Part shown: in pieces, positions 1 through 64,000 of the stretch
Numbering within the stretch: position 1 is the stretch's first letter
How the letters are laid out: every line of letters starts with the position of its first letter
Assembly (NCBI GenBank): GCA_020724555.1
Contig: DYGT01000003.1
Span: 21,415 to 85,414 of the forward strand
Length of the DNA stretch: 64,000 nt
Source of the DNA: Candidatus Microgenomatus sp.
GTDB lineage: Bacteria; Patescibacteriota; Microgenomatia; UBA8517
Reading direction: 5' to 3'
Notes under the pieces: generated by a model
Told to the model about the DNA's origin: nothing
Databases searched by the model: none
The model's input: only the letters and a program-made list of their open reading frames with translations
Translations under genes and position numbers: made by a program

Positions 1-1648
1 TCTTGGGAGCATAATTTGAAACTTTTTCGCGGGGTTCTTTTATGGTTTTAAGCATGGATTCCAAAATAAACATCCTGCCTTCTTTTGCCTGGATTAGTGC
101 ATCTTTAAGAATTTCTGGCGTAAGATTTAGGGTTTTAACGTCCAGCTGAAGCGCGGTCACTCCATCTTTTGTACCCGTTACCTTAAAATCCATATCGCCA
201 TTAAAATCTTCAATGCCTGCAATATCGCTTAGAATGGCGACCTTTTTATCTTCAATTACAAGACCCATAGCAATACCGGAAACCGGTGACTTTATCGGCA
301 CACCTGCATCCATCAAAGATAATGTCGAAGCACAAGTACTGGCCATGGAGGTTGAGCCATTGGAACTGGTTACTTCTGAAACCAAACGGATGGCATACGG
401 AAAATCCTTTTCAGTGGGAATGACAGGCAGGAGCGCCCGCTCGGCCAGGGCCCCGTGTCCAATCTCCCGGCGGCTTGGGGAACCTACTCTCCCTGTTTCA
501 CCAACAGAATATGGAGGCATACTGTAGTGGTGGATATAACGCTTTTCTTCCTCACCTTCGGCTGTTTCAATTAATTGCCCCAGTGAAGGAGATCCCAAGG
601 TGGTAATATTCAAAACCTGAGTCTGGCCGCGGGTAAAGATGGCTGAGCCGTGCGTTCTCGGGAGCACTCCTACTTCTGAGCTTAATTCACGAATTTCATT
701 TAGCTTCCTGCCATCCGGACGTTTTCCGGCCAAAATCATTTCACGGATTTTTTTGGTTAAAAGAACATCAACTAAATCTTTTGCCTCCCGAGCGCTTTCT
801 TCGCCAACTGCTTGGGCAACAGCCTCTTTTAAACTATTCAAATCGCCTGCTCCACCTTCTTTTTGAGCCAGACGAAAAATTATGTCAGAAAGTTTAGCAT
901 CAACAAGTTTTTTGACTTGTTTTTCCAAATCAGGATCCGGAGTTTTATGGGCATACTCTTCTTTTTTATTGCCGACTTCTTTGGCAAAATTTTCAATGAA
1001 ATCAATAATTTCCTGGGATTCTTTGTAAGCAAATTCAATGCCTCCCAATATTTTTTCTTCAGGCACTTCCCTGGCTCCTGCTTCAATCATAACGATGGCA
1101 TCTTTTGTACAGGAAACGACCAAATCCATATCGGAAAATTCAACCTCTGATTCACGCGGGTTTATAAAAAAAGTGTCTTCTTTAAGCCCAACCGAGAGCA
1201 CCCCAACCGGTCCATACCAAGGAATAGTAGAAGCTTCTATGGCAGCGCTAACCGCCAGAGGGGCTATAAAAACCGGGTCGTTTTCCATATCCACGGACAA
1301 AACTGTAACGATTACCTGTACGTCTTTTTTGTAGGTCTTGGGAAATAGAGGGCGGATGGAGCGGTCTATAAGCCGGGCCTTTAATACTTCATCGTCGCTG
1401 GGCCTGCCTTCACGCTTTACCCAACGGGAACCTTTTATGCGGCCTCCGGCATAAAGGCGCTCCTGATATTCAACGCTTAAAGGAAAATAATCCAGCTCGG
1501 CCGTCAGATCTGAAGCTACAACCGTTGCCAAGACAACGGTCTCCCCATATTGCGCAATTACAGCCCCACTCGCCTGAGTGGCAACTTTACCCGTAGATAG
1601 GGTGAGGGTTCTTCCCCCAAATTCTAAACTTTTTTTAATTTCTTTCAT
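1..1648 (-). CDS. pnp: polynucleotide phosphorylase (PNPase), N-terminal about 550 aa; gene runs off the window start
   Basis: Manual reverse translation from ATG at 1648..1646 gives MKEIKKSLEFGGRTLTLSTGKVATQASGAVIAQYGETVVLATVV...DYFPLSVEYQERLYAGGRIKGSRWVKREGRPSDDEVL. Both RNase PH-like core domains are present and the gene sits directly downstream of rpsO. It is absent from the ORF track because the stop lies beyond the window. Confidence 0.9.
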   Translation of the reverse strand, partial: MKEIKKSLEFGGRTLTLSTGKVATQASGAVIAQYGETVVLATVVASDLTAELDYFPLSVEYQERLYAGGRIKGSRWVKREGRPSDDEVLKARLIDRSIRPLFPKTYKKDVQVIVTVLSVDMENDPVFIAPLAVSAAIEASTIPWYGPVGVLSVGLKEDTFFINPRESEVEFSDMDLVVSCTKDAIVMIEAGAREVPEEKILGGIEFAYKESQEIIDFIENFAKEVGNKKEEYAHKTPDPDLEKQVKKLVDAKLSDIIFRLAQKEGGAGDLNSLKEAVAQAVGEESAREAKDLVDVLLTKKIREMILAGKRPDGRKLNEIRELSSEVGVLPRTHGSAIFTRGQTQVLNITTLGSPSLGQLIETAEGEEEKRYIHHYSMPPYSVGETGRVGSPSRREIGHGALAERALLPVIPTEKDFPYAIRLVSEVTSSNGSTSMASTCASTLSLMDAGVPIKSPVSGIAMGLVIEDKKVAILSDIAGIEDFNGDMDFKVTGTKDGVTALQLDVKTLNLTPEILKDALIQAKEGRMFILESMLKTIKEPREKVSNYAPK

Positions 1649-1652
1649 TAAT

Positions 1653-1919
1653 TTATTTAATACCCAATTCTTTTGTTAATGCCCTGAAGCGATCCTCATC
1701 TCTTTTTTGAAGATACGCCAAAAGCCTCCGCCTTTTAGCAACCATGCTCAAAAGTCCGCGCCTGGAATGAACATCTTTATTATGAACTTTCAGGTGTTCC
1801 GCGAGTTTATTGATTTTAACCGTAAGAAGCGCTATTTGTACTTCCGGAGAACCTGTGTCTCCTTTTTCGCGGGCAAATTTTTTTATTATGTCTTGTTTTT
1901 CGTCTTTTAATAAAGCCAT
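1653..1919 (-). CDS. rpsO: 30S ribosomal protein S15
   Basis: 88 aa, [15 protein letters not shown]...[25 protein letters not shown] is the canonical S15 sequence. rpsO-pnp synteny, with only a 4-nt spacer to pnp. Confidence 0.95.
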
Positions 1920-2029
1920 AAGTCATGAGTCACTGAGAAAACGGAGTTTCACCGTCATCCCTGTTACACATCAGTGAGAATAATAACACACAAGCATGCT
2001 TTGTGCAATTGTTAGATTTAAGCTTAAAC

Positions 2030-2872
2030 TCAGCTTATATCCGTACCTTTGTAGATTTTGGGCTGGGTCCACTCACGGGGCGGTTCCTCAGCCTTCTCTC
2101 CTTCGGGGTTTTCAACTTTGCTTTCCTGGTAAGGGCGCATGGGTATTGCGCCAGTGGGGTAAGCTTTTGCCGAAACCGTGGGATTGGCTTTAGCTCCGGC
2201 TTGCATTAAGCGCGAAGCCAACGCAAAAGTTTCACTGGTCACATTATCATCGGCAAAATTTCGCGAGCCGGCGTATAACCCCAGCAAAAGATTTGTGGCA
2301 ATATCCTGGCTATAATCATCAATCAAACTGGCAACGATTTCAGAAACGCTTGTGGCTTTTTGCGAAAAGGACATCACTTCACGCGTTAGCTTAATGTCAT
2401 TTATTCCGATGTGAACTAACTCCACGTTTTTGAGCTCCTCTTTATTAAGTTGAGGAAAATGCCCGTCGTGGGCTCCACCAATCAAAATTGCCAAATCAGC
2501 GCTTAAGCCCGCGTAACTGACCTGAACGTCGCTTTCGGCCGGAGGTTTTTCACCCGGTTTGGGTATGACTATAAGTTTCATCTGGTTATCGACAACATCA
2601 TATGTCACGCGTTCAATTTTTTTGGGGTCATATTCTTTTAAAGAGAAAACTAAATTCTTGTTACCCATTTCCTGGGTGACCTTATTCACTCCCACCAAAC
2701 GGTTAAACTGAACAGTCATAGGTGAAGGACAATTTATAATCGTATCTTTTTTCTCTTTTAGATAAAGATAAAGTCCCAGCCCGGCTGCTACTTGGTCAAA
2801 ATAAGGATCTTTCGGCAAAAGTATTAAAATCGAATTTTTACTTTCAATAAGATTGTCAAATGAGTCTTTCAT
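2030..2872 (-). CDS. DHH-family (NrnA-like) phosphoesterase homolog with degenerate catalytic motifs
   Basis: 280 aa. N-terminal ILILLPKDPYFDQVAAGLGL aligns to the NrnA HxxPDGDAxGS region but H and the DGD aspartates are replaced. LIGGAHDGHF sits where the DHH motif is expected. LYAGSRNFADDNVTSETFALASRL resembles the NrnA GDTGxF segment. Position between infB and rpsO matches where DHH genes sit in other bacteria. Confidence 0.5.
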   Translation of the reverse strand: MKDSFDNLIESKNSILILLPKDPYFDQVAAGLGLYLYLKEKKDTIINCPSPMTVQFNRLVGVNKVTQEMGNKNLVFSLKEYDPKKIERVTYDVVDNQMKLIVIPKPGEKPPAESDVQVSYAGLSADLAILIGGAHDGHFPQLNKEELKNVELVHIGINDIKLTREVMSFSQKATSVSEIVASLIDDYSQDIATNLLLGLYAGSRNFADDNVTSETFALASRLMQAGAKANPTVSAKAYPTGAIPMRPYQESKVENPEGEKAEEPPREWTQPKIYKGTDIS

Positions 2873-2881
2873 TTTTAGGGT

Positions 2882-4285
2882 TTATACGGCCGATAGTATC
2901 ATATCGCCTTTATTAAAATCAATTTGCGGTTTAAATATTATGCCGCAATCCTCGCCGGCCTTGGCAACACCAATATCTTCTTTGCCGCGCTTAAGAGAAG
3001 TAATTGTGGCTCGTCCAAGCTCACTATCCCCACGCATAATAATCACCCTATCACCTTTTTTAATCTCACCTTTTTGCACACGGCATCCGGCAACTTTTAA
3101 CTTTTCATAAGGGAAGATATCTACTATTTCCGCTTCTCCTTTTGTGTGTAGTTTTTTGGCTTCCACCAGCTCCGAAACCCTTTCCAAAAGTTTATAAATA
3201 ATATCAAAAGTTTCAATCTTCACGCCTTCGGTGTCGGCTAACTTTTTAACTCCTGACGGCGCTTTAGTTCCAAAAGTAAGAATTGTCGCACCGCTTGTTT
3301 TGGCAAAAAACACATCTGATTCACTGACTTCCCCCACGCTCGAATCAATAACAACGGCGTCGGCCGGTAAACTCGCAAGCAAAGCCTCCAGAGACCCGGC
3401 ACTTGCCGCTTTTACTACTAAGCCAAGTTGTTTGTCTGATACTTCCGCGAAAAACTTTTTGGCTGGCTCCTCTTTTAATTTGTTGGTTGTAGCTTTGCCG
3501 TCTTTGTGGTCACCCACCAAGCTCTCACCCACTTGCGGCAAATCAGTAAAGCCCAATATCAGGGCAGGGTAGCCGGGGAATACCTCTTTAACTGGCTGGT
3601 TACGCTCTCCAAAAATGCCTCGTACACGGGCTTTTGTGCTCTGTGAGCTTAAAACCTGTCCGGATTTTAGTGTGCCATTTCTTACCACGACAGACACTAC
3701 CGCACCCCTTTTATCTTTATTAGTTTCTATGACAATAGCCTCAAGATCCCCTTCGGGGTCGCCTGATATACCTTCCACTTGGGCCATAAGTTCAATTAAT
3801 TCCAAAAGTTCATTCAATCCTTCTTTGGTTTTAATGGATGTTTTTACCCAAGGAATTGTGCCACCTCGCCCCTCAAAAAAAATTCCCTCTTCTTCAAGCT
3901 GGGATATTGCGCGTTCAATGTTAGCTGCGGGAAGATCGATTTTTGTTATGACGACAATCATGGGGGTTTCGGACTCACGGATATAGCTTATGGCTTCTTT
4001 TGTTTGCGGCATAACGCCGTCGTCAGCAGCTACTACCAAAAGTACAATATCAGCAACTTTTGCCCCACGGGCACGCATTTGGGAAAAAGCTGCATGTCCG
4101 GGAGTATCTACAAAAGTAATGGTCCCTTCCTGGCTTTTAAGCACCGAGGCACCGATGCCTTGGGTAATGCCACCCGCTTCGCGGCCTTGGATATTAGTTT
4201 GCCGGAGGGCATCCAACAAAGAAGTCTTGCCGTGGTCCACATGGCCTAAAACTGTCACAATTGGTGGTCTTTTGGATTCCTTCAT
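2882..4285 (-). CDS. infB: translation initiation factor IF-2, short form (G domain onward, 467 aa)
   Basis: VTVLGHVDHGKTSLLDAL P-loop, DTPGHAAF, ITKIDL, and C-terminal beta-barrel domains. Immediately downstream of nusA. Confidence 0.95.
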   Translation of the reverse strand: MKESKRPPIVTVLGHVDHGKTSLLDALRQTNIQGREAGGITQGIGASVLKSQEGTITFVDTPGHAAFSQMRARGAKVADIVLLVVAADDGVMPQTKEAISYIRESETPMIVVITKIDLPAANIERAISQLEEEGIFFEGRGGTIPWVKTSIKTKEGLNELLELIELMAQVEGISGDPEGDLEAIVIETNKDKRGAVVSVVVRNGTLKSGQVLSSQSTKARVRGIFGERNQPVKEVFPGYPALILGFTDLPQVGESLVGDHKDGKATTNKLKEEPAKKFFAEVSDKQLGLVVKAASAGSLEALLASLPADAVVIDSSVGEVSESDVFFAKTSGATILTFGTKAPSGVKKLADTEGVKIETFDIIYKLLERVSELVEAKKLHTKGEAEIVDIFPYEKLKVAGCRVQKGEIKKGDRVIIMRGDSELGRATITSLKRGKEDIGVAKAGEDCGIIFKPQIDFNKGDMILSAV

Positions 4286-4317
4286 AATTTTTTAAATAAC
4301 CAAGTTTATTCACCATT

Positions 4318-5367
4318 TTAATTTTCAGATGATTCGTCACTTGCGTCTTTTTGGGGGGCTTCTTCCTCGCTAGTAGTTGCCGGCCCCTCACCGTTTCCTT
4401 GTACTTCAATTTTCCAACCAGTAAGCTTTGAGGCAAGCCGGGCATTTTGCCCATCTTTTCCAATAGCCAAAGAAAGCTGCTCTTCCGGCACAGTAAGCAC
4501 AACGCTTTTTTCTGCCTCGTTAAATTTCATATCAATCACTTCCACGGGCGACATAGTGGCTTTTATAAATTCGCGCTCATCTTCGCTAAAAGGAACAATA
4601 TCAATCCGTTCTCCTCCAAGCTCATTGGTGACGGCCTGTACGCGTACACCTTTTTGTCCGACACAAGAGCCTACCGGATCCACCCCGGATTGGCTTGAAT
4701 ATACGGCGATTTTTGTGCGTATCCCAGGCTCCCTGGCGATGCCTTTTATTTCTACGCTGCCCGAGGCAACTTCCGGTACTTCACGCGCGAAAATTCTTTC
4801 GACAAAGGCTCTGTCGGCTCTGGATAATACTACCTGTTTTCCACGCGGAGTATCTTCAATTTCTTTAAGAAAAAAAGTTAGTCTTTGGCCGGGATTCAGG
4901 CGCTCGGTGGGAATGCGCTCAATGGCAGGCATAATCCCTTCGGTGCGGCCTAAATCCACGCGCACATTGGGCCCGTCAAAACGAAGGACAATACCCGAAA
5001 TAAGGCTGCCCACACGGGATTCAAATTCATCCATAACAACTCCTTTTTCGGCTTCACGGATCTTCTGGTGAATCACCTGCTTGGCGGTCTGGGCTGCGAT
5101 TCTCCCAAAACCCGGGGGCGTAACGTCTTTTTTTTCTTCGGGCTTTTCCGGATCCCAGGCCAATATTTTAGCCTCACCCGTAACTTTGTCTATTTCGGCG
5201 TCGTATTCAAGCTCGTCAACTTCAATGCCGCCTTCGCGTGCGTCGCGTTTGTAAGCCGCCACATAAGCCTGACGGATGGTTTCTAAAATCACATCCGGAT
5301 CCAGACCACGCTCGGTTGTAATGGCCTTTAGTGCTTGTGCAAATTCTGTTCTTGGTAATCCTGCCAT
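4318..5367 (-). CDS. nusA: transcription termination/antitermination factor NusA
   Basis: 349 aa with NusA N-terminal domain, S1 and tandem KH regions (GIAREPGIRTKIAV..., VGSCVGQKGVRVQAV...). Acidic C-terminal tail. Confidence 0.95.
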   Translation of the reverse strand: MAGLPRTEFAQALKAITTERGLDPDVILETIRQAYVAAYKRDAREGGIEVDELEYDAEIDKVTGEAKILAWDPEKPEEKKDVTPPGFGRIAAQTAKQVIHQKIREAEKGVVMDEFESRVGSLISGIVLRFDGPNVRVDLGRTEGIMPAIERIPTERLNPGQRLTFFLKEIEDTPRGKQVVLSRADRAFVERIFAREVPEVASGSVEIKGIAREPGIRTKIAVYSSQSGVDPVGSCVGQKGVRVQAVTNELGGERIDIVPFSEDEREFIKATMSPVEVIDMKFNEAEKSVVLTVPEEQLSLAIGKDGQNARLASKLTGWKIEVQGNGEGPATTSEEEAPQKDASDESSEN

Positions 5368-5598
5368 AATAATTTTAATATACGCTCGCTAACAAAAAAG
5401 GCGGGCACTCGTCCCACCAACTTTCATATTCTTTGGCTATTGTACCTCTTTGGCTTTATTAAAGTCAAACAAATACTGCATTACTATTACCCCCTCTATA
5501 TTAATGTATCGATACATCAATACAATACTTTATACAAAAAAATAATGCGAATTGGCCTTTCCAATAATTATACGGTTTGATGTTGGGGCTGAAGCTAC

Positions 5599-7722
5599 TT
5601 ATTCAGAGTTTGTCCCGTTTTGGGCGGCTGCAAGTATAATCTTAAAAGGTATAATCTGAGTGGAAAGCCCAGCCTTTTGAGCTGTGATGGCGACTGTTGA
5701 GTCAGGGTAAAGGGTGGGTGTCAGGCTAAAGGTGGAGTCAGCTCCTGTGGTTGCAGTGAATGTCTTCACTTCCCCAGGGTTTTGGTTGTTGACCACAGTC
5801 AGGCTGATGAGGGAGTCGGCAAAGGCAATACCAGTGAAGATGGGAGTAAGGGTGGTTGTGGTATAGCTTGTCCTCACGCTTTCCGGCCTGAAGGAAGAAA
5901 TGATGCCTGTGTTTACTCCAGTTGCCCGGTTGATCTGAAGTGGGAACCAAAAGCCCGAGAAAAGTGGCGTACTTTCCACTGAAACAAGGGCTTGGGTGAG
6001 GGTGAGAGGAACTACATTTGTGTCAAAGTGATTGCCCCATTTGTCAACTGCCCTCACTTTCACCTCATACTCCCCCGGGGTGAATGTGGCCTGGGCTGTA
6101 AGCACCCCTTCTGAATTGGCAGAGACTACTACTCTCCCATCCTCCCCTACTAGGCTCACAGGTACTCGCTTTAAGTATTGAGTGAAATTTCCGTCTTTGC
6201 CAATATACACCTCAAAGCGGTCAAGGTTACTTTTGATGTGCTCCACATTTTTACTGGGAATGTGGAAGGAAAAAGTAGGTACCGCTCCTTCTGTGCTCAC
6301 ACTGTCCAAGGTAAATGGCCAAAAGAGGAAAGCTTCCTGGGTTTCAATTCTGGACTGGTAGGAAGTGGCTCTGAAGTGAGCAGTGAAGCCATCTCCCTCG
6401 CTCCACCGGTCGCGTGGAGCCACCCCTGCCCATGGCTCAAAGTCATGGTAAAACTCAGTAATTGTCTCGTGGTCTGAGTGCTGGCGCTTGGAAAAATTCG
6501 TGAGTGGTCCAAAGCCCTGGTTGTTGATGGAAACCTCGGGGCTGCGAAGGTCAAACTTCCCATACTCCCCCATGACAATGTTTCCACTCAGCCTCATCTT
6601 GTCCCCACTGCTTTCAGGTGGGTAGTTCACGGTAAAGCCTGGCGTGGCAGTGGCTTCATAATCTTCAAAGATGAGGATGCGGTTGTTTCCAGAGTCAACA
6701 ACGAGCAATTTATTTTGATACTCAAATACTCTACCTGCCCCGGAGATGGTATTCGCGGAAGTTGTTCCTCCGGCATTACTCAGACTCCCAGATAAATCTG
6801 TTTGACCTATGACCACGTCCGCTGATGCCCCGTTTGTAGTAGGGATAGCATTGAAAATGAGAACACGATTGTGATTGGCGTCTCCTACGAATAATTTGCT
6901 CCCGCTTGAGAAAGGGATCCGTATGTTGCCAAGAGTATTAGGAGCCGCAGGTAGATCAGTATCAGTATCAAAGTCAGCCTGACCAATTACCACATCTGCT
7001 GGAACATAGTTTCCGGTTGGAATAGAATTCCAAAGCAGGATTCGGTAAGCATTTGGATCTGCCACAAAAAGTCTGCCTGATGTGTCTATTGTGACACCCA
7101 GACCGTTTACAATGGTGTATCGCGATGCCGAAACGCTATCACAGGTTGTAAAATCCGGTTGACCCAAGACCACATCGGCTGGAGCGTAATTTGTTGTAGG
7201 AATCGAATTCCATATAAGTACTCGGTCGTGACTTGCGTCGGATACGACTAATTTTCCATGGTGTACAGCCATTCCGTAGGGTACGTACAGAGTCTTGTTA
7301 TCACACGTGGCTTCTTGACTTGTCATGGTACTATTTCCCACAACAACGTCGGCAGGTTCTCCATTTGTTGTTGGAAATTCATTCCAAATAAGCACGCGGT
7401 GGTTATATGCGTCTGCAACAAAAAGCTTATCTTGGTAAACCCAGACTGCTGTAGGATTTCTAAGCGTATCAGCATCTCTAGCTCCTCCTCCGTTAATTGA
7501 CCCTGTGTCAAAATCTGATTGGCCAAGCACGAGGTCGGCTGGAGTCCCATTAGTTGCTGGTATCTGATTCCAAATTAGAACACGGTTATTGTTATATTCG
7601 GCTACGATTAAGTGCCCTTTTTCATCTACAAAAATCCCTGAAGGGCTGTTTAAACTAGTCGATGACGTTCCTGGAGAATTCGTGGAAAAGTCTGGTTGGC
7701 CAATGACAACAGAAGCTGGCAT
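5599..7722 (-). CDS. secreted NHL-repeat (six-bladed beta-propeller) protein, currently phase-OFF. The in-frame signal-peptide leader extends upstream to about 7857 but has no in-frame start codon.
   Basis: Seven or more repeats of NxRVLIWNxIPTTNGxPADVVxGQxDF (NHL-type) followed by a C-terminal beta-rich domain. The upstream in-frame translation (HSLT)nHSHKVLIGLFFSLFIFLVLVPSKAWGYYTN-MPASVV is a signal peptide with no in-frame ATG, so the annotated ATG at 7722 would yield a leaderless cytoplasmic product. Confidence 0.7.
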   Translation of the reverse strand: MPASVVIGQPDFSTNSPGTSSTSLNSPSGIFVDEKGHLIVAEYNNNRVLIWNQIPATNGTPADLVLGQSDFDTGSINGGGARDADTLRNPTAVWVYQDKLFVADAYNHRVLIWNEFPTTNGEPADVVVGNSTMTSQEATCDNKTLYVPYGMAVHHGKLVVSDASHDRVLIWNSIPTTNYAPADVVLGQPDFTTCDSVSASRYTIVNGLGVTIDTSGRLFVADPNAYRILLWNSIPTGNYVPADVVIGQADFDTDTDLPAAPNTLGNIRIPFSSGSKLFVGDANHNRVLIFNAIPTTNGASADVVIGQTDLSGSLSNAGGTTSANTISGAGRVFEYQNKLLVVDSGNNRILIFEDYEATATPGFTVNYPPESSGDKMRLSGNIVMGEYGKFDLRSPEVSINNQGFGPLTNFSKRQHSDHETITEFYHDFEPWAGVAPRDRWSEGDGFTAHFRATSYQSRIETQEAFLFWPFTLDSVSTEGAVPTFSFHIPSKNVEHIKSNLDRFEVYIGKDGNFTQYLKRVPVSLVGEDGRVVVSANSEGVLTAQATFTPGEYEVKVRAVDKWGNHFDTNVVPLTLTQALVSVESTPLFSGFWFPLQINRATGVNTGIISSFRPESVRTSYTTTTLTPIFTGIAFADSLISLTVVNNQNPGEVKTFTATTGADSTFSLTPTLYPDSTVAITAQKAGLSTQIIPFKIILAAAQNGTNSE

Positions 7723-7805
7723 ATTGGTGTAGTATCCCCAGGCTTTGCTTGGGACAAGAACGAGGAAAATAAAAAGTGAAAAAAATAAACCTATTAAGAC
7801 TTTAT

Positions 7806-7852
7806 GTGAGTGAGTGAGTGAGTGAGTGAGTGAGTGAGTGAGTGAGTGAGTG
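7806..7852 (-). repeat. tetranucleotide SSR: (GTGA)11 on plus strand = (CACT)11 in the mRNA sense, inside the 5' leader-peptide coding region of the NHL gene
   Basis: Direct reading of 7806..7852: g(tgag)x11 tg. The coding strand reads ATGTATGCA(CTCA)n...CACATAAAG. Confidence 0.95.
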
Positions 7853-8014
7853 CATACATTATTTTAAATTCAAAAGGCAAATTATTTGATCTGATTAATC
7901 TTATTAAAAGCATAAAGCCAAAAGGTTGTCAAGATTGAGAAGTTTCTAAAATAGGGTCTATACCCAAAATATTTCAATTTACAATTTTAGAAATATTTTT
8001 GGGTTCAAAATCTC

Positions 8015-8209
8015 TTACGAGAATTGCAAATTCGAGTAAGAGGAGTTTATCTTGGTATAGAGCTCGTCCTTAAATTGGGAAAATTTTTCTTCGAGCTTTT
8101 CGTCAAGTTTCTCTTCAAGTTTTTGCTCAAGCTTTTCTTCGAGCTTTTCTTCGAGCTTGCGCTCAACAACATCACTGATTTGTTTTAAATCCCTTGATGT
8201 TAATGGCAT
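8015..8209 (-). CDS. small coiled-coil protein with (EKLE)n repeats, hypothetical
   Basis: 64 aa, KLEEKLEEKLEQKLEEKLDEKLEEK encoded by imperfect 12-bp tandem DNA repeats (8091..8175). Weak evidence for expression. Confidence 0.3.
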   Translation of the reverse strand: MPLTSRDLKQISDVVERKLEEKLEEKLEQKLEEKLDEKLEEKFSQFKDELYTKINSSYSNLQFS

Positions 8210-8362
8210 ACATAATATATATAACAGGGAGAGTTAATTGGCAATTGCCAAGTTATGCTCTGCCACAAATGTTTGTTTAATTTGACTGCCCTGTGTTAAA
8301 ATTCAGCTGAAATGAGAGTGATTATTATTTCTAAAAAGTTTAGATTATTTTAGATTAATATT

Positions 8363-8968
8363 GTGGAAGATAATAAAGACAACAATCAAACTTCAGAACA
8401 TCCAAAACCAAAATTTATAAATGCTGAAAAATTTTTAGATACCTTTACCAAGCAAGTAAATGATCCGGGATGGATAGAAATAAGGAGGCAAAATGGCGCA
8501 GACACAGTCGTTTATACTTTAGGCAGCGGTTCTTCAAATGTGGAAACTGATGCAATTAATTTTTTGTGGCCAAATGCCAAAAAATTTGCAGTTGATCCCG
8601 ATAATACCGGCAAAATGGCAGCAGAATATTTTGGGTTTAATTTTATTACCAAATCGGCTACCGATCCGACAATTTATCAAGAGGGTGGTCAGGAGTTAAA
8701 CCCAGATTTGGTGATTATAAGAAATCCCAAACCAACAGGAGATAGTGAAATGTGGACTGAGGCTATTAGATTAGCATGGGAAAAAATGAAACCCGGAGGG
8801 ATACTTTATGTAACCGCTTCGTCTAATGAAAGGGAGAAAAATTCGGAAATACTTTCTAATGCCTTAAACAAATCAGAAGAGGAATTTATAGACAGCTGGA
8901 AGGTTAATCCACAAACTTTGGGTCTCGGAGCTTTTCCTGATCAGATAGTAATTTGCCTTAAAAAATGA
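8363..8968 (+). CDS. hypothetical protein, possible degenerate Rossmann/SAM-methyltransferase-like fold
   Basis: 201 aa, no signal peptide. TLGSGSS...AVDPD and LKPGGxL-like EKMKPGGILYVTAS resemble MTase motifs I and post-II/III but are not canonical. Confidence 0.45.
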   Translation: MEDNKDNNQTSEHPKPKFINAEKFLDTFTKQVNDPGWIEIRRQNGADTVVYTLGSGSSNVETDAINFLWPNAKKFAVDPDNTGKMAAEYFGFNFITKSATDPTIYQEGGQELNPDLVIIRNPKPTGDSEMWTEAIRLAWEKMKPGGILYVTASSNEREKNSEILSNALNKSEEEFIDSWKVNPQTLGLGAFPDQIVICLKK

Positions 8969-8972
8969 ATCA

Positions 8973-9851
8973 TTACAAACCCTCTTTCTGAAGCTCTTTG
9001 ATTAAATCTTTTTGTTTGTGGGTGAGTTTGGAGGGAATTTCCACATCCAGCTTAACATACTGGTCTCCCTGGCCACGCCCGTGAAGATGCGGCAAACCTT
9101 TGCCACGAAGCCGCACCATCGTCCCTGAGGCCGTGCCTTTTCGGATTTTCAGCTTAAGCTCACCGTCAATTGTGGGGACCGTTATAGTTCCACCTAAGAT
9201 TGCGGTACTAAAAGGCACACTTTGGCGCACATAAATATCTGCCCCATCCCGCTCAAAAAACGCGTGCGGCTTAACATTCACAGACAAAATAAAATCGTCA
9301 AAGCGGATACGGCTGCCGTCGTCAACACCTGCCGGAATTTTAATTTTTCGTCTTCTGCCGCCGATGTCCACTTCTTTTTGAGTACCACGGGCAGCCTCCA
9401 TAAATTCAATATCTATGCTATAGCGGGGAATACGCGTTGTCCGAGTTGCCCGAAACGGGCTGCCTCCGCCAAAAAACTGCTCAAAGATTTCAAACGGGTC
9501 GCCAAAATCAAATCCACCAAAACCGCCTTGGCTGCCGGAATAAGTGTAAGTAAACGGCCCCCACTGGCCGGTATTGCCAAAAGGGGAACTGCCGGCTCTG
9601 CCAAAGCCGCCACCGGGAGCAAATGCCTGGTGTCCGAACTGGTCGTAGGCACTGCGTTTTTCAGGATCGGACAAAACCTGGTAAGCTTCGTTAATTTCTT
9701 TAAAACGTCTTTCGGCTACTTCTTTATTGTCTTTGTGTTTATCCGGGTGCCACTCCAAAGCTTGTTTGCGGTAAGCCCGTTTTATTTCGGCATCCGACGC
9801 GTCTTTGCTTACTCCCAAAACATCATAATAATCAGCTTTGCCATCTGCCAT
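8973..9851 (-). CDS. dnaJ: DnaJ-family co-chaperone (type II/CbpA-like: J domain + G/F region + C-terminal domains, no Cys-rich zinc finger)
   Basis: DYYDVLGVSKDASDAEIKRAYRKQALEWHPDKH has the HPD motif. Gly/Phe-rich linker follows. No CxxCxGxG repeats. Last gene of the hrcA-grpE-dnaK operon. Confidence 0.85.
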   Translation of the reverse strand: MADGKADYYDVLGVSKDASDAEIKRAYRKQALEWHPDKHKDNKEVAERRFKEINEAYQVLSDPEKRSAYDQFGHQAFAPGGGFGRAGSSPFGNTGQWGPFTYTYSGSQGGFGGFDFGDPFEIFEQFFGGGSPFRATRTTRIPRYSIDIEFMEAARGTQKEVDIGGRRRKIKIPAGVDDGSRIRFDDFILSVNVKPHAFFERDGADIYVRQSVPFSTAILGGTITVPTIDGELKLKIRKGTASGTMVRLRGKGLPHLHGRGQGDQYVKLDVEIPSKLTHKQKDLIKELQKEGL

Positions 9852-9866
9852 ATCATTTAGTAGCCA

Positions 9867-11753
9867 TTATTCAACCACTTCTCCCTCTTCTGCATCAGAG
9901 GGCTTACCGTCGGAGGCTTTGGAATCCTTTTTATCATCGGCCGGTGCCGCTTCCTCTTTATACATGGCGGCGCCAACTTTCTGAAGCTCAGTGTTTAGCT
10001 CTTCGCTTGCTTTTTCCAGCTTCTCCGCGTCAATTTCAGTCTCACCCAAAAGATCTTTAACCGCTTTGATTTTTTCTTCAACCGCTTTTTTAATGTCCGC
10101 CGGCACTTTGTCTCCGGCATCTTTCAACGCCTTTTCTGAACCGGCCACCAGATTATCGGCTTTGTTTCGAGCCTCCACCATCTTTGCCTTTTTCTCGTCC
10201 TCGGCCTTGTGTTTTTCGGCTTCCTCGCGCATCTTTTCTACTTCTTCATCCGAAAGGCCAACCGCGCCGGTAATGGTGATATTTTGGCTTTTTTCTGTGG
10301 CTTTATCTTTGGCCGTCACTTTCAGGATGCCGTTACTGTCAATGTCAAAAGTAACCTCTATCTGGGGCACGCCACGCGGTGCCGGGGGAATGCCATCCAG
10401 AATAAACCTGCCCAAAGATTTGTTGTCCGCTGCCATTGGCCGCTCGCCTTGCAAAACATGAATTTCTACTTGGTTTTGATTATCGGCGGCGGTACTGAAT
10501 ACTTCGGTTTTACTGGCCGGGACTGTGGTATTTCTGGCAATCATGGGGGTGGCCACTCCACCCAAAGTTTCAATGGCCAAAGTCAAGGGAGTCACATCCA
10601 ATAAAAGAATGTCCTTTACTTCCCCGCCCAAAACGCCACCTTGGATAGCGGCACCGATGGCAACAACCTCATCCGGATTTACCCCTTTGTGCGGCTCTTT
10701 AGCGAAAAAGTCTTTAACCCTGTTTTGGATCATGGGCATTCTGGTCATCCCGCCAACCAAGATCACCTCATCAATATCTGCTACAGTCAATTTGGCGTCT
10801 TTAAGGGCAGATTTAACAGGATCCATGGTCCGCTCCACCAGGTCCTCCACCAAACTTTCCAGTTTTGCCCGGGTTATTTTGAGATTGAGGTGGAGGGGAT
10901 TACCGTCTTTTTGTGTAATATATGGCTGGTTAATTTCGGTTTCAGCGCTTGCCGACAGCTCAATTTTTGCTTTTTCGGCGGCATCGCGGATACGCTGCAA
11001 GGCCTGTTTATCCTGCCTAAGGTCAACGGCATTTTCTTTTTTAAATTCATCGGCAATAAAATCCACGATCTTTTCATCAAAATCATCCCCCCCAAGGTGA
11101 GTATCCCCATTTGTGGATTTAACTTCAAATACCCCGTCTCCAAGCTCCAAAATGGAAATGTCAAACGTTCCTCCTCCCAAATCGTAAACTGCTATTTTTT
11201 TACTATCTTTTTTATCAAGACCGTAGGCTAAAGCCGCAGCCGTAGGCTCATTAATAATGCGTTCCACCTTAAGCCCGGCGATTTCTCCTGCTTGTTTTGT
11301 AGCTTGGCGTTGGGAATCGTCAAAATATGCAGGGACCGTAATCACGGCAGATTCTACGCTTTCGCCCAAATAGCTTTCGGCATCCTTTTTAAGCTTCATA
11401 AGTACACGCGCTGAAATTTCCTGAGGGGTATACGTTTTATCTCCCACTTTAACTACGGCCATATTGTCTTTACCCGCGGTTATCGTGTAAGAAACCATCT
11501 TTTTGGTTTTTTCTACCTCGGTGGCGTTTTCGCGCCTTCCCATTAAACGCTTTACTGAATGGATAGTATTTTTGGGGTTTAAAATCATTTGGCGCTTAGC
11601 CACATCCCCCACAAGATTTTTTTCAGGTTCGACAACAGATGGGGTGATATTACGCCCCGTATCTGCCGCAGGAATTACTTTTGGTTGCCCTGCTTCCATG
11701 ACAGCAACGACCGAATTTGTTGTTCCTAAATCTATTCCGATAATTTTACTCAT
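9867..11753 (-). CDS. dnaK: molecular chaperone DnaK (Hsp70)
   Basis: 628 aa, [39 protein letters not shown] signatures. Acidic C-terminus. Confidence 0.97.
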
Positions 11754-12198
11754 TTTTATTTTCCTTTCTTTTTACTGAAACGATTACTTTTGCAGGTCTT
11801 ATTATATAATCCCCAACCCTGTAACCAGTCAAGCTGCATTCTAAAATATCGCCATCTCTTTCTCCATCTCTGGCGTCAATTGCTTCATGAATATTTTCAT
11901 TAAATTTATGACCCGTTTGCGGTTTAATGACTTCTACTTCAAGTTGTTGTAAAACTTTATTAACCTCGTCTATCGCAAGCGCTAAACCAGAATCTTTTAA
12001 ATGTAATTGAATATTATCAAGCATATCAAACACTGGTAATAATTTTGTAAGAATTAAAATCTTTTGCCGAGCTTCTTCATCTTCGCGTTCGCGCATAACC
12101 CGTTTTTGCAGGTTGTCATAATCAGCAAGAGCACGCACCAATTGTTCCCGCAAAGCCTCATTTTCTTTTTGCAATTTGTCTTTTTTTACTTTTGGCAT
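11746..12198 (-). CDS. grpE: nucleotide exchange factor GrpE
   Basis: 150 aa coiled-coil N-terminus plus GrpE C-terminal beta domain ([14 protein letters not shown]). Overlaps dnaK start by 8 nt. Confidence 0.9.
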
Positions 12199-12201
12199 AA
12201 A

Positions 12202-12930
12202 TTATTTACCTCCAACTTGCTCTACTAAACTTCCAAAATATCTGACGGTGGGAATAATGGCCGGGTAATTCAAACGAAATGGGCCAATAACCCCAATTGC
12301 ACCATGTTTTCCTTGTACCTCAAAACGCGAAGCCACAATGCCTATTGGCTCAAAATATTCCCACCCCAGCTCTTCTCCAAAAAGTACTTCAATGGGGCTT
12401 AGCCCCTGGAATTTCTCAAAAAAAAGCTCATGCAGGCGCCTGCCTTCTTCCAATGTTGAGAATAAAGTTTGGCATACCTGAAAATTAAAAAACTCCGGGC
12501 TGTTAAAAAGCTGGGAATGTCCATAGCTCCAAAAATCCCCGTCATCCATGGCTGCCACAGACAAAGTTTGTGTCCGCTCTGATAAAGCTTTTGTAGCGTG
12601 GCGCAAAAGCTCATCCAAGTCCGAGCGTACATCCCAGACATTTTCCCGCGCCTTAACTTCCTCGGTAAGGCTCAATCTCCGCTCCTCCATGAGCTGGTTA
12701 ATATAAAATTTCATGGCTTTGGGAGTAGGCACGCGGCCGGCTGAAGTGTGTGGTTGTTTTAAAAAACCAGTCCGTGTCAAGGACGCCATTTCATTTCTAA
12801 TGGTTGCCGGAGAAACTCCAAGATTATATTTTTTCTCAAGCGCCATTGAGCCTACCGGGACTGCGGTTTCAATATATTCGTCTATTAAAGCTTTTAATAT
12901 CTGTGTTTGTCTTGCTGTTAAGCCTTCCAT
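12202..12930 (-). CDS. hrcA: heat-inducible transcription repressor HrcA (short, 242 aa)
   Basis: N-terminal winged-helix LTARQTQILKALIDEYIETAVPVGS is typical of HrcA. A perfect CIRCE operator lies immediately upstream. First gene of hrcA-grpE-dnaK-dnaJ. Confidence 0.85.
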   Translation of the reverse strand: MEGLTARQTQILKALIDEYIETAVPVGSMALEKKYNLGVSPATIRNEMASLTRTGFLKQPHTSAGRVPTPKAMKFYINQLMEERRLSLTEEVKARENVWDVRSDLDELLRHATKALSERTQTLSVAAMDDGDFWSYGHSQLFNSPEFFNFQVCQTLFSTLEEGRRLHELFFEKFQGLSPIEVLFGEELGWEYFEPIGIVASRFEVQGKHGAIGVIGPFRLNYPAIIPTVRYFGSLVEQVGGK

Positions 12931-12931
12931 C

Positions 12932-12958
12932 TTAGCACTAATATAATACGAGTGCTAA
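12932..12958. promoter_or_regulatory. CIRCE operator (TTAGCACTA-N9-GAGTGCTAA) embedded in the hrcA promoter. The -35 TTGACA (plus 12963..12968, minus-strand sense) lies in the last codons of murJ and the -10 is supplied by the CIRCE spacer.
   Basis: Read directly: ttagcacta atataatac gagtgctaa, 1 mismatch from consensus TTAGCACTC-N9-GAGTGCTAA. TTGACA-17-TATATT arrangement on the minus strand leaves only about 9 nt between the -10 and the ATG, so the mRNA is nearly leaderless. Confidence 0.85.
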
Positions 12959-12974
12959 GATGTGTCAAGCCTTA

Positions 12975-14687
12975 TCAGATACCGGATGTGTCTGAAGCTA
13001 CTGGACTGACTGATTCTCCCTCTTTGGGAGGAATAGTAAACTTTCTGTGTTTAAGTACACGCAAAAACACCTGAAGTTCGCTGGTACGAAGCAAGGCGTT
13101 GATTGCCAAATATACAATTCCGCCCAATATGGCGGTTATAACCGTTAATAATAATAAATTGGCGCTGTAGCGGGTATCCAGGACAAAATTCTCAAAATTC
13201 AACGTTTTTAAAGATTGGATGTTTGTGATAAAAGACAAACGCTTGACCCAAACCGAACGGTCAAAAAACTTTAAAGTAATAAACATCACCGAACCGGATA
13301 AAAATGCAGATAAAGTGTGTTTAAAGATAGGCGTTAAGGCAAACAGGCTTCCTCCATTTAGCCTGCGGCTCAAAAGAAAATATAAAATTACCGCCTGAAA
13401 AGCGTTATTAATGGAATATGAAAGCGCCAGTGCCCAAGTAGACATACCCAACCCTAAAACAAGCACCAAGGAAACCATTACGTTTACTATCACACCAATA
13501 ACGGAAACTATTAGCGGTGTTTTTGTGTCGTGCAAAGCAAAAAAGCTGCGCGTCAAAAGTAGAAGCACCGATTGAAAAAAAACTCCCAAGGCAAAGGCAG
13601 AAAGAACATAACCGGTTTGGACTGTCGCCGACCAATCAAATAAATGTGTCCCAAACAAAAGCCTGACGATGGGTATACGCAAAACAATCATTCCCATAAC
13701 AACCGGAATAACAAAAAAAGAAATTTGGTAAAGCGAAGTCAGAAATACCGTTTTTAATTTTTTCGGTTCATTTGAATAATGAGCAAGTGTAGGAAGAGCT
13801 GCTTTGGCAATTGATAAACCAAAAAGTCCGACTGGCAAAGCCTGTACGGACAAGGCAAAATTGTAATAAGTATATGCGGGCGTAGAAATGAGTGAGGCCA
13901 AAAACAGCTCAACCGTCTTGGCAATTTGCAATATCCCCAGTTCAATCATTCTGGGTGTTGCCAGTTTACCTATACGTTTTACATTTTTCCCAGCTTTAAG
14001 CTCAAACCTGAACCTAAATCCCAATTTATAAGCAACTGGTAACTGGACTAAAAAATGCGCCAGGGCGCCAATTACCACGCCTATTGCAGGCGCCAAAAGA
14101 CCCAGGCTCGGTGCAAACAAAATTGTTCCAAGGATTATTCCCAGGTTATAAAACAAGGGAGCAAGGGCCGGAACAACAAATCTTTTTAAAGATTCTAAAA
14201 CGCCGGTCATTACATAGCTCACAACAAAAAATCCCTGAGCTGCAAATAAAACCCGCGCTAAATAAGCGATAGTTTCGGTTTCGGGACCGCTAAAACCAGG
14301 GGCAATCAAAGCATAAAGACTATGGGCAAATAGCCCGAACACCAAATAAAACCCCAAAAAAACGATTAAACCAAAATTAACCACCCGGCCTGCGGTTATC
14401 CAAGCCTCTTTTTGTTTTTTATGAAAAGTTCTGGCAAAAACCGGTATAAATGCAGAGGATAAAGCACCCAAAGTAAATACCTCAAAAACAAGGTCGGGCA
14501 GACGAAAAGCAGCAAAAAAAAGCGCCAACTCTTCATCAATAAAATAGTGGCCTAGGACTCTAAGGCGAATAAGGCCGCTTAGGCGTGCCACAAGATTCAT
14601 AAGCATGATAATCGTCGCCGCTGAAAGAATTGTTGCTTGCGGTGCCAAGAGAAGATTTTTGCCTTTTTTAAACCAACTGCTAACCAT
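12975..14687 (-). CDS. murJ: lipid II flippase MurJ (MviN)
   Basis: 570 aa, about 14 TM polytopic MOP-superfamily protein with a typical MurJ N-terminus (LAPQATILSAATIIMLMNLVARLSGLIRLRVLGHYF). Confidence 0.85.
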   Translation of the reverse strand: MVSSWFKKGKNLLLAPQATILSAATIIMLMNLVARLSGLIRLRVLGHYFIDEELALFFAAFRLPDLVFEVFTLGALSSAFIPVFARTFHKKQKEAWITAGRVVNFGLIVFLGFYLVFGLFAHSLYALIAPGFSGPETETIAYLARVLFAAQGFFVVSYVMTGVLESLKRFVVPALAPLFYNLGIILGTILFAPSLGLLAPAIGVVIGALAHFLVQLPVAYKLGFRFRFELKAGKNVKRIGKLATPRMIELGILQIAKTVELFLASLISTPAYTYYNFALSVQALPVGLFGLSIAKAALPTLAHYSNEPKKLKTVFLTSLYQISFFVIPVVMGMIVLRIPIVRLLFGTHLFDWSATVQTGYVLSAFALGVFFQSVLLLLTRSFFALHDTKTPLIVSVIGVIVNVMVSLVLVLGLGMSTWALALSYSINNAFQAVILYFLLSRRLNGGSLFALTPIFKHTLSAFLSGSVMFITLKFFDRSVWVKRLSFITNIQSLKTLNFENFVLDTRYSANLLLLTVITAILGGIVYLAINALLRTSELQVFLRVLKHRKFTIPPKEGESVSPVASDTSGI

Positions 14688-14733
14688 ATTTTCTAATTAC
14701 AAACAATACACCCTTGTCGTTTTGATATCCAAT

Positions 14734-14762
14734 TTGATATTTTACCCCGTGTCAGCTATACT
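14734..14762 (+). promoter_or_regulatory. sigma70-like promoter for rpsT (TTGATA-17-TATACT)
   Basis: Read directly at 14734..14762, about 22 nt upstream of the rpsT ATG. Confidence 0.45.
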
Positions 14763-14784
14763 CTCAAAGCAAAAGGGAATAAAT

Positions 14785-15024
14785 ATGCCAGTTACCAAAA
14801 CCGCCAAAAGAGCTCTTCGGAGTTCAAAACGAAAAGCAATTATAAATAAACGTAACACAGCCCGATTGGAAATTGCCATACGTAAAGCCGATAAAGTAAA
14901 AACCCCAAAAGCCATACGCGAGGCGATATCTATTGTGGATAAGGTTTCCAAAAGCAATTTAATCCACAAAAACAAGGCAGCCCGCATTAAAAGCAGGCTC
15001 AGTAAACTTGCCAACGCTAAATGA
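14785..15024 (+). CDS. rpsT: 30S ribosomal protein S20
   Basis: MPVTKTAKRALRSSKRKAIINKRNTARLE...SRLSKLANAK is a canonical S20. The ORF-track start at 14605 overlaps murJ and is not used. Confidence 0.9.
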   Translation: MPVTKTAKRALRSSKRKAIINKRNTARLEIAIRKADKVKTPKAIREAISIVDKVSKSNLIHKNKAARIKSRLSKLANAK

Positions 15025-15071
15025 CAGGCTTCAATATTTCCTCGGGCGTATGATATATTTAAGTAAATCAC

Positions 15072-15668
15072 ATGCCTGCCCAACAAAAAAAGAAATTGGT
15101 CAACCTGGTTCCTCGAAGCAACTTTGAGGACACAACAGCCGGGAGAGTCTTAAAATGGACTCTTTCTACCTTCCGCATGCTGGTCATATTTGTCGAGCTC
15201 GTGGTAATCGCCGGCTTTATAGCCCGTTTTTGGCTGGATGTCGTGCATTCGGACTTAAATGACGAAATAAAACAAAAAACACAGCTTATTGAATCTTACA
15301 GCTCTTTGGAAACAAACTTCAAAAAAGCCCAAACTAAGCTTCTTCTCTTTAAAACAATAGATGAACAAGAAAACCGCAATTCAGACCTGATCGCCGCTCT
15401 AACAACAAAAATTCCCAATGGCGCCAACCTGTCACAATTCAAAAGAAATGCAAGTTTGATGGAGATCTCCATTGAAAGCGTATCGGAACAAGCGGTGTCA
15501 CAATTGATTTCAAATCTACAGGCTTTCCAGGATTTTACCGATATGAAGCTTATACGTGTGCAATCCCAGGAAGGTAATCCGTATGTTATTTATACTCTGC
15601 AAAAAAATATAGTAGTAGAAACAGATAATTCTGTTGTTGAGGATCAGGAAAATGGAAACCAGATTTAA
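15072..15668 (+). CDS. type IV pilus assembly protein PilN-like
   Basis: N-terminal KKKLVNLVPRS (PilN INLLP-like) followed by a single TM (LVIFVELVVIAGFIARFWL) and a periplasmic coiled-coil/ferredoxin-like domain. Confidence 0.5.
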   Translation: MPAQQKKKLVNLVPRSNFEDTTAGRVLKWTLSTFRMLVIFVELVVIAGFIARFWLDVVHSDLNDEIKQKTQLIESYSSLETNFKKAQTKLLLFKTIDEQENRNSDLIAALTTKIPNGANLSQFKRNASLMEISIESVSEQAVSQLISNLQAFQDFTDMKLIRVQSQEGNPYVIYTLQKNIVVETDNSVVEDQENGNQI

Positions 15669-16332
15669 CAAAAACTACCAGCTTTACCGTAAATATTTAG
15701 AACAAATAATTGTCATGTACCAAAAAAGGAACGATCTCCGATTATTTTTGGAAACGTTTTTGACCATAGGGGCTGTTGTCTTTTTTGGATTATTTGCAGT
15801 GAAACCAACGCTCGTAACCGTAGCAGAACTTTACCGAGGAAAACAAGCTAAAGAGGAAACTTTAAATACTTTAAATACAAAAATTGAAAACCTAATTCAA
15901 GCAGAAAAGCTTTATAACCAATACGAAAACGAAATTGCACTTCTCCACCAAGCCATACCCTCAGAACCTCAGGTTGAAGAAGTGGTCCGCCAAATAGAAG
16001 GCGCTGCCAATAAAAATGAAGTATTACTTTTAGCGTTTGATCTTGACCAGGTAGTTATCAAGGGCCAAGCCATAACGAATGAACAAAACGACCAACAAGA
16101 AAACGCCACAAATAGCGAGAAGCCGGGTGCAGCAAAAGAAATAGTTTTTGAATTAAGCGTAGCCGGCGAATATAACCGACTATTATCATTTCTTACTCAT
16201 CTTGAAAGGATGCGCCGGCCAATAAAATTCCTGGAATTTGATTTTAGAAAACCACCAACTGGAGTGGAAGCAACCGGTCCGATTTTGCTAAACATAAAGG
16301 GAGCTACTGTTTATACTCAAGAAAATGAATAA
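15652..16332 (+). CDS. type IV pilus assembly protein PilO-like
   Basis: Short cytoplasmic N-terminus, single TM (FLTIGAVVFFGLFAV), coiled coil and C-terminal domain. Overlaps the pilN-like stop. ATG at 15652 chosen over the TTG at 15634. Confidence 0.45.
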   Translation: METRFNKNYQLYRKYLEQIIVMYQKRNDLRLFLETFLTIGAVVFFGLFAVKPTLVTVAELYRGKQAKEETLNTLNTKIENLIQAEKLYNQYENEIALLHQAIPSEPQVEEVVRQIEGAANKNEVLLLAFDLDQVVIKGQAITNEQNDQQENATNSEKPGAAKEIVFELSVAGEYNRLLSFLTHLERMRRPIKFLEFDFRKPPTGVEATGPILLNIKGATVYTQENE

Positions 16333-16720
16333 AAAAGAAAAACCATTTTTAGTCCAAGTGGCAATCCTTACAGCCATTACTACTTTGGTGTGGATTGGCT
16401 TTAGCGTTTACAAAGCATTGACAAACGAACCGGAACCAACAGTATCAGAAGAAGTTCTAGCCGTAATTCAACCCACGCTTGAGACTGACATTTTAGAAAA
16501 TTTGGAAACCAGATTGTACTTGAACGATGAAGAAATTGGCGATACTGTGTTAATAAACAATTTATCACCAGCTACCGACACTAATGACGATCAAATTGAA
16601 GAAACGGAAAATGAAGAAAACACAGATCAGGAAAACCAAGAGAGTGAAGAAGAAACCGAACAAACTGGGGAGGAAGATTCCGGAATCACAGAGGAGGAAA
16701 ATATAAACATAAATGAATAA
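16325..16720 (+). CDS. small membrane protein with highly acidic C-terminal tail
   Basis: One TM (LVQVAILTAITTLVWIGF) then a D/E/N/T-rich tail (EETENEENTDQENQESEEETEQTGEEDSG). Confidence 0.4.
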   Translation: MNKKEKPFLVQVAILTAITTLVWIGFSVYKALTNEPEPTVSEEVLAVIQPTLETDILENLETRLYLNDEEIGDTVLINNLSPATDTNDDQIEETENEENTDQENQESEEETEQTGEEDSGITEEENININE

Positions 16721-18068
16721 GAAAAAAACCATACCGACAATTTTGGGCATTTTCGTCTTAATGCTGGGTGTTGCAACCGGAGTTTTTTTGCTTCAAAGAC
16801 AGCAAATATTCCGCCTGGGAGCGGGAGGTGACACCGAACCCAAAGATGTACGCATTACCAATGTTACTGATACCAGCTTTACCATATCCTGGGTTACCGA
16901 TAAACAAACCACTGGTGCAATTGAATGGGGAACATCACAAAACTTAGGACAAACTGCCCATGAAGACAACGGCCTGGCTACAATTATCCACACAGTCACT
17001 CTTAAGCACTTAAACCCAAATACTAAGTATTATTTCCAAATTCTTTCGGATAATAGTGAGTATACCCAAGCCGGTTCACCATGGCAGGTAACTACAGGAG
17101 CCGAATTGCCACCGCCCGAAACATCAAATATAATTTCCGGCCAGATACAAACTCCGGACGGGACGGAGGCCAGCGGAGTTTTGGTATATGCAACCGTAGG
17201 AAACGCGCTTCCCCTCTCTACTACAACTTCCCAAAATGGAGAGTGGGTAATATCCCTTGCCAACGCCAGGAATCAGTCGGCTTCTGATTATGTAAATTTA
17301 ACCCCGGAAACGTTAGTAGAAATCTATGTACAAGGAGGGTCAATGGGTGTTGCCTCAGCACAAACTTTGTTAAAAAATGCCAACCCGACCCAAATCATTA
17401 CTCTTGGCAGTAGCTATGACTTTAAAAATGAAACCAGAGATGTTACTAATGAAAACCCCGAGGCAGAATTATCCTTACCCAACCAAACCAACGAGCGCGA
17501 ATCCGGCTTTAACTTAACAAACGACGCTGGGGAAGGCAACGACGAAGTAGTTACTATCGAAAGCTTAGACAATAATGAAATAATTTATACACAAAAGCCT
17601 GAATTTTTTGGAAGTGGCCCGACCGGCGCGGAATTTACCATTACAGTTGAATCAGACCCAATTAGCGATCAAGTAACGGTAGGCCCAAGCGGATGGAGCT
17701 GGAGCCCTCCTCAAAATCTTGAAGAGGGAGAACATACTTTAACTATCAGCTGGATAGATGCCGAAGGAATCTTAAGAAAAATCACCCGCACTTTTGTTGT
17801 CCAAGCGGCCGAAGACGAACCATCTTTTGAATCAACGCCGTCGGACACGACTACACCGCGATCAACACCTACACCAACACCTACTATCACACCAACACCT
17901 ACCATTTCTGCTTCTGCCACACCTACTGGCTCACCAAGGACCAGCATCACAGCCAGTGATTCGGCAGAAATGCCAGAAGCAGGAAGCATCAAACAAACAA
18001 TTTTTCTGGCGATAAGTGGCTTTAGTTTATTAACTGCCGGTGTTTATGTTAGTATTAAAAAGTCATAA
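16713..18068 (+). CDS. surface protein with N-terminal signal/TM, fibronectin type-III-like domain, Pro/Thr-rich linker and C-terminal hydrophobic anchor (MPEAG-TM-KKS)
   Basis: VRITNVTDTSFTISWVTDKQTTGAIEWGTS...KYYFQILS is FN3-like. TPTPTPTITPTPTIS linker. C-terminus EMPEAGSIKQTIFLAISGFSLLTAGVYVSIKKS. Confidence 0.7.
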   Translation: MNKKKTIPTILGIFVLMLGVATGVFLLQRQQIFRLGAGGDTEPKDVRITNVTDTSFTISWVTDKQTTGAIEWGTSQNLGQTAHEDNGLATIIHTVTLKHLNPNTKYYFQILSDNSEYTQAGSPWQVTTGAELPPPETSNIISGQIQTPDGTEASGVLVYATVGNALPLSTTTSQNGEWVISLANARNQSASDYVNLTPETLVEIYVQGGSMGVASAQTLLKNANPTQIITLGSSYDFKNETRDVTNENPEAELSLPNQTNERESGFNLTNDAGEGNDEVVTIESLDNNEIIYTQKPEFFGSGPTGAEFTITVESDPISDQVTVGPSGWSWSPPQNLEEGEHTLTISWIDAEGILRKITRTFVVQAAEDEPSFESTPSDTTTPRSTPTPTPTITPTPTISASATPTGSPRTSITASDSAEMPEAGSIKQTIFLAISGFSLLTAGVYVSIKKS

Positions 18069-18069
18069 A

Positions 18070-19194
18070 ATGGATCCTACTGTCCCAAATAATAACCCAC
18101 CGTTTTCAAATACCATCCCCCAGGAGTCCACAGCCGGTATGGCGATAGAGACTCCCACCAATCCCACGCCAAACATACAAACACAACCATCCATTGCCAC
18201 TTCTCCACCAAATAGTAATTCTAAAAATAAAACAAAAATTATTGCCGGAATTTTGGGTATTATTGTTTTGATAGGCGGAATTATTGCCGGTGTTATCTTA
18301 TTAAGACAAAACCAAGCTCCCGAGCGCCAAGCAGCCAACTGCAGTGACTGGTGTACCAGTCCCCAGGATTGTTCCAACGCCGGCGGCGTCCAGACAACAC
18401 CTTGTAGTTTTGAATTTTGTAGCCCGGGACTGGTTGCTTGTACACTTGACCCGGAAGGAGGCGGGGCCCCACCACCGGATACCGGTCAGTGCAGTGTTAC
18501 TTTCCCAGGAGGAGTCACGGGAAGCATTGTAATTTCCTCATCCTGTGGATCCATCCCTTTTAACGCTTATTACCGGAAAGCTGATGCTGGCACCACCGAT
18601 GGCGACTGCGTGGGCACGAATGAAAATTCGCTTGGAGTTAAAAATTTGGGACCGGGCACACACAACCCCAGAGATTATGGACCGGGTGGGTGCGGCTGGT
18701 GTGTACAACTGGACAGTAGTCACGGTGGTTCGGCCCAATATACAGGCGATTGTCCCGTACCCACACCCACGGCAACGCCGACAATACCACCGGAAACTTC
18801 TCCATTGCCGACGGCAACGCCGACGCCAACGGCTACAGCTACGCCTACAGCCACTCCGACTATGCCACCAGGAGTCAATATCACAGCTATGTGTTTGGAT
18901 ATTCGTGCATATGACAGCGAATGGAATAGTTTGACCGCAAGCGACTTGTCGCAATTGAAACCCGGAGATTTTGTGCGCTTTAGTGTCCGAGGCAGCGCCA
19001 GCGACAACGGTATAAATAAAGCCCGTTTTAGTTTAAACGGGGGTGCACCCATAGAAACTACCAAAACCAAACCGGGAACAGATAATGAATATTACCAAGA
19101 ATTTACTCTGCCGAATATCCCTGAGGGTAAAGAATCTTTAACAATTAACGTAAAGGCAGAACTGTTTCATCCTATACTAAATATGTGGTTTTAA
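18070..19194 (+). CDS. Cys-rich secreted/membrane-anchored protein with Pro/Thr-rich linker
   Basis: N-terminal TM (IIAGILGIIVLIGGIIAGVILL), about 16 Cys in the ectodomain (CSDWCTSPQDCS..., GGCGWCVQ), PTPTATPT linker. Start at ATG 18070 just after the upstream stop. Confidence 0.6.
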   Translation: MDPTVPNNNPPFSNTIPQESTAGMAIETPTNPTPNIQTQPSIATSPPNSNSKNKTKIIAGILGIIVLIGGIIAGVILLRQNQAPERQAANCSDWCTSPQDCSNAGGVQTTPCSFEFCSPGLVACTLDPEGGGAPPPDTGQCSVTFPGGVTGSIVISSSCGSIPFNAYYRKADAGTTDGDCVGTNENSLGVKNLGPGTHNPRDYGPGGCGWCVQLDSSHGGSAQYTGDCPVPTPTATPTIPPETSPLPTATPTPTATATPTATPTMPPGVNITAMCLDIRAYDSEWNSLTASDLSQLKPGDFVRFSVRGSASDNGINKARFSLNGGAPIETTKTKPGTDNEYYQEFTLPNIPEGKESLTINVKAELFHPILNMWF

Positions 19195-19196
19195 AT

Positions 19197-19682
19197 ATGA
19201 AAGATTTTTTAAGTAATAACAAGACAGCATTAATGGTAACCAGCATAACCGTGGTTTTGGCTGGTATTGCGGTGTTTACCGCTCTTCGCCTTTACCAGTT
19301 GCGAGACACCCAAGTGGCCCCCACCGCTCCCGAGCGGCCCAGAGCGGAGGCACCACAATCCTGCGAACTTTTCTCCTTTACTATTACCAATCCGTCGCAG
19401 ACGCCATCGGCTTCACCTACGGCAACGGCAACGGCGAAAGCGTCTCCTTCACCCACAGCTACTGCCACACCCACAGGGACACCCAAAGCTACGCCAACAA
19501 ATACTGCCACACCGACGGGTACTGGCCAAACAACACCCACTGCCACGCCAACCGCAACGGCACTGGCCCAAGGACCAACGGCGACTCCGGCTCTACCTGA
19601 TGCGGGCATAGGCACGCCCGCGATAGCGGGACTTGGAATGGGAGCGCTTTTGCTGCTTTTTGCGATACTTCTTGTCTTTTAA
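19197..19682 (+). CDS. small Pro/Thr/Ala-rich surface protein with N-terminal TM and C-terminal LPDAG + hydrophobic segment
   Basis: MKDFLSNNKTALMVTSITVVLAGIAVF...(PTATATxxSP)n...ATPALPDAGIGTPAIAGLGMGALLLLFAILLVF. Confidence 0.55.
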   Translation: MKDFLSNNKTALMVTSITVVLAGIAVFTALRLYQLRDTQVAPTAPERPRAEAPQSCELFSFTITNPSQTPSASPTATATAKASPSPTATATPTGTPKATPTNTATPTGTGQTTPTATPTATALAQGPTATPALPDAGIGTPAIAGLGMGALLLLFAILLVF

Positions 19683-22072
19683 CGCCAAGAGTCAAACCAA
19701 AAATATGAGTCGTTTAACCAGACTGGCACTTTAATGCCCGTCCAATGGGGGTAAAAATAAACAAATAAGATAAAAGCCAAAGGCAAAACAAAAAATGCGG
19801 CTTTTAGATGTTTTCTTAAAGTTAAACCTATGGCCATTGACATAAATGCAACCGAAGGCAAGTAATGATACAAAAACATTATTCTGGGAGAAACTGCCCA
19901 TGCGGCAAAAAAGACTAAATAAGAAAATACAATTAAACCAATTTTTTTATTTTTATGGGTAAATGCTAAATAAGAAGCATAAATTACGCTAATAATTCCG
20001 CTCCAAAAAATTACAGGATTACCCATCGCATAGATATTCCCTATCTTTCCCATACTTTCACCTGTTGTGTAAAGCCAAATGGGACGCTTAAGTAGTGGCC
20101 AACTCCACCATGGTGACGTATAAGCATGAGTAGCGTCGAGTCTCGTGTGATACCACCACATCTGTTTTTGTACTTCTACAAAGCTGTCCCATCCGTGCCC
20201 CGAAGTGAACATGGGGATATAGCTTCCAATGTATAGCAAAGGTGGCAGAATAAAATAAAAAACCAAAGAAAACTTAAACTTTTGCCGCAAAGCCAAAAAC
20301 GAAACTCCCAATATTGGCAAAAACCACATTACGGACCATTTGGAGGCGGCAGCAAAACCCAAAGCTAAGGCAGACAACGGATGGTTTTCTTTTAAAAAGA
20401 AATAAAAACTCAAAAGCACAAAAAATACTAAGTACATGTCATTCATCCCGATTCTGCTCATCACAAGCGCCAACCCGTCCAAACTAAAAGCTAAAGCCGC
20501 AATAATTCCTGCCCATTCATCCGCAACTAAACGCTTTGTAATTAAATATATTAAATAAGTAGCACCTACTCCCAAAGCTGCGGCGGGTAAACGCCAACCT
20601 AGGGCATTTTCCCCAAAGACACGCATCCCAAGAACCATCCCCAGCTTAGCCATGGGAGGATGTGTCCACTCATAGGCATAACCCTCCGGGTTTGGGTTCC
20701 ACCATTCCCAAGCTTTGGGGTCATTGTTCAACATCGCTCGCGCAGTAAAAGCGTGGTAAACCTCGTCAAAATACTCCCCCTTAGGCAAATGAAGCATATA
20801 TACCCGGCTTATGAAAGAGAAGATTAATACTAATACCAAAGCATGTTTAGGATTAATAGATTTAGTTATTTTGGGAAATTTTACTTTTGTTTCTTTAAGT
20901 GCAAAATTTATTTTTTTTATCACAGGAGCTTTGTATTTTTTATTAAGCGCATAAAGCCAAAAGACGAATATCGCTACAGCTAACCCACCAACCACTTTTG
21001 TTGCATCCGGTCCTATTATTTGGTAAAAATCATTTTCTATCCAAACAAAGGCATAATAAAGATTTAAAATATACAGCAAAGATAAACCAACGTATACGCT
21101 TAACGAAACGGGGGAAAAAATACTCAAAACAGAAAGCGGAGCAAAAACCGGCAACATGTGCCGCTCGTGGATCCTAGTCAAAAACAAAAATGAAGAAAGC
21201 ATAATCCCCGCCAAAAAAAAGTATGGTTTTAAGGCAGGATGAAATTTAACTTTGTGCATACGGACAAACACAAAAAAAGATGAAATAAAAATCAACACAA
21301 AGCCCAAAAGACGAAGGCTGACAACACCTCCCGTATCACTTTTCCACATGCCGAAAATTGCCCAAAAATTAAATGCATTTACGCTTGTATAGGGGTACTC
21401 GGCCAATGAAAAAAACGTACGTCTAAGCGCAAACTCAAAAAGGCTTCCTTGAGAAAAAGGAATAAAAGCTAAAAAATATATAAATGCACCAGTAAAAACA
21501 TAAATTAAAAAATTTTTATAACCGGTTTTTTTTGAAAGCATCATCCACAATACTACGGGTGCGGCAGATGCTGTTTGTGGCTTTACCAAGGTACCCAAAG
21601 ACAGCGCTACTGCAGAAAACAACAATTTGTTATTTGCTAAAAAATAAAGAGTGAGCATGGAAAAAAGTGCCACCAAAGAATCTACCTGTCCCCAAAAAGT
21701 TGAATTTGCAATTATGGCAGGATTAAAAACATATAAAGCCACCGCCCAAGGCGCTAATTTTTTACTTCGCGGGTAGACTATTTTATAGATAAGATAACCC
21801 GTTAAAATATCTGAAATAATTGCGGGTAATTTATAAAATAAATCACTCCAAAAAGATATACCCAGCTTCCCTAAAAACCACAAAACATACAAATAACCGG
21901 GTAAATAATCCGACCAACCGTTATAAAAATTTCCAAAACCCTCGGTTGCCAAACGGTAGCTCCAACCGACAAATGTGTTGTGATCAAGCTCAAGTGTGCC
22001 GAAAAAAGAAAAAATGAGCCTTAAAAAAAAGCCGGACAGTAGTATAAAAATGATTTTATTTGCGCTTTTCAT
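19679..22072 (-). CDS. large two-module polytopic membrane glycosyltransferase. The C-terminal module is PMT/GT39-like GT-C with a DE motif; the N-terminal module is a second GT-C-like polytopic domain.
   Basis: 797 aa, more than 20 predicted TM segments. The C-terminal half has GEYFDEVYHAFTARAM, the PMT-family catalytic DE motif in the first loop. The N-terminal half (res 1-400) is an independent polytopic domain. Confidence 0.7.
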   Translation of the reverse strand: MKSANKIIFILLSGFFLRLIFSFFGTLELDHNTFVGWSYRLATEGFGNFYNGWSDYLPGYLYVLWFLGKLGISFWSDLFYKLPAIISDILTGYLIYKIVYPRSKKLAPWAVALYVFNPAIIANSTFWGQVDSLVALFSMLTLYFLANNKLLFSAVALSLGTLVKPQTASAAPVVLWMMLSKKTGYKNFLIYVFTGAFIYFLAFIPFSQGSLFEFALRRTFFSLAEYPYTSVNAFNFWAIFGMWKSDTGGVVSLRLLGFVLIFISSFFVFVRMHKVKFHPALKPYFFLAGIMLSSFLFLTRIHERHMLPVFAPLSVLSIFSPVSLSVYVGLSLLYILNLYYAFVWIENDFYQIIGPDATKVVGGLAVAIFVFWLYALNKKYKAPVIKKINFALKETKVKFPKITKSINPKHALVLVLIFSFISRVYMLHLPKGEYFDEVYHAFTARAMLNNDPKAWEWWNPNPEGYAYEWTHPPMAKLGMVLGMRVFGENALGWRLPAAALGVGATYLIYLITKRLVADEWAGIIAALAFSLDGLALVMSRIGMNDMYLVFFVLLSFYFFLKENHPLSALALGFAAASKWSVMWFLPILGVSFLALRQKFKFSLVFYFILPPLLYIGSYIPMFTSGHGWDSFVEVQKQMWWYHTRLDATHAYTSPWWSWPLLKRPIWLYTTGESMGKIGNIYAMGNPVIFWSGIISVIYASYLAFTHKNKKIGLIVFSYLVFFAAWAVSPRIMFLYHYLPSVAFMSMAIGLTLRKHLKAAFFVLPLAFILFVYFYPHWTGIKVPVWLNDSYFWFDSWR

Positions 22073-22125
22073 AGTATTTCACTTGGCAAGTTGCATATAA
22101 ATATATAATATAAGAAGGTACACCC

Positions 22126-22518
22126 GTGAACAACGAAGCCACAAGCCCACAAAATAAACCACTCATTCTAATTGTAGAGGATGATAGGTTTCTTTCTAAA
22201 ATGTATGCGCAAAAATTTAAAATCGAAGGCTTTGAGGTGATCATAGCCCAGGATGGAGAACAAGGATTAAAGTATATAAGCGAACAAAATCCCCAAGCAG
22301 TACTTTTAGATATGATTTTACCCAAATATTCGGGCGGGCAACTATTGGAAAAACTAAAAGAGATGCAAAAAAATGTCGTAATCATTGCCCTCACCAACCT
22401 TGCCAACCAAGAAGATGCCCAGCGCGCCATTGCCATGGGGGCCAAAGAGTACCTCGTCAAAGCCATGCACACGCCCGAGGAAGTTGTAAATATTGTTAAA
22501 AAACATCTGGCGGGGTAA
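22126..22518 (+). CDS. stand-alone response-regulator receiver (CheY-like)
   Basis: 130 aa. LILIVEDD acidic pocket, phospho-acceptor D in LLDMILP, conserved T/K positions. No output domain and no kinase in the window. Confidence 0.85.
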   Translation: MNNEATSPQNKPLILIVEDDRFLSKMYAQKFKIEGFEVIIAQDGEQGLKYISEQNPQAVLLDMILPKYSGGQLLEKLKEMQKNVVIIALTNLANQEDAQRAIAMGAKEYLVKAMHTPEEVVNIVKKHLAG

Positions 22519-24415
22519 ATATTGCCACTCCCCCACGCTGATAAATAAGATTATATTTAGCCTCGATTAATTTTAAATAAATTCCCGGGTAATCTTTTTC
22601 TACATTTTCATCCCAATAGATATAATCTACCTTGTATTTATAAAAAACATTTTTGGCACTCCAAGTGTCCGGGTTTTCATAAACTTTCTCAATGTCTTCA
22701 AGACGAACAAAAACATTATCTTGTCCCACGTTATACCCATGACTATATGGCCATGTAGTATAAGACAACACCCGAAGTCTGCCGGCGATTTGGGTAACCG
22801 GTGAGTGAACCGTAGGGGGGGTCAAAAATACCGAAGTCTGTGGTGTATTATTCTTTATCCACATCCCCGCTAAATACTGGTCGTTAGTATAAGCCTGAAA
22901 CTTATTTAATCCGCTCCACAACAAAGTTAAAATAGACGTAGCACTAATAATAAATAATAAAAGCAGTGCAAATACTTTTCCCCATTTATATTTCCACAAA
23001 AAGCTCAAACCTAAGGCACTTAAAACTATAAATCCAATCTGGGAAAAATAAAAAAATTTAAACATATCCCATTCATATGCAGTAAAAACAACGATCACCG
23101 GCAGCAAAAGACAATATAGTGAAAATATAAAAAGGAAGCGAAGCTTTTTATTTTGATTTTTCCTTAAGCTAAATAGTCCCCAAAATGATCCCAAAATAAA
23201 ACTCATCCCCAAATTAGCCGGATAAAACAACAAAAACCAACCCGGGCTCGCATCCTTATTCCATGGACCAAAGCGCAAAGTAGACTTCATAACTTCTATA
23301 AAACTTAAACTACCGACACGGCTTACCAAAAGCCAAATTACAACTATAATAACCGGGATTGCGAGAAGTCCCAAGGCTTTTAAGATTACTTTTTTATTTC
23401 TGTGTCTGAGGTTTGTTAGAATAGATAAGCCTATAATCCCAAAACCAACAACACTGGCAAAAAGCTGAAATTTAAAAACGAACGCGCTTAAGGCCGATGC
23501 TAAAAATAAAGCCTTTGGCCAATGTTTTTTTTCCAACACCAAAATCATCACACACACAACCGTTGGTAACCCAACCATCATGGGACGGTTTTGCAAAAAA
23601 TAATCCGCCATCGGCACCATGGTTATCACCGTATCAAAATCCATGGTATATCCTTTGTCCCGAAGAAGCTCCGGCAAAGTACTAAACAAAAAACCTCTAT
23701 CTGCCCAATCCGAAATAAAATATAAAAACATAAAACTTCCTACAAAAACGCTTATTAGAGCGGCAAAAAGAGATGCCGAACGGCTGCGTGTTACTGACAT
23801 GGTTAAGCCATAGATACTTAAGCTAAAAAGGGCGGCAAAAAAGGGGTTGTCCCAAACAAGCACCTCCCAAGACGGCTTATCAGCAAAAAAAGAAACCACC
23901 GCCGTATGCAAATCGGAAAAATAATAATATGTTAAAGGCTGGCCGCTAAAATACGGGGCTTGAGGTAAAAAATTTCCTTCACGGATGCTTTCCATAATCC
24001 CCAAGTGCATGGCCGTATCCTGCCAATTAACCGCGGACATGACCCAATATCCATTAAAAAAAGTCATAATTCCCGGTGCAAGCGCCGCAAAAAAAAGAAT
24101 GTAAATAAATGCAGAAATAAGCAGCGCCCGCTTAGGAAGACTTCTTTTTTTAAATATAAATTTTTGCTTTAGCGCATACAAAATAAAAATAAGACTAAGT
24201 AAAGCTATTAAAAATCCCAAGACAACTCTGGAAAAGCCAAAAACAATAAACACAAAATAAACAAGATAGGTCGAAACGATTATACTGGTAACGCCAATCA
24301 GGGGAATTTTTTTGTATGTGGGAAGATAGGCATAAAAATTTTGAATAATTAAATATCCCGGTAAAAAAAAGGAAAAGACAAACCCCCAAAAAAGAAGTAA
24401 ATAATTGATATGCAT
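22496..24415 (-). CDS. large polytopic membrane protein with C-terminal extracytoplasmic domain, putative GT-C-type glycosyltransferase
   Basis: 639 aa, about 13 TM N-terminal region with a conserved extracytoplasmic loop (MESIREGNFLPQAPYFSGQPLTYYYF), then a soluble C-terminal domain. The architecture resembles oligosaccharyl/ArnT-like transferases. Confidence 0.5.
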   Translation of the reverse strand: MHINYLLLFWGFVFSFFLPGYLIIQNFYAYLPTYKKIPLIGVTSIIVSTYLVYFVFIVFGFSRVVLGFLIALLSLIFILYALKQKFIFKKRSLPKRALLISAFIYILFFAALAPGIMTFFNGYWVMSAVNWQDTAMHLGIMESIREGNFLPQAPYFSGQPLTYYYFSDLHTAVVSFFADKPSWEVLVWDNPFFAALFSLSIYGLTMSVTRSRSASLFAALISVFVGSFMFLYFISDWADRGFLFSTLPELLRDKGYTMDFDTVITMVPMADYFLQNRPMMVGLPTVVCVMILVLEKKHWPKALFLASALSAFVFKFQLFASVVGFGIIGLSILTNLRHRNKKVILKALGLLAIPVIIVVIWLLVSRVGSLSFIEVMKSTLRFGPWNKDASPGWFLLFYPANLGMSFILGSFWGLFSLRKNQNKKLRFLFIFSLYCLLLPVIVVFTAYEWDMFKFFYFSQIGFIVLSALGLSFLWKYKWGKVFALLLLFIISATSILTLLWSGLNKFQAYTNDQYLAGMWIKNNTPQTSVFLTPPTVHSPVTQIAGRLRVLSYTTWPYSHGYNVGQDNVFVRLEDIEKVYENPDTWSAKNVFYKYKVDYIYWDENVEKDYPGIYLKLIEAKYNLIYQRGGVAIFTPPDVF

Positions 24416-24449
24416 ATATTATTTTATTGTAACCTTTTAAAATGGAGTT

Positions 24450-25601
24450 ATGAACAAAAAAATAATAGGTATTGTTTTTATTTTAACTTTAATTGTTTAT
24501 TTTATATCTTCTCCCGGAAAAACACCTTACAACTATTTTGTTTATCTGGCCCAAAGCTTAGTCCAAGGGAAACTTTATCTTGTTAACCCACCTTCTTGGC
24601 TTAACGAACTTGCTCCTGCTGGGGGCAATTTATACGTGGTTTATCCACCCATGCCGGCTTTACTTCTTTTGCCATTCGTTACTTTTTTTGGCCAAGCGTT
24701 TGAACAGCAATGGTTGGCCCACATGCTGGGGGCCGGTGGCGTTACTTTAAGTTATATGCTTGCGCGTGCACTCAACAAAAGCGAGATTACAAGCCTTTGG
24801 GTTTGTATCTTAACCGGTTTTGGGACTATTGTTTGGTATCTGGCAAGCTCGGGGTCTGCCTGGTATTTAGGCCAAATCACAGCTTTCTTTTTTGTTATGG
24901 CGGCACTTGTTGAAAGCCAAAAGAAAAAAAGGGCTTTTTTGGTGGGTATTTTTGTGGGGTGCGCTTATTTGGCCAGACTACAAACAATTCTGGCCCTTCC
25001 ATTTTTTCTTTTCGTTTTGGGGGTAAAGGACAAAAAACTACAAATTACAAAAATAATTAAAATCTTAATCCCGGTTTTTATTTTTGTAAGCCTTAACGCC
25101 TTATATAATCTTTTGCGTTTCGGAAGCCTTTTTGATAAGGCATATGTTTTAATACCCGGAGTATTGGATGAGCCATGGTACAGCCGTGGATTGTTTCACC
25201 CTGGCTATATTCCCAGACACTTAAAAACCCTTTTCTGGAGCTTTCCCAGGGTCCATACAAAATTCCCATATTTTTCCCCGTCCTGGGGAGGATTGGCAAT
25301 CTGGATAACCACGCCGGCATTTATACTTATTTTTAAAGCCCCGCTAAAAAAAACGATTACGTACATTACCTGGTTTACAATAATTGCCATCTCTTTAGTA
25401 ATTTTTATGTATGGAAGCACCGGATTTTCCCAATTTGGATATCGCTACGCCGTGGATTTTTATCCATTTTTAATTTTTTTAATTATATTGGGAATCCACA
25501 GCAAACCAAAAGCTTACCACTGGCTGCTACTGGCGATTAGCATTGCCGTTAATTTATGGGGAGTACTTTTAATAAACAAACTGGGAATTGTGGGTTACTG
25601 A
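24450..25601 (+). CDS. polytopic membrane protein, putative GT-C (PMT_2/ArnT-like) glycosyltransferase
   Basis: 383 aa, about 10 TM, resembles bacterial PMT_2-type short mannosyltransferase-like proteins. Motif-level support is weak. Confidence 0.45.
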   Translation: MNKKIIGIVFILTLIVYFISSPGKTPYNYFVYLAQSLVQGKLYLVNPPSWLNELAPAGGNLYVVYPPMPALLLLPFVTFFGQAFEQQWLAHMLGAGGVTLSYMLARALNKSEITSLWVCILTGFGTIVWYLASSGSAWYLGQITAFFFVMAALVESQKKKRAFLVGIFVGCAYLARLQTILALPFFLFVLGVKDKKLQITKIIKILIPVFIFVSLNALYNLLRFGSLFDKAYVLIPGVLDEPWYSRGLFHPGYIPRHLKTLFWSFPRVHTKFPYFSPSWGGLAIWITTPAFILIFKAPLKKTITYITWFTIIAISLVIFMYGSTGFSQFGYRYAVDFYPFLIFLIILGIHSKPKAYHWLLLAISIAVNLWGVLLINKLGIVGY

Positions 25602-26716
25602 GCAAGCAAACTCTTTACCCAGCTTTGTACTTCGGACCAATCTTTTTTTCTGGGAACAAATACGTATAAATTTTGGAATTCACGGGGATCGGGGTTAATT
25701 AATAATTCCTCGGGCAAAGTATGGCTTTCAACTTCCGCACGCGCATCATAAACCCTGCGAGCCAAAATAGCAATTTCTCTCTCACTTAAATCAGTCTCCA
25801 GGCTTGCCATGGTTTCTTCCCAGATCTGCTTTAATTTAGACGGATTTAATACAATCTCTTTTGACATCAGCTTCTCTTTAAGCGCATGTAGTACTTGTTG
25901 CTGACGGAGCGATCTGGCAAAATCAGTGCCTTCGGCTTCATCCGCCGATTGCCTTGAACGCACATACTTTAATGCACGTTTGCCGTCCATGTGCTCTACC
26001 CCTTTTTCAAAAACTATTGTTTCATAGCGGCAGTTATATTCAGGGTCTCCTCCACAAAGATCGTTTTCCCGTCCGGGAATGGGGAAGCGGCTATCAGTAA
26101 AACCGTGCTCAATTTGCACATCAATTCCGCCGACAATATCAATTAATTTTTTATAATTATTAAAGTCGATCACAGCGGCGTAATGAATCGGAATCCCCAC
26201 AATTTCCTCAACCGTTGATTTGGCAAGTACCAACCCGCCTCCGTCTTCTTTTTCATTTCCCCAAAAATAAACACTGTTTAATTTTGTCTCAAGTTCCCCA
26301 ATCCAGATATCACGCGGCAGGGAAAAAAGCACAAAATTAGAATCTTTGGTATGACCAACGGATGCAACGATTATCGTGTCTGTCAGATCCGGCGCGGTAT
26401 AGCCCTCACCTGCTTTCCCCAAAATTAAAATATTGGTGCGCTTGTCTGTCTGGGCTACTCCCTCTGTCGGAGCAAACACAAACGCTTGAACCAAACTCAA
26501 ATATCTATCTGCTCCAAAAAGCAGCAAAAGCTTGTAGATAAAAATAAATGCAAAGGCAATTATCCCTAAAATTACAAATAAAAAACTCAAACGCATTACC
26601 CACAAATGGCGGGAAACAAGCCTTCTTTTCAAACGCATAAGTCCTGCTTTTAATTTTTTATTGTTTCGGTTTCTTGGATATGATTTTTTCGTGGTAGAAT
26701 GACCTTTGTCAACCAT
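25595..26716 (-). CDS. LytR-CpsA-Psr (LCP) family glycopolymer-peptidoglycan ligase
   Basis: N-terminal TM then NILILGKAGEGYTAPDLTDTIIVASV (LCP hallmark) and conserved Arg/Asp positions. Confidence 0.85.
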   Translation of the reverse strand: MVDKGHSTTKKSYPRNRNNKKLKAGLMRLKRRLVSRHLWVMRLSFLFVILGIIAFAFIFIYKLLLLFGADRYLSLVQAFVFAPTEGVAQTDKRTNILILGKAGEGYTAPDLTDTIIVASVGHTKDSNFVLFSLPRDIWIGELETKLNSVYFWGNEKEDGGGLVLAKSTVEEIVGIPIHYAAVIDFNNYKKLIDIVGGIDVQIEHGFTDSRFPIPGRENDLCGGDPEYNCRYETIVFEKGVEHMDGKRALKYVRSRQSADEAEGTDFARSLRQQQVLHALKEKLMSKEIVLNPSKLKQIWEETMASLETDLSEREIAILARRVYDARAEVESHTLPEELLINPDPREFQNLYVFVPRKKDWSEVQSWVKSLLAQ

Positions 26717-26752
26717 ATTTGTTGTTATAAAACAATTGTAATTATATAACCC

Positions 26753-28603
26753 ATGCGAAACAACTTAACCACAGATTTAAATGAAATGCAAAAAAGGGCA
26801 GTGACCCACCCGAACGGGCCTTTGCTGGTCCTCGCCGGTGCCGGCAGCGGCAAAACAAAAGTACTTACCCATAGAGCTGCCTGGTTTATTGCCGAAAAAA
26901 AAATTGAGCCGGAGTCAATACTCCTTTTGACTTTTACAAACAAAGCCGCCGATGAAATGAAAAAAAGGATATTTGATTTATCCGGCTATATCCCTTCTTA
27001 TTCAGGTACTTTTCATAGCTTTTGTGTCAAAGTCTTAAGGCGCGACGGACACGAGCTTGGGATCCCGAAAGAATTTGTAATTTACGACCAAACCGACCAA
27101 AAAGACGTTATTAAAGAAATTCTTCACGAGATGAACCTGCCCCTCGAATCCTATAATCCAGGGAATATCAGCTACAGCATCTCTGAAGCAAAATCAATGA
27201 TGATAAGCCCTTGGGAATACGGAGAAATTGTCCAAAATGAAAAGCAAGAAAAAATATTTGCGATTTACAACCGCTATGAAAAAATCCTAAAAGATTCGGC
27301 CGCTTTGGACTTTGACGACCTTTTATTAAAAACCGTGCTTCTTTTTGAACAAAAGCCCGAGGTCCTTAAAAAATGGCAAAACCGCCTGTCGCATATTTTG
27401 GTTGATGAATGGCAAGATACAAATAAAATCCAATACACTCTTACAAAATATTTAGTAGGTAGCGGAAAAAATATTACAGCAGTTGGAGACGCCAGCCAAT
27501 CGATCTATTCTTGGCGTGGTGCCGACTATCGTAATCTAAATTATTTGCGCGATGATTATCCGGATATTACGATTATTAATCTGGAACAGAATTACCGCTC
27601 AACCCAAACAATCTTAAACGCCGCCAACAGCGTTATCTCCAAAAATTCAAGAAGCCATCCGATTTTAAAACTTTGGACCAAAAACGAAAAAGGCGAAAGG
27701 ATTAAACTTTTTAAAGCAAATAATGGGCTTGATGAGGCAAGCTACGTGATAGAAAACATAAAATCACTTATCGGCCAAGGGTACAAGAAAAGTGAGATAG
27801 CGGTTTTATACCGTACTAACGCCCAATCGCGTACCCTTGAGGAGGCATTCCTTCACGCCGGTATCCCATACCGTATTGTCGGCGGTGTCAACTTTTACGA
27901 CCGCGCTGAAATCAAAGACGTGCTTTCGTATTTGCGTTTTTTACTTAACCCCCGAGACACCGTTTCAAAGAAACGTATCCAAAAAACCGGCAAAACCCGC
28001 TACAAAGCAATTTTGACGTTTGCCCAAGAGGTGAGTATCAGTAAATTTACAACGCTTGAGCTTATGGATGCTTTGCTGGAAAAAAGCAAATATTTAGATA
28101 AATATAGCCGCGAAACCGAAGAGAACCTGGCGAGGCTCGAAAACATCAAAGAGCTGAGATCGGTCGCACGGGAATTTCCCAAGCTGGACGAATTTCTGGA
28201 AAACGTGGCGCTTGTCGAAGCCGAACAGCTGTCCAACAAAAGCCTTCACTTTGGTGGCGACAACCAAGCGCTAGTCACGCTTATGACGCTTCATGCCGCC
28301 AAAGGCCTGGAGTTTCCGGTTGTTTTCATTGTCGGTATGGAGGAAGGCCTTTTCCCCCATTCGCGCTCGCTTTTTGACGCAAACGAATTGGATGAAGAAA
28401 GGCGTCTGGCTTATGTCGGGATCACCCGCGCCAAAGAATTATTATTTTTAACTTACGCAGACAGGCGCCTTTATTTTGGCCAATGGCTCAGCAATCTCCC
28501 TTCCCGCTTTTTGATTGACATCCCTGAAGAACTTCTCAACACCATCGATATACCTGTTTCTAAAATCGAGTACAACTTTGAAGATGAAGATATAATATAT
28601 TAA
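26753..28603 (+). CDS. UvrD/PcrA-family ATP-dependent DNA helicase (short, 616 aa)
   Basis: Motifs I (AGAGSGKT), Ia, II (DEWQDTN), III, V and VI (VGITRAKE) present. Reduced 2B/C-terminal region. Confidence 0.9.
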   Translation: MRNNLTTDLNEMQKRAVTHPNGPLLVLAGAGSGKTKVLTHRAAWFIAEKKIEPESILLLTFTNKAADEMKKRIFDLSGYIPSYSGTFHSFCVKVLRRDGHELGIPKEFVIYDQTDQKDVIKEILHEMNLPLESYNPGNISYSISEAKSMMISPWEYGEIVQNEKQEKIFAIYNRYEKILKDSAALDFDDLLLKTVLLFEQKPEVLKKWQNRLSHILVDEWQDTNKIQYTLTKYLVGSGKNITAVGDASQSIYSWRGADYRNLNYLRDDYPDITIINLEQNYRSTQTILNAANSVISKNSRSHPILKLWTKNEKGERIKLFKANNGLDEASYVIENIKSLIGQGYKKSEIAVLYRTNAQSRTLEEAFLHAGIPYRIVGGVNFYDRAEIKDVLSYLRFLLNPRDTVSKKRIQKTGKTRYKAILTFAQEVSISKFTTLELMDALLEKSKYLDKYSRETEENLARLENIKELRSVAREFPKLDEFLENVALVEAEQLSNKSLHFGGDNQALVTLMTLHAAKGLEFPVVFIVGMEEGLFPHSRSLFDANELDEERRLAYVGITRAKELLFLTYADRRLYFGQWLSNLPSRFLIDIPEELLNTIDIPVSKIEYNFEDEDIIY

Positions 28604-29629
28604 ATGGCCTTAAGAGAAGTCGGCAGCAAAGACAAAAATTTAATAAATAAGCTCGCACCACACCCTTTGCAAACCTGGGAATGGGGAGAATTCAGAAAAG
28701 AATGGGGAAACGAAGTTACCCGCTTAGGAAGCTTTAACAAGAATAAATTAGAAAATGTATTTACAATTGTCAGTTCCCCCTTGCCAAAATCATATTTTAA
28801 AATAGCCACACTTATTAAATGTGAGAACCCCAGCAAAAACGAACTGAACGATCTTGTGGCTGAGGCTAAAAAAAGAAATTTTATTTTAATTAAAATTGAG
28901 CCATGGGAGCCGATTGAAAAAATTTCCAAAAGCGACTCCATTGCGCGGTTTAAAAACGCAGGTGCTATACCCGGAAAAACTTTATTTACGCCTACAACTT
29001 TTTGGCTCGACATTACCCCCAGCGAAGACAAAATTTTAGCCTCTTTCCACAAAAAAACCCGCTACAACATCCGTTTAGCACAAAAAAAAGGAGTAAAAAT
29101 AATTGAAGATAATTCTGACACTGCTTTTGAGCGCTACCTTACCCTTACCCGCGAAACAGTCAAGCGCCAAGGCTTTTATGCCCACACCGAGCGCTACCAC
29201 AGACTTATGTGGAAGCACCTCCATACCAATATGGTGAGTGCCAAAAAAAAGCCGATCGCCCGCCTTTTAACCGCTGTTTATCAAAAACAAATTATTACCA
29301 CCTGGATTCTGTTTCAATGGAAAGATTTTTTGTATTACCCGTATGGCGCGTCCACTCAAGAATACAAAAACGTAATGGCTAACAATTTAATGCTTTGGGA
29401 AGCAATCCGCCTGGGTAAAAAAGAAAAATTAAAAACATTTGACCTTTGGGGTAGGGAGCCGGGCAAAGGTTTTACTGATTTTAAACAAGGTTATAACCCT
29501 AAAGTGGTTGAATTTTTGGGAACTTGGGATTTGGTCACAAGTCCGCTATATTGGCCGTGGCGGGTTGTTGATAGCGCGCGCTGGCTATATTTACGCGGCA
29601 AATCCCGCTTCATCTCACCCAATTTTTAA
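28604..29629 (+). CDS. FemAB-family peptidoglycan bridge-forming aminoacyltransferase
   Basis: 341 aa. N-terminal PLQTWEWGEF (FemX/FemA QSYEWA-like), HKKTRYNIRLAQKKGV, and a two-GNAT-lobe architecture. Confidence 0.7.
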   Translation: MALREVGSKDKNLINKLAPHPLQTWEWGEFRKEWGNEVTRLGSFNKNKLENVFTIVSSPLPKSYFKIATLIKCENPSKNELNDLVAEAKKRNFILIKIEPWEPIEKISKSDSIARFKNAGAIPGKTLFTPTTFWLDITPSEDKILASFHKKTRYNIRLAQKKGVKIIEDNSDTAFERYLTLTRETVKRQGFYAHTERYHRLMWKHLHTNMVSAKKKPIARLLTAVYQKQIITTWILFQWKDFLYYPYGASTQEYKNVMANNLMLWEAIRLGKKEKLKTFDLWGREPGKGFTDFKQGYNPKVVEFLGTWDLVTSPLYWPWRVVDSARWLYLRGKSRFISPNF

Positions 29630-29631
29630 TC

Positions 29632-30459
29632 ATGGATATCCGCCAAAGCGATAATTACGCCAGATACCTTGAAAACACAGGCTGGGTAATTGAAAATATT
29701 AACGACGTTTATTATTTCATCCGCAAGTTTACCCCGCTCGGAAGCTTTATTAAAATCCAAAGGCCAAAAAAAATTGACCTTAATGCCATTAACAAACTGG
29801 TCAAAAAATACCGCGCCTTTCAAGTTCTAATCGAGCCGCTGGCAACTACTAACTACCAACTACTAACTACCAACTACGGTTTCAGGCCAGCAAGCCCTTA
29901 CTTGCCTTCTAAAACCTTAGAACTTGATCTCAAAAAATCCCAAATAAAGCTTTTAGAGCAGATGCGCAAGAACACCCGCTACGGCATCAAGCGCGCAGTA
30001 ACTTCTCTTAAAGCCAATCCCGATTTAGCTCTCTTTAGAACTAGCTGGAAAAGTGCGGTTGGTCTAAAAAGGTACGTGCCGTCAAGCAAAAATCTTGCCG
30101 CACTCAAAAATGCTTTTGGCAAAAACGTACTTTTTTTAATTGACCAAAATACAAATTCCGGCGCTATTTTTCTCTTAAGCGACAAAAAAGCTTATTACTA
30201 TCAAGCCTTTACGGATACCAAGGGAAGAAAAAATTTTGCCCAATATCAAATAGTCTGGCAAGGAATTTTGTGGGCGAAAAAAAATAAAGCCCGGGCGTTT
30301 GATTTTGAAGGCATTTATGACGCGCGTTTCCCTAATCCAAAATGGCTTGGATTTACCCATTTTAAGGCGGGATTTGGAGGAAGTGTGATTACCTATCCGG
30401 CAAGTTTAAAAAAATATTATTGGAAAAACTTGCTGATTAAAAAAAGCAGGGAAGTCTGA
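29632..30459 (+). CDS. second, divergent FemAB-family-like protein
   Basis: 275 aa, KNTRYGIKRAV is paralogous to the HKKTRYNIRLA segment of the upstream gene. Contains a 14-bp tandem repeat (about 2.5 copies) at 29844..29878. Confidence 0.55.
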   Translation: MDIRQSDNYARYLENTGWVIENINDVYYFIRKFTPLGSFIKIQRPKKIDLNAINKLVKKYRAFQVLIEPLATTNYQLLTTNYGFRPASPYLPSKTLELDLKKSQIKLLEQMRKNTRYGIKRAVTSLKANPDLALFRTSWKSAVGLKRYVPSSKNLAALKNAFGKNVLFLIDQNTNSGAIFLLSDKKAYYYQAFTDTKGRKNFAQYQIVWQGILWAKKNKARAFDFEGIYDARFPNPKWLGFTHFKAGFGGSVITYPASLKKYYWKNLLIKKSREV

Positions 30460-30485
30460 CGCTTGTAAGAAAATTTTTTGCCTAG

Positions 30486-30625
30486 GGGAGCACGGTATTT
30501 TGATACGGGCTCCCCCCGGACCTCTCGGCTGCATTTAATCAACCTTCCCCGCTGCTTTTCAGCTGAACCAGCACTGGTTCGCGGGTTGGATTGAGCCGAG
30601 AGAGAACTTTCGTCCTCTAAGCGCA
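30486..30625. ncRNA. candidate structured ncRNA of unknown family in a GC-rich island between convergent gene ends
   Basis: 7-bp GGGGAGC/GCUCCCC hairpin (30486..30516). Long-range helix CCUCUCGGCU (30521..30531) / AGCCGAGAGAG (30611..30621) enclosing CCCCGC/GCGGG, AAUCAACC/GGUUGgAUU and GAACCA-GCAC-UGGUUC helices. Local GC is about 55% against a background near 38%. Confidence 0.3.
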
Positions 30626-30649
30626 ATTATAGAAAGAATTTTATTTTTT

Positions 30650-33592
30650 TCAAGAGTGGATAGCATTTTGACGCGCTAAGTCTTCGCTGCAAAACATGGC
30701 ATATTCGCAATTATTCAGACAATAATAATGCCCAGAACAGGAAAAATCAGAAGATTCTATTTGCGCTTTTAGGCTAAACAGCTCATCTTCCAATTGTCTT
30801 AGTTGAACTTTTGTTCTGGTGGTTGTAATTTTTTTCTGCTCTTCAAAGTAATACAAGGACAGCTTGATTTGTTCGGGCTTTAGGCCCAAAAAGGGGGGCT
30901 CTTTTATTTTTGTTGCCGCCAGAGCGTATAGCGTGAGCTGCATATTTTTGTCCACGTCTTTCTGGCTAGGCACATTTTCTACGGTTTTATAATCAATAAT
31001 TTCAATGCCACCTTTTGTCTTATCCACCCGATCCATGGTGCCGCCAATTTTTAGCTGAATCTTCTTTTTACCCTCATTTTTAAGCAAAGGAATAACAAAA
31101 GGGTGCTCTAAAAGCAGCGGAAATTTATCTGGTTCAAAGCGTTTTTTAAAATATTGGGTCAGCATTTTTTCTGCGCTTTGGTAAACGGTTGTTTCATGGG
31201 TTTTACTTTGGTAACCAAGCCTAATCCAATTATCCTTAAGGCAGTCAATTATCAAACTTTGTGTAGGCTTAACCCCGGCTTTTACCGCGGCATAAAAATC
31301 TCTCAAGGCTGCATGCATACTGGAACCGAAACTCAGTTCTGCGGCAGGAGGGGTGGGAATATTTAAAATATACCTTAATTTGTAATGAAGCGGGCAAAGC
31401 TGAAAAGTGTTTATCTGTGAATATGATAAATAATGTACATGATGATGAGTAAGACTGTCTTTTCTCTCTTTTCTCTTTTTTAGCTTATGATTATTTTTAT
31501 AATCCACAAGACTGAGCTGTTGGCTTGCCACGCCCTCTTGGGAGACCACGTCACTGCCTAGTGCCTCAAAAATAAATTGGCTTAATTTCTTTTTGCGTTT
31601 TTCCTTACCATAATAATCAGAGGCAGTAAAATAAAGCCTATCTTTCGCCCTGGTCATCCCAACATAAAACAGCCGCCTTTCTTCCTGCAGCTGAAAATTA
31701 CCGGATGGTAAGGTTTCGGCAATTAGATCCACAGGAATAGGTAAAAGTTCTGACCGTGCCCGGGTGGGAAAGCGCTCGCTCACCAGGTTCACTAAAAAAA
31801 CAACCGGAAATTCAAGACCTTTGGCGGCATGAACAGTGAGAATGTTTACGGCATTAACCTGAGTCCAATCTTCCCCCGCGGTCAAAGGGGATTCGCCAAG
31901 CTCCAAAGATAGTTCAATCCAATCAACCACTGCAGCTACGCTTGCATCATCGTGTTGGACCTCGTAGCCTTTTAGTTTGTCAAACAAGCGCGAAATATTA
32001 TCCGCACTTTTTTGCACATTTGGAGTGTCCGGACGCAGCAAAGTTTTTAGATAACCGGTTTTGTCTAAAAAATCGTATAAAATCTGCCCTGCAGTTTCAT
32101 CTCTCATCTTTCTTAAGTGGGTATTTATTAAAGACAAAATTTCTTCTATTTTGTCTTTGGTACTTTTGCTGATTTTTATTTTGTCCAATTCCTCACAGGC
32201 TTCAAATAAAGTTAGATTGTATTTTTTAGAGTAACTTAATATGGCTGCCAAATCCCGCTCTTTTAAATTAAAATGCTTAAAGTTTAAAACCCTATAAAGG
32301 CTGAGCGAATCTTCAGGGTCATAAAGAACTTTTAAATATGAAATCAGATCCACTATTTCCGGTTCTTTAAAAAGTTTTCCCGGACCCAAAAACTGGTATG
32401 GTATGCCAAGCCTGTCAAAAGCTTTTAAAAAGCCGTCCGCGTGATTGTTGGCCCTTACTAAAATTGCAATGTCGCCATAATCATAACCGTTTTCTACTAA
32501 ATTTTGGATTTCCTGCCCCACATATTCTGACTCGTTTTCAAGCTTTTGTGCGTGTATAAACTGTATTGGCTCTCCTTTTTGTGTTTTTGCGGACGATATA
32601 AGCTTTTTATCAATATTTTCCACCACCTCAAGCCTATCCGGGTTGTTAAATCGGATCAGATTGTAGGCGTGGTCCAAAATAGTCTGAGTTGAGCGGTAAT
32701 TTTTGGTTAAAACCACCATTTTGCTTTCCGGGTAATCACGGCGAAATTGCAAAATGTTGGAAACGGCCGCACCGCGAAAACGGTATATGCTTTGGTCGTC
32801 GTCTCCCGTGGCCATAATATTCGCGCTACTGCCGGCAAGAATTTTTGCCAACTGATACTGGGAAAAATTAACATCCTGAAATTCATCTACTAAAACATAG
32901 CGGAATTGTTTTTGGTAGCGCGCCAGCACATTCGGACGGGTACGAAAAAGCTCTAAAGTTTTAACAATTAAATCACCAAAATCCATAACGCCTTCCGAGA
33001 TTTTAAGCTCTTCATAAGTCTTATATGCTTTTGCTAATTCAAGTATTTCCGCTGCTTCAGATTTCTCGCTTTCTCCATTAGTATTTTCCAAACTATTTGC
33101 ATAATCTAAATATTTTTTTACACTCACGTCTTCATCCTGCAGACGGGAAAAATGGGTGAGCATCGCCGAAATAAATTTGGTAGGATTTCCGCGCGGCCTG
33201 AAATAATCAAGCTCAAAATCATAGATATGTTGGCGGACCAGCTGGGTCGCTTCTGCCTCACTTGCAAGTTTAAAGCGGGGGTCAAGTCCGATGTGTAGCG
33301 CCTCCTCACGCAGTATTTGGTCACAAAAACTATGAAATGTCATAATCCACATATTGGTATAGCCGTAAGGCAGGGCAATATCTACCCGCTCTTCCATCTC
33401 GCGTGCGGCTTTTTCAGTAAAAGTCAAAGCCAATATTTCGTTTATGCTTACACTACCTTTCTCAATAAGTCTACAGACCCTCTCGGTTACTACGGTTGTT
33501 TTACCTGTGCCAGCTCCGGCAATCACAAGAAGCGGACCGCGGTCGTGTTCAATCGCTTTGATTTGCTCGGCGTTTAATTTTTTTGCAGCCAT
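30650..33592 (-). CDS. AddA/PcrA-like helicase-nuclease: UvrD-family SF1 helicase fused to a C-terminal PD-(D/E)xK (RecB/Cas4-like) nuclease with a 4-Cys cluster
   Basis: 980 aa. N-terminal helicase motifs (AGAGTGKTT, DEFQDVN, VGMTRAKD). C-terminal IIDYKT nuclease-core-like segment and CSGHYYCLNNCEYAMFC Fe-S cysteine cluster. Confidence 0.85.
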   Translation of the reverse strand: MAAKKLNAEQIKAIEHDRGPLLVIAGAGTGKTTVVTERVCRLIEKGSVSINEILALTFTEKAAREMEERVDIALPYGYTNMWIMTFHSFCDQILREEALHIGLDPRFKLASEAEATQLVRQHIYDFELDYFRPRGNPTKFISAMLTHFSRLQDEDVSVKKYLDYANSLENTNGESEKSEAAEILELAKAYKTYEELKISEGVMDFGDLIVKTLELFRTRPNVLARYQKQFRYVLVDEFQDVNFSQYQLAKILAGSSANIMATGDDDQSIYRFRGAAVSNILQFRRDYPESKMVVLTKNYRSTQTILDHAYNLIRFNNPDRLEVVENIDKKLISSAKTQKGEPIQFIHAQKLENESEYVGQEIQNLVENGYDYGDIAILVRANNHADGFLKAFDRLGIPYQFLGPGKLFKEPEIVDLISYLKVLYDPEDSLSLYRVLNFKHFNLKERDLAAILSYSKKYNLTLFEACEELDKIKISKSTKDKIEEILSLINTHLRKMRDETAGQILYDFLDKTGYLKTLLRPDTPNVQKSADNISRLFDKLKGYEVQHDDASVAAVVDWIELSLELGESPLTAGEDWTQVNAVNILTVHAAKGLEFPVVFLVNLVSERFPTRARSELLPIPVDLIAETLPSGNFQLQEERRLFYVGMTRAKDRLYFTASDYYGKEKRKKKLSQFIFEALGSDVVSQEGVASQQLSLVDYKNNHKLKKRKERKDSLTHHHVHYLSYSQINTFQLCPLHYKLRYILNIPTPPAAELSFGSSMHAALRDFYAAVKAGVKPTQSLIIDCLKDNWIRLGYQSKTHETTVYQSAEKMLTQYFKKRFEPDKFPLLLEHPFVIPLLKNEGKKKIQLKIGGTMDRVDKTKGGIEIIDYKTVENVPSQKDVDKNMQLTLYALAATKIKEPPFLGLKPEQIKLSLYYFEEQKKITTTRTKVQLRQLEDELFSLKAQIESSDFSCSGHYYCLNNCEYAMFCSEDLARQNAIHS

Positions 33593-33594
33593 TT

Positions 33595-34617
33595 TTAATC
33601 CTCAAGTTTTTTTGCTTCATCTTGCATTCCTTCCCCCAAGGTCTGCGTGGAATTTATTTTTTGGCCTAATTGGGAAAAAGCTGAGTAAACATTAGCCATC
33701 ATGTTATAGGCATTGTTTAAATGCCGCTGAAGCGTGGAAAGGCCATCTTCCACTCTGGCATAGTCCTTTTGAATAGCGCGGAGCGAAGACACCACTTCAC
33801 GCGCTTTTGCTTCGATTTTTTGTCCTTCAAAACTCATAAGAATGGCGCGCAAATAAGCATAAAAAGTGGTGGGGGAAACAGGAAGCACACGCCGGTCGGC
33901 TGCATATTCAAATAATTCAGTATCATTGACAATCTCGTAATATACCGCCTCCGACGGCACATACATCAAAGCGTAATCAATCGTCCCCTCATCCGTTAAA
34001 ATATATTTTTGCGATATGGCGCGGATGTGTCCGCGGACGTCGTTAATAAACTGACGCCTGATAACTTCTTTTTCTTTTTGCGTATCGCTTGCCGACATTT
34101 TTCGAAAATTCTCCATAGGAAACTTGGAGTCAATCGGGACGATCCCTGCACTGGTTTCTATGGCGGCATCCACTTTTTCACCGGAACGAAATGAATATTG
34201 CAGATGAAAACTTTGCTTGGGAAGCATTTGCTCTAAAAGCTCCTTTAGCACTTGCTCACCGATATTACCCCTTAACTTCGGGCTTTGTAAAAACTCCTGC
34301 AGATCCTTCATGCTGCGCCCGATTTCACTCATCTCGCCTATGTTTTTTTGAACGTCTGAAATTACCCGCGCCGCATTATCGAGCCTTTCGTTTAACACTT
34401 TAGTGGACTCGTGCATACGCTCATTAAAAGTTCTATTTTGTTCATCGAGACGCATATTGGTAGTTTTTAGATATTCCAAAAGTTCGTCTGAGGGTTTATT
34501 TTGGCCGGCCATCTCAGTGATTTTCTTATTAATCCATAAGAACAAGGCCACCACCCCGGCCACTAAAACAACTAATACAACTAATAGGGAATTATCCATT
34601 GGATCCCATTGTACCAA
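33595..34617 (-). CDS. rmuC: DNA recombination protein RmuC
   Basis: 340 aa. N-terminal TM, long coiled coil, and RmuC C-terminal nuclease-like domain (GIVPIDSKFPMENF...YALMYVPSEAVYYEI). Confidence 0.8.
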   Translation of the reverse strand: MVQWDPMDNSLLVVLVVLVAGVVALFLWINKKITEMAGQNKPSDELLEYLKTTNMRLDEQNRTFNERMHESTKVLNERLDNAARVISDVQKNIGEMSEIGRSMKDLQEFLQSPKLRGNIGEQVLKELLEQMLPKQSFHLQYSFRSGEKVDAAIETSAGIVPIDSKFPMENFRKMSASDTQKEKEVIRRQFINDVRGHIRAISQKYILTDEGTIDYALMYVPSEAVYYEIVNDTELFEYAADRRVLPVSPTTFYAYLRAILMSFEGQKIEAKAREVVSSLRAIQKDYARVEDGLSTLQRHLNNAYNMMANVYSAFSQLGQKINSTQTLGEGMQDEAKKLED

Positions 34618-34637
34618 GTCTTGAGTTACAATGAAAT

Positions 34638-34982
34638 ATGCCCAAAAAAAAGATAGTAAATAGACAAAAGGAAGTCAAACTCAGAAAAAATGTCTTTCCC
34701 GCGATAGTCTTGACAATAATATTTTGGTTTTTATTGGCATTTACTGTCCTGGCTATCCCTCCCACAAACAGTTTTGCTGTGCTTCTATTTTTTATTTTAA
34801 GCTTTTTAAGCATTTTTTTTACCGGTTCTTTATTACTGGGAAACTCAAGGCGTGGCTTACTGCTTTCAGGAGCTGTGGTTATTTTTTTATTCCTGCGCTA
34901 CTTGGGGATCGGAAATTTTATTAACTTTATTCTGATTTTTGCTTTAGCCATTATTTTGGAAATATACATCTCATCTACTTGA
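34638..34982 (+). CDS. small membrane protein (3-4 TM), hypothetical
   Basis: 114 aa, basic N-terminus then hydrophobic helices. Confidence 0.4.
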   Translation: MPKKKIVNRQKEVKLRKNVFPAIVLTIIFWFLLAFTVLAIPPTNSFAVLLFFILSFLSIFFTGSLLLGNSRRGLLLSGAVVIFLFLRYLGIGNFINFILIFALAIILEIYISST

Positions 34983-35054
34983 CGATTTGATATTGATTGT
35001 TATACTTCAATTAAATAAACTAGAAGATTGAATAAACTAGAAATAAATATAAAC

Positions 35055-35408
35055 ATGCGTGTTTCTAAACAAAACTTAAATAGATCGCTAAAAAAAGAAA
35101 TCGAGAACACCTTTATCCAACTCATTGCTGATTTAAATAATGAAAGCAAGGTTAAAGAATTTATGGGCGATTTTCTGACTCCGGCAGAAATGGAAACTTT
35201 TGCCAAAAGGCTGGCTATAGCTTACTGGCTTAAAAAGGGCAGAAGTTATGCCAATATCAGGGAAAACTTAAAAGTTAGCAGCGCTACTATAGCAACTGTG
35301 CAAAATATGATGGTTAACACCGGTTTCCAAAAAGGCCTTAAAGAAGTGGAAGCAGACGAATGGGCAAACCTTTGGGAACAAAAAATTAAAAAATTTGTCG
35401 GCAAATAA
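35055..35408 (+). CDS. TrpR/YerC/YecD-family helix-turn-helix DNA-binding protein
   Basis: LTPAEMETFAKRLAIAYWLKKGRSYANIRENLKVSSATIATV matches the Trp-repressor-like HTH core. ATG at 35055 preferred over the TTG at 35028. Confidence 0.55.
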   Translation: MRVSKQNLNRSLKKEIENTFIQLIADLNNESKVKEFMGDFLTPAEMETFAKRLAIAYWLKKGRSYANIRENLKVSSATIATVQNMMVNTGFQKGLKEVEADEWANLWEQKIKKFVGK

Positions 35409-35462
35409 CATTATAACTATTTGCCAAGATAATATTGGTCCATTTTTGCTAAAATACTTCAT

Positions 35463-36869
35463 ATGGAGAAAAATTTTTATATTACAACCACACTACCTTA
35501 CGTCAATGCAGATCCGCATCTTGGCTTTGCCTTAGAAATCGTCCAGGCGGATGTTATTGCCCGTTATCACAGATTAATCGGAGACAAAGTGATTTTTAAC
35601 TTTGGCACGGATGAACACGGCCAAAAAATATACCAAAAAGCACGAGAGGAAAACAAAAACCCCAAAGATTATGTCGACGAATACGCCGCAAAATTTAATA
35701 AGCTTAAAAAAGCCCTTAACTTAAGCTACACCAATTTTATTAGGACAACGGATGAAAGCCATATAAAAGCGGCACAAAAATTTTGGGAAATATGCAAAAA
35801 AAACGGAGATATCTATAAAAAAAACTATAAAACCAAATACTGCGTCGGGTGCGAGCTTGAAAAAACCGATTCAGAACTCGTTGGGGGAAAGTGCCCTCTG
35901 CATCCAAATATAGAGCTTGAAATTATAGAGGAAAAAAATTATTTCTTTCGCTTTTCCAAATACCAAGATAAACTTTTAAAATTTTATGAATCTCACCCGG
36001 ATTTTGTGGTTCCGGGCTTTCGCTTTAAGGAAATAAAACAATTTGTTGAAAAAGGCCTGAAAGATTTCAGTATTTCACGGCTCAAAGAAAAAATGCCGTG
36101 GGGAATAGATGTACCGGATGATCCGGACCAGGTGATGTATGTTTGGTTTGATGCTTTAATTAATTATATTTCCACCCTGGGGTGGCCGGAAAAAAATATT
36201 GATGATTATTGGCCCGGTATTCAACTATGCGGCAAAGACAACCTCCGGCAGCAAACAGCCATTTGGCAGGCGATGCTTATGTCCGCAAATATCGCCAATA
36301 CCAAGCAGGTGTTTGTCCACGGCTTTATCTCCCTGAACGGACAAAAAATGAGTAAAACCACGGGAAACGTAATTTACCCGGATAACTTAACAGAAAAGTA
36401 TGGAACGGATTCAGTCCGCTATTATCTTCTGGCACACGTCCACCCGATAGAAGACTCAGACTTTACCATGGAAAAATTTGAAAAAGCATACACCGCCGAC
36501 CTTGCAAACGGCTTGGGGAACCTCGTTTCCCGGGTAACAGCTATGGCGCAAAATTACAAAATATCCAGCAAAAACCCCACCCAATTGACTAAAAAGGTAG
36601 AAAATAATTTAAAAAAATACCGTTTCGATAAAGCCTTAAACAATATTTGGGATAATATTAGTGCGTCAGATAGTTTAATTAATAAAACTGAGGTTTGGAG
36701 TCTAAAAGAAGATAAAAAAATTACCATACTAACCGATTTAATTAATCAAATTAGGCAAATATCTTACGATCTTACCCCTTTTTTGCCGGATACTGCTGAA
36801 TTCATTAACAAACAATTGTCATCACCAAAGATAAGAAAAAACAAACCACTGTTTCCCCGCTTAAATTAA
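35463..36869 (+). CDS. metG: methionyl-tRNA synthetase (short form, 468 aa)
   Basis: Class I aaRS signatures PHLGFA (HIGH-like) and KMSKTTGN. GTDEHGQKI and the insertion pattern are typical of MetRS. Confidence 0.9.
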   Translation: MEKNFYITTTLPYVNADPHLGFALEIVQADVIARYHRLIGDKVIFNFGTDEHGQKIYQKAREENKNPKDYVDEYAAKFNKLKKALNLSYTNFIRTTDESHIKAAQKFWEICKKNGDIYKKNYKTKYCVGCELEKTDSELVGGKCPLHPNIELEIIEEKNYFFRFSKYQDKLLKFYESHPDFVVPGFRFKEIKQFVEKGLKDFSISRLKEKMPWGIDVPDDPDQVMYVWFDALINYISTLGWPEKNIDDYWPGIQLCGKDNLRQQTAIWQAMLMSANIANTKQVFVHGFISLNGQKMSKTTGNVIYPDNLTEKYGTDSVRYYLLAHVHPIEDSDFTMEKFEKAYTADLANGLGNLVSRVTAMAQNYKISSKNPTQLTKKVENNLKKYRFDKALNNIWDNISASDSLINKTEVWSLKEDKKITILTDLINQIRQISYDLTPFLPDTAEFINKQLSSPKIRKNKPLFPRLN

Positions 36870-38363
36870 ATGCTTAAAAAATTTTTAATCAAACACGAAA
36901 AAAAGGCGCTTCGGTTTTTTGAAATTTTACCTGGGTTAATATCCTGGAACCTAATTCTTTTCCCTTACTGGGGGATATTTGTTATACCTAATATAGTTGC
37001 TTACTTTATACTTATATTTAATGCCTATTGGTTTTACCAGGCATTTGGCATAGCATTCACCTCCGTTTTATCGCACATGCGTATCCAAGCTTCCATGCAT
37101 TACGATTGGATGGGGGACCTTAAAAAATTTCCGGATTGGCAAAAGGTGCACCACGTTGTCATAATTCCAACCTACAAAGAACCTCTTTACATCCTTAAGC
37201 GTACAGTGGCATCGCTCGCCGCCCAAGAACTTCCTGGAAAACAAATAACCGTCGTCTTGGCTACAGAATTTAAAGAGGATAAAAAAGAGCGGGAAAAGAA
37301 AGCCCGGGCGCTTCAAAAAAAATATGGTGACAAATTCGCTAATTTTATCATTACTGTTCATAAACTAGCCCCGGGTGAGGCGGTCGGTAAATCTTCAAAC
37401 GAGCGTTATGCTGCCCTTGAGGCTAAACGCATTTTAATTACCGAGGGCAAAATGAACATCAATTACATGACCGTAACAAGTTGTGACGCAGACCACGTAT
37501 TTCACCCTAAACACTATTCGTCCCTTACTTTTAAATTTTTAGACAACCCAGACCGCTACCGTTATTTTTGGCAACCGGCCGTACTTTTGTACAACAACAT
37601 CTGGAAGCTGCCTGCCATCACCAGAGTTCCCAACACTCTTGCTTCTATTTTTATCCTATCCATGCTACCCCGGCGTGACCGTTTAATTAACCAGCAAAAC
37701 TACACTTTATCGTTTAAACTATTGGATAAAACAGGCTACTGGGATCCGGACAGAATTCCCGAGGACTGGGGTATTTTTTTCAAAGCCTTTTTTGCCAATA
37801 AAGGCAAAATTGAGGTGGAACCGATTTATCTTCCGCTCTACGCCGACGCCATGCAATCCACGAGCCATTGGCGGACATTAAAGGGGCAATATTCCCAGGT
37901 AAAACGTTGGGCCTGGGGAGTATCTGATTCGTCTTGGATTATTTACAATTATTTAATCACTCCCGGGATATCCTTTTGGGATAAAACTACCCGCGTAAGC
38001 ACTTTTATTCACGGCCATTTCCTATGGCCGGTGCATTGGTTTGTGATCACAATAGGAATAAGCTTACCCATCATCATTAACCCCGCTTTTGGGAGAACCA
38101 CTCTGGGATACTTAACGCCAAAAATCTCTTCGCTTATTTTGACCATTGCTTTGGTATTTTTAGTTGTGATGTTGATCTTAGATTACATTTATAAACCAAA
38201 GCGCCCCAAAGATTTTCCTCTCTGGCGGGCGCTTTTGGTACCTTTGGAATTTGTTCTCATGCCGGTGGCTACATTCTTTTTTACCACTCTTCCCGGCCTT
38301 GACGCCCACACCCGCTTGATGCTAGGCAAATACATCGAATACAAAGTTACGGAGAAAGTTTAA
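36870..38363 (+). CDS. processive GT2-family beta-glycan synthase (CesA/BcsA/PgaC-like), integral membrane
   Basis: VIIPTYKEP, DxD (TSCDADHV) and QxxRW (QVKRWAWG) motifs, flanked by TM helices at both ends. Starts at the nucleotide after the metG stop. Confidence 0.85.
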   Translation: MLKKFLIKHEKKALRFFEILPGLISWNLILFPYWGIFVIPNIVAYFILIFNAYWFYQAFGIAFTSVLSHMRIQASMHYDWMGDLKKFPDWQKVHHVVIIPTYKEPLYILKRTVASLAAQELPGKQITVVLATEFKEDKKEREKKARALQKKYGDKFANFIITVHKLAPGEAVGKSSNERYAALEAKRILITEGKMNINYMTVTSCDADHVFHPKHYSSLTFKFLDNPDRYRYFWQPAVLLYNNIWKLPAITRVPNTLASIFILSMLPRRDRLINQQNYTLSFKLLDKTGYWDPDRIPEDWGIFFKAFFANKGKIEVEPIYLPLYADAMQSTSHWRTLKGQYSQVKRWAWGVSDSSWIIYNYLITPGISFWDKTTRVSTFIHGHFLWPVHWFVITIGISLPIIINPAFGRTTLGYLTPKISSLILTIALVFLVVMLILDYIYKPKRPKDFPLWRALLVPLEFVLMPVATFFFTTLPGLDAHTRLMLGKYIEYKVTEKV

Positions 38364-38810
38364 CTAAAGCCATAAATTAAATAAATAAACTGTAGTGATT
38401 ACTGAAACTACGGTAATTACCTGACAGGTGATTTGATAGATAAACCAGATAGTATATTCATCATTGAAAATTTTATAGCCGGGCAGGGATTTGCCTGGCA
38501 TACGTTTAACCTCAGAAAATTGCTGATTGAAATAATAAATTGTTTCCCCAACGCTTCGCACAAGCCAAAAAACAGAAAAAATAAGCAAAAACAAAACCCA
38601 GTCATTTAAAGCCAAGCTAACAATCGCAGCTCCCAACCAAAACAGACCAAATATTACTCCATCTGCCCAAACAAATATTCCCAGAGGCAAGAGGGGATAG
38701 GTGATCCCCAGATTATTATTTTTATACTTACATTGATAGAGGCTAAAAATAAAAACCAGAAAATTAAATACGGCAAAAAGAGTTATAGATAAATTTTGCA
38801 AACTGGTCAT
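38364..38810 (-). CDS. small polytopic membrane protein, hypothetical
   Basis: Start moved to the internal Met (MTSLQNLSITLF...). The first 30 codons of the ORF-track model read through the 113-bp repeat copy in reverse orientation and are unlikely to be real. Confidence 0.45.
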   Translation of the reverse strand: MTSLQNLSITLFAVFNFLVFIFSLYQCKYKNNNLGITYPLLPLGIFVWADGVIFGLFWLGAAIVSLALNDWVLFLLIFSVFWLVRSVGETIYYFNQQFSEVKRMPGKSLPGYKIFNDEYTIWFIYQITCQVITVVSVITTVYLFNLWL

Positions 38811-38826
38811 GGTTGTATTATATACA

Positions 38827-38939
38827 AAAATTGCTTTCCCCAAATCATAGAAATCATCCGCCGCGACACTTCTCCGCCTTTGTACAATATCACCGAACAC
38901 CTAGCTTTCAGACTCTTTGGCGTCAGCGAAATTACCATC
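38827..38939 (+). pseudogene. orphan 5' fragment of a GT-C glycosyltransferase gene: 113-bp near-perfect direct-repeat copy A of 41264..41375
   Basis: Encodes PQIIEIIRRDTSPPLYNITEHLAFRLFGVSEITI, identical to residues about 30-63 of the intact GT-C protein at 41177..42535. A single-C insertion lies after position 38929. Confidence 0.75.
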
Positions 38940-38995
38940 CCGCGGGCTTTACGCCATTATGCACCAATTATTAATCTGGCGCGGGTTAAGAGAAG

Positions 38996-41086
38996 CTAAA
39001 ACGGATACCCTGAAACAAGCATATAGTAACCACCCTGTTTGGTAACCACGGCCACGGTTTTATTCACCATGTCAAGAACTGAGTTGGGAAGGACCTTCCA
39101 CACTTCACCATCTTGGGAATATGCAAGCTTAAGGTTACCCTCTGGAAGGTTGGGGTCTAGTTTAATGGGATCATACTTAATGGCCAATAAGTATGGTGTA
39201 GCAATAACCTCAGGCATGATTTTGGCGTCATTAAAAAATGACTTGTACCAAGCGTTGTAAATGCCGCTTGCCTGCCAATATGCCCCACTTACCCGTCTTG
39301 TTCCTGTCTGGGGGGTATGGGAGACGTCAAGGTATACATCCCACAAGAATGTCGCAGGCGGGGCAAAAGAAATTACATCATTTTTGACAGTGAATCCTGA
39401 GTGTGTGGCCAAAAGATCAGGCTTTTTGGGGGTAGGAGCCGGAGCACCCGGACCAGGGATGCTTCCCCCAAAGTTAGGGCCAAACTCGGAAGTGCTGCCA
39501 TTTTTGTTGGTGGCAAGGGCGGTGAAAGTGCTTAAGCTTCCTTTACTGTCCCCGGAAACCGTTACCTCCATGCTCCACATGCGCTCGGAAGTAGTCATTG
39601 TCCCTAAAGATTCAAGACACCCTCCATAGCCTGAGGAGTGATTTGAGGATTTACACACCTCAATGGTAAATGGCGCCTCAGCTAAATTCCCCTCCAGCCA
39701 TCCCCAGATTTTGTATTTTCCATTTCCCAGATATTCCGCCCCTTGGATTTCCGGGTAGTTCATAAGGTCGTTTGGACCGGTGTCAGTATCCCCAGGGTCG
39801 TTAGGTGTTACCGTATCGCGATCGTCCCCAGCCGTCAATAAAGCGATATCGAGATTTGCGTTTCCGAAAACCCTGTTTTCTCTAAAGGTAATGCCGGATG
39901 ACTGATTAAAATCGATGCTAATTCCATTGCCATTGTTATGGGCTACCACATTTTTTCGAATGAGAACATTTGATGAATCAGCGTCTCGAACGACTAAGCC
40001 AGCCCGGATAAATATACCGCTGAGTGCATCGAAATCAGGGTTTGTACCGATATAATTTCCTTGAACTGTAGTCTCTGAAACTTTCATCAGCCGGACCAAC
40101 CCTCGTTCTTCGGTCGTTATACAGGCAAAAATGTTTGCCTCTTCACTATCGGATACGCCATCGAAATTTGTGCCTATTTGATGCCCAGTACCATTATATA
40201 AGTAAAGGTGATTTCTATATCTATCTCCTCCAGCACATTGTTTTCCAGTCTTATCAACGCCGACGTAGTTTCCAGCAAAGACAAACTCAGAACTCGGTGG
40301 CGCCCCAGTAAACAGCTCGCTAACTAAAAATGTTCCTTTATTTCCAGCATTGTAGTTTGATCCCATGATCAAATTGCGCTCGCCAATATCATCGTTCCCA
40401 TCCCCATTGGTTCCGAAAGTATTTCGGTGTGAACCATTATGAAACAGAAAACTTGCATAATTACTTGAAGTTGAGCCGCTAATGTCACTACCGAAAAAAT
40501 TCCCGTCTATCCGATTGTCATTTGAAGAGTTAAAGAAAAACGTGGCTCTACCAGGATATGCTGATCGAATCGCCAATCCACTTATTCGGTTTTTATCACC
40601 TGTGAAGTTCATCCCATCGACGTTTGCATTAACGTAGAGAGCGATTGTCAATTTGGTATTTAGCGTCTCGCCGAAAGCTGCGGTGTTTCTGGATGCACCT
40701 GTTTGGGAATAGCCGTTTATGAAAACGCCTTCCTCATCCGAAAGTGCAAGTGTGCTGGTACTTTCAATTTCCCAATAAGCATGTACGTCACCGGAGGCCG
40801 GAACATAACCAGCGTCGGTATCTGGAATATCAAATTCAATGGTGTCGTGGCCGGCGTTGGCGTTGGCGGCGGCGATGGCTTCTCTGAGGGAACAGTCGGC
40901 GTCACAGACACCATCGTTGGTGTCTTCCGTTTTGGTGACCGTATAGGTTGCGGCGCGAACCAATGAATGATTATTAATAACTAATGGATAAAAAAACAAA
41001 AAAGCCAGACTCAAAAATAGACCGCCTAAGAAACCTATTAAGAGTTTATGTGAGTGAGTGAGTGAGTGGGTGGGTGAGCATTGCAT
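38996..41086 (-). CDS. secreted parallel beta-helix (pectate-lyase-like PbH1 repeat) protein with SSR-containing signal peptide, in-frame (phase-ON)
   Basis: MQCSPTHSLTHSHKLLIGFLGGLFLSLAFLFFYP leader is paralogous to the NHL gene leader. The body has repeated NxxxGNxxxxxxGxxI beta-helix rungs (NRIDGNFFG, ISIDFNQSSGITFRENRVFGN). Confidence 0.7.
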   Translation of the reverse strand: MQCSPTHSLTHSHKLLIGFLGGLFLSLAFLFFYPLVINNHSLVRAATYTVTKTEDTNDGVCDADCSLREAIAAANANAGHDTIEFDIPDTDAGYVPASGDVHAYWEIESTSTLALSDEEGVFINGYSQTGASRNTAAFGETLNTKLTIALYVNANVDGMNFTGDKNRISGLAIRSAYPGRATFFFNSSNDNRIDGNFFGSDISGSTSSNYASFLFHNGSHRNTFGTNGDGNDDIGERNLIMGSNYNAGNKGTFLVSELFTGAPPSSEFVFAGNYVGVDKTGKQCAGGDRYRNHLYLYNGTGHQIGTNFDGVSDSEEANIFACITTEERGLVRLMKVSETTVQGNYIGTNPDFDALSGIFIRAGLVVRDADSSNVLIRKNVVAHNNGNGISIDFNQSSGITFRENRVFGNANLDIALLTAGDDRDTVTPNDPGDTDTGPNDLMNYPEIQGAEYLGNGKYKIWGWLEGNLAEAPFTIEVCKSSNHSSGYGGCLESLGTMTTSERMWSMEVTVSGDSKGSLSTFTALATNKNGSTSEFGPNFGGSIPGPGAPAPTPKKPDLLATHSGFTVKNDVISFAPPATFLWDVYLDVSHTPQTGTRRVSGAYWQASGIYNAWYKSFFNDAKIMPEVIATPYLLAIKYDPIKLDPNLPEGNLKLAYSQDGEVWKVLPNSVLDMVNKTVAVVTKQGGYYMLVSGYPF
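41050..41078 (-). repeat. short, interrupted (GTGA)4-(GTGG)2-GTGA tract in the leader-peptide codons of the beta-helix gene
   Basis: gtgagtgagtgagtgagtgggtgggtgag, encodes the THSLTHS leader and is in frame with ATG 41086. Confidence 0.9.
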
Positions 41087-41176
41087 CTTAATTCATAATA
41101 TTTATTATTTTTCGACTTGTAAAGTCTTATTTTTATGCTTAAAACTTAAGTATCCCAAATTGCATTCCCAAGCGTT

Positions 41177-42535
41177 TTGCCGCTATATTTAAATATGAAC
41201 CAGTTTACAGCTCCTTTGTGGGGAGATGAGGCATTTTCCGCCATTTTGTCCATGAAATCTATCCCCCAAATCATAGAAATCATCCGCCGCGACACTTCTC
41301 CGCCTTTGTACAATATCACCGAACACCTAGCTTTCAGACTCTTTGGCGTCAGCGAAATTACCATCCGCGGGCTTTCTTTTTTTTATTATCTTTTAACCAT
41401 TGTTTTTGTCTTTTTAATCGCCAAATTAATCTGGGATAAAAAAACCGCCATTTTAGCTTCACTTTTAACCTTTTTTAACCCCTTTTTCTTTATTTATGCT
41501 TTTGAAGGAAGGATGTACGCGATCATGGCTTTGGGGGTAGCAGGCTCCATGTATTTTTTCCTAAAATTATTATTTGCTGCAAAAAAAACCAATAAAGCCC
41601 CAAAAGGAACCATCTTGGGCTACATTCTTGCAACCTCCTGGGCTTTGTACAGCCACCACTTTGCCATATTTATTGTCTTTATTCAGGGATTTTGGTGGCT
41701 CTTTGAATTAATCACAAAAAATTTCAAATTTATAAAATGGCAATTAATCGCGTTTCTTGGCACCGGAATTTTATATATACCCTGGCTTTTGCCTTTATAT
41801 GAGCAAACACAAATGGTAGGTGGGGGATTTTGGTTGGGTAAACCTACTTTAACAGATTTAAGAACATTAATTTATGAATACATTGCCACAGGCATCAAGC
41901 ACCCTTTGGCAGACTATGCCTTATACCTTAGTTTAACCGCACTACTCATCAGGCGCTGGGATAAAAATATCAAAATCAGCCTCATCCTCGCAACTTGGTT
42001 TTTAGGCCCAATCATTATGACATTTACAATCTCCCAATTTTTCCAGCCGGTTTTTTACAACAGATACCTTTTGTACACCATCCCGGCTTGGGGGCTTCTT
42101 ATTGCCGGCGCCAGAAGAAAAGTAATTTCTTTTATAATTATCGCCGGCATTTTGAGTCTTTTTATCCGCATTGATTGGCATTATTTTAATAATCCCACAA
42201 AACTTCCTTTTAACCAGCTTGCTCAGTTTGTTATTGAAAGTAAAAGAAACGACGATACTTTAATAAACTGGTCTGCCGGTTCACACCACTTATGGGAAAG
42301 CAAATTCTACGGGATTCCCGCCCCGATTTATGTAAAGGAAGGTGGGGGAGAGCTTCCTTTTTTTGTGGGTACGGCACTTATGGAAGAAACGGATGTAATA
42401 AAAACTTTGCCTGATGAAGGCCGAATTGGCGTTATCACGAGTGGCCCAGTTGAGGAAGTTGCCATTACTGGTTATACTGAAATTGAGAGCAAATCTTTTG
42501 GCAATCTTAAATTTATATGGCTAGAAAAAAATTAA
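41177..42535 (+). CDS. GT-C superfamily glycosyltransferase (PMT/ArnT-like) with N-terminal DE motif
   Basis: 452 aa, about 11 TM. WGDEAFSAILS catalytic DE motif in the first extracytoplasmic loop. Contains repeat copy B (41264..41375). Confidence 0.7.
   Translation: MPLYLNMNQFTAPLWGDEAFSAILSMKSIPQIIEIIRRDTSPPLYNITEHLAFRLFGVSEITIRGLSFFYYLLTIVFVFLIAKLIWDKKTAILASLLTFFNPFFFIYAFEGRMYAIMALGVAGSMYFFLKLLFAAKKTNKAPKGTILGYILATSWALYSHHFAIFIVFIQGFWWLFELITKNFKFIKWQLIAFLGTGILYIPWLLPLYEQTQMVGGGFWLGKPTLTDLRTLIYEYIATGIKHPLADYALYLSLTALLIRRWDKNIKISLILATWFLGPIIMTFTISQFFQPVFYNRYLLYTIPAWGLLIAGARRKVISFIIIAGILSLFIRIDWHYFNNPTKLPFNQLAQFVIESKRNDDTLINWSAGSHHLWESKFYGIPAPIYVKEGGGELPFFVGTALMEETDVIKTLPDEGRIGVITSGPVEEVAITGYTEIESKSFGNLKFIWLEKN
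41264..41375 (+). repeat. direct-repeat copy B (112 bp) inside the GT-C gene, identical to 38827..38939 except for 1 nt
   Basis: Base-by-base comparison of the two segments. Confidence 0.95.
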
Positions 42536-44025
42536 ACCAATTCCTAAACGCCATTCATACCCCGAACTGGGTTGCTCTTCTACTTTTAGGGCTATTTTTG
42601 CTTCGCATCCCTAGTTTTTTTGAGCCTTTTAATTATGGCGATGAAATGATTTATTTGACGCTTGGCCAGGGAATTAACAAAGGGCTTGTCTTATATAAAG
42701 ACATCCACGATAACAAACCTCCCCTTTTGTACCTTACCGCGGCTGTAGCTGGAAACGTTTTTTGGTTTAGGGTAATACTGGCATTTTGGATGATGGCTAC
42801 TACCATAATTTTTTGGAAGTTAACAGACAGGCTTTTTCCCAAAAATACAAAGCTTGTCAAAGCCGCCACAATCTTTTTTGGCATCTTTACGACCATTCCT
42901 TTGCTGGAAGGCCAAACCGCCAATGCTGAATTATTTTTAATAGGACCGGTTATCGCTGCTTTTTATCTGGTTGTTAACAAAAAGGCAAAACTTTGGCACT
43001 ACGCTTTCTCGGGGTTATTGTTTTCCATCGCTACATTATTTAAAGTTCCGGCGGCTTTTGATGGTTTAGCATTAATTTTTGTTTTGTTTATTCTTAGTAA
43101 AAATAAATTAAACAAAAAGGATTTCTTTCAAAAAAGCCTGTTGGTCTTGTTCGGCTTTATAACCCCAATTTTTGTGAGTTTTGTTTGGTACTGGTTGCGC
43201 GGCGCCTTGAATGAATATCTTGTTGCAGCATATTTACAAAATGTAGGTTATCTTTCCTCCTGGCGGCCCGGGGACGCCACTGAGCCTTTTATTGTGCGAA
43301 ACGCCCCGCTTCTTGCCAGGGGTGTCGTTATGTTTGCCGGTTATGCAATCCTTTATCTTTACCGCAAAAAATTGTCACTTCCCTTTTTACTGGGAAGCGC
43401 CTGGCTACTAAGCAGTCTTTTTGCCATAACTTTGTCGGAGCGGCCTTATCCTCATTACCTGGTGCAAGCCATTCCCGCGATTTCTCTCTTGTTTGGGATG
43501 CTACTTTTCAAAAAAGACATAGAACAAACCTTTACTATTATTCCCTTATTTTTGGCACTACTTGTACCTGTATATTATAATTTCTGGCACTATCCGACGC
43601 TACCTTACTACACACGATTTATTAATTTTGCAACGGGTGCTATTAACAAAGAAGAATACTTTAACCGTTTCGAAGGCAATGTTAACCGTAACTATGAAAT
43701 TGCCAAATTTTTACGCGAATCCAGTGCGCCTCACGATCGGGTATTTGTCTGGGGAGATGCGGCATCAACTATCTATGCTCTTTCAAGAAGACTGCCGCCA
43801 ATTAAATATGTAGCAACCTACCACATCAACGATTTCGCAAGCAAAGAAGAAATAATCACGGCCATAGATTCCCAAAAACCCGCATATGTTATAGTATTAT
43901 CCGAAGCTGAACATTTTAACGAACTTAATTCTTATTTAAATTTAAATTACATGCAAATAAAGACAATAGACGACGCCGTTATCTGGCGTCTTATTAATCC
44001 CCGGGTGCTGAGTATCATCCGCTAG
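42517..44025 (+). CDS. GT-C superfamily glycosyltransferase (ArnT/PMT-like), second paralog
   Basis: 502 aa, NYGDEMIYLTLGQ DE motif after TM1, about 12 TM, C-terminal soluble domain. Overlaps the upstream GT-C stop. Confidence 0.7.
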   Translation: MARKKLNQFLNAIHTPNWVALLLLGLFLLRIPSFFEPFNYGDEMIYLTLGQGINKGLVLYKDIHDNKPPLLYLTAAVAGNVFWFRVILAFWMMATTIIFWKLTDRLFPKNTKLVKAATIFFGIFTTIPLLEGQTANAELFLIGPVIAAFYLVVNKKAKLWHYAFSGLLFSIATLFKVPAAFDGLALIFVLFILSKNKLNKKDFFQKSLLVLFGFITPIFVSFVWYWLRGALNEYLVAAYLQNVGYLSSWRPGDATEPFIVRNAPLLARGVVMFAGYAILYLYRKKLSLPFLLGSAWLLSSLFAITLSERPYPHYLVQAIPAISLLFGMLLFKKDIEQTFTIIPLFLALLVPVYYNFWHYPTLPYYTRFINFATGAINKEEYFNRFEGNVNRNYEIAKFLRESSAPHDRVFVWGDAASTIYALSRRLPPIKYVATYHINDFASKEEIITAIDSQKPAYVIVLSEAEHFNELNSYLNLNYMQIKTIDDAVIWRLINPRVLSIIR

Positions 44026-44026
44026 T

Positions 44027-44392
44027 ATGAAGAAAAAAAAAATTTCTAACCTGCCAATTAGCCGGCTGGCATTCCCATCTACCTACTTAGTGGTACTGGT
44101 ATTTAATCTTTTAACAATAGCTTTAATATTTTTGCTAAAATCACAGCTTCCTCCTGAAATTCCGCTTTTTTATGGCAGGCCTTTTGGCCAAGAGCAACTG
44201 GCGCAAAGCATCAAGCTGATTATTCTGCCTATAACGGCTTTTGTTATTGCACTTTTTAATGCAATACTTAGCGTTGTTATAAGCAGCCGTTTTTTAACAC
44301 AAATACTTTTAGGGGTGGCGATTATCACCACCACCCTTGCCTTTATAGCCGTACTGCAGATTATATTTTTGGTAGGCAGCTTTTGGCCATGA
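44027..44392 (+). CDS. small 3-4 TM membrane protein (GtrA-like size/topology, unverified)
   Basis: 121 aa, sits between the GT-C genes and the WecA-like gene in the same operon. Confidence 0.4.
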   Translation: MKKKKISNLPISRLAFPSTYLVVLVFNLLTIALIFLLKSQLPPEIPLFYGRPFGQEQLAQSIKLIILPITAFVIALFNAILSVVISSRFLTQILLGVAIITTTLAFIAVLQIIFLVGSFWP

Positions 44393-45450
44393 ATCAAACA
44401 TTTCATCTAGCTTTTGTCGTTTCTGCTTTTTTAGCTTTTATCCTTACTTATCCTGTAATTAAATTGGCAAAAAAATGGGGGATTGTGGACGACCCCCAAA
44501 AAAACAAACACCCCAAAGTCACTCACACCTATCCGGTGCCAAGGGGAGGTGGTTTGGCAATATACTTAAGCTTGGTTATAAGCGCCTTATTTTTTTTACC
44601 ATTAGACCAACACTTATTGGGAATTATCCTTGGTGCCAGCGTCCTTCTCATCGTCGGCCTGCTGGATGACAAATTTGACCTTAACCCCTACCTCAGGCTG
44701 GGGGCTCAATTTTTAGCAGCATCTCTTCCTATTATGGCCGGCATCGGTATCGCATATATGACAAACCCTTTTGGTGGAATTATTGACCTTTCCCATCCAC
44801 AAATAAGTTTTTTTCTGTTTGGCGAAACCAGAAGTATTTGGATTTTGTCAGACTTGTTTGCCCTTTTTTGGATCGTCACTTTGATAAATTTCATAAATAT
44901 GGGCGCCAAAGGAGTAGACGGCCAGCTTCCCGGGGTCGCGGCTATCGCTGCTTTTACATTGGCTGTTTTATCTCTTCGTTTTTCTGCCGACATTACCGAA
45001 TGGCCGGTAATAATCCTTGCACTCATCACCGCCGGGGCATTTTTGGGTTTTTTACCTTGGAATATGTATCCGCAAAAAATAATGCCGAGTTTTTCAGGGT
45101 CTAACTTAGCCGGCTACATGCTGGGGATTCTTTCGATCTTAACAACCGCCAAAATCGGAACGCTTTTGTTGGTCTTGGGCATCCCGCTTATCGATACCAG
45201 TTTTACAATAATAAGGCGCATCTCCCACGGAAAATCGCCCGTCTGGGGGGATAGGGGACACCTTCACCATAAACTTTTGGATGCAGGCCTTCCGCGCAAA
45301 AGTATTGCTCCCATATATTGGCTGTTTACAGCAATTCTTGGCTTTGGTGCTTTATATTTGAACGCCACCAATAAGTTATATACAATATTGGGGATCTCAT
45401 TATTATTGGCGGGAATACTGCTATGGCTTACCTATCGACAAAAACATTAA
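44383..45450 (+). CDS. polyprenyl-phosphate N-acetylhexosamine-1-phosphate transferase (MraY/WecA/TagO GT4 family)
   Basis: GLLDDKFDL (DDxxD), NFINMGAKGVDGQLPG (NxxNxxDGxDGL), GDRGHLHHKLL (His-rich cytoplasmic loop). About 10 TM. Confidence 0.85.
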   Translation: MAMNQTFHLAFVVSAFLAFILTYPVIKLAKKWGIVDDPQKNKHPKVTHTYPVPRGGGLAIYLSLVISALFFLPLDQHLLGIILGASVLLIVGLLDDKFDLNPYLRLGAQFLAASLPIMAGIGIAYMTNPFGGIIDLSHPQISFFLFGETRSIWILSDLFALFWIVTLINFINMGAKGVDGQLPGVAAIAAFTLAVLSLRFSADITEWPVIILALITAGAFLGFLPWNMYPQKIMPSFSGSNLAGYMLGILSILTTAKIGTLLLVLGIPLIDTSFTIIRRISHGKSPVWGDRGHLHHKLLDAGLPRKSIAPIYWLFTAILGFGALYLNATNKLYTILGISLLLAGILLWLTYRQKH

Positions 45451-46373
45451 TTGGCTTAATCCGGGTTGCCAGGCCCGTACATTGGATCAAAAACTTAGGA
45501 ATTTTTGCAGCTATAATTTTTTCCGGAACCTTATTTGTGGAATCATATTTTATAAAAACTGTACTGGGATTTTTAATTTTTAACCTAGCCGCAAGCGCAA
45601 CTTACACCTTTAATGACCTCCTTGACGTCAAGCAAGATCGCCTGCATCCCATTAAAAAAAATCGGCCGATAGCAAACGGCAGTGTGCCTCCACCTTTAGC
45701 GCTGGCCTATGCCGCTTCATTAGCCTTAAGCGCCTTGGTTTTTGCCTACTTTTTGTCTTACCTTTTTTTCATTCTAATAGGTATTTATCTCGCCTTGCAG
45801 GTTGCCTATTCTTTGTACCTTAAAAATATTCCCGTAATTGACATTTTAATTATTGCGTCCGGTTTCATCATCCGCGTTTACTCAGGTGCTTTTCTTATAG
45901 ACGCACATTTATCCGTGTGGTTTCTTTTGTGTGTGGTATCGGTGGCTTTATTTTTGGCCTCTGGTAAAAGAAGAGCTGAAATCGGGGTAGTAAAAGAAAA
46001 GGGGAGTACACGAAAAGTTTTGTCTAAATATTCACCTGAACTACTTAATTCTTATGTAACTATGTTTGGCAATGCGGCGTGGATGAGCTGGGCATTGTTC
46101 ACTTTTTTTGAATCACCCGAGGCCAGCCGGCCTTTATGGCTTTTTTTGGCAGAACTATCGCGCACCACCACCATTAACAAACTTTTGATGACCACTGTAC
46201 CTGTAACAATATTCGGCATCATGCGTTACCAGAGTTTAATTTTCCAAAACCGCTCGGAAACTCCCGAAAAACTGCTTTTGACGGACCGCGCATTGATTTC
46301 TTCCGTTACGGTTTGGTTAGTGATGGTAATATCGATATTATATAGCGGCTTGGTTATTGGCTTTGCTCTTTAA
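45423..46373 (+). CDS. UbiA-family prenyltransferase, decaprenyl-phosphate 5-phosphoribosyltransferase (DPPR synthase, Rv3806c)-like
   Basis: NDLLDVKQDRLHPIKKNRPIANG matches the NDxxDxxxD...RP(I/L)AxG signature of DPPR-synthase-type UbiA enzymes. About 8 TM. Confidence 0.7.
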   Translation: MAYLSTKTLIGLIRVARPVHWIKNLGIFAAIIFSGTLFVESYFIKTVLGFLIFNLAASATYTFNDLLDVKQDRLHPIKKNRPIANGSVPPPLALAYAASLALSALVFAYFLSYLFFILIGIYLALQVAYSLYLKNIPVIDILIIASGFIIRVYSGAFLIDAHLSVWFLLCVVSVALFLASGKRRAEIGVVKEKGSTRKVLSKYSPELLNSYVTMFGNAAWMSWALFTFFESPEASRPLWLFLAELSRTTTINKLLMTTVPVTIFGIMRYQSLIFQNRSETPEKLLLTDRALISSVTVWLVMVISILYSGLVIGFAL

Positions 46374-47241
46374 GGGTAGCATACTGGGAAGATATCCAGC
46401 CGGTTGTTTCCTCATCGATTTGGATTTCATACCAATCTTCTTGTTTATCCAAAAGCAGGTATTCTTCACCCGGTTTCACTTGGGTTATCTCCGGGGCGCC
46501 GGTAGACGCCTCCGCCCGGACTCGTAAAAATCCGGTAGGCGTATCTAAAATTACCACCAATTCTTCGGCATTTTCATCAATTTCTTCCCCGTCTTTAGCT
46601 TCATCCGTTTGTGCCTCTTCTTCGGGTACTTTGGCCATTTCTACATAAGCAGTCAAACTATAACCCGATATTAACTGAACTGAAAACGATCTTTCTTTAT
46701 AGCCTTCTGCTTGCAACATTATCACATGGATCCCGGGGTCCAAATCATTATATTTAACAGGGGTTAAGTCAATATAATTTTGATCCACATAAAGACTGGC
46801 GCCTTCCGGCACGCTCACTACCGACAAACTTACATTCCCATTTGCTTCTTTTTCAAAGGATATTTCTTCGCCTTGACTCATGCCCTCCTCTGCCCCAAAT
46901 TCGCGTCGCACAATAGTTTCAACTCCTGAAGTTAAAAACACTTTCGTCTCATATGGCATCAGGGCTTGTTCAAAAGATTCCGGAACTAGCTTTAAATCAA
47001 TTTCATGCTCCTCAAATTCCCCTTCATAAGGGGTTTTGCCCACCTGTTCACCGTTCACAAAAACCTGGGAAACAGGATCTGTTTCAACCACAAGCATGGC
47101 TTTTGCAGGATTAATTACAAACCGCCAAACTAAAAAGGCGACTAAAGCCAGTACTAATAAGAATATTGCTATGAAAATAAATCTTTTTTTTCTCACGTCA
47201 CCCAGTTTAGCAAACACAAAAACTCTTGACAAATAAAACAA
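46354..47241 (-). CDS. membrane-anchored PEGA-domain + SH3b-domain protein
   Basis: N-terminal TM, PEGA-like beta-sandwich (MLVVETDPVSQVFVNGEQVGKTPYEGEF), acidic linker, C-terminal bacterial SH3 (GFLRVRAEASTGAPEITQVKPGEEYLLLDKQEDWYEI...GWISSQY). Confidence 0.6.
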   Translation of the reverse strand: MFYLSRVFVFAKLGDVRKKRFIFIAIFLLVLALVAFLVWRFVINPAKAMLVVETDPVSQVFVNGEQVGKTPYEGEFEEHEIDLKLVPESFEQALMPYETKVFLTSGVETIVRREFGAEEGMSQGEEISFEKEANGNVSLSVVSVPEGASLYVDQNYIDLTPVKYNDLDPGIHVIMLQAEGYKERSFSVQLISGYSLTAYVEMAKVPEEEAQTDEAKDGEEIDENAEELVVILDTPTGFLRVRAEASTGAPEITQVKPGEEYLLLDKQEDWYEIQIDEETTGWISSQYATLKEQSQ

Positions 47242-47285
47242 ATATTTTTAATATGTAATTAGCACTCACACCATGTGAGCGCCAA
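47226..47285 (+). promoter_or_regulatory. sigma70-like promoter (TTGACA-17-TAATAT, 47226..47254) followed by a CIRCE-like operator with a degenerate right arm (TTAGCACTC-N9-GAGCGCCAA, 47259..47285) upstream of the sHSP gene
   Basis: Read directly. Left arm perfect, 9-nt spacer, right arm has 2 mismatches to GAGTGCTAA. Confidence 0.55.
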
Positions 47286-47300
47286 AAGGAGGTGAAAAAT

Positions 47301-47675
47301 ATGGCAATTACACGTTGGGACCCTTTCCGCTTACCCAGCCTTTTTGATGAATATTTTGAAAGCGCCAATTCCCGCGGGCTAAAAATAAGAGAAACTGATA
47401 AAGATATTATTGTCGAAGCCGTTGTTGCTGGCGTGCCCGCAAAAGACGTTGAAGTACACATAGAGGACGGCGTTTTAACCATCAAAGCCGAAACTCAAAA
47501 AGAAGATAAAGAAAGCCGAGCTTCATACCAGTATTACTATACTACGGCATTATCCGGCGGAGCTTGGGATAAAGCAGATGCAGACATCGAAAACGGAGTC
47601 GTAACCGTAACCATACCTAAACAAGAATCTGCTCGTCCGCGAAAAATTACGGTTAAGGAAAAAAAGAGTGAATAA
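47301..47675 (+). CDS. small heat-shock protein (Hsp20/alpha-crystallin family)
   Basis: WDPFRL N-terminal motif, alpha-crystallin domain (DIIVEAVVAGVPAKDVEVHIEDGVLTIKAE...ENGVVTVTIPK). AGGAGG RBS 9 nt upstream of ATG 47301. Confidence 0.9.
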   Translation: MAITRWDPFRLPSLFDEYFESANSRGLKIRETDKDIIVEAVVAGVPAKDVEVHIEDGVLTIKAETQKEDKESRASYQYYYTTALSGGAWDKADADIENGVVTVTIPKQESARPRKITVKEKKSE

Positions 47676-47694
47676 TCCTCCCTGCTTCACTTTT

Positions 47695-47727
47695 CCCCTC
47701 CGTTTAAAGCGGAGGGGTTTTTGTTTT
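47695..47727 (+). terminator. rho-independent terminator after the sHSP gene
   Basis: CCCCTCCG-tttaaag-CGGAGGGG 8-bp GC-rich stem followed by TTTTTGTTTT. Confidence 0.75.
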
Positions 47728-47768
47728 GTATAGAAAATTTTAATTTTGTTGTAAAATAAGCTAAATCC

Positions 47769-47840
47769 GACCGGGTAGCCAAGTGGTAAGGCAAGGGTCT
47801 GCAAAACCCTCACTCGTGGGTTCGATTCCCATCCCGGTCT
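47769..47840 (+). tRNA. tRNA-Cys (anticodon GCA), 72 nt, CCA not encoded
   Basis: Manual fold: acceptor GACCGGG/CCCGGTC, D-arm GCC-AAGTGGTAA-GGC, anticodon arm AGGGT-CTGCAAA-ACCCT (U33-GCA-A37), variable loop CACTC, T-arm GTGGG-TTCGATT-CCCAT, discriminator T. Confidence 0.9.
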
Positions 47841-48727
47841 CAAATTATATTTTCTTTAAGATAAGCTTTAAATTCCCGGCTTATATCTTTGTGCTTTAAC
47901 GCGTGGTCAACTATGGTTTTTAAATAACCAAGTTTATCGCCGGTATCATAATACTTTCCTCCCTTGATCTCCGCGGACAAAATTTTTTCGCCTCCGGCAA
48001 GCATCAGCTTTAATACGTCATTATAGTAAAGCTCACCCCCATTTATATTTGTCAAGGCTTGGTCTAAATATTTAAAAATATCAGGAGTAAAGAGAAAACT
48101 ACTTACATTGCCCAAATCACTTGGCGCGTTTTCTTTACCGGGTTTTTCAATAATATTTTTAATCTCAATAACACCGGGCTCAATTTCAATACCTCCCGCA
48201 TACCCATATTTTTCATAATCCGCGTCGACTTGGGCTCTAATCCCGGCCAGCACACTGCACTTATATTTTTCATGCAGAGCTATAAGCTGCTTGAATTCAG
48301 ATGGCTGAGCCTCAATAAAATCGTCACTCCATGTATAAATAAACGGTTCTTCCCCCACAATTTCGCCCACATTCAATAAAGGTGTTCCATTGCCATACGG
48401 ACCCTTTTGCCGCACATAATAAAAATTAGCTAAATTCGCAATCTTTTCAATTTCCTCCAAAAGATGGCGTTTTTTTTCGCCCCCAAGCTTTAAATTTTCA
48501 ATAAGCTCCAGCGAAGGGTTGTCAAAATGGTCTTCGATGGCACGCTTGTGGTAACCGGTAACAATAATAATGTCGGTTATCCCCGCCTCGACCAAATTTT
48601 CCACAACAATTTGGATTACGGGTTTGTCAACAACCGGCAACATCTCTTTGGGCATAGCTTTGGTTTGGGGCAAAAAACGGGTTCCGAAACCGGCGGCTGG
48701 AATTACTGCTTTAGTCACACTTGCCAT
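47840..48727 (-). CDS. galU: UTP--glucose-1-phosphate uridylyltransferase
   Basis: AVIPAAGFGTRFLPQTKAMPKEMLPVVDKPVIQ is the GalU N-terminal signature. 295 aa. Stop codon abuts the tRNA-Cys 3' end. Confidence 0.9.
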   Translation of the reverse strand: MASVTKAVIPAAGFGTRFLPQTKAMPKEMLPVVDKPVIQIVVENLVEAGITDIIIVTGYHKRAIEDHFDNPSLELIENLKLGGEKKRHLLEEIEKIANLANFYYVRQKGPYGNGTPLLNVGEIVGEEPFIYTWSDDFIEAQPSEFKQLIALHEKYKCSVLAGIRAQVDADYEKYGYAGGIEIEPGVIEIKNIIEKPGKENAPSDLGNVSSFLFTPDIFKYLDQALTNINGGELYYNDVLKLMLAGGEKILSAEIKGGKYYDTGDKLGYLKTIVDHALKHKDISREFKAYLKENII

Positions 48728-48738
48728 GGAACTTAATT

Positions 48739-49608
48739 TTACACCAAATAATATTTGCCTGCACTCTCGCGGATTAACCCTTTTAGGCTCAAATTTGTTA
48801 TAGCAATAGACACATTCGAAACGCTATCTTTAAGCTCATAAGCTATCTCGTCTAAACTTAAGGCTTCTTGGCCAAGAATTTGCCACAGCCGCAGTTCATT
48901 TCCGCTTAAATCTGCCGGGGGCGTTTGTTTTTGGGTTTTGGGTCGGGCTGATCCTAAAATATCGAGGCTACAAGTTACCAACTTTGCCTTGCCCTTTTTA
49001 ATCAACTCATTGGTGCCGCCAGACACGCTTGAGGTAATAGCACCAGGTACAGCGTAAACGCGCCTGCCTTCTTTATGCGCCAACCGAGCCGTAACCAAAG
49101 AACCACTTTTATCGGCTGCTTCAATTATTAAAACTCCAATAGTCGAAAGCCCAACCACAATCCGGTTTCTTTGGGGAAATTTCCACAGATGAGGCCTGGC
49201 TTTAGGTTCATATTCAGAAACAACGAGCCCTTTGGTCTTTAAAATATCCTCATATAAACTTATATTTTCCGGGGGGTAAACAACGTCAAGTCCGCAGCCA
49301 AAAACCGCAATGGTTTGCCCGCCAAGTGCTATGGTTTGGGCGTGCACTTCACTATCTACGCCGTACATAAAACCGGATATGGTTACCACCCTTTCCGATA
49401 CTATGTCCGGCAGCAAGCGCGCGATGACAGTCTCGCCATAGTGTGTCATCCTCCGGCTACCGACAATAGCCAGCGTTTTTGAGGTAAGTACATCCGGGTT
49501 GCCGCGTACGTATAGCTTCCTCGGCGGATTTTTAATTTTTTTTAAACGCCCGGGAAAATCTTTATCGCTTAAACTTATTTCCCGGATCGGATAAGCAAAA
49601 ATACTCAT
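48739..49608 (-). CDS. dprA: DNA-processing protein DprA (Smf)
   Basis: Rossmann-like DprA core (LAIVGSRRMTHYG, IVVGLSTIGVLIIEAADKSGSLVTARLA) plus a C-terminal winged-helix-like tail. Confidence 0.9.
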   Translation of the reverse strand: MSIFAYPIREISLSDKDFPGRLKKIKNPPRKLYVRGNPDVLTSKTLAIVGSRRMTHYGETVIARLLPDIVSERVVTISGFMYGVDSEVHAQTIALGGQTIAVFGCGLDVVYPPENISLYEDILKTKGLVVSEYEPKARPHLWKFPQRNRIVVGLSTIGVLIIEAADKSGSLVTARLAHKEGRRVYAVPGAITSSVSGGTNELIKKGKAKLVTCSLDILGSARPKTQKQTPPADLSGNELRLWQILGQEALSLDEIAYELKDSVSNVSIAITNLSLKGLIRESAGKYYLV

Positions 49609-49614
49609 TTATAT

Positions 49615-49995
49615 TTATAATTCCACACTTTCATAATGATCAATCCTTATGACTTCACCGCTACTATCTAAAACAATGGCGACTACATCAATCTGCCACA
49701 AAGGATACTTTGCCGCTATCTCACTGTTTTTTTGTAGATAAGCAAGAGCCGTGTTTTGCACCTGAAGCAGTTTACGGCGGTTTACCATTTCCTCCGGAGT
49801 CCCAAACATCACGCCTATTTTCAGCTTTACCTCAATAAAAACTAACCTATCGCCATTTAGACCAATTAAATCTATTTCCCCAAAACGGGTAGAAAAATTT
49901 TTTTCGATAATACGAAAACCTTTACGCGCAAGGTAAATTGAGGCAATCTCCTCCCCTCTTTGGCCTTTTTGGAAATTAAACTGTTTCACTTTCAA
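49615..49995 (-). CDS. yraN: YraN-family (UPF0102) PD-(D/E)xK endonuclease
   Basis: 126 aa, GEIDLIG...LVFIEVK core. Confidence 0.8.
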   Translation of the reverse strand: MKVKQFNFQKGQRGEEIASIYLARKGFRIIEKNFSTRFGEIDLIGLNGDRLVFIEVKLKIGVMFGTPEEMVNRRKLLQVQNTALAYLQKNSEIAAKYPLWQIDVVAIVLDSSGEVIRIDHYESVEL

Positions 49996-49998
49996 TTT

Positions 49999-51531
49999 TT
50001 AACTAACACCCCTTACTCTATATTGAAGAGCTTCGGCAACGTGGCTAGCTTTTATGTCTTTGGCGCCTTCCAAATCCGCAATGGTTCTTGCTACCTTAAT
50101 TAAACGGAAATAGGTTCTCGCCGAAAGACCATATGTATTAACTGCCTGTTTTAAAAGTAAAAGTGAATCCCCCGTGAGTTCGCAATATTTTTTAATATGC
50201 TTATTTTTCATATCAGCATTGACTATAATTTTATCTTTGGCAAAGCGCGCTTTTTGAATATTTCTGGCGTTAATTACTTCTCCGCGTATTTCCTTTGATG
50301 TTTTAGATTTAAAAGCCGGCATTTTCGCCATAAGCTTATCAGTATCCACCGCCGCAACCGTTAAGTGAAGATCAATCCTATCCATAAGAGGACCCGAAAG
50401 CTTGCTTTGGTAACGCATTATCATCCTGGGGCTACAAGTGCAGGCTCGTTTTTCGTCTCCCAAATATCCGCACGGGCACGGGTTACTCGCGGCAACCAAC
50501 ATAAACTGTGCCGGATAAGTTACCGAGCCGGCGGCACGCGTTATGGATACCCTACCGTCTTCCATGGGCTGCCTTAAGGCTTCAAGCGTACTTCTGGAAA
50601 ACTCGGGAAATTCATCTAAAAACATCACACCCCTATGAGCCAGGGAAATCTCCCCGGGGTGTGGATTACTGCCTCCACCGATTAAGCCTATGCGGCTTGT
50701 TGTGTGGTGGGATACACGAAAAGGACGCTTGGTCATAAGCGATGAACCGGGCGGGATATTGCCGGTCACGGAATAGATTTTTGTCACTTCCAGACTCTCC
50801 TCCTCGGTTAAAGGCGGAAGTATCCCGGCCATGGCCCGGGCAAGCATGGTTTTACCCGCACCCGGCGGACCCTGAAGGTGTACGTTATGGCCACCGGCTG
50901 CCGCGATAGTTAAGGCACGTTTGGCTTGCTCCTGGCCGATTATTTCTGAAAAATCAAACTCGGCTCTAAAAACATCTTTTTTATTTGCTATTTCCACCAA
51001 CTTATGGGGAGAAATTAAATTAACGCCGTTTAAATGCGATATTAAATCATTTAAAGTCTTAACCGGATAGACATTTATCCCCTTTACTACAGCGGCTTCA
51101 TTGGCAGAAACGTAGGGTACAAATAAATTTTTAACTTTTTGCTTTTTGGCGGACAGCGCCAAAAGCAGAACACCTTTGGTATGCCTCAAAGTCCCATCCA
51201 ATGATAATTCTCCATAAAAATATGATTTTTCTTTAGGCATGGGTATGGCCTCCATGCTCCGGAGAATTCCTATAGCGATAGGCAAATCATAGGCACTGCC
51301 TTCTTTGGGAATGTCGGCAGGGGCCAAATTGACGATAATTTTTTTATTTGGGAAATCTACGCCGCTATTGGCAAGAGCAGTTTTAACCCTTTCTTTGGCC
51401 TCTTCCACAGATTTTCCGGCCAAGCCGATAACGGAAAAACCGGGGAAACCTTTCGAAAAGACATTAACCTCGACCTCTATTGGAATTGTCTCCAGGCCAA
51501 AATGTGTAGCAGAGAGAACTTTTGTCAGCAC
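49999..51531 (-). CDS. comM: YifB/ComM-family Mg-chelatase-like AAA+ ATPase
   Basis: 510 aa. N-terminal Lon-like domain, AAA+ Walker A (LQGPPGAGKTMLA) and Walker B (MFLDEFPEF), C-terminal Mg-chelatase subunit ChlI-like domain. Confidence 0.9.
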   Translation of the reverse strand: MLTKVLSATHFGLETIPIEVEVNVFSKGFPGFSVIGLAGKSVEEAKERVKTALANSGVDFPNKKIIVNLAPADIPKEGSAYDLPIAIGILRSMEAIPMPKEKSYFYGELSLDGTLRHTKGVLLLALSAKKQKVKNLFVPYVSANEAAVVKGINVYPVKTLNDLISHLNGVNLISPHKLVEIANKKDVFRAEFDFSEIIGQEQAKRALTIAAAGGHNVHLQGPPGAGKTMLARAMAGILPPLTEEESLEVTKIYSVTGNIPPGSSLMTKRPFRVSHHTTSRIGLIGGGSNPHPGEISLAHRGVMFLDEFPEFSRSTLEALRQPMEDGRVSITRAAGSVTYPAQFMLVAASNPCPCGYLGDEKRACTCSPRMIMRYQSKLSGPLMDRIDLHLTVAAVDTDKLMAKMPAFKSKTSKEIRGEVINARNIQKARFAKDKIIVNADMKNKHIKKYCELTGDSLLLLKQAVNTYGLSARTYFRLIKVARTIADLEGAKDIKASHVAEALQYRVRGVS

Positions 51532-51647
51532 TCTGGTTTTAGTTTATATGAAAGCAAAGGTCTGAAGCAATAAAAACGGCAACTCCTAGTAGTTGGATTG
51601 TGTCAAATATAAGTTAGAATGGATATGACAAAAAGGAGGTGATTAAC

Positions 51648-51965
51648 ATGAGTTTTGACCAATACCATGAACCGGCTGAGGAAATGAAGCCGGAAACGCG
51701 CGATTTTGCCAGAATTATTGCGTCCCTAACTGAAGAAGCAGAAGCCATTTCCTGGTACGAACAAAGAATTGCGGCCTCAAAGGACAAAGAGGTAAAAGCC
51801 ATTATGCGCCACAGCATGGAAGAAGAATTTGAACATTTTGCCATAGCCCTTGAATGGTTAATCAGAAGGCTTCCCAGATGGGGTGAGGTTTTGCAGACCA
51901 TACTTTTTCAAGAAGGCGACATTTTAGAAAACGCCGAGAAAACTGAAAAAATACAAAAAAAATAA
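51648..51965 (+). CDS. encapsulated-ferritin-like (EncFtn/Flp) four-helix-bundle protein, no detectable cargo-loading peptide
   Basis: HEPAEEMKPETRDFARIIASLTEEAEAISWYEQRIAAS...MEEEFEHFAIALEWL. ExxH di-iron motifs and a WY(E/D)QR segment, as recalled for the EncFtn family. AGGAGG RBS 12 nt upstream of ATG 51648. Confidence 0.6.
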   Translation: MSFDQYHEPAEEMKPETRDFARIIASLTEEAEAISWYEQRIAASKDKEVKAIMRHSMEEEFEHFAIALEWLIRRLPRWGEVLQTILFQEGDILENAEKTEKIQKK

Positions 51966-51967
51966 TA

Positions 51968-53614
51968 TCAATCAAACAAATTGGTTTGGGCGTTTTTAAG
52001 CCTTTTAAGCTTTATCCTTTCAAGCTTTTTAAGGGCTTGGGAGTCTTTTGTAACTTTAAAATATTTGTTTATCAGACCATAAAATTGCGAGGCCTGCGTT
52101 TTTTTATTTTTTCGTTTTTTGGCCCGCGTTATCACAAGTTTATTTTTTGCACGCGTTAAAGCAACATACAAAAGCCGCTTTTCCTCTTCAAGCATCGCGC
52201 TATTTTGCGCCTTAGAGCTCGGAATTACTCCCTTTTCAAACCCCAATAGATAAACACAATCAAATTCCAGGCCTTTTGCCGCGTGTATGGTCATAACCGA
52301 AATCGCCTTTGCTTTTGGGTCATAAAAATTATTGGAGGATAAAATGTCCAGATAATTTAAAAACGCACCAATAGAGTTTTCTTGTTTATCATAATGGGCA
52401 ATCACATCAATAAACTCACCAATGTCTTTTAAACCGGCTTTTTGCGAAATATTAATAACCAAATCGCTTAATGGGACATCTTTATTAAAGGTATATTTAT
52501 CTTCTGCAAAAGATACTACTTGGGGGTTTACTTTTTCCCGATCACCGTTTAAAAAACGCAAAACATCAATAATAAAAGCAACTTTTTTATCTAAATATAT
52601 GGATTCTCCCGACACATCCTGATACGGAATATTGTTTTTGGCAAGGGTTTTTTTTATAACATTTGCCAGAAAATGGGTTCTGGCCAAGATTGCAATATTA
52701 GACAAATCCATGTCTTTTTCATCGTTATAAGTACTTGCTTCCAATAAATCAACGCCGCCCAAACTTTTTTTAATGTCGGCGACTATGTATTCTGCTTCAG
52801 AAAATTCATTAGGAGTGTGTAAAAAAATAAGCTCTCCCTTTGTTTTGTTGTGGGTTTTTAACTTAGTTTTTGTCGGAAACAAAGCTTGCGACGTTGCCAC
52901 TATCGGCTCTGCGCTTCTATACGTTTCAGCAAAAACAATTGTTTTGCTCTGATAATCTTTTTTAAACCTGCCAAAAATCATGGGCTCGCTTCCGCGGAAA
53001 GCGTAAATTGCCTGGTTGGGATCGCCTATCACTTGGACGCAAGCATTCCCGCTTATTTTTTGTAAAAATTTATATTGGGCCGGGTTAGTGTCTTGGAATT
53101 CATCAACAAAAATAAAATCATATTTAGGAAACTTGGTAAGATTCATGGCCTCAAGAATAAGATCGTCAAAATCCCAATAACCTTCTTTCTTAAGGAGCTT
53201 GTTATACTCACCACAAAGCTTTTCGGAAATCTCATCAACACTTCCGCCGCCTTTCTGCCGGGAAATCACAAGCGATGCCTCAGAAACTTCAACCTTATAT
53301 TTTTTGGCAAGTGATTTTATCAATACCAGGCGTTTGTAATCATCGATAAGATTTAGTTTTTTGTTTTGGCTCAAAAGTGAAAAACAAAAGCCATGGAAAG
53401 TGTTAATAATAACGTTTTTTTTGTGCCCCACCCTGCTTTCAAGCTCTCCGGCCGCTTTTTTTGTAAAAGTTAAGGCTAAAATATTTTTATTTTTAGTGGC
53501 TTCTTTTTTTATTTTTTCGGAAAGGGCAAGGGTCTTACCCGTTCCCGGACCAGCGATTACCGAAGCGTGAGAATTTGTGTTTAAAAAAGCTACTTGCTTG
53601 CCATTAAGTTTCAT
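51968..53614 (-). CDS. UvrD-family SF1 helicase (very short, 548 aa)
   Basis: Motif I (IAGPGTGKT), II (DEFQDTN), III, V-VI (VALTRAKN). 4-bp overlap with the upstream PHP-domain gene. Confidence 0.85.
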   Translation of the reverse strand: MKLNGKQVAFLNTNSHASVIAGPGTGKTLALSEKIKKEATKNKNILALTFTKKAAGELESRVGHKKNVIINTFHGFCFSLLSQNKKLNLIDDYKRLVLIKSLAKKYKVEVSEASLVISRQKGGGSVDEISEKLCGEYNKLLKKEGYWDFDDLILEAMNLTKFPKYDFIFVDEFQDTNPAQYKFLQKISGNACVQVIGDPNQAIYAFRGSEPMIFGRFKKDYQSKTIVFAETYRSAEPIVATSQALFPTKTKLKTHNKTKGELIFLHTPNEFSEAEYIVADIKKSLGGVDLLEASTYNDEKDMDLSNIAILARTHFLANVIKKTLAKNNIPYQDVSGESIYLDKKVAFIIDVLRFLNGDREKVNPQVVSFAEDKYTFNKDVPLSDLVINISQKAGLKDIGEFIDVIAHYDKQENSIGAFLNYLDILSSNNFYDPKAKAISVMTIHAAKGLEFDCVYLLGFEKGVIPSSKAQNSAMLEEEKRLLYVALTRAKNKLVITRAKKRKNKKTQASQFYGLINKYFKVTKDSQALKKLERIKLKRLKNAQTNLFD

Positions 53615-54897
53615 ATCAGAAGACTGAGCTGATTTTCGGCCGTATTTTTTTGAGAAAAAATTTTTACCACCCCATAAACTCCGTCATATCCCGGTTCAAT
53701 AATCAGGTCGCGTTTTCTTACTTTATCAATAGCTAAAGCCATTTTTGCACCCGAGACTCGTTCAACATCTTTTAAATCAACTTTTCTGATAAGATTAAAT
53801 TCGTCGCCCAAGTGATTTATCATGTTTAGGTACTCTTCCTGGACGCTTTTGCCGTTTACTGACTTAACGCCCAAGACATCTGCAATTATTATTTCCAAAG
53901 GAACAATATATTCCACAACCTTATGTTGGTTAGGCACATAATCAAAGGGCTTATCGGCCAACTCATCCACGCGCTGTTCAACGCCAAGGACTAATTTTTT
54001 CCCACATTTAGGGCAAATAAACTTTAAATCTTTGGCCTTTTTCGCACTCAAAGAAATCCCACATTTTTGGTGGCCACTAAAGTGGTACTTGCCCTCTTCA
54101 GGATAAAACTCAATTGTGCCAACAAAACGATCGTCGTTTGTCCGAATTGCGCCTATAATATCTTTATAATTTAATTCTGCATTTATTAGATTTGCCTCCC
54201 GCCCAAGTTTTCGCGGCGAATGTGCATCTGAATTTGAAACCAAGGTTCGCCCGTCTAAATCCGCTATCCGCCAATTCATAAAAGGATCTGATGACAATCC
54301 GGTTTCCACAGCCACGATCTTATTTGCCAGGTCTCCGAAAGCTTCCTCAACACTGTCAAATCCGCTTTTGCTGCCAAACATGGCAAACCACGGAGTCCAA
54401 ATGTGTGCCGGAAAAAACAAAGTGTCAGGATCAGAATCCAGGCTAATTTTCAAAAGGTCGTAGCTATCAAGCCCCAAAATGGGACGGCCGTCTGACTTTA
54501 GATTGCCGATTACATTTAATTTTTCATTTAGATAAGAAACGGCACTAAAACTTGAGGCAACTATTACGTTATGCAGTCTGCGGGTTTTGTCGTGGCGCTT
54601 ATAAATATTGCTTATCTCAACGGTCAGGATAAAACGCATGATATTGTTTCGCACCGATGCCGGAAGCTCACTGTCTATTTTGTCAGCAATTTGTTTTTTT
54701 AATTTAAAAAGCCCTTCTTCGGCCGGCTCCAGTTTCTCCCGAATCTCACTAAACCAAGCGGGGTGAGTAAAATCACCTGTACCAATGATATTAATGCCTT
54801 TAAGCTTTCCATAGCGATATGCTGATTCCAAATTCATGTCGCGGCTCGTAGCGCGTGAGTAATGGGAATGAAGATGGAGGTCAACGATTAGCTGCAT
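53611..54897 (-). CDS. PHP-domain protein with C4 zinc finger, endonuclease Q (EndoQ/TIGR00375)-like
   Basis: N-terminal DLHLHSHYS PHP motif and further His/Asp metal ligands. FICPKCGKK Zn-finger insert. About 428 aa as in EndoQ-type proteins. Confidence 0.65.
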   Translation of the reverse strand: MQLIVDLHLHSHYSRATSRDMNLESAYRYGKLKGINIIGTGDFTHPAWFSEIREKLEPAEEGLFKLKKQIADKIDSELPASVRNNIMRFILTVEISNIYKRHDKTRRLHNVIVASSFSAVSYLNEKLNVIGNLKSDGRPILGLDSYDLLKISLDSDPDTLFFPAHIWTPWFAMFGSKSGFDSVEEAFGDLANKIVAVETGLSSDPFMNWRIADLDGRTLVSNSDAHSPRKLGREANLINAELNYKDIIGAIRTNDDRFVGTIEFYPEEGKYHFSGHQKCGISLSAKKAKDLKFICPKCGKKLVLGVEQRVDELADKPFDYVPNQHKVVEYIVPLEIIIADVLGVKSVNGKSVQEEYLNMINHLGDEFNLIRKVDLKDVERVSGAKMALAIDKVRKRDLIIEPGYDGVYGVVKIFSQKNTAENQLSLLI

Positions 54898-54988
54898 GCC
54901 TTTAAAGCGTATCTTACACCCAGACTTTATTCAAAGGCAAAGAATCTAAGCACACATTAAACAAAATTTAAAGGAGGAGTGTTGTTAA

Positions 54989-55477
54989 TTAAACACTTTT
55001 GAGCTTGGAGGTACACTCCGGGCAACGGGTTGCGCGGTAAGGGATATTAGATAAACAATAGGGGCATTTTTTACTGCTTGGCTCTTCCGGTTTATCTGTT
55101 TCTTTTTTACCGGAAATCTGGCCGATTTGCCCTTCTAATCTGTTAAAGGCTTTTATCACCAAAAACATAGACAGGGCAACAATTAACAAAGCCAAAACAT
55201 TATTTACAAACAGCCCCCAATTTATGGTTATTGCACCTACAGATTGTGCCTGCTCAGGGCTGCTGTAGGGAGGAGGAACTGACCCTTCTTTTAGGACAAA
55301 CATTAAATTGGAAAAATCGGTTTTTCCCATTAAATACCCAATGGGGGGCATAAGGATATCGTTCACCAAAGACCGGGCAACGGTACTAAAAGCGGCTCCA
55401 ACCGTAAAACCAATGGCAAGATCTACCAGGTTTCCGCGAAGGATAAACTTTTTAAATTCTTTTATCATCGATTTCAT
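54989..55477 (-). CDS. mscL: large-conductance mechanosensitive channel MscL with C-terminal zinc-ribbon extension
   Basis: FKKFILRGNLVDLAIGFTVGAAF (MscL signature), two TM. Extra C-terminal CPYC-x12-CPEC. Confidence 0.85.
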   Translation of the reverse strand: MKSMIKEFKKFILRGNLVDLAIGFTVGAAFSTVARSLVNDILMPPIGYLMGKTDFSNLMFVLKEGSVPPPYSSPEQAQSVGAITINWGLFVNNVLALLIVALSMFLVIKAFNRLEGQIGQISGKKETDKPEEPSSKKCPYCLSNIPYRATRCPECTSKLKSV

Positions 55478-55536
55478 TAAATTGCGTATAGTATACGAAG
55501 GAATACAAATTCTTACAAGGCAAGCTTAAAAACTAA

Positions 55537-55737
55537 TTACTCTTGGGAAGGGGAAGCAGGTTTTTGGGGATTGGTGCCATAGGTTATTCCAATCTCGTCT
55601 TCAAGAGCATCTACGTCTAAGGGTTCCTCTTTTTCTTGTGAAGTTCTTTTGGGTTTTGGCGAAGCTAATTCTTCAATTTCCAATTCACCTGCCTGGGTAT
55701 AAATTTCTTCAACTGTTCTTTCTTTCATATACCGCAT
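55537..55737 (-). CDS. small acidic hypothetical protein
   Basis: 66 aa, E/D-rich, no recognisable domain. Confidence 0.25.
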   Translation of the reverse strand: MRYMKERTVEEIYTQAGELEIEELASPKPKRTSQEKEEPLDVDALEDEIGITYGTNPQKPASPSQE

Positions 55738-55771
55738 TTTATAATTTATATTCTTTCAAACAGTCTCAAAT

Positions 55772-56524
55772 TCAGTGGGCATGAGCGCCAGTGATATTCA
55801 CCAAATACATAAGTATTACTCCTAAAAGAAGTGCTGCAATTTTAAAGGCTGCGTCTTTTTTGTCACCTGCATCTTTGGGCAAAAAATCTCCTGCTGCCAA
55901 ATACAAAAACATTCCGGCGGAAACCGCCAGTAATATACCAATCAAATCCTGATTGTTTTGTCCTAGATAAAACACGTATAAAGCGCCAACTATAGTAAAA
56001 GAAGCCGACAAGGCGTTTATGGCCAAAGTTTGAAGCTTGTTGTAACCACCCGCCAAAAAAACACCAAAATCACCAATTTCATGCGGAGTCTCATGTAAAA
56101 AAGAGGAAATAGAAACCACAAACCCCAACGATGGCTCCAGCAAAAAAGCTGCTGCGATTGACACTCCATCAATAAAATTGTGAATGGTATCGCCCACCAA
56201 GACCAAGGGTATTGTCCCCGAAGTAATTTCCTGCTCGTTTCTGTGCCCATGATGATGTAATTTAGTGAACCCCTCCTCAAAGATAAAAGATGCCAAAAAA
56301 GCTATTAAAACAACGGTAAAGGCGTTCTCATCAAGCAAATGGTAAGACTCGGGCATAAGATTAAGCAAAGATACTGTTAGAAGCACCCCGCTGGCAAAAG
56401 GAATAGAATAGCGGCAAATAAAAGTGCTCAATTTATCAGGTAAAAAGTACACTAACCCTCCGATAAGCCCCGCCACACTGCCCAGCAGCGAAAGACCAAT
56501 TAAATACAATAATGAATTTTGCAT
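55772..56524 (-). CDS. ZIP-family divalent metal transporter (ZupT-like)
   Basis: 8 TM. His-rich loop HHHGHRNEQE. HNFIDGVSIAAAF and HETPHEIGDF metal-binding TM motifs. Confidence 0.85.
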   Translation of the reverse strand: MQNSLLYLIGLSLLGSVAGLIGGLVYFLPDKLSTFICRYSIPFASGVLLTVSLLNLMPESYHLLDENAFTVVLIAFLASFIFEEGFTKLHHHGHRNEQEITSGTIPLVLVGDTIHNFIDGVSIAAAFLLEPSLGFVVSISSFLHETPHEIGDFGVFLAGGYNKLQTLAINALSASFTIVGALYVFYLGQNNQDLIGILLAVSAGMFLYLAAGDFLPKDAGDKKDAAFKIAALLLGVILMYLVNITGAHAH

Positions 56525-56547
56525 ATTATTATTTATATTACCCTGCT

Positions 56548-57090
56548 TTAATTTTTAGTCTCTTTTATGTATGTCGTCAAAAACATAATCATGAGGGAAA
56601 AAGCGGTCAAAGCCATCATGGGAATAGTAATATAGCCAAACTCTTTTACGAAACTGTCGCTGCAGGAAACGGAATAACCAACCACAGGGCAAACCGATAT
56701 ATCCACAACCTTCATTTGCAATAAATAATGATACAAAGAAATGCTGCCGCCGATTGCCGAAAGACCCAAAGAATATGGGTGAATAATTGCTTGGTCTTTA
56801 TATAATGCTAGCAAAAATAAAATTGTCTGGGGATACATAAAAATTCTTTGATACCAACAAAGCTCGCATGGCGTAAATTTAGCAACTTCCGAATAATACA
56901 AACTTCCCAAAGTGGCAATGAGAGAAATGATAAAAACAAATAAGTACGCGTTTTGGGAAACGATTTTTGAAAAATTATATTTTCCGAGCTTAAGAGGGCG
57001 AAAAAAATTAAGCAAAAGTATTATTAAAATTACATGTCCCAAAACCGTCAAAATTGCTAAAATTTGGTGGATTAAATCAGCACTTAACAT
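56548..57090 (-). CDS. disulfide-bond formation protein B (DsbB/BdbC family)
   Basis: 4 TM. CELCWYQR redox pair in the first periplasmic loop and a second Cys pair (VCPVVGYSVSCSD). Confidence 0.7.
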   Translation of the reverse strand: MLSADLIHQILAILTVLGHVILIILLLNFFRPLKLGKYNFSKIVSQNAYLFVFIISLIATLGSLYYSEVAKFTPCELCWYQRIFMYPQTILFLLALYKDQAIIHPYSLGLSAIGGSISLYHYLLQMKVVDISVCPVVGYSVSCSDSFVKEFGYITIPMMALTAFSLMIMFLTTYIKETKN

Positions 57091-57180
57091 CTAAAAGATG
57101 GAATATTTTAACCGTTTAAACAAACAAAATCCAGTATATTTTATGGAAAATAATTTTTTTACTATTGCAAACAGTTATTA

Positions 57181-58239
57181 CTATTGCAAATATTTTTTGT
57201 AAAAATCAACCGTTCTTTCTATGGCCACAGAAAAACTTGCGCCATTTATGTTATGACCCCCGCTTTGGTATTCAAAAAATTCGTGCTTAATGCCATACTG
57301 CTCAAGAAGCTTTACCAGATTACGGCTATAACCAATATTTACTACGTCGTCGTCTGCTGCATGGTGGATAGCAATAGCACCACTATAATCTTTTAGGTAA
57401 TCAACAGGCGTCACTTGCTTCCAAAATTCACTCTCCATCCTAAATTCGCCGTGAGTATCAAACAGCTCCCTTACTCTTTGTCTTCCGGGTGAATTATCAT
57501 CGGCTGGCCGGCGGTAAGAATTATCGTTAATTCCCAAACTTTGAAAGTCTTCATAAGTATAAACCGCTCCCGCCCAGACAACAGCAGCCGGAATATCCGG
57601 CATGGCGGCAAGGCTTCGGATTATAATATTTCCTGCCATACTATGGCCCCAAAGTCCGATTTTGCCTCCATTGACAAAATCGCTTTTAGCAAGAGCCGCT
57701 CTGGCATTTAGCGTATCCACTACATAGTCGGATGAATAATAGGCCCCACGGGCCTCCCCCTCGGATTCTCCATGGCCACGAAGGTCTATTTTAAAAACTA
57801 CAAAACCGTTTTTCGCAATATAATTCACATAATCTTCATAGCGCTCTTGTGTTGAATACTCAGACGGTGGGATATAACCATGGATAAATATTACCGCCGG
57901 CCACCCACCCTCCGGCATTTTGCCCAAAGGTATAGTCAAAAGCCCATTAACCCTTAATCCGTCGGACAAATAGTGGGTCAAATATGTGGTGTAACTTTTG
58001 TTTTGTGATACTTGCGACAGCTCACCAAGGCTGCTTTCGTAGCTACGTTCTCTTAGGTATGGAATAGTCATTTCCCAAAAAGGCGGCTTTTCCTCACCTT
58101 GAGACAAACCCATACTGTAGGCCCGCTCCATAACTTCCTTTTGTGCTTGGGGCTTTGCGAATCTTTGCGCGGCAAATAATCCCCCCAGTGAAACTAATAA
58201 AAATAGCAATATTAAAATAAGCAATTTATCTTTGTTCAT
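57181..58239 (-). CDS. secreted alpha/beta hydrolase (S9/dienelactone-hydrolase-like)
   Basis: Signal peptide, GLWGHSMAG nucleophile elbow, distal Asp/His (AADDDV, GGHN). Confidence 0.8.
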   Translation of the reverse strand: MNKDKLLILILLFLLVSLGGLFAAQRFAKPQAQKEVMERAYSMGLSQGEEKPPFWEMTIPYLRERSYESSLGELSQVSQNKSYTTYLTHYLSDGLRVNGLLTIPLGKMPEGGWPAVIFIHGYIPPSEYSTQERYEDYVNYIAKNGFVVFKIDLRGHGESEGEARGAYYSSDYVVDTLNARAALAKSDFVNGGKIGLWGHSMAGNIIIRSLAAMPDIPAAVVWAGAVYTYEDFQSLGINDNSYRRPADDNSPGRQRVRELFDTHGEFRMESEFWKQVTPVDYLKDYSGAIAIHHAADDDVVNIGYSRNLVKLLEQYGIKHEFFEYQSGGHNINGASFSVAIERTVDFYKKYLQ

Positions 58240-59386
58240 AAATATCTCCTAAATTAACCTTCCAGTAATTCGAGCTGTTAAATTTATTTGCAAGTTCAAA
58301 AGCGTTCTGTGTCAGCTCATTTTGTCCGTTTTGGCGGTGTATTATCCCCCTTAGATAATAAAGCTCGGAAAACGCGCGATTGTAGTTGTTTAAAATGCTC
58401 TCGGCCATAAACATTACTTTGTCGAAATCACCTAGTTTGTAATAAGCCAAAATTGGCTCGATCTGGTACCAGAGCATTCTTGGAGGGAGAGAGTCTTCAA
58501 TTTGTTCGAAACTGTCGACCGCTTCTTGATATAAACCAAGCTTGTAATACGCCACAACCTGGTTAAACCTGGCATAAATATCATGAGGATTGTCTTCAAG
58601 TTGATTCTGCGACAAATCCAAAGCCAATTGCCAGGCACTGTTTTGATCTGTACGCTCGCCCAAAACCTGCTCTACCTGTAATATTTTTTCTTCGGGCACC
58701 AATACCAAAAACTCGTAATTAAATGCCTGCCACAAAGCGTTAAATTCGTCTTCGCTAAAAGCTAAATTGGCTCCCTGCAATGAATCATCCTGAATAATAA
58801 CTTTCTCGTTTTTATTAAAACCTTTCACTACGCGGTAATGACCGATGTCCTCTCCTAAGCTTAACCATGTTCGGGTAATTACCGGTAAGTCGAGAGTAAC
58901 TAATTTCTGCAAGATTTCAATGTTTCCTCCGGGCCGGTGATATGCTGTCAGGTTAAAATTGCGGGCATATAAGGCAAGCTCGGCAACCGTGACCGACTTA
59001 TCATCGTTATTACCCTGAGGGTTTTGAAATGGCCGAAGCGCTTTGCCCAAAACTCCTTGGCCTTCATTAATGCCATAGTAAGACAAAGCCATACCGAGAG
59101 AAGCCGGTCCGCAATTATTAAATGTTTGAAACACCTGCACTCCGCCGCTTAAGGTTTTTTGCGCAGGAACACTTATTGGCTCGGCGGTTGGCAACGGCTT
59201 AGGAGTGGGGAGAGTTTTAGAAAATACAGCTTGTTGTTGGCTTAATTTTTTAGATGGGGCATTTAAGCCACGACCTGCACCGGCCGATACCCCCATTGCA
59301 GCCAATATCAAGACAAAAATACTTGCAATAAAATATTTAAATTTAATTTTTCGAATATGTTTCAAACTTAAATTATAGCAAACCAA
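58226..59386 (-). CDS. peptidase C39-like (papain-fold) domain protein with C-terminal TPR repeats, membrane anchored
   Basis: N-terminal TM. QTFNNCGPASLGMALSYYG (C39_2-type catalytic Cys context), downstream His. TPR-like helical repeats at the C-terminus. Confidence 0.6.
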   Translation of the reverse strand: MVCYNLSLKHIRKIKFKYFIASIFVLILAAMGVSAGAGRGLNAPSKKLSQQQAVFSKTLPTPKPLPTAEPISVPAQKTLSGGVQVFQTFNNCGPASLGMALSYYGINEGQGVLGKALRPFQNPQGNNDDKSVTVAELALYARNFNLTAYHRPGGNIEILQKLVTLDLPVITRTWLSLGEDIGHYRVVKGFNKNEKVIIQDDSLQGANLAFSEDEFNALWQAFNYEFLVLVPEEKILQVEQVLGERTDQNSAWQLALDLSQNQLEDNPHDIYARFNQVVAYYKLGLYQEAVDSFEQIEDSLPPRMLWYQIEPILAYYKLGDFDKVMFMAESILNNYNRAFSELYYLRGIIHRQNGQNELTQNAFELANKFNSSNYWKVNLGDIYEQR

Positions 59387-59422
59387 ATCCAGTACTTTTT
59401 TGGGGGGAATTAAAAAAACACG

Positions 59423-60613
59423 TCAGTCCACAAAAGTTAAGGCTTTGCCTTTTTTGTTGGCGCGGCCGGTGCGACCAATGCGGTGTATGTAATCTTCATA
59501 AGACTCGGGCAAATCGTAATTAACAACATGGGTGACATCGCTAATATCCAAACCGCGGGAAGCAATATCGGTTGCCAAAAGCACTTTTACTTTATTATTT
59601 TTAAACTGATCGAGTGCCCTTTGTCTCTGGCTTTGTGATTTATTTCCATGGATTACCGCAACTGTCACCCGTTTTTGCACCAAATTTTTGGCTATCTTAT
59701 CAATACCTCTTTTGGTACGGCCAAAAACAAGCACTTTTTCAAATTCACGCCCGTGTAGCAGTTCATTTAAAACCTGCAATTTTTCGCGTCCGTTTAAGCG
59801 GACGATGTCCTGATCTATATTATTTGCTACAGCTTGAGTTTTTATTGTTAAAAAAACCGGATTATGAGTAAAAGTCCTGAGTATTTTTTGCGCCTCATTC
59901 GGCAAAGTTGCAGAAAAAAACAAAGACTGCCTGGGGGTGGATAATTTTGAAACAATTTTGCTTACGTCTTTTACAAAACCCATATCAAGCATCCGGTCAA
60001 CTTCATCCAAAACAATAGTTTTAAAAACCGAAAAGTTAATCTTTCTTCTCTCTTCCAAATCCAATAATCTTCCCGGGGTGCCCACTATTAAATTCGGATT
60101 TTTTTGTAATTTATTAATTTGGCTGCCGATCCCAATTCCACCAATGCATACGGCTGAGCGTAGATAAGTATTTTTGGAAAGATCGCGGAATTCAGATTCT
60201 ACTTGTACGGCCAGTTCGCGCGTAGGCAGTACGATTAATACCCGTTCTTTGTTGTCTACTAGCATTTTTTGAATTAGAGGAAGCAAAAAAGCAGCCGTTT
60301 TTCCGGTACCTGTATCGGCAACTCCCACTACGTCGCGACCATCAAGCAGTGGCCTTATTGCCTGATCCTGTATCGCAGTTGGTGTACTATAACCCTTTAG
60401 TTCAATATTTTTCAAAAGAGCTGGGTTTAAGGAAAAATCAGAAAATTTATTAACTGAACTATATAATTCAAGCGTCTCATCAGTAGCTTTTCTCACAAAC
60501 ATCATGGGGTTATAATTGGGAATTTTTTTCCTTGCCCCAAAACCTCCTCCTCCTCTTTTATTTCTAAAACGGCTGAAATTTTTGCCTCGGGAATACTTTT
60601 TGTTTTTATACAT
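59423..60613 (-). CDS. DEAD-box ATP-dependent RNA helicase with N-terminal RGG/basic extension
   Basis: Q motif, GTGKTAAF, PTRELA, DEVDRML, SAT, HRIGRTGR. N-terminus KYSRGKNFSRFRNKRGGGGFGARKK. Confidence 0.9.
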   Translation of the reverse strand: MYKNKKYSRGKNFSRFRNKRGGGGFGARKKIPNYNPMMFVRKATDETLELYSSVNKFSDFSLNPALLKNIELKGYSTPTAIQDQAIRPLLDGRDVVGVADTGTGKTAAFLLPLIQKMLVDNKERVLIVLPTRELAVQVESEFRDLSKNTYLRSAVCIGGIGIGSQINKLQKNPNLIVGTPGRLLDLEERRKINFSVFKTIVLDEVDRMLDMGFVKDVSKIVSKLSTPRQSLFFSATLPNEAQKILRTFTHNPVFLTIKTQAVANNIDQDIVRLNGREKLQVLNELLHGREFEKVLVFGRTKRGIDKIAKNLVQKRVTVAVIHGNKSQSQRQRALDQFKNNKVKVLLATDIASRGLDISDVTHVVNYDLPESYEDYIHRIGRTGRANKKGKALTFVD

Positions 60614-60913
60614 GTCTAATTTATTAGTATCAAAACAATAAAACTGCTTAAGTAAATAATCTATTTAAGAATGTAGCCGGCCAGTGCCGTTAACTGAAGA
60701 TGAAAAGATACAGTGTTTATATTGATAAAAAATGGGGTATCTTTACCTATCCACAGAATTCAAAAAATGTTAAAAAATTAAGCAGATCTATTGCTTTGAT
60801 CTGCCAATGCCAGTTAGTATAACACAAAAGTTAAAAAATTGCCACTTTTAAAAAACTAGCTAACGGGTTTATCCTTAAAATAGATCTGAATTTAGGTAAA
60901 GGAGGTGAGAAAA

Positions 60914-61309
60914 GTGGATAAAAAATTTGGCGTAAAATTTACCGGCTACTGGGTTGTCAACTTTTTAGTATTGTCTTTGGCAAACTCCTTTTTCCCGGAT
61001 GCATTTGAACTGGGAAACGCAGAGCTTTGCGTTCCGACGGCGGCAATATTTTCGGGATTTTTATTAACGACGCTCCTTTTTTTGGCAAGGGGGCTTGCCA
61101 GGACGAAATATATTAAAGTTAACGGGAGAGTAAATATGTTTGTCTATTATTGGGCGGCGGGAAGCGCGGGAATATGGATCATTGCCAGAATTGCGGATGT
61201 GAGCGGATTTGGAATTAGCCGCTTTATCTGGGCAATTGGAGCCGGCTTTGTCGTTTCCCTGACAAACTGGATACTTAGGCAAGCATATAAGGGAATGGAG
61301 GTGGCTTAA
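60914..61309 (+). CDS. small 4-TM membrane protein, hypothetical
   Basis: GTG start at 60914, 8 nt after AGGAGG. The ORF-track GTG at 60905 overlaps the RBS. Confidence 0.45.
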   Translation: MDKKFGVKFTGYWVVNFLVLSLANSFFPDAFELGNAELCVPTAAIFSGFLLTTLLFLARGLARTKYIKVNGRVNMFVYYWAAGSAGIWIIARIADVSGFGISRFIWAIGAGFVVSLTNWILRQAYKGMEVA

Positions 61310-61339
61310 TAAACCCCAAAAGGGGTTAGGTTAAAAAAC

Positions 61340-61594
61340 TTATTTTAAAGATTCGTTGAGAAGAATGGAGCTTATTGTTGCGGCACGATCAGAAGACCTG
61401 TAATTTCCTCCTTCAAGGTTGTTAATTTTTTCGATTTCTTGCCAAATATCCGGGTAGGGGCCAATTCTGCCGGTTAATTTATATTTACCTTTGGCGAGTC
61501 TCAAAAACCTCTTTGCCAAATCAATTTTTCCTTCATAAATCCAGTAAGAGACTCTTCTTAAATCAGTTGAAAAATTGGCTAAATCTTTATTCAT
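61340..61594 (-). CDS. small hypothetical protein (84 aa), downstream partner of an overlapping gene pair
   Basis: ATGA start/stop overlap with 61591..61926. No recognisable motif. Confidence 0.35.
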   Translation of the reverse strand: MNKDLANFSTDLRRVSYWIYEGKIDLAKRFLRLAKGKYKLTGRIGPYPDIWQEIEKINNLEGGNYRSSDRAATISSILLNESLK

Positions 61595-61926
61595 AATCTA
61601 AATTTTTCTTTAACTATTTTAATGAATTTCTCCCGAATTTCAGCGTCTAAAATCTCCTGACTATTATTGCCTTGGTTTGGGCGTAAATTGATAAGCGCAA
61701 CTGTCTCGATATTTTTAGCATTAAGATCTATCCCTCCTCCCCAAAGATTTTTTTGTTTAGACCCCTTTTCAACTAAAATTTTTTCGGCGTCAGCATGCCA
61801 TTCACCACCGGCGGCAAGCAAATTCTTTTCGATATCAACAACAACTTTGATATAAACCCCATATTCTTCAGAGGCTTTTCTAATATCTTTTTGAGTTACC
61901 CTGTCTTTGATAATAACAACAGACAC
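61591..61926 (-). CDS. small hypothetical protein (111 aa), upstream partner of the pair
   Basis: Soluble, mixed alpha/beta by composition. No recognisable motif. Confidence 0.4.
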   Translation of the reverse strand: MSVVIIKDRVTQKDIRKASEEYGVYIKVVVDIEKNLLAAGGEWHADAEKILVEKGSKQKNLWGGGIDLNAKNIETVALINLRPNQGNNSQEILDAEIREKFIKIVKEKFRL

Positions 61927-62016
61927 TACTAATATTATATTTCAACCTAATAGTATTCACTATACCCAGAAGACGGGACTTAATTGAAATATTAATTGAT
62001 TTAAATAATTTATATA

Positions 62017-62364
62017 TTAAAGCTTGTCAATGTAGGTTTGTAAACCCTTTGTCGTTTGTGGAAAAACTTTTACATTATGACCCCTACGTAGTTTATTTAA
62101 AGCTAAATTTAAAATTTCCTTTAAACGAAGGGTTTCTGTCAATGTAAGTATTTTATTACTTTTTAATTTTATGGTTATTCTTTTATCTATTTTAGATTCT
62201 TTTACCCAGGGCAATTTCTTATATCCGGGTAACGCTGGCTCTTTTTGCAGAACTTTTAATACTTGGTTGTTGGCAATATCAAGTGATTCCAGATAAGAGA
62301 TTATATCTTTTTTGCTCACTTTTGTTTTATTTAAGGCAGATATGCTAGCTGGATTGTTCACCAA
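62017..62364 (-). CDS. hypothetical basic protein (115 aa)
   Basis: K/L-rich, no signal peptide, no recognisable motif. Confidence 0.35.
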   Translation of the reverse strand: MVNNPASISALNKTKVSKKDIISYLESLDIANNQVLKVLQKEPALPGYKKLPWVKESKIDKRITIKLKSNKILTLTETLRLKEILNLALNKLRRGHNVKVFPQTTKGLQTYIDKL

Positions 62365-62426
62365 GATAATAACATTTTAACACAACCCAGTGAAGTTGGC
62401 TTAAAATTCTTGTATACTGACTATCT

Positions 62427-63080
62427 ATGGAACAATTTTTAGCAATTTTACACGACCTATCAACTAAAGTCCCCTTATCAATTTATGCTTCTGTCGGAGG
62501 ATTTATTGAAGAAATTCTTGCCCCTATACCCTCCCCTTTAATCATGACTTCTGCGGGCTCAATTGCCCAAGAACAAGGCCGGACGGCTATATATATTATT
62601 CTAATATCACTATTTGCGGCGGTTGGCAAAACTGTTGGCGCTTATATTATTTACTACTTTGCCGATAAAGCCGAGGATGTTATCTTATCAAAATTCGGAA
62701 AATTTTTAGGCATCACCCACAAAGAAGTGGAAAGCTTTGGTAAAAGATTTAATAAAACCTGGCACGATGACGTTCTTTTAATATTTTTGCGGGCTGTTCC
62801 CATATTTTCCGGAGCGCCAGTGGCTGCCGTGTGCGGACTTATAAAGCTAAACCTTCGAACTTATATCCAATCTACATTTGTGGGCGTGTGGATAAGAAGT
62901 ATGATTTTTGGTTACATAGGGTACTATGGCATGTCCCAGCTTAAAGAGGGTCTAGTAAGTGCCGAAAGCATCGGCAAAATTATAATACTTGCAATAATTG
63001 GCATTCCCACGCTTTATTTTTTTTACAAAAAACGAAACCATATCCAAGACTCCATCCTAAAAATGCTTGAAAAAAAATAA
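62427..63080 (+). CDS. DedA/TVP38-family-like membrane protein
   Basis: 217 aa, 4-5 TM with a re-entrant-like GxxxxPxP region (ILAPIPSPLIMTSAGSIA) and YYFADKAED. Resembles the DedA core. Confidence 0.5.
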   Translation: MEQFLAILHDLSTKVPLSIYASVGGFIEEILAPIPSPLIMTSAGSIAQEQGRTAIYIILISLFAAVGKTVGAYIIYYFADKAEDVILSKFGKFLGITHKEVESFGKRFNKTWHDDVLLIFLRAVPIFSGAPVAAVCGLIKLNLRTYIQSTFVGVWIRSMIFGYIGYYGMSQLKEGLVSAESIGKIIILAIIGIPTLYFFYKKRNHIQDSILKMLEKK

Positions 63081-63103
63081 TTGCTGACTATCCGGAAAAT
63101 CTA

Positions 63104-63487
63104 TCAACCCTTAACCCACTCTGTTAATTCCCCACGTATTTTTTCATCACTACACTCCACGCGCCGTTCACCTGTCTTAAGATTAACAACAAACGTACCG
63201 TTAACACCAATCTCAACCGGCTCCGTCCCCTCTTTCATTACAATCAGCCTTTCCTCATCCAACATTACAAAGGGCATTCTAAACACCCACTGGCGCTCAA
63301 GCCTTCCATTAACCCCCAACTGTGTATATTTCTCAAGCCTCCTCACCAAATGGTCCCACCACTCACTTCCACCTGCCTTTTCCTTTAAATCTACCTGACT
63401 CACTCCCCGAATTACCCGATGACCAACTGTCAACTCACCAAACCCGGCATATCCTCTAAAAGAAACCCCTCTCTCAACCGAAGACAT
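63104..63487 (-). CDS. hypothetical protein with atypical (G/V/E/R-rich) composition
   Basis: 127 aa. Lies in a segment whose plus strand is C-rich and G-poor, unlike the rest of the window. Confidence 0.35.
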   Translation of the reverse strand: MSSVERGVSFRGYAGFGELTVGHRVIRGVSQVDLKEKAGGSEWWDHLVRRLEKYTQLGVNGRLERQWVFRMPFVMLDEERLIVMKEGTEPVEIGVNGTFVVNLKTGERRVECSDEKIRGELTEWVKG

Positions 63488-63672
63488 AATTTCACTCTAT
63501 AAATCCAAACTCTACTTGTCAATCTGTCCATAATGTAACACCATATTTGCAACTATAATACTTACATCTAAACAAGCAGCAGGCCTTAACAAAAGTAGCA
63601 TACTTTTATTAAGAACTAACTGGCTCGGACGATGGTATACCCGCCCACAAAATGTTGCGTCACTTACGCCGC

Positions 63673-63993
63673 TCAAGTTTGTATTTGAACCATTGCTTGT
63701 TTAGCTCTTTCAAAAAAATCCGCATCAATGCTCTTGCCTTTATTAAGGTATTCCTGAACTACAGGTCTTAGCTTTTCGCCCAATAATTTCCTTTGCCTCA
63801 CCTCACGCTCATCTGTATCTCTGGCAACTGGGGCTAAACTTCCAATGGGTTCAATATCTGGTGCATAGATACCTTGGACTGCGTATGCAATACCCTCATC
63901 TAACAAAGTAGAGGCTCTACCTTGCTCGTTTGGAAAACCAGTAGTCGCTTCAAAGTCAGATGCAAACTTAGAACCTGGTCTGCTGTCTAGCAT
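63673..63993 (-). CDS. hypothetical protein, possibly N-terminally incomplete at the window end
   Basis: 106 aa, A/G/E/R-rich, same atypical composition as the neighbouring ORF. Confidence 0.25.
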   Translation of the reverse strand: MLDSRPGSKFASDFEATTGFPNEQGRASTLLDEGIAYAVQGIYAPDIEPIGSLAPVARDTDEREVRQRKLLGEKLRPVVQEYLNKGKSIDADFFERAKQAMVQIQT

Positions 63994-64000
63994 CCCGTGA

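What the first reader, a model, noticed from the sequence alone, without database searches (positions are those of the whole stretch)
51968..54897. Translationally coupled UvrD-like helicase + PHP/Zn-finger (EndoQ-like) nuclease pair
The PHP-domain protein (HxH N-terminal motif, CPKCGKK zinc finger, about 430 aa) overlaps by 4 bp a minimal 548-aa UvrD-family helicase. EndoQ-type enzymes are normally stand-alone lesion-specific endonucleases. A fixed nuclease-helicase pair is the architecture of several phage-defence modules (for example Gabija, which pairs an ATPase-nuclease with a UvrD-like helicase). This could be a lesion-repair couple or an uncharacterised two-gene defence or DNA-surveillance module.
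Basis: partly seen in the sequence, partly recalled or inferred. Interest (0 to 1): 0.55.

Follow-up and report, generated by a model that had tools for sequence, protein, structure and literature searches.

The report
Split EndoQ nuclease–helicase repair pair
These two overlapping genes encode a lesion-cutting DNA nuclease (endonuclease Q) and its own dedicated unwinding motor; most bacteria that have this pairing make it as one fused protein, both halves carry a tag that looks like a sliding-clamp docking motif, and the pairing suggests what happens after the nuclease cuts damaged DNA.

Summary
A 428-aa endonuclease Q (EndoQ) homologue (53611-54897, minus strand) overlaps a 548-aa UvrD/PcrA-type helicase (51968-53614) by ATGA.

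The pair is not a lineage quirk. In 80 species-level genomes from more than 12 phyla, an EndoQ homologue is followed by this helicase in 56. In 47 of those the two are one ~1050-1175-aa polypeptide. Of the 150 nearest 50%-identity cluster representatives, 129 are at least 900 aa. The window carries the split form of a widespread fusion.

The helicase is not the housekeeping PcrA. The window has a much better PcrA candidate and an AddA-like paralogue.

All catalytic, lesion-pocket and helicase motifs are intact. Each half ends in a beta-clamp-binding-type motif (EndoQ QLSLLI, helicase QTNLFD). The motif is found in 120/120 helicase homologues, and fusions keep both an internal and a C-terminal copy.

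Neighbouring genes are heterogeneous housekeeping genes. No PADLOC model covers EndoQ, the GajB hits are generic, and EndoQ is nearly absent from plasmids and phages.

Best reading: a clamp-tethered incision-plus-unwinding repair module for deaminated or abasic bases, not a defence system. I found no paper on the helicase link. It is a new variant of a known kind.

The parts
53611..54897 (-). endoQ: 428-aa endonuclease Q family protein (PHP-type catalytic domain, Zn-finger domain, C-terminal helical domain)
   Evidence: Full-length match to PfuEndoQ 5zb8/7k30, E=4e-50. TIGR00375 1.5e-46, though its 159.5 bits is below the curated cut-off of 326.6. Homologues are named 'endonuclease Q family protein' and carry PF27218 MJ0043_C.
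54868..54876 (-). HxH metal-binding motif (H8-L-H10) of the PHP active site
   Evidence: Aligns to PfuEndoQ H8/H10. Invariant in alignment A1 and in 40 fused or split homologues, together with E94, H109, H165, D224 and H226.
54004..54072 (-). Zn-finger ligands H276, C279, C295, C298 (includes CPKCGKK)
   Evidence: Aligns to the Cys4 finger of PfuEndoQ with the first Cys replaced by His. The H-C-C-C pattern is invariant in 40 bacterial homologues.
53614..53631 (-). C-terminal QLSLLI: beta-clamp-binding-type motif of EndoQ
   Evidence: 105/120 EndoQ homologues end in a penta- or hexapeptide clamp-type motif, against 5/265 control neighbour proteins. 8/9 split and most stand-alone EndoQs end in QxxLF. 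The presence of the motif in bacterial EndoQ was noted by Shiraishi 2016 (PMC4858679).
53611..53614 (-). ATGA stop/start overlap between endoQ and the helicase gene
   Evidence: Read directly from the sequence. The close relative L001 has the same overlap. Other Patescibacteria relatives have a 0-nt gap.
51968..53614 (-). 548-aa SF1A (UvrD/PcrA/Rep-type) helicase, the dedicated EndoQ partner
   Evidence: Pfam UvrD-helicase and UvrD_C. PcrA 1pjr E=1.7e-48. AF2 pLDDT 93.4 with best Foldseek matches to PcrA/UvrD/Rep. Only 252 bits on TIGR01073, cut-off 911.
53531..53554 (-). Walker A / motif I (AGPGTGKT, residues 21-28)
   Evidence: Invariant or nearly so in 59 EndoQ-linked helicases. Motifs Ia-VI are likewise conserved.
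53090..53104 (-). Motif II DEFQD (residues 171-175)
   Evidence: D171, E172, Q174 and D175 are invariant in 59 linked helicases.
52334..52588 (-). Shortened all-helical 2B domain (about residues 343-427)
   Evidence: In the PcrA alignment, query 355-389 corresponds to PcrA 402-503. The AF2 model shows five helices in this stretch.
51974..51988 (-). C-terminal QTNLF(D): beta-clamp-binding-type motif of the helicase, preceded by a basic helix
   Evidence: 120/120 helicase homologues carry Qxx[LMFIV][LFIMWY] in the last 12 aa, and 111 match the strict Qxx[LM]F. Controls give 5/265 and 0/265. 37/39 GTDB fusions and 118/120 Desulfobacterota-type fusions end in QLxLF. The motif is absent from the window's PcrA-like and AddA-like paralogues.

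Best explanation
This is the two-gene (split) form of a widespread bacterial EndoQ-helicase unit that carries out sliding-clamp-associated nucleotide-incision repair of deaminated and abasic bases. The proposed steps are as follows.

(1) EndoQ recognises a flipped-out uracil, hypoxanthine or abasic site and nicks the strand immediately 5' of it, leaving a 3'-OH. This is inferred from conservation of every catalytic and lesion-pocket residue of the crystallised archaeal enzyme.

(2) The dedicated SF1A helicase loads at that nick on the undamaged strand. By homology it is a 3'-to-5' translocase like PcrA and UvrD. It unwinds ahead of a clamp-bound polymerase and peels off the strand that carries the lesion at its 5' end, much as PcrA does at a RepD nick or UvrD at a MutH nick. 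This step is inferred.

(3) The flap is removed by a 5' nuclease and the nick is ligated. This step is inferred and no partner was identified.

Both proteins end in a beta-clamp-binding-type motif, so in the split form they can be brought together on the two pockets of one clamp dimer. That would reproduce the tethering which the fusion achieves with a disordered linker. Motif presence is shown; binding is inferred. The ATGA overlap would keep the two proteins in fixed stoichiometry.
For: EndoQ identity: a full-length match to PfuEndoQ. Metal ligands E94/H109/H165 (Pfu E76/H84/H139), the D224-x-H226 pair and lesion-pocket residues H165/G200/S202 (Pfu H139/G169/S171, per PMC8307549) are invariant.

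Functional linkage: the helicase lies directly downstream in 56/80 loci from more than 12 phyla, and 47 of these are fused in one ORF. 129 of the best 150 cluster representatives are at least 900 aa, and 138 have a Walker A after residue 420. Thousands of fused proteins sit in databases. Independent gene calls in two other Patescibacteria genomes show the same pair.

Active helicase: all SF1 motifs are conserved in 59 sequences and the fold is PcrA/UvrD/Rep-like.

Dedicated paralogue: the window also holds a PcrA-like gene (708 bits on the pcrA model) and an AddA-like gene.

Clamp motifs: found in 120/120 helicases, 118/120 fusions and 105/120 EndoQs, against 5/265 controls. Fusions keep an internal QxxLF exactly where stand-alone EndoQ ends (112/120).

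Flexible tether: the linker 424-473 has pLDDT about 30 and the fusion model has pTM 0.55.

Precedent: archaeal EndoQ binds PCNA through a C-terminal PIP box and is stimulated by it (PMC4858679). The discoverers proposed helicase-mediated removal as one possible downstream route (PMC4357722). B. subtilis YqxK is enriched on abasic-site DNA (PMC10220248).

Housekeeping character: neighbours are heterogeneous and non-defence. The helicase NJ tree groups sequences by phylum. EndoQ and helicase domain divergences correlate (r=0.85). EndoQ is essentially absent from plasmids and phages.
Against: There is no biochemical evidence for any helicase-linked EndoQ. Substrate range, helicase polarity and clamp binding are all inferred by homology or motif. 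About 17 of 73 loci with enough downstream sequence have EndoQ without an adjacent helicase, so the helicase is not obligatory. The helicase domain evolves much faster than EndoQ (36% against 57% mean identity), which is also compatible with a looser or different role. The window EndoQ scores below the TIGR00375 curated cut-off. The plasmid and phage collections are biased toward taxa in which EndoQ is rare.
Confidence: 0.68

Rival explanations
1. Anti-phage or foreign-DNA restriction. EndoQ would cut incoming DNA that contains uracil, hypoxanthine or other non-canonical bases, such as dU-containing phage genomes. The helicase would then enlarge the nick into lethal damage, in a Gabija-like nuclease plus UvrD-like helicase logic.
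For: Nuclease-helicase pairs are common in defence systems. The helicase matches GajB HMMs (E=7e-79). An antiviral role was suggested for Bacillus EndoQ in the literature (as cited in PMC8307549). The helicase half diverges quickly.
Against: GajB models score the window's PcrA-like paralogue higher (355 against 264 bits), so those hits are generic. No PADLOC model hits the EndoQ domain and there is no GajA/OLD partner. The 141 immediate neighbours in about 75 loci fall into 153 Pfam families with no recurrent defence gene. EndoQ gives 0/50,697 phage hits and 1/72,556 plasmid hits. EndoQ is highly conserved (57-65% identity across phyla), and the helicase tree groups by phylum. Clamp-binding-type tails point to the host replication and repair machinery. 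The local GC content is not anomalous.
Confidence: 0.1
2. The module does repair, but the helicase has a different job. It would act as an ATP-driven translocase that carries EndoQ along DNA to scan for lesions, or that strips the tightly product-bound EndoQ off the nick so it can turn over. It would not unwind the damaged strand.
For: The fusion places the two activities on one chain. The shortened 2B domain could change how unwinding and translocation are balanced, because 2B is regulatory in Rep and UvrD (established knowledge). Lesion endonucleases often stay bound to their product.
Against: The roughly 50-aa disordered linker and pTM of 0.55 argue against a rigid scanning machine. The split form, with a separate clamp motif on each half, fits sequential action on a shared platform better. 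PcrA/UvrD-type enzymes classically act after a nick has been made.
Confidence: 0.17
3. Coincidental adjacency. The helicase is simply the organism's housekeeping PcrA/UvrD and happens to sit next to endoQ.
For: The helicase belongs to the UvrD/PcrA/Rep fold class. An unbootstrapped NJ tree does not cleanly separate EndoQ-linked helicases from the window's PcrA-like gene.
Against: Fusion in 47/80 loci and in about 90% of the nearest cluster representatives. A far better PcrA candidate lies at 26753-28603 (708 against 252 bits). The clamp-type tail is shared by all linked helicases and absent from the paralogues.
Confidence: 0.02

Closest known systems
Archaeal endonuclease Q (P. furiosus / T. 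kodakarensis EndoQ; PDB 5zb8, 7k30-7k33)
   Same: Same family over the full length (E=4e-50). It shares the PHP catalytic residues, the lesion pocket (H/G/S), a zinc finger and a C-terminal helical domain. Both have a clamp-interaction motif at the extreme C-terminus: a PIP box for PCNA in archaea, and a QLSLL-type beta-clamp motif here.
   Different: The archaeal enzymes are stand-alone proteins with no dedicated helicase. Their zinc finger is Cys4, whereas here it is His-Cys3. Their clamp partner is PCNA rather than DnaN. Identity is only about 35%.
Bacillus EndoQ (B. pumilus EndoQ, B. subtilis YqxK)
   Same: These are bacterial EndoQ homologues with demonstrated or reported EndoQ-like activity (PMC4357722; Shiraishi 2017 as cited in PMC8307549). 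YqxK is enriched on abasic DNA (PMC10220248). A beta-clamp motif was noted in bacterial homologues (PMC4858679).
   Different: They are described as stand-alone enzymes. I found no paper that mentions a helicase partner or a fusion.
EndoQ-UvrD fusion proteins in databases (e.g. Desulfonema magnum 1145-aa 'UvrD-helicase domain-containing protein')
   Same: Same two modules in the same N-to-C order, with the same catalytic motifs and the same clamp-type motifs. The window pair is the split version.
   Different: The fusion is one polypeptide with a disordered linker of about 50 aa. Its helicase part is about 630-750 aa with a larger 2B domain. The window has two genes with an ATGA overlap and a 548-aa helicase.
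PcrA / UvrD / Rep (SF1A helicases) acting at nicks: RepD-PcrA in rolling-circle replication, MutH/MutL-UvrD in mismatch repair, UvrABC-UvrD in NER
   Same: The fold and all helicase motifs are shared. The logic is also shared: a site-specific nick followed by 3'-5' helicase unwinding and resynthesis.
   Different: The 2B domain is shortened and 1B is trimmed. There is no C-terminal Tudor-like domain; a basic helix plus a QxxLF tail takes its place. The gene is physically or genetically fused to its nickase. It is not the housekeeping copy.
Gabija (GajA OLD-family ATPase-TOPRIM nuclease + GajB UvrD-like helicase)
   Same: A two-gene nuclease plus UvrD-like helicase arrangement. The helicase matches GajB HMMs.
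   Different: The nuclease is unrelated (a PHP/EndoQ enzyme, not OLD/TOPRIM). The GajB HMM hits are generic to UvrD helicases. There is no defence-island context. The clamp-type motifs and conservation pattern point to repair.

Membership tests
Endonuclease Q (EndoQ / TIGR00375 / PF27218 MJ0043_C) | Full-length homology to characterised EndoQ (PHP-like domain, Zn-finger domain, C-terminal helical domain) | tested here: met
   phmmer against PDB: 5zb8/7k30, E=4e-50, residues 5-414 against 5-383. TIGR00375 E=1.5e-46 over profile positions 3-373/374, but 159.5 bits is below the 326.6 equivalog cut-off. Homologues carry PF27218.
Endonuclease Q (EndoQ / TIGR00375 / PF27218 MJ0043_C) | Catalytic metal ligands (Pfu H8, H10, E76, H84, H139, D193, H195) | tested here: met
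   Window H8, H10, E94, H109, H165, D224 and H226 align to them and are invariant in A1 and in 40 homologues.
Endonuclease Q (EndoQ / TIGR00375 / PF27218 MJ0043_C) | Lesion pocket that excludes T and A (Pfu H139, G169, S171) | tested here: met
   Window H165, G200 and S202 are invariant. The residue roles are taken from PMC8307549.
Endonuclease Q (EndoQ / TIGR00375 / PF27218 MJ0043_C) | Four-ligand zinc finger | tested here: met
   H276-C279-C295-C298. The first ligand is His instead of Cys in all 40 bacterial sequences examined.
Endonuclease Q (EndoQ / TIGR00375 / PF27218 MJ0043_C) | Cleavage of the phosphodiester bond 5' of dU, dI or AP sites | not testable with these tools
   This needs enzyme assays.
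SF1A UvrD/PcrA/Rep helicases | Helicase motifs I, Ia, II, III, IV, V and VI | tested here: met
   AGPGTGKT, DEFQD, GDPNQAIYAFRGS, YRS, HAAKGLEF and VALTRAK are conserved in 59 sequences. Pfam PF00580 and PF13361.
SF1A UvrD/PcrA/Rep helicases | 1A/1B/2A/2B fold | tested here: met
   AF2 pLDDT 93.4, pTM 0.90. Foldseek best hits are PcrA 1qhg, UvrD 2is6 and Rep 1uaa, E about 1e-37, TM about 0.7. The 2B domain is about 70 aa shorter than in PcrA.
Housekeeping PcrA / UvrD (NCBIfam equivalogs TIGR01073 / TIGR01075) | Score above the equivalog cut-off, or at least the best PcrA-like gene of the genome | tested here: not met
   251.6 bits against a cut-off of 911.2. Window gene 26753-28603 scores 707.8. 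The C-terminal Tudor-like region of PcrA is not aligned.
Gabija (GajA + GajB) | GajA OLD-family ATPase/TOPRIM nuclease encoded next to GajB | tested here: not met
   The adjacent nuclease is EndoQ and has no PADLOC hit. No PADLOC model covers the EndoQ part of a fusion.
Gabija (GajA + GajB) | Helicase specifically GajB-like rather than generically UvrD-like | tested here: not met
   The best GajB model gives 264 bits to this helicase but 355 bits to the window's PcrA-like paralogue. GajB structures are not among the top 50 Foldseek hits.
Beta-clamp-binding proteins (CBM consensus QL[SD]LF / QLxLxL) | Consensus motif in a disordered terminus, conserved among orthologues | tested here: met
   Helicase QTNLFD and EndoQ QLSLLI. 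Found in 120/120 helicases, 105/120 EndoQs and 118/120 fusions, against 5/265 controls. The tails and the linker have low pLDDT in the fusion model.
Beta-clamp-binding proteins (CBM consensus QL[SD]LF / QLxLxL) | Physical binding to DnaN | not testable with these tools
   This needs pull-down, ITC or SPR, or a multimer structure prediction.

The most novel reading that the evidence does not exclude
EndoQ, so far treated as a mainly archaeal stand-alone enzyme, may exist in bacteria chiefly as a nickase-helicase machine. Its two halves, whether fused or split, would each dock on the beta sliding clamp as a toolbelt. Together they would form a widespread, glycosylase-independent, replication-associated pathway for removing uracil, hypoxanthine and abasic sites. 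In this reading the helicase performs the long-unknown step after EndoQ incision.
Probability: 0.45. Interest if true: 0.7.

Novelty: new variant of a known kind. Interest (0 to 1): 0.6.

Why it matters
The steps that follow EndoQ incision have been open since the enzyme was discovered in 2015. Its discoverers sketched a helicase-dependent route but had no candidate helicase (PMC4357722). A conserved gene fusion, or an operon as here, with an SF1A helicase names that candidate directly and makes the pathway testable with two or three purified proteins.

It also changes the picture of where EndoQ lives. Helicase-linked EndoQ is common across bacterial phyla (960 clusters at E<=1e-30), including the genome-reduced Patescibacteria. 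Retention of a two-gene module in such small genomes implies real selective value.

A UvrD-family helicase with a canonical C-terminal clamp-binding-type motif would, from my own knowledge of the known clamp-partner list and not from a check made here, be a new kind of clamp client.

In practical terms, thousands of proteins now labelled 'UvrD-helicase domain-containing protein', and stand-alone EndoQ homologues wrongly labelled 'DNA helicase UvrD/PcrA', could be re-annotated.

Tried and rejected
(1) Phylogeny. A neighbour-joining tree without bootstrap was built from 63 helicase cores to ask whether EndoQ-linked helicases form a clade separate from PcrA. It was unresolved: the tree is star-like, and the window's PcrA-like gene falls next to two EndoQ-adjacent helicases (L017, L024). 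I use it only for the observation that sequences group by phylum.

(2) Gabija and PADLOC. The strong GajB HMM hits looked like support for defence at first. They were rejected as generic after the PcrA-like paralogue scored higher.

(3) Literature. Searches for EndoQ with helicase, UvrD, fusion or phage, for PHP domain with UvrD and defence, for TIGR00375 and for yqxK found no description of the helicase link. Only open-access papers and bioRxiv were searchable, so an earlier description elsewhere cannot be excluded.

(4) Competence link. The nearby DprA/YraN/ComM genes suggested a tie to transformation. This was rejected because neighbours are not conserved in other loci.

(5) Promoter and terminator scan of 51400-55700. 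It gave fewer hits than shuffled controls and nothing informative inside the pair.

(6) Frameshift artefact. The split could have been a sequencing frameshift in a fused gene. This was rejected because relatives show the same split with their own stop, start and EndoQ clamp-type tail.

(7) The AF2 model of a fusion gave no confident inter-domain geometry (pTM 0.55), so no interface could be inferred.
Full report
**Observation.**
One is 53611..54897 (-) at 428 aa and the other is 51968..53614 (-) at 548 aa. The junction reads CAG CTC AGT CTT CTG ATA TGA, with the helicase ATG overlapping the EndoQ stop as ATGA at 53611-53614. The HxH motif (DLHLHSHYS) and CPKCGKK are present.

**The nuclease.**
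It is a full-length endonuclease Q homologue. phmmer against the PDB gives PfuEndoQ 5zb8/7k30 at E=4e-50 over residues 5-414. NCBIfam TIGR00375 matches end to end but below its equivalog cut-off. Homologues are named 'endonuclease Q family protein' and carry PF27218 MJ0043_C.
- The metal ligands E94, H109 and H165 correspond to Pfu E76, H84 and H139.
- The D224-x-H226 pair and the lesion-pocket residues H165, G200 and S202 (Pfu H139/G169/S171; roles from PMC8307549) are invariant in every homologue examined.
- The zinc finger is His-Cys3 rather than Cys4, and this holds in all 40 bacterial sequences.

**The helicase.**
It carries Pfam UvrD-helicase and UvrD_C domains and every SF1 motif. Its AlphaFold model (pLDDT 93.4, pTM 0.90) is closest to PcrA, UvrD and Rep (E about 1e-37). 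AddA, RecB and AdnB score lower, and GajB is not in the top 50. Compared with PcrA it has a 2B domain about 70 aa shorter and no C-terminal Tudor-like domain.

**It is an extra paralogue, not the housekeeping helicase.**
The window holds two more UvrD-family genes. Gene 26753..28603 (+) scores 708 bits on the PcrA model, against 252 bits for the EndoQ-linked gene. Gene 30650..33592 (-) is a UvrD plus PD-(D/E)XK fusion that sits next to RmuC.

**Conservation of the pair.**
A scan of one genome per GTDB species with an EndoQ alignment found 531 confirmed relatives. The best 80 loci come from more than a dozen phyla: Patescibacteria, Desulfobacterota, Chloroflexota, Planctomycetota, Omnitrophota, Binatia, Nitrospirota, Bacteroidota, Actinomycetota, Bacillota, Myxococcota, KSB1 and Latescibacterota.

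I used tblastn with the window helicase plus ORF tracing on these loci:

| Arrangement downstream of EndoQ | Loci (of 80) |
|---|---|
| Helicase fused to EndoQ in one ORF (about 1045-1175 aa) | 47 |
| Helicase as a separate adjacent gene on the same strand | 9 |
| No adjacent helicase | 24 |

- One of the nine split loci, L001, has the same 4-nt overlap as the window.
- About 7 of the 24 loci without a helicase simply end too soon. The rest are mostly Saccharibacteria or Parcubacteria-type lineages and some Nitrospirota.

An exhaustive HMMER search of 1.84 billion 50%-identity cluster representatives found 960 EndoQ clusters at E<=1e-30. Of the best 150, 129 are at least 900 aa and 138 carry a Walker A after residue 420. 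A search with the Desulfonema magnum fusion returned thousands of proteins of about 1130-1150 aa, named only 'UvrD-helicase domain-containing protein', 'DNA 3'-5' helicase' or 'TIGR00375 family'. This explains why stand-alone EndoQ homologues are often mislabelled 'DNA helicase UvrD/PcrA'. Independent gene calls on two other Patescibacteria genomes show EndoQ followed with no gap by a 537-aa or 470-aa UvrD helicase, in unrelated neighbourhoods.

The window therefore carries the split form of a widespread fusion. This is a classic Rosetta-stone argument for a shared function.

**Clamp-binding-type motifs.**
The helicase ends ...KRLKNAQTNLFD and EndoQ ends ...NQLSLLI. I tested the last 12 aa for a loose pattern, Qxx[LMFIV][LFIMWY], and a strict one, Qxx[LM]F:

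| Protein set | With motif |
|---|---|
| Helicase homologues | 120/120 loose, 111 strict |
| Unrelated neighbour proteins (control) | 5/265 loose, 0/265 strict |
| GTDB fusions (C-terminal QLxLF) | 37/39 |
| Desulfobacterota-type fusions (C-terminal) | 118/120 |
| Split helicases | 9/9 |
| Split EndoQs | 8/9 |
| EndoQ homologues (penta- or hexapeptide variant) | 105/120 |

- The helicase motif always follows a basic stretch.
- Most stand-alone EndoQs also carry the motif.
- The window's PcrA-like and AddA-like paralogues lack it.
- Fusions keep an internal GQKxLF about 17 residues after the PGYDG motif, exactly where stand-alone EndoQ ends (112/120). Each module therefore keeps its own motif whether fused or split.

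In the AlphaFold model of a fusion, the linker (residues 424-473, starting at the internal motif) and the C-terminal tail have pLDDT below 50, and pTM is only 0.55. The two enzymes look like beads on a flexible string.

This parallels archaeal EndoQ, which binds PCNA through a C-terminal PIP box and is stimulated by it. The same paper noted beta-clamp consensus sequences in bacterial EndoQ C-termini (PMC4858679). What appears to be new is the motif on the helicase and its duplication across the two halves.

**Repair or defence.**
Several lines argue against defence:
- PADLOC gives no hit on the EndoQ protein or on the EndoQ part of a fusion.
- GajB models hit the helicase at 264 bits but hit the window's PcrA-like paralogue harder at 355 bits, so they are generic.
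- The 141 immediate neighbours of the related loci fall into 153 Pfam families. None is shared by more than five loci, and the mix is housekeeping (SLT, LeuRS, FtsZ, DnaN, response regulators). PADLOC hits among them are scattered and generic.
- tblastn of EndoQ finds one hit in 72,556 plasmids, on a 733-kb Brevibacillus replicon, and none in 50,697 phage genomes.
- EndoQ is strongly conserved. Mean pairwise identity is 57% for the EndoQ domain against 36% for the helicase domain within the same fused polypeptides, and the two divergences correlate at r=0.85. The fast-evolving helicase is therefore an intrinsic property, not evidence of an arms race in the split pair.
- The helicase NJ tree groups sequences by phylum (no support values).
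- Local GC content is unremarkable.

**Proposed mechanism.**
EndoQ nicks 5' of a flipped-out deaminated or abasic nucleotide, leaving a 3'-OH. The partner helicase, a 3'-5' translocase by homology, loads on the intact strand at the nick. It unwinds in the direction of repair synthesis and displaces the strand that carries the lesion at its 5' end. A clamp-bound polymerase fills in, a 5' nuclease removes the flap and ligase seals the nick.

The clamp dimer offers two pockets, so the split proteins can be co-tethered as the fusion is. The ATGA overlap would keep their stoichiometry fixed.

What is shown: gene structure, homology, residue and motif conservation, fusion frequency and genomic context. 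What is inferred: substrate specificity, helicase polarity, clamp binding and the order of events.

The discoverers of EndoQ listed helicase-mediated removal as one possible downstream route (PMC4357722). B. subtilis YqxK is enriched on abasic DNA in a proteomic pull-down (PMC10220248).

The main rival within repair is that the helicase drives lesion scanning or EndoQ turnover rather than strand removal. The defence reading remains possible but has no positive support.

**Novelty and limits.**
EndoQ and UvrD-type helicases are both well known, and the fusion is visible in databases under generic names. In the searchable open-access literature I found no description of the EndoQ-helicase linkage or of the helicase clamp motif. 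Subscription-only papers could not be searched. I therefore rate it a new variant of a known kind.

Further limits:
- No whole-genome view of the window organism was available, so I could not check its ung, nfi, polA or dnaN complement.
- Only the best 80 of 531 or more loci were examined.
- The helicase tree has no support values.
- No multimer structure prediction was available.

Noticed in passing
window 26753-28603 (+), 30650-33592 (-), 33595-34617 (-): There are two further UvrD-family genes within 25 kb of the finding. One is a 616-aa PcrA-like helicase (708 bits on TIGR01073) and is the likely housekeeping copy. The other is a 980-aa UvrD plus PD-(D/E)XK (AddA/RecB-like) helicase-nuclease lying 2 nt downstream of an RmuC-family gene. 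RmuC plus AddA-like is a second nuclease-helicase adjacency in this window.
   Followed up: partly
window 54989-55477 (-): The MscL channel gene directly upstream of endoQ encodes 162 aa, with a C-terminal extension containing CPYC...CPEC, an apparent zinc ribbon that the Pfam MscL model does not cover. The close relative L001 also has MscL upstream of EndoQ.
   Followed up: no
window 51639-51965 (+): An EncFtn-like (encapsulin-associated ferritin) gene of 108 aa converges on the helicase gene with a 2-nt gap. No encapsulin shell gene is adjacent: the flanking genes are ComM on one side and the helicase on the other.
   Followed up: no
window 48739-51531 (-): A run of DNA-uptake and recombination-type genes lies just downstream of the pair on the same strand: DprA (48739-49608), YraN/UPF0102 (49615-49995) and ComM/YifB Mg-chelatase-like (49999-51531). 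This neighbourhood is not conserved in the other EndoQ loci.
   Followed up: partly
loci L004-L079 and proteins P0241-P0360 (fusions), about residues 420-430: Fused EndoQ-helicase proteins keep an internal GQKxLF clamp-type motif at the exact point where stand-alone EndoQ proteins end, followed by a predicted disordered linker of about 50 aa. They therefore carry two clamp-type motifs per chain.
   Followed up: yes
proteins P0006, P0046, P0051, P0054, P0075, P0119 and others: Many stand-alone EndoQ homologues of about 430 aa are named 'DNA helicase UvrD/PcrA' by JGI or NCBI although they have no helicase domain. This is probably annotation transfer from the fused proteins.
   Followed up: partly
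L001 (CAZSLA010000012.1) and L003 (CAZTBN010000051.1): The closest genome-collection relatives of the window pair (75% and 56% EndoQ identity, both in split form) are labelled 'uncultured Gammaproteobacteria' and 'Pseudomonadales' MAGs. All other close relatives are Patescibacteria, so these look like taxonomic mislabels or mis-binned contigs.
   Followed up: no
L025 1417-4338 and L030 2260-5178: In two MAGs with stand-alone EndoQ, a helicase-nuclease of about 973 aa with a C-terminal Cys cluster (AddA/AddB-like) lies about 4 kb upstream of EndoQ. It is not adjacent and has no QxxLF tail.
   Followed up: no
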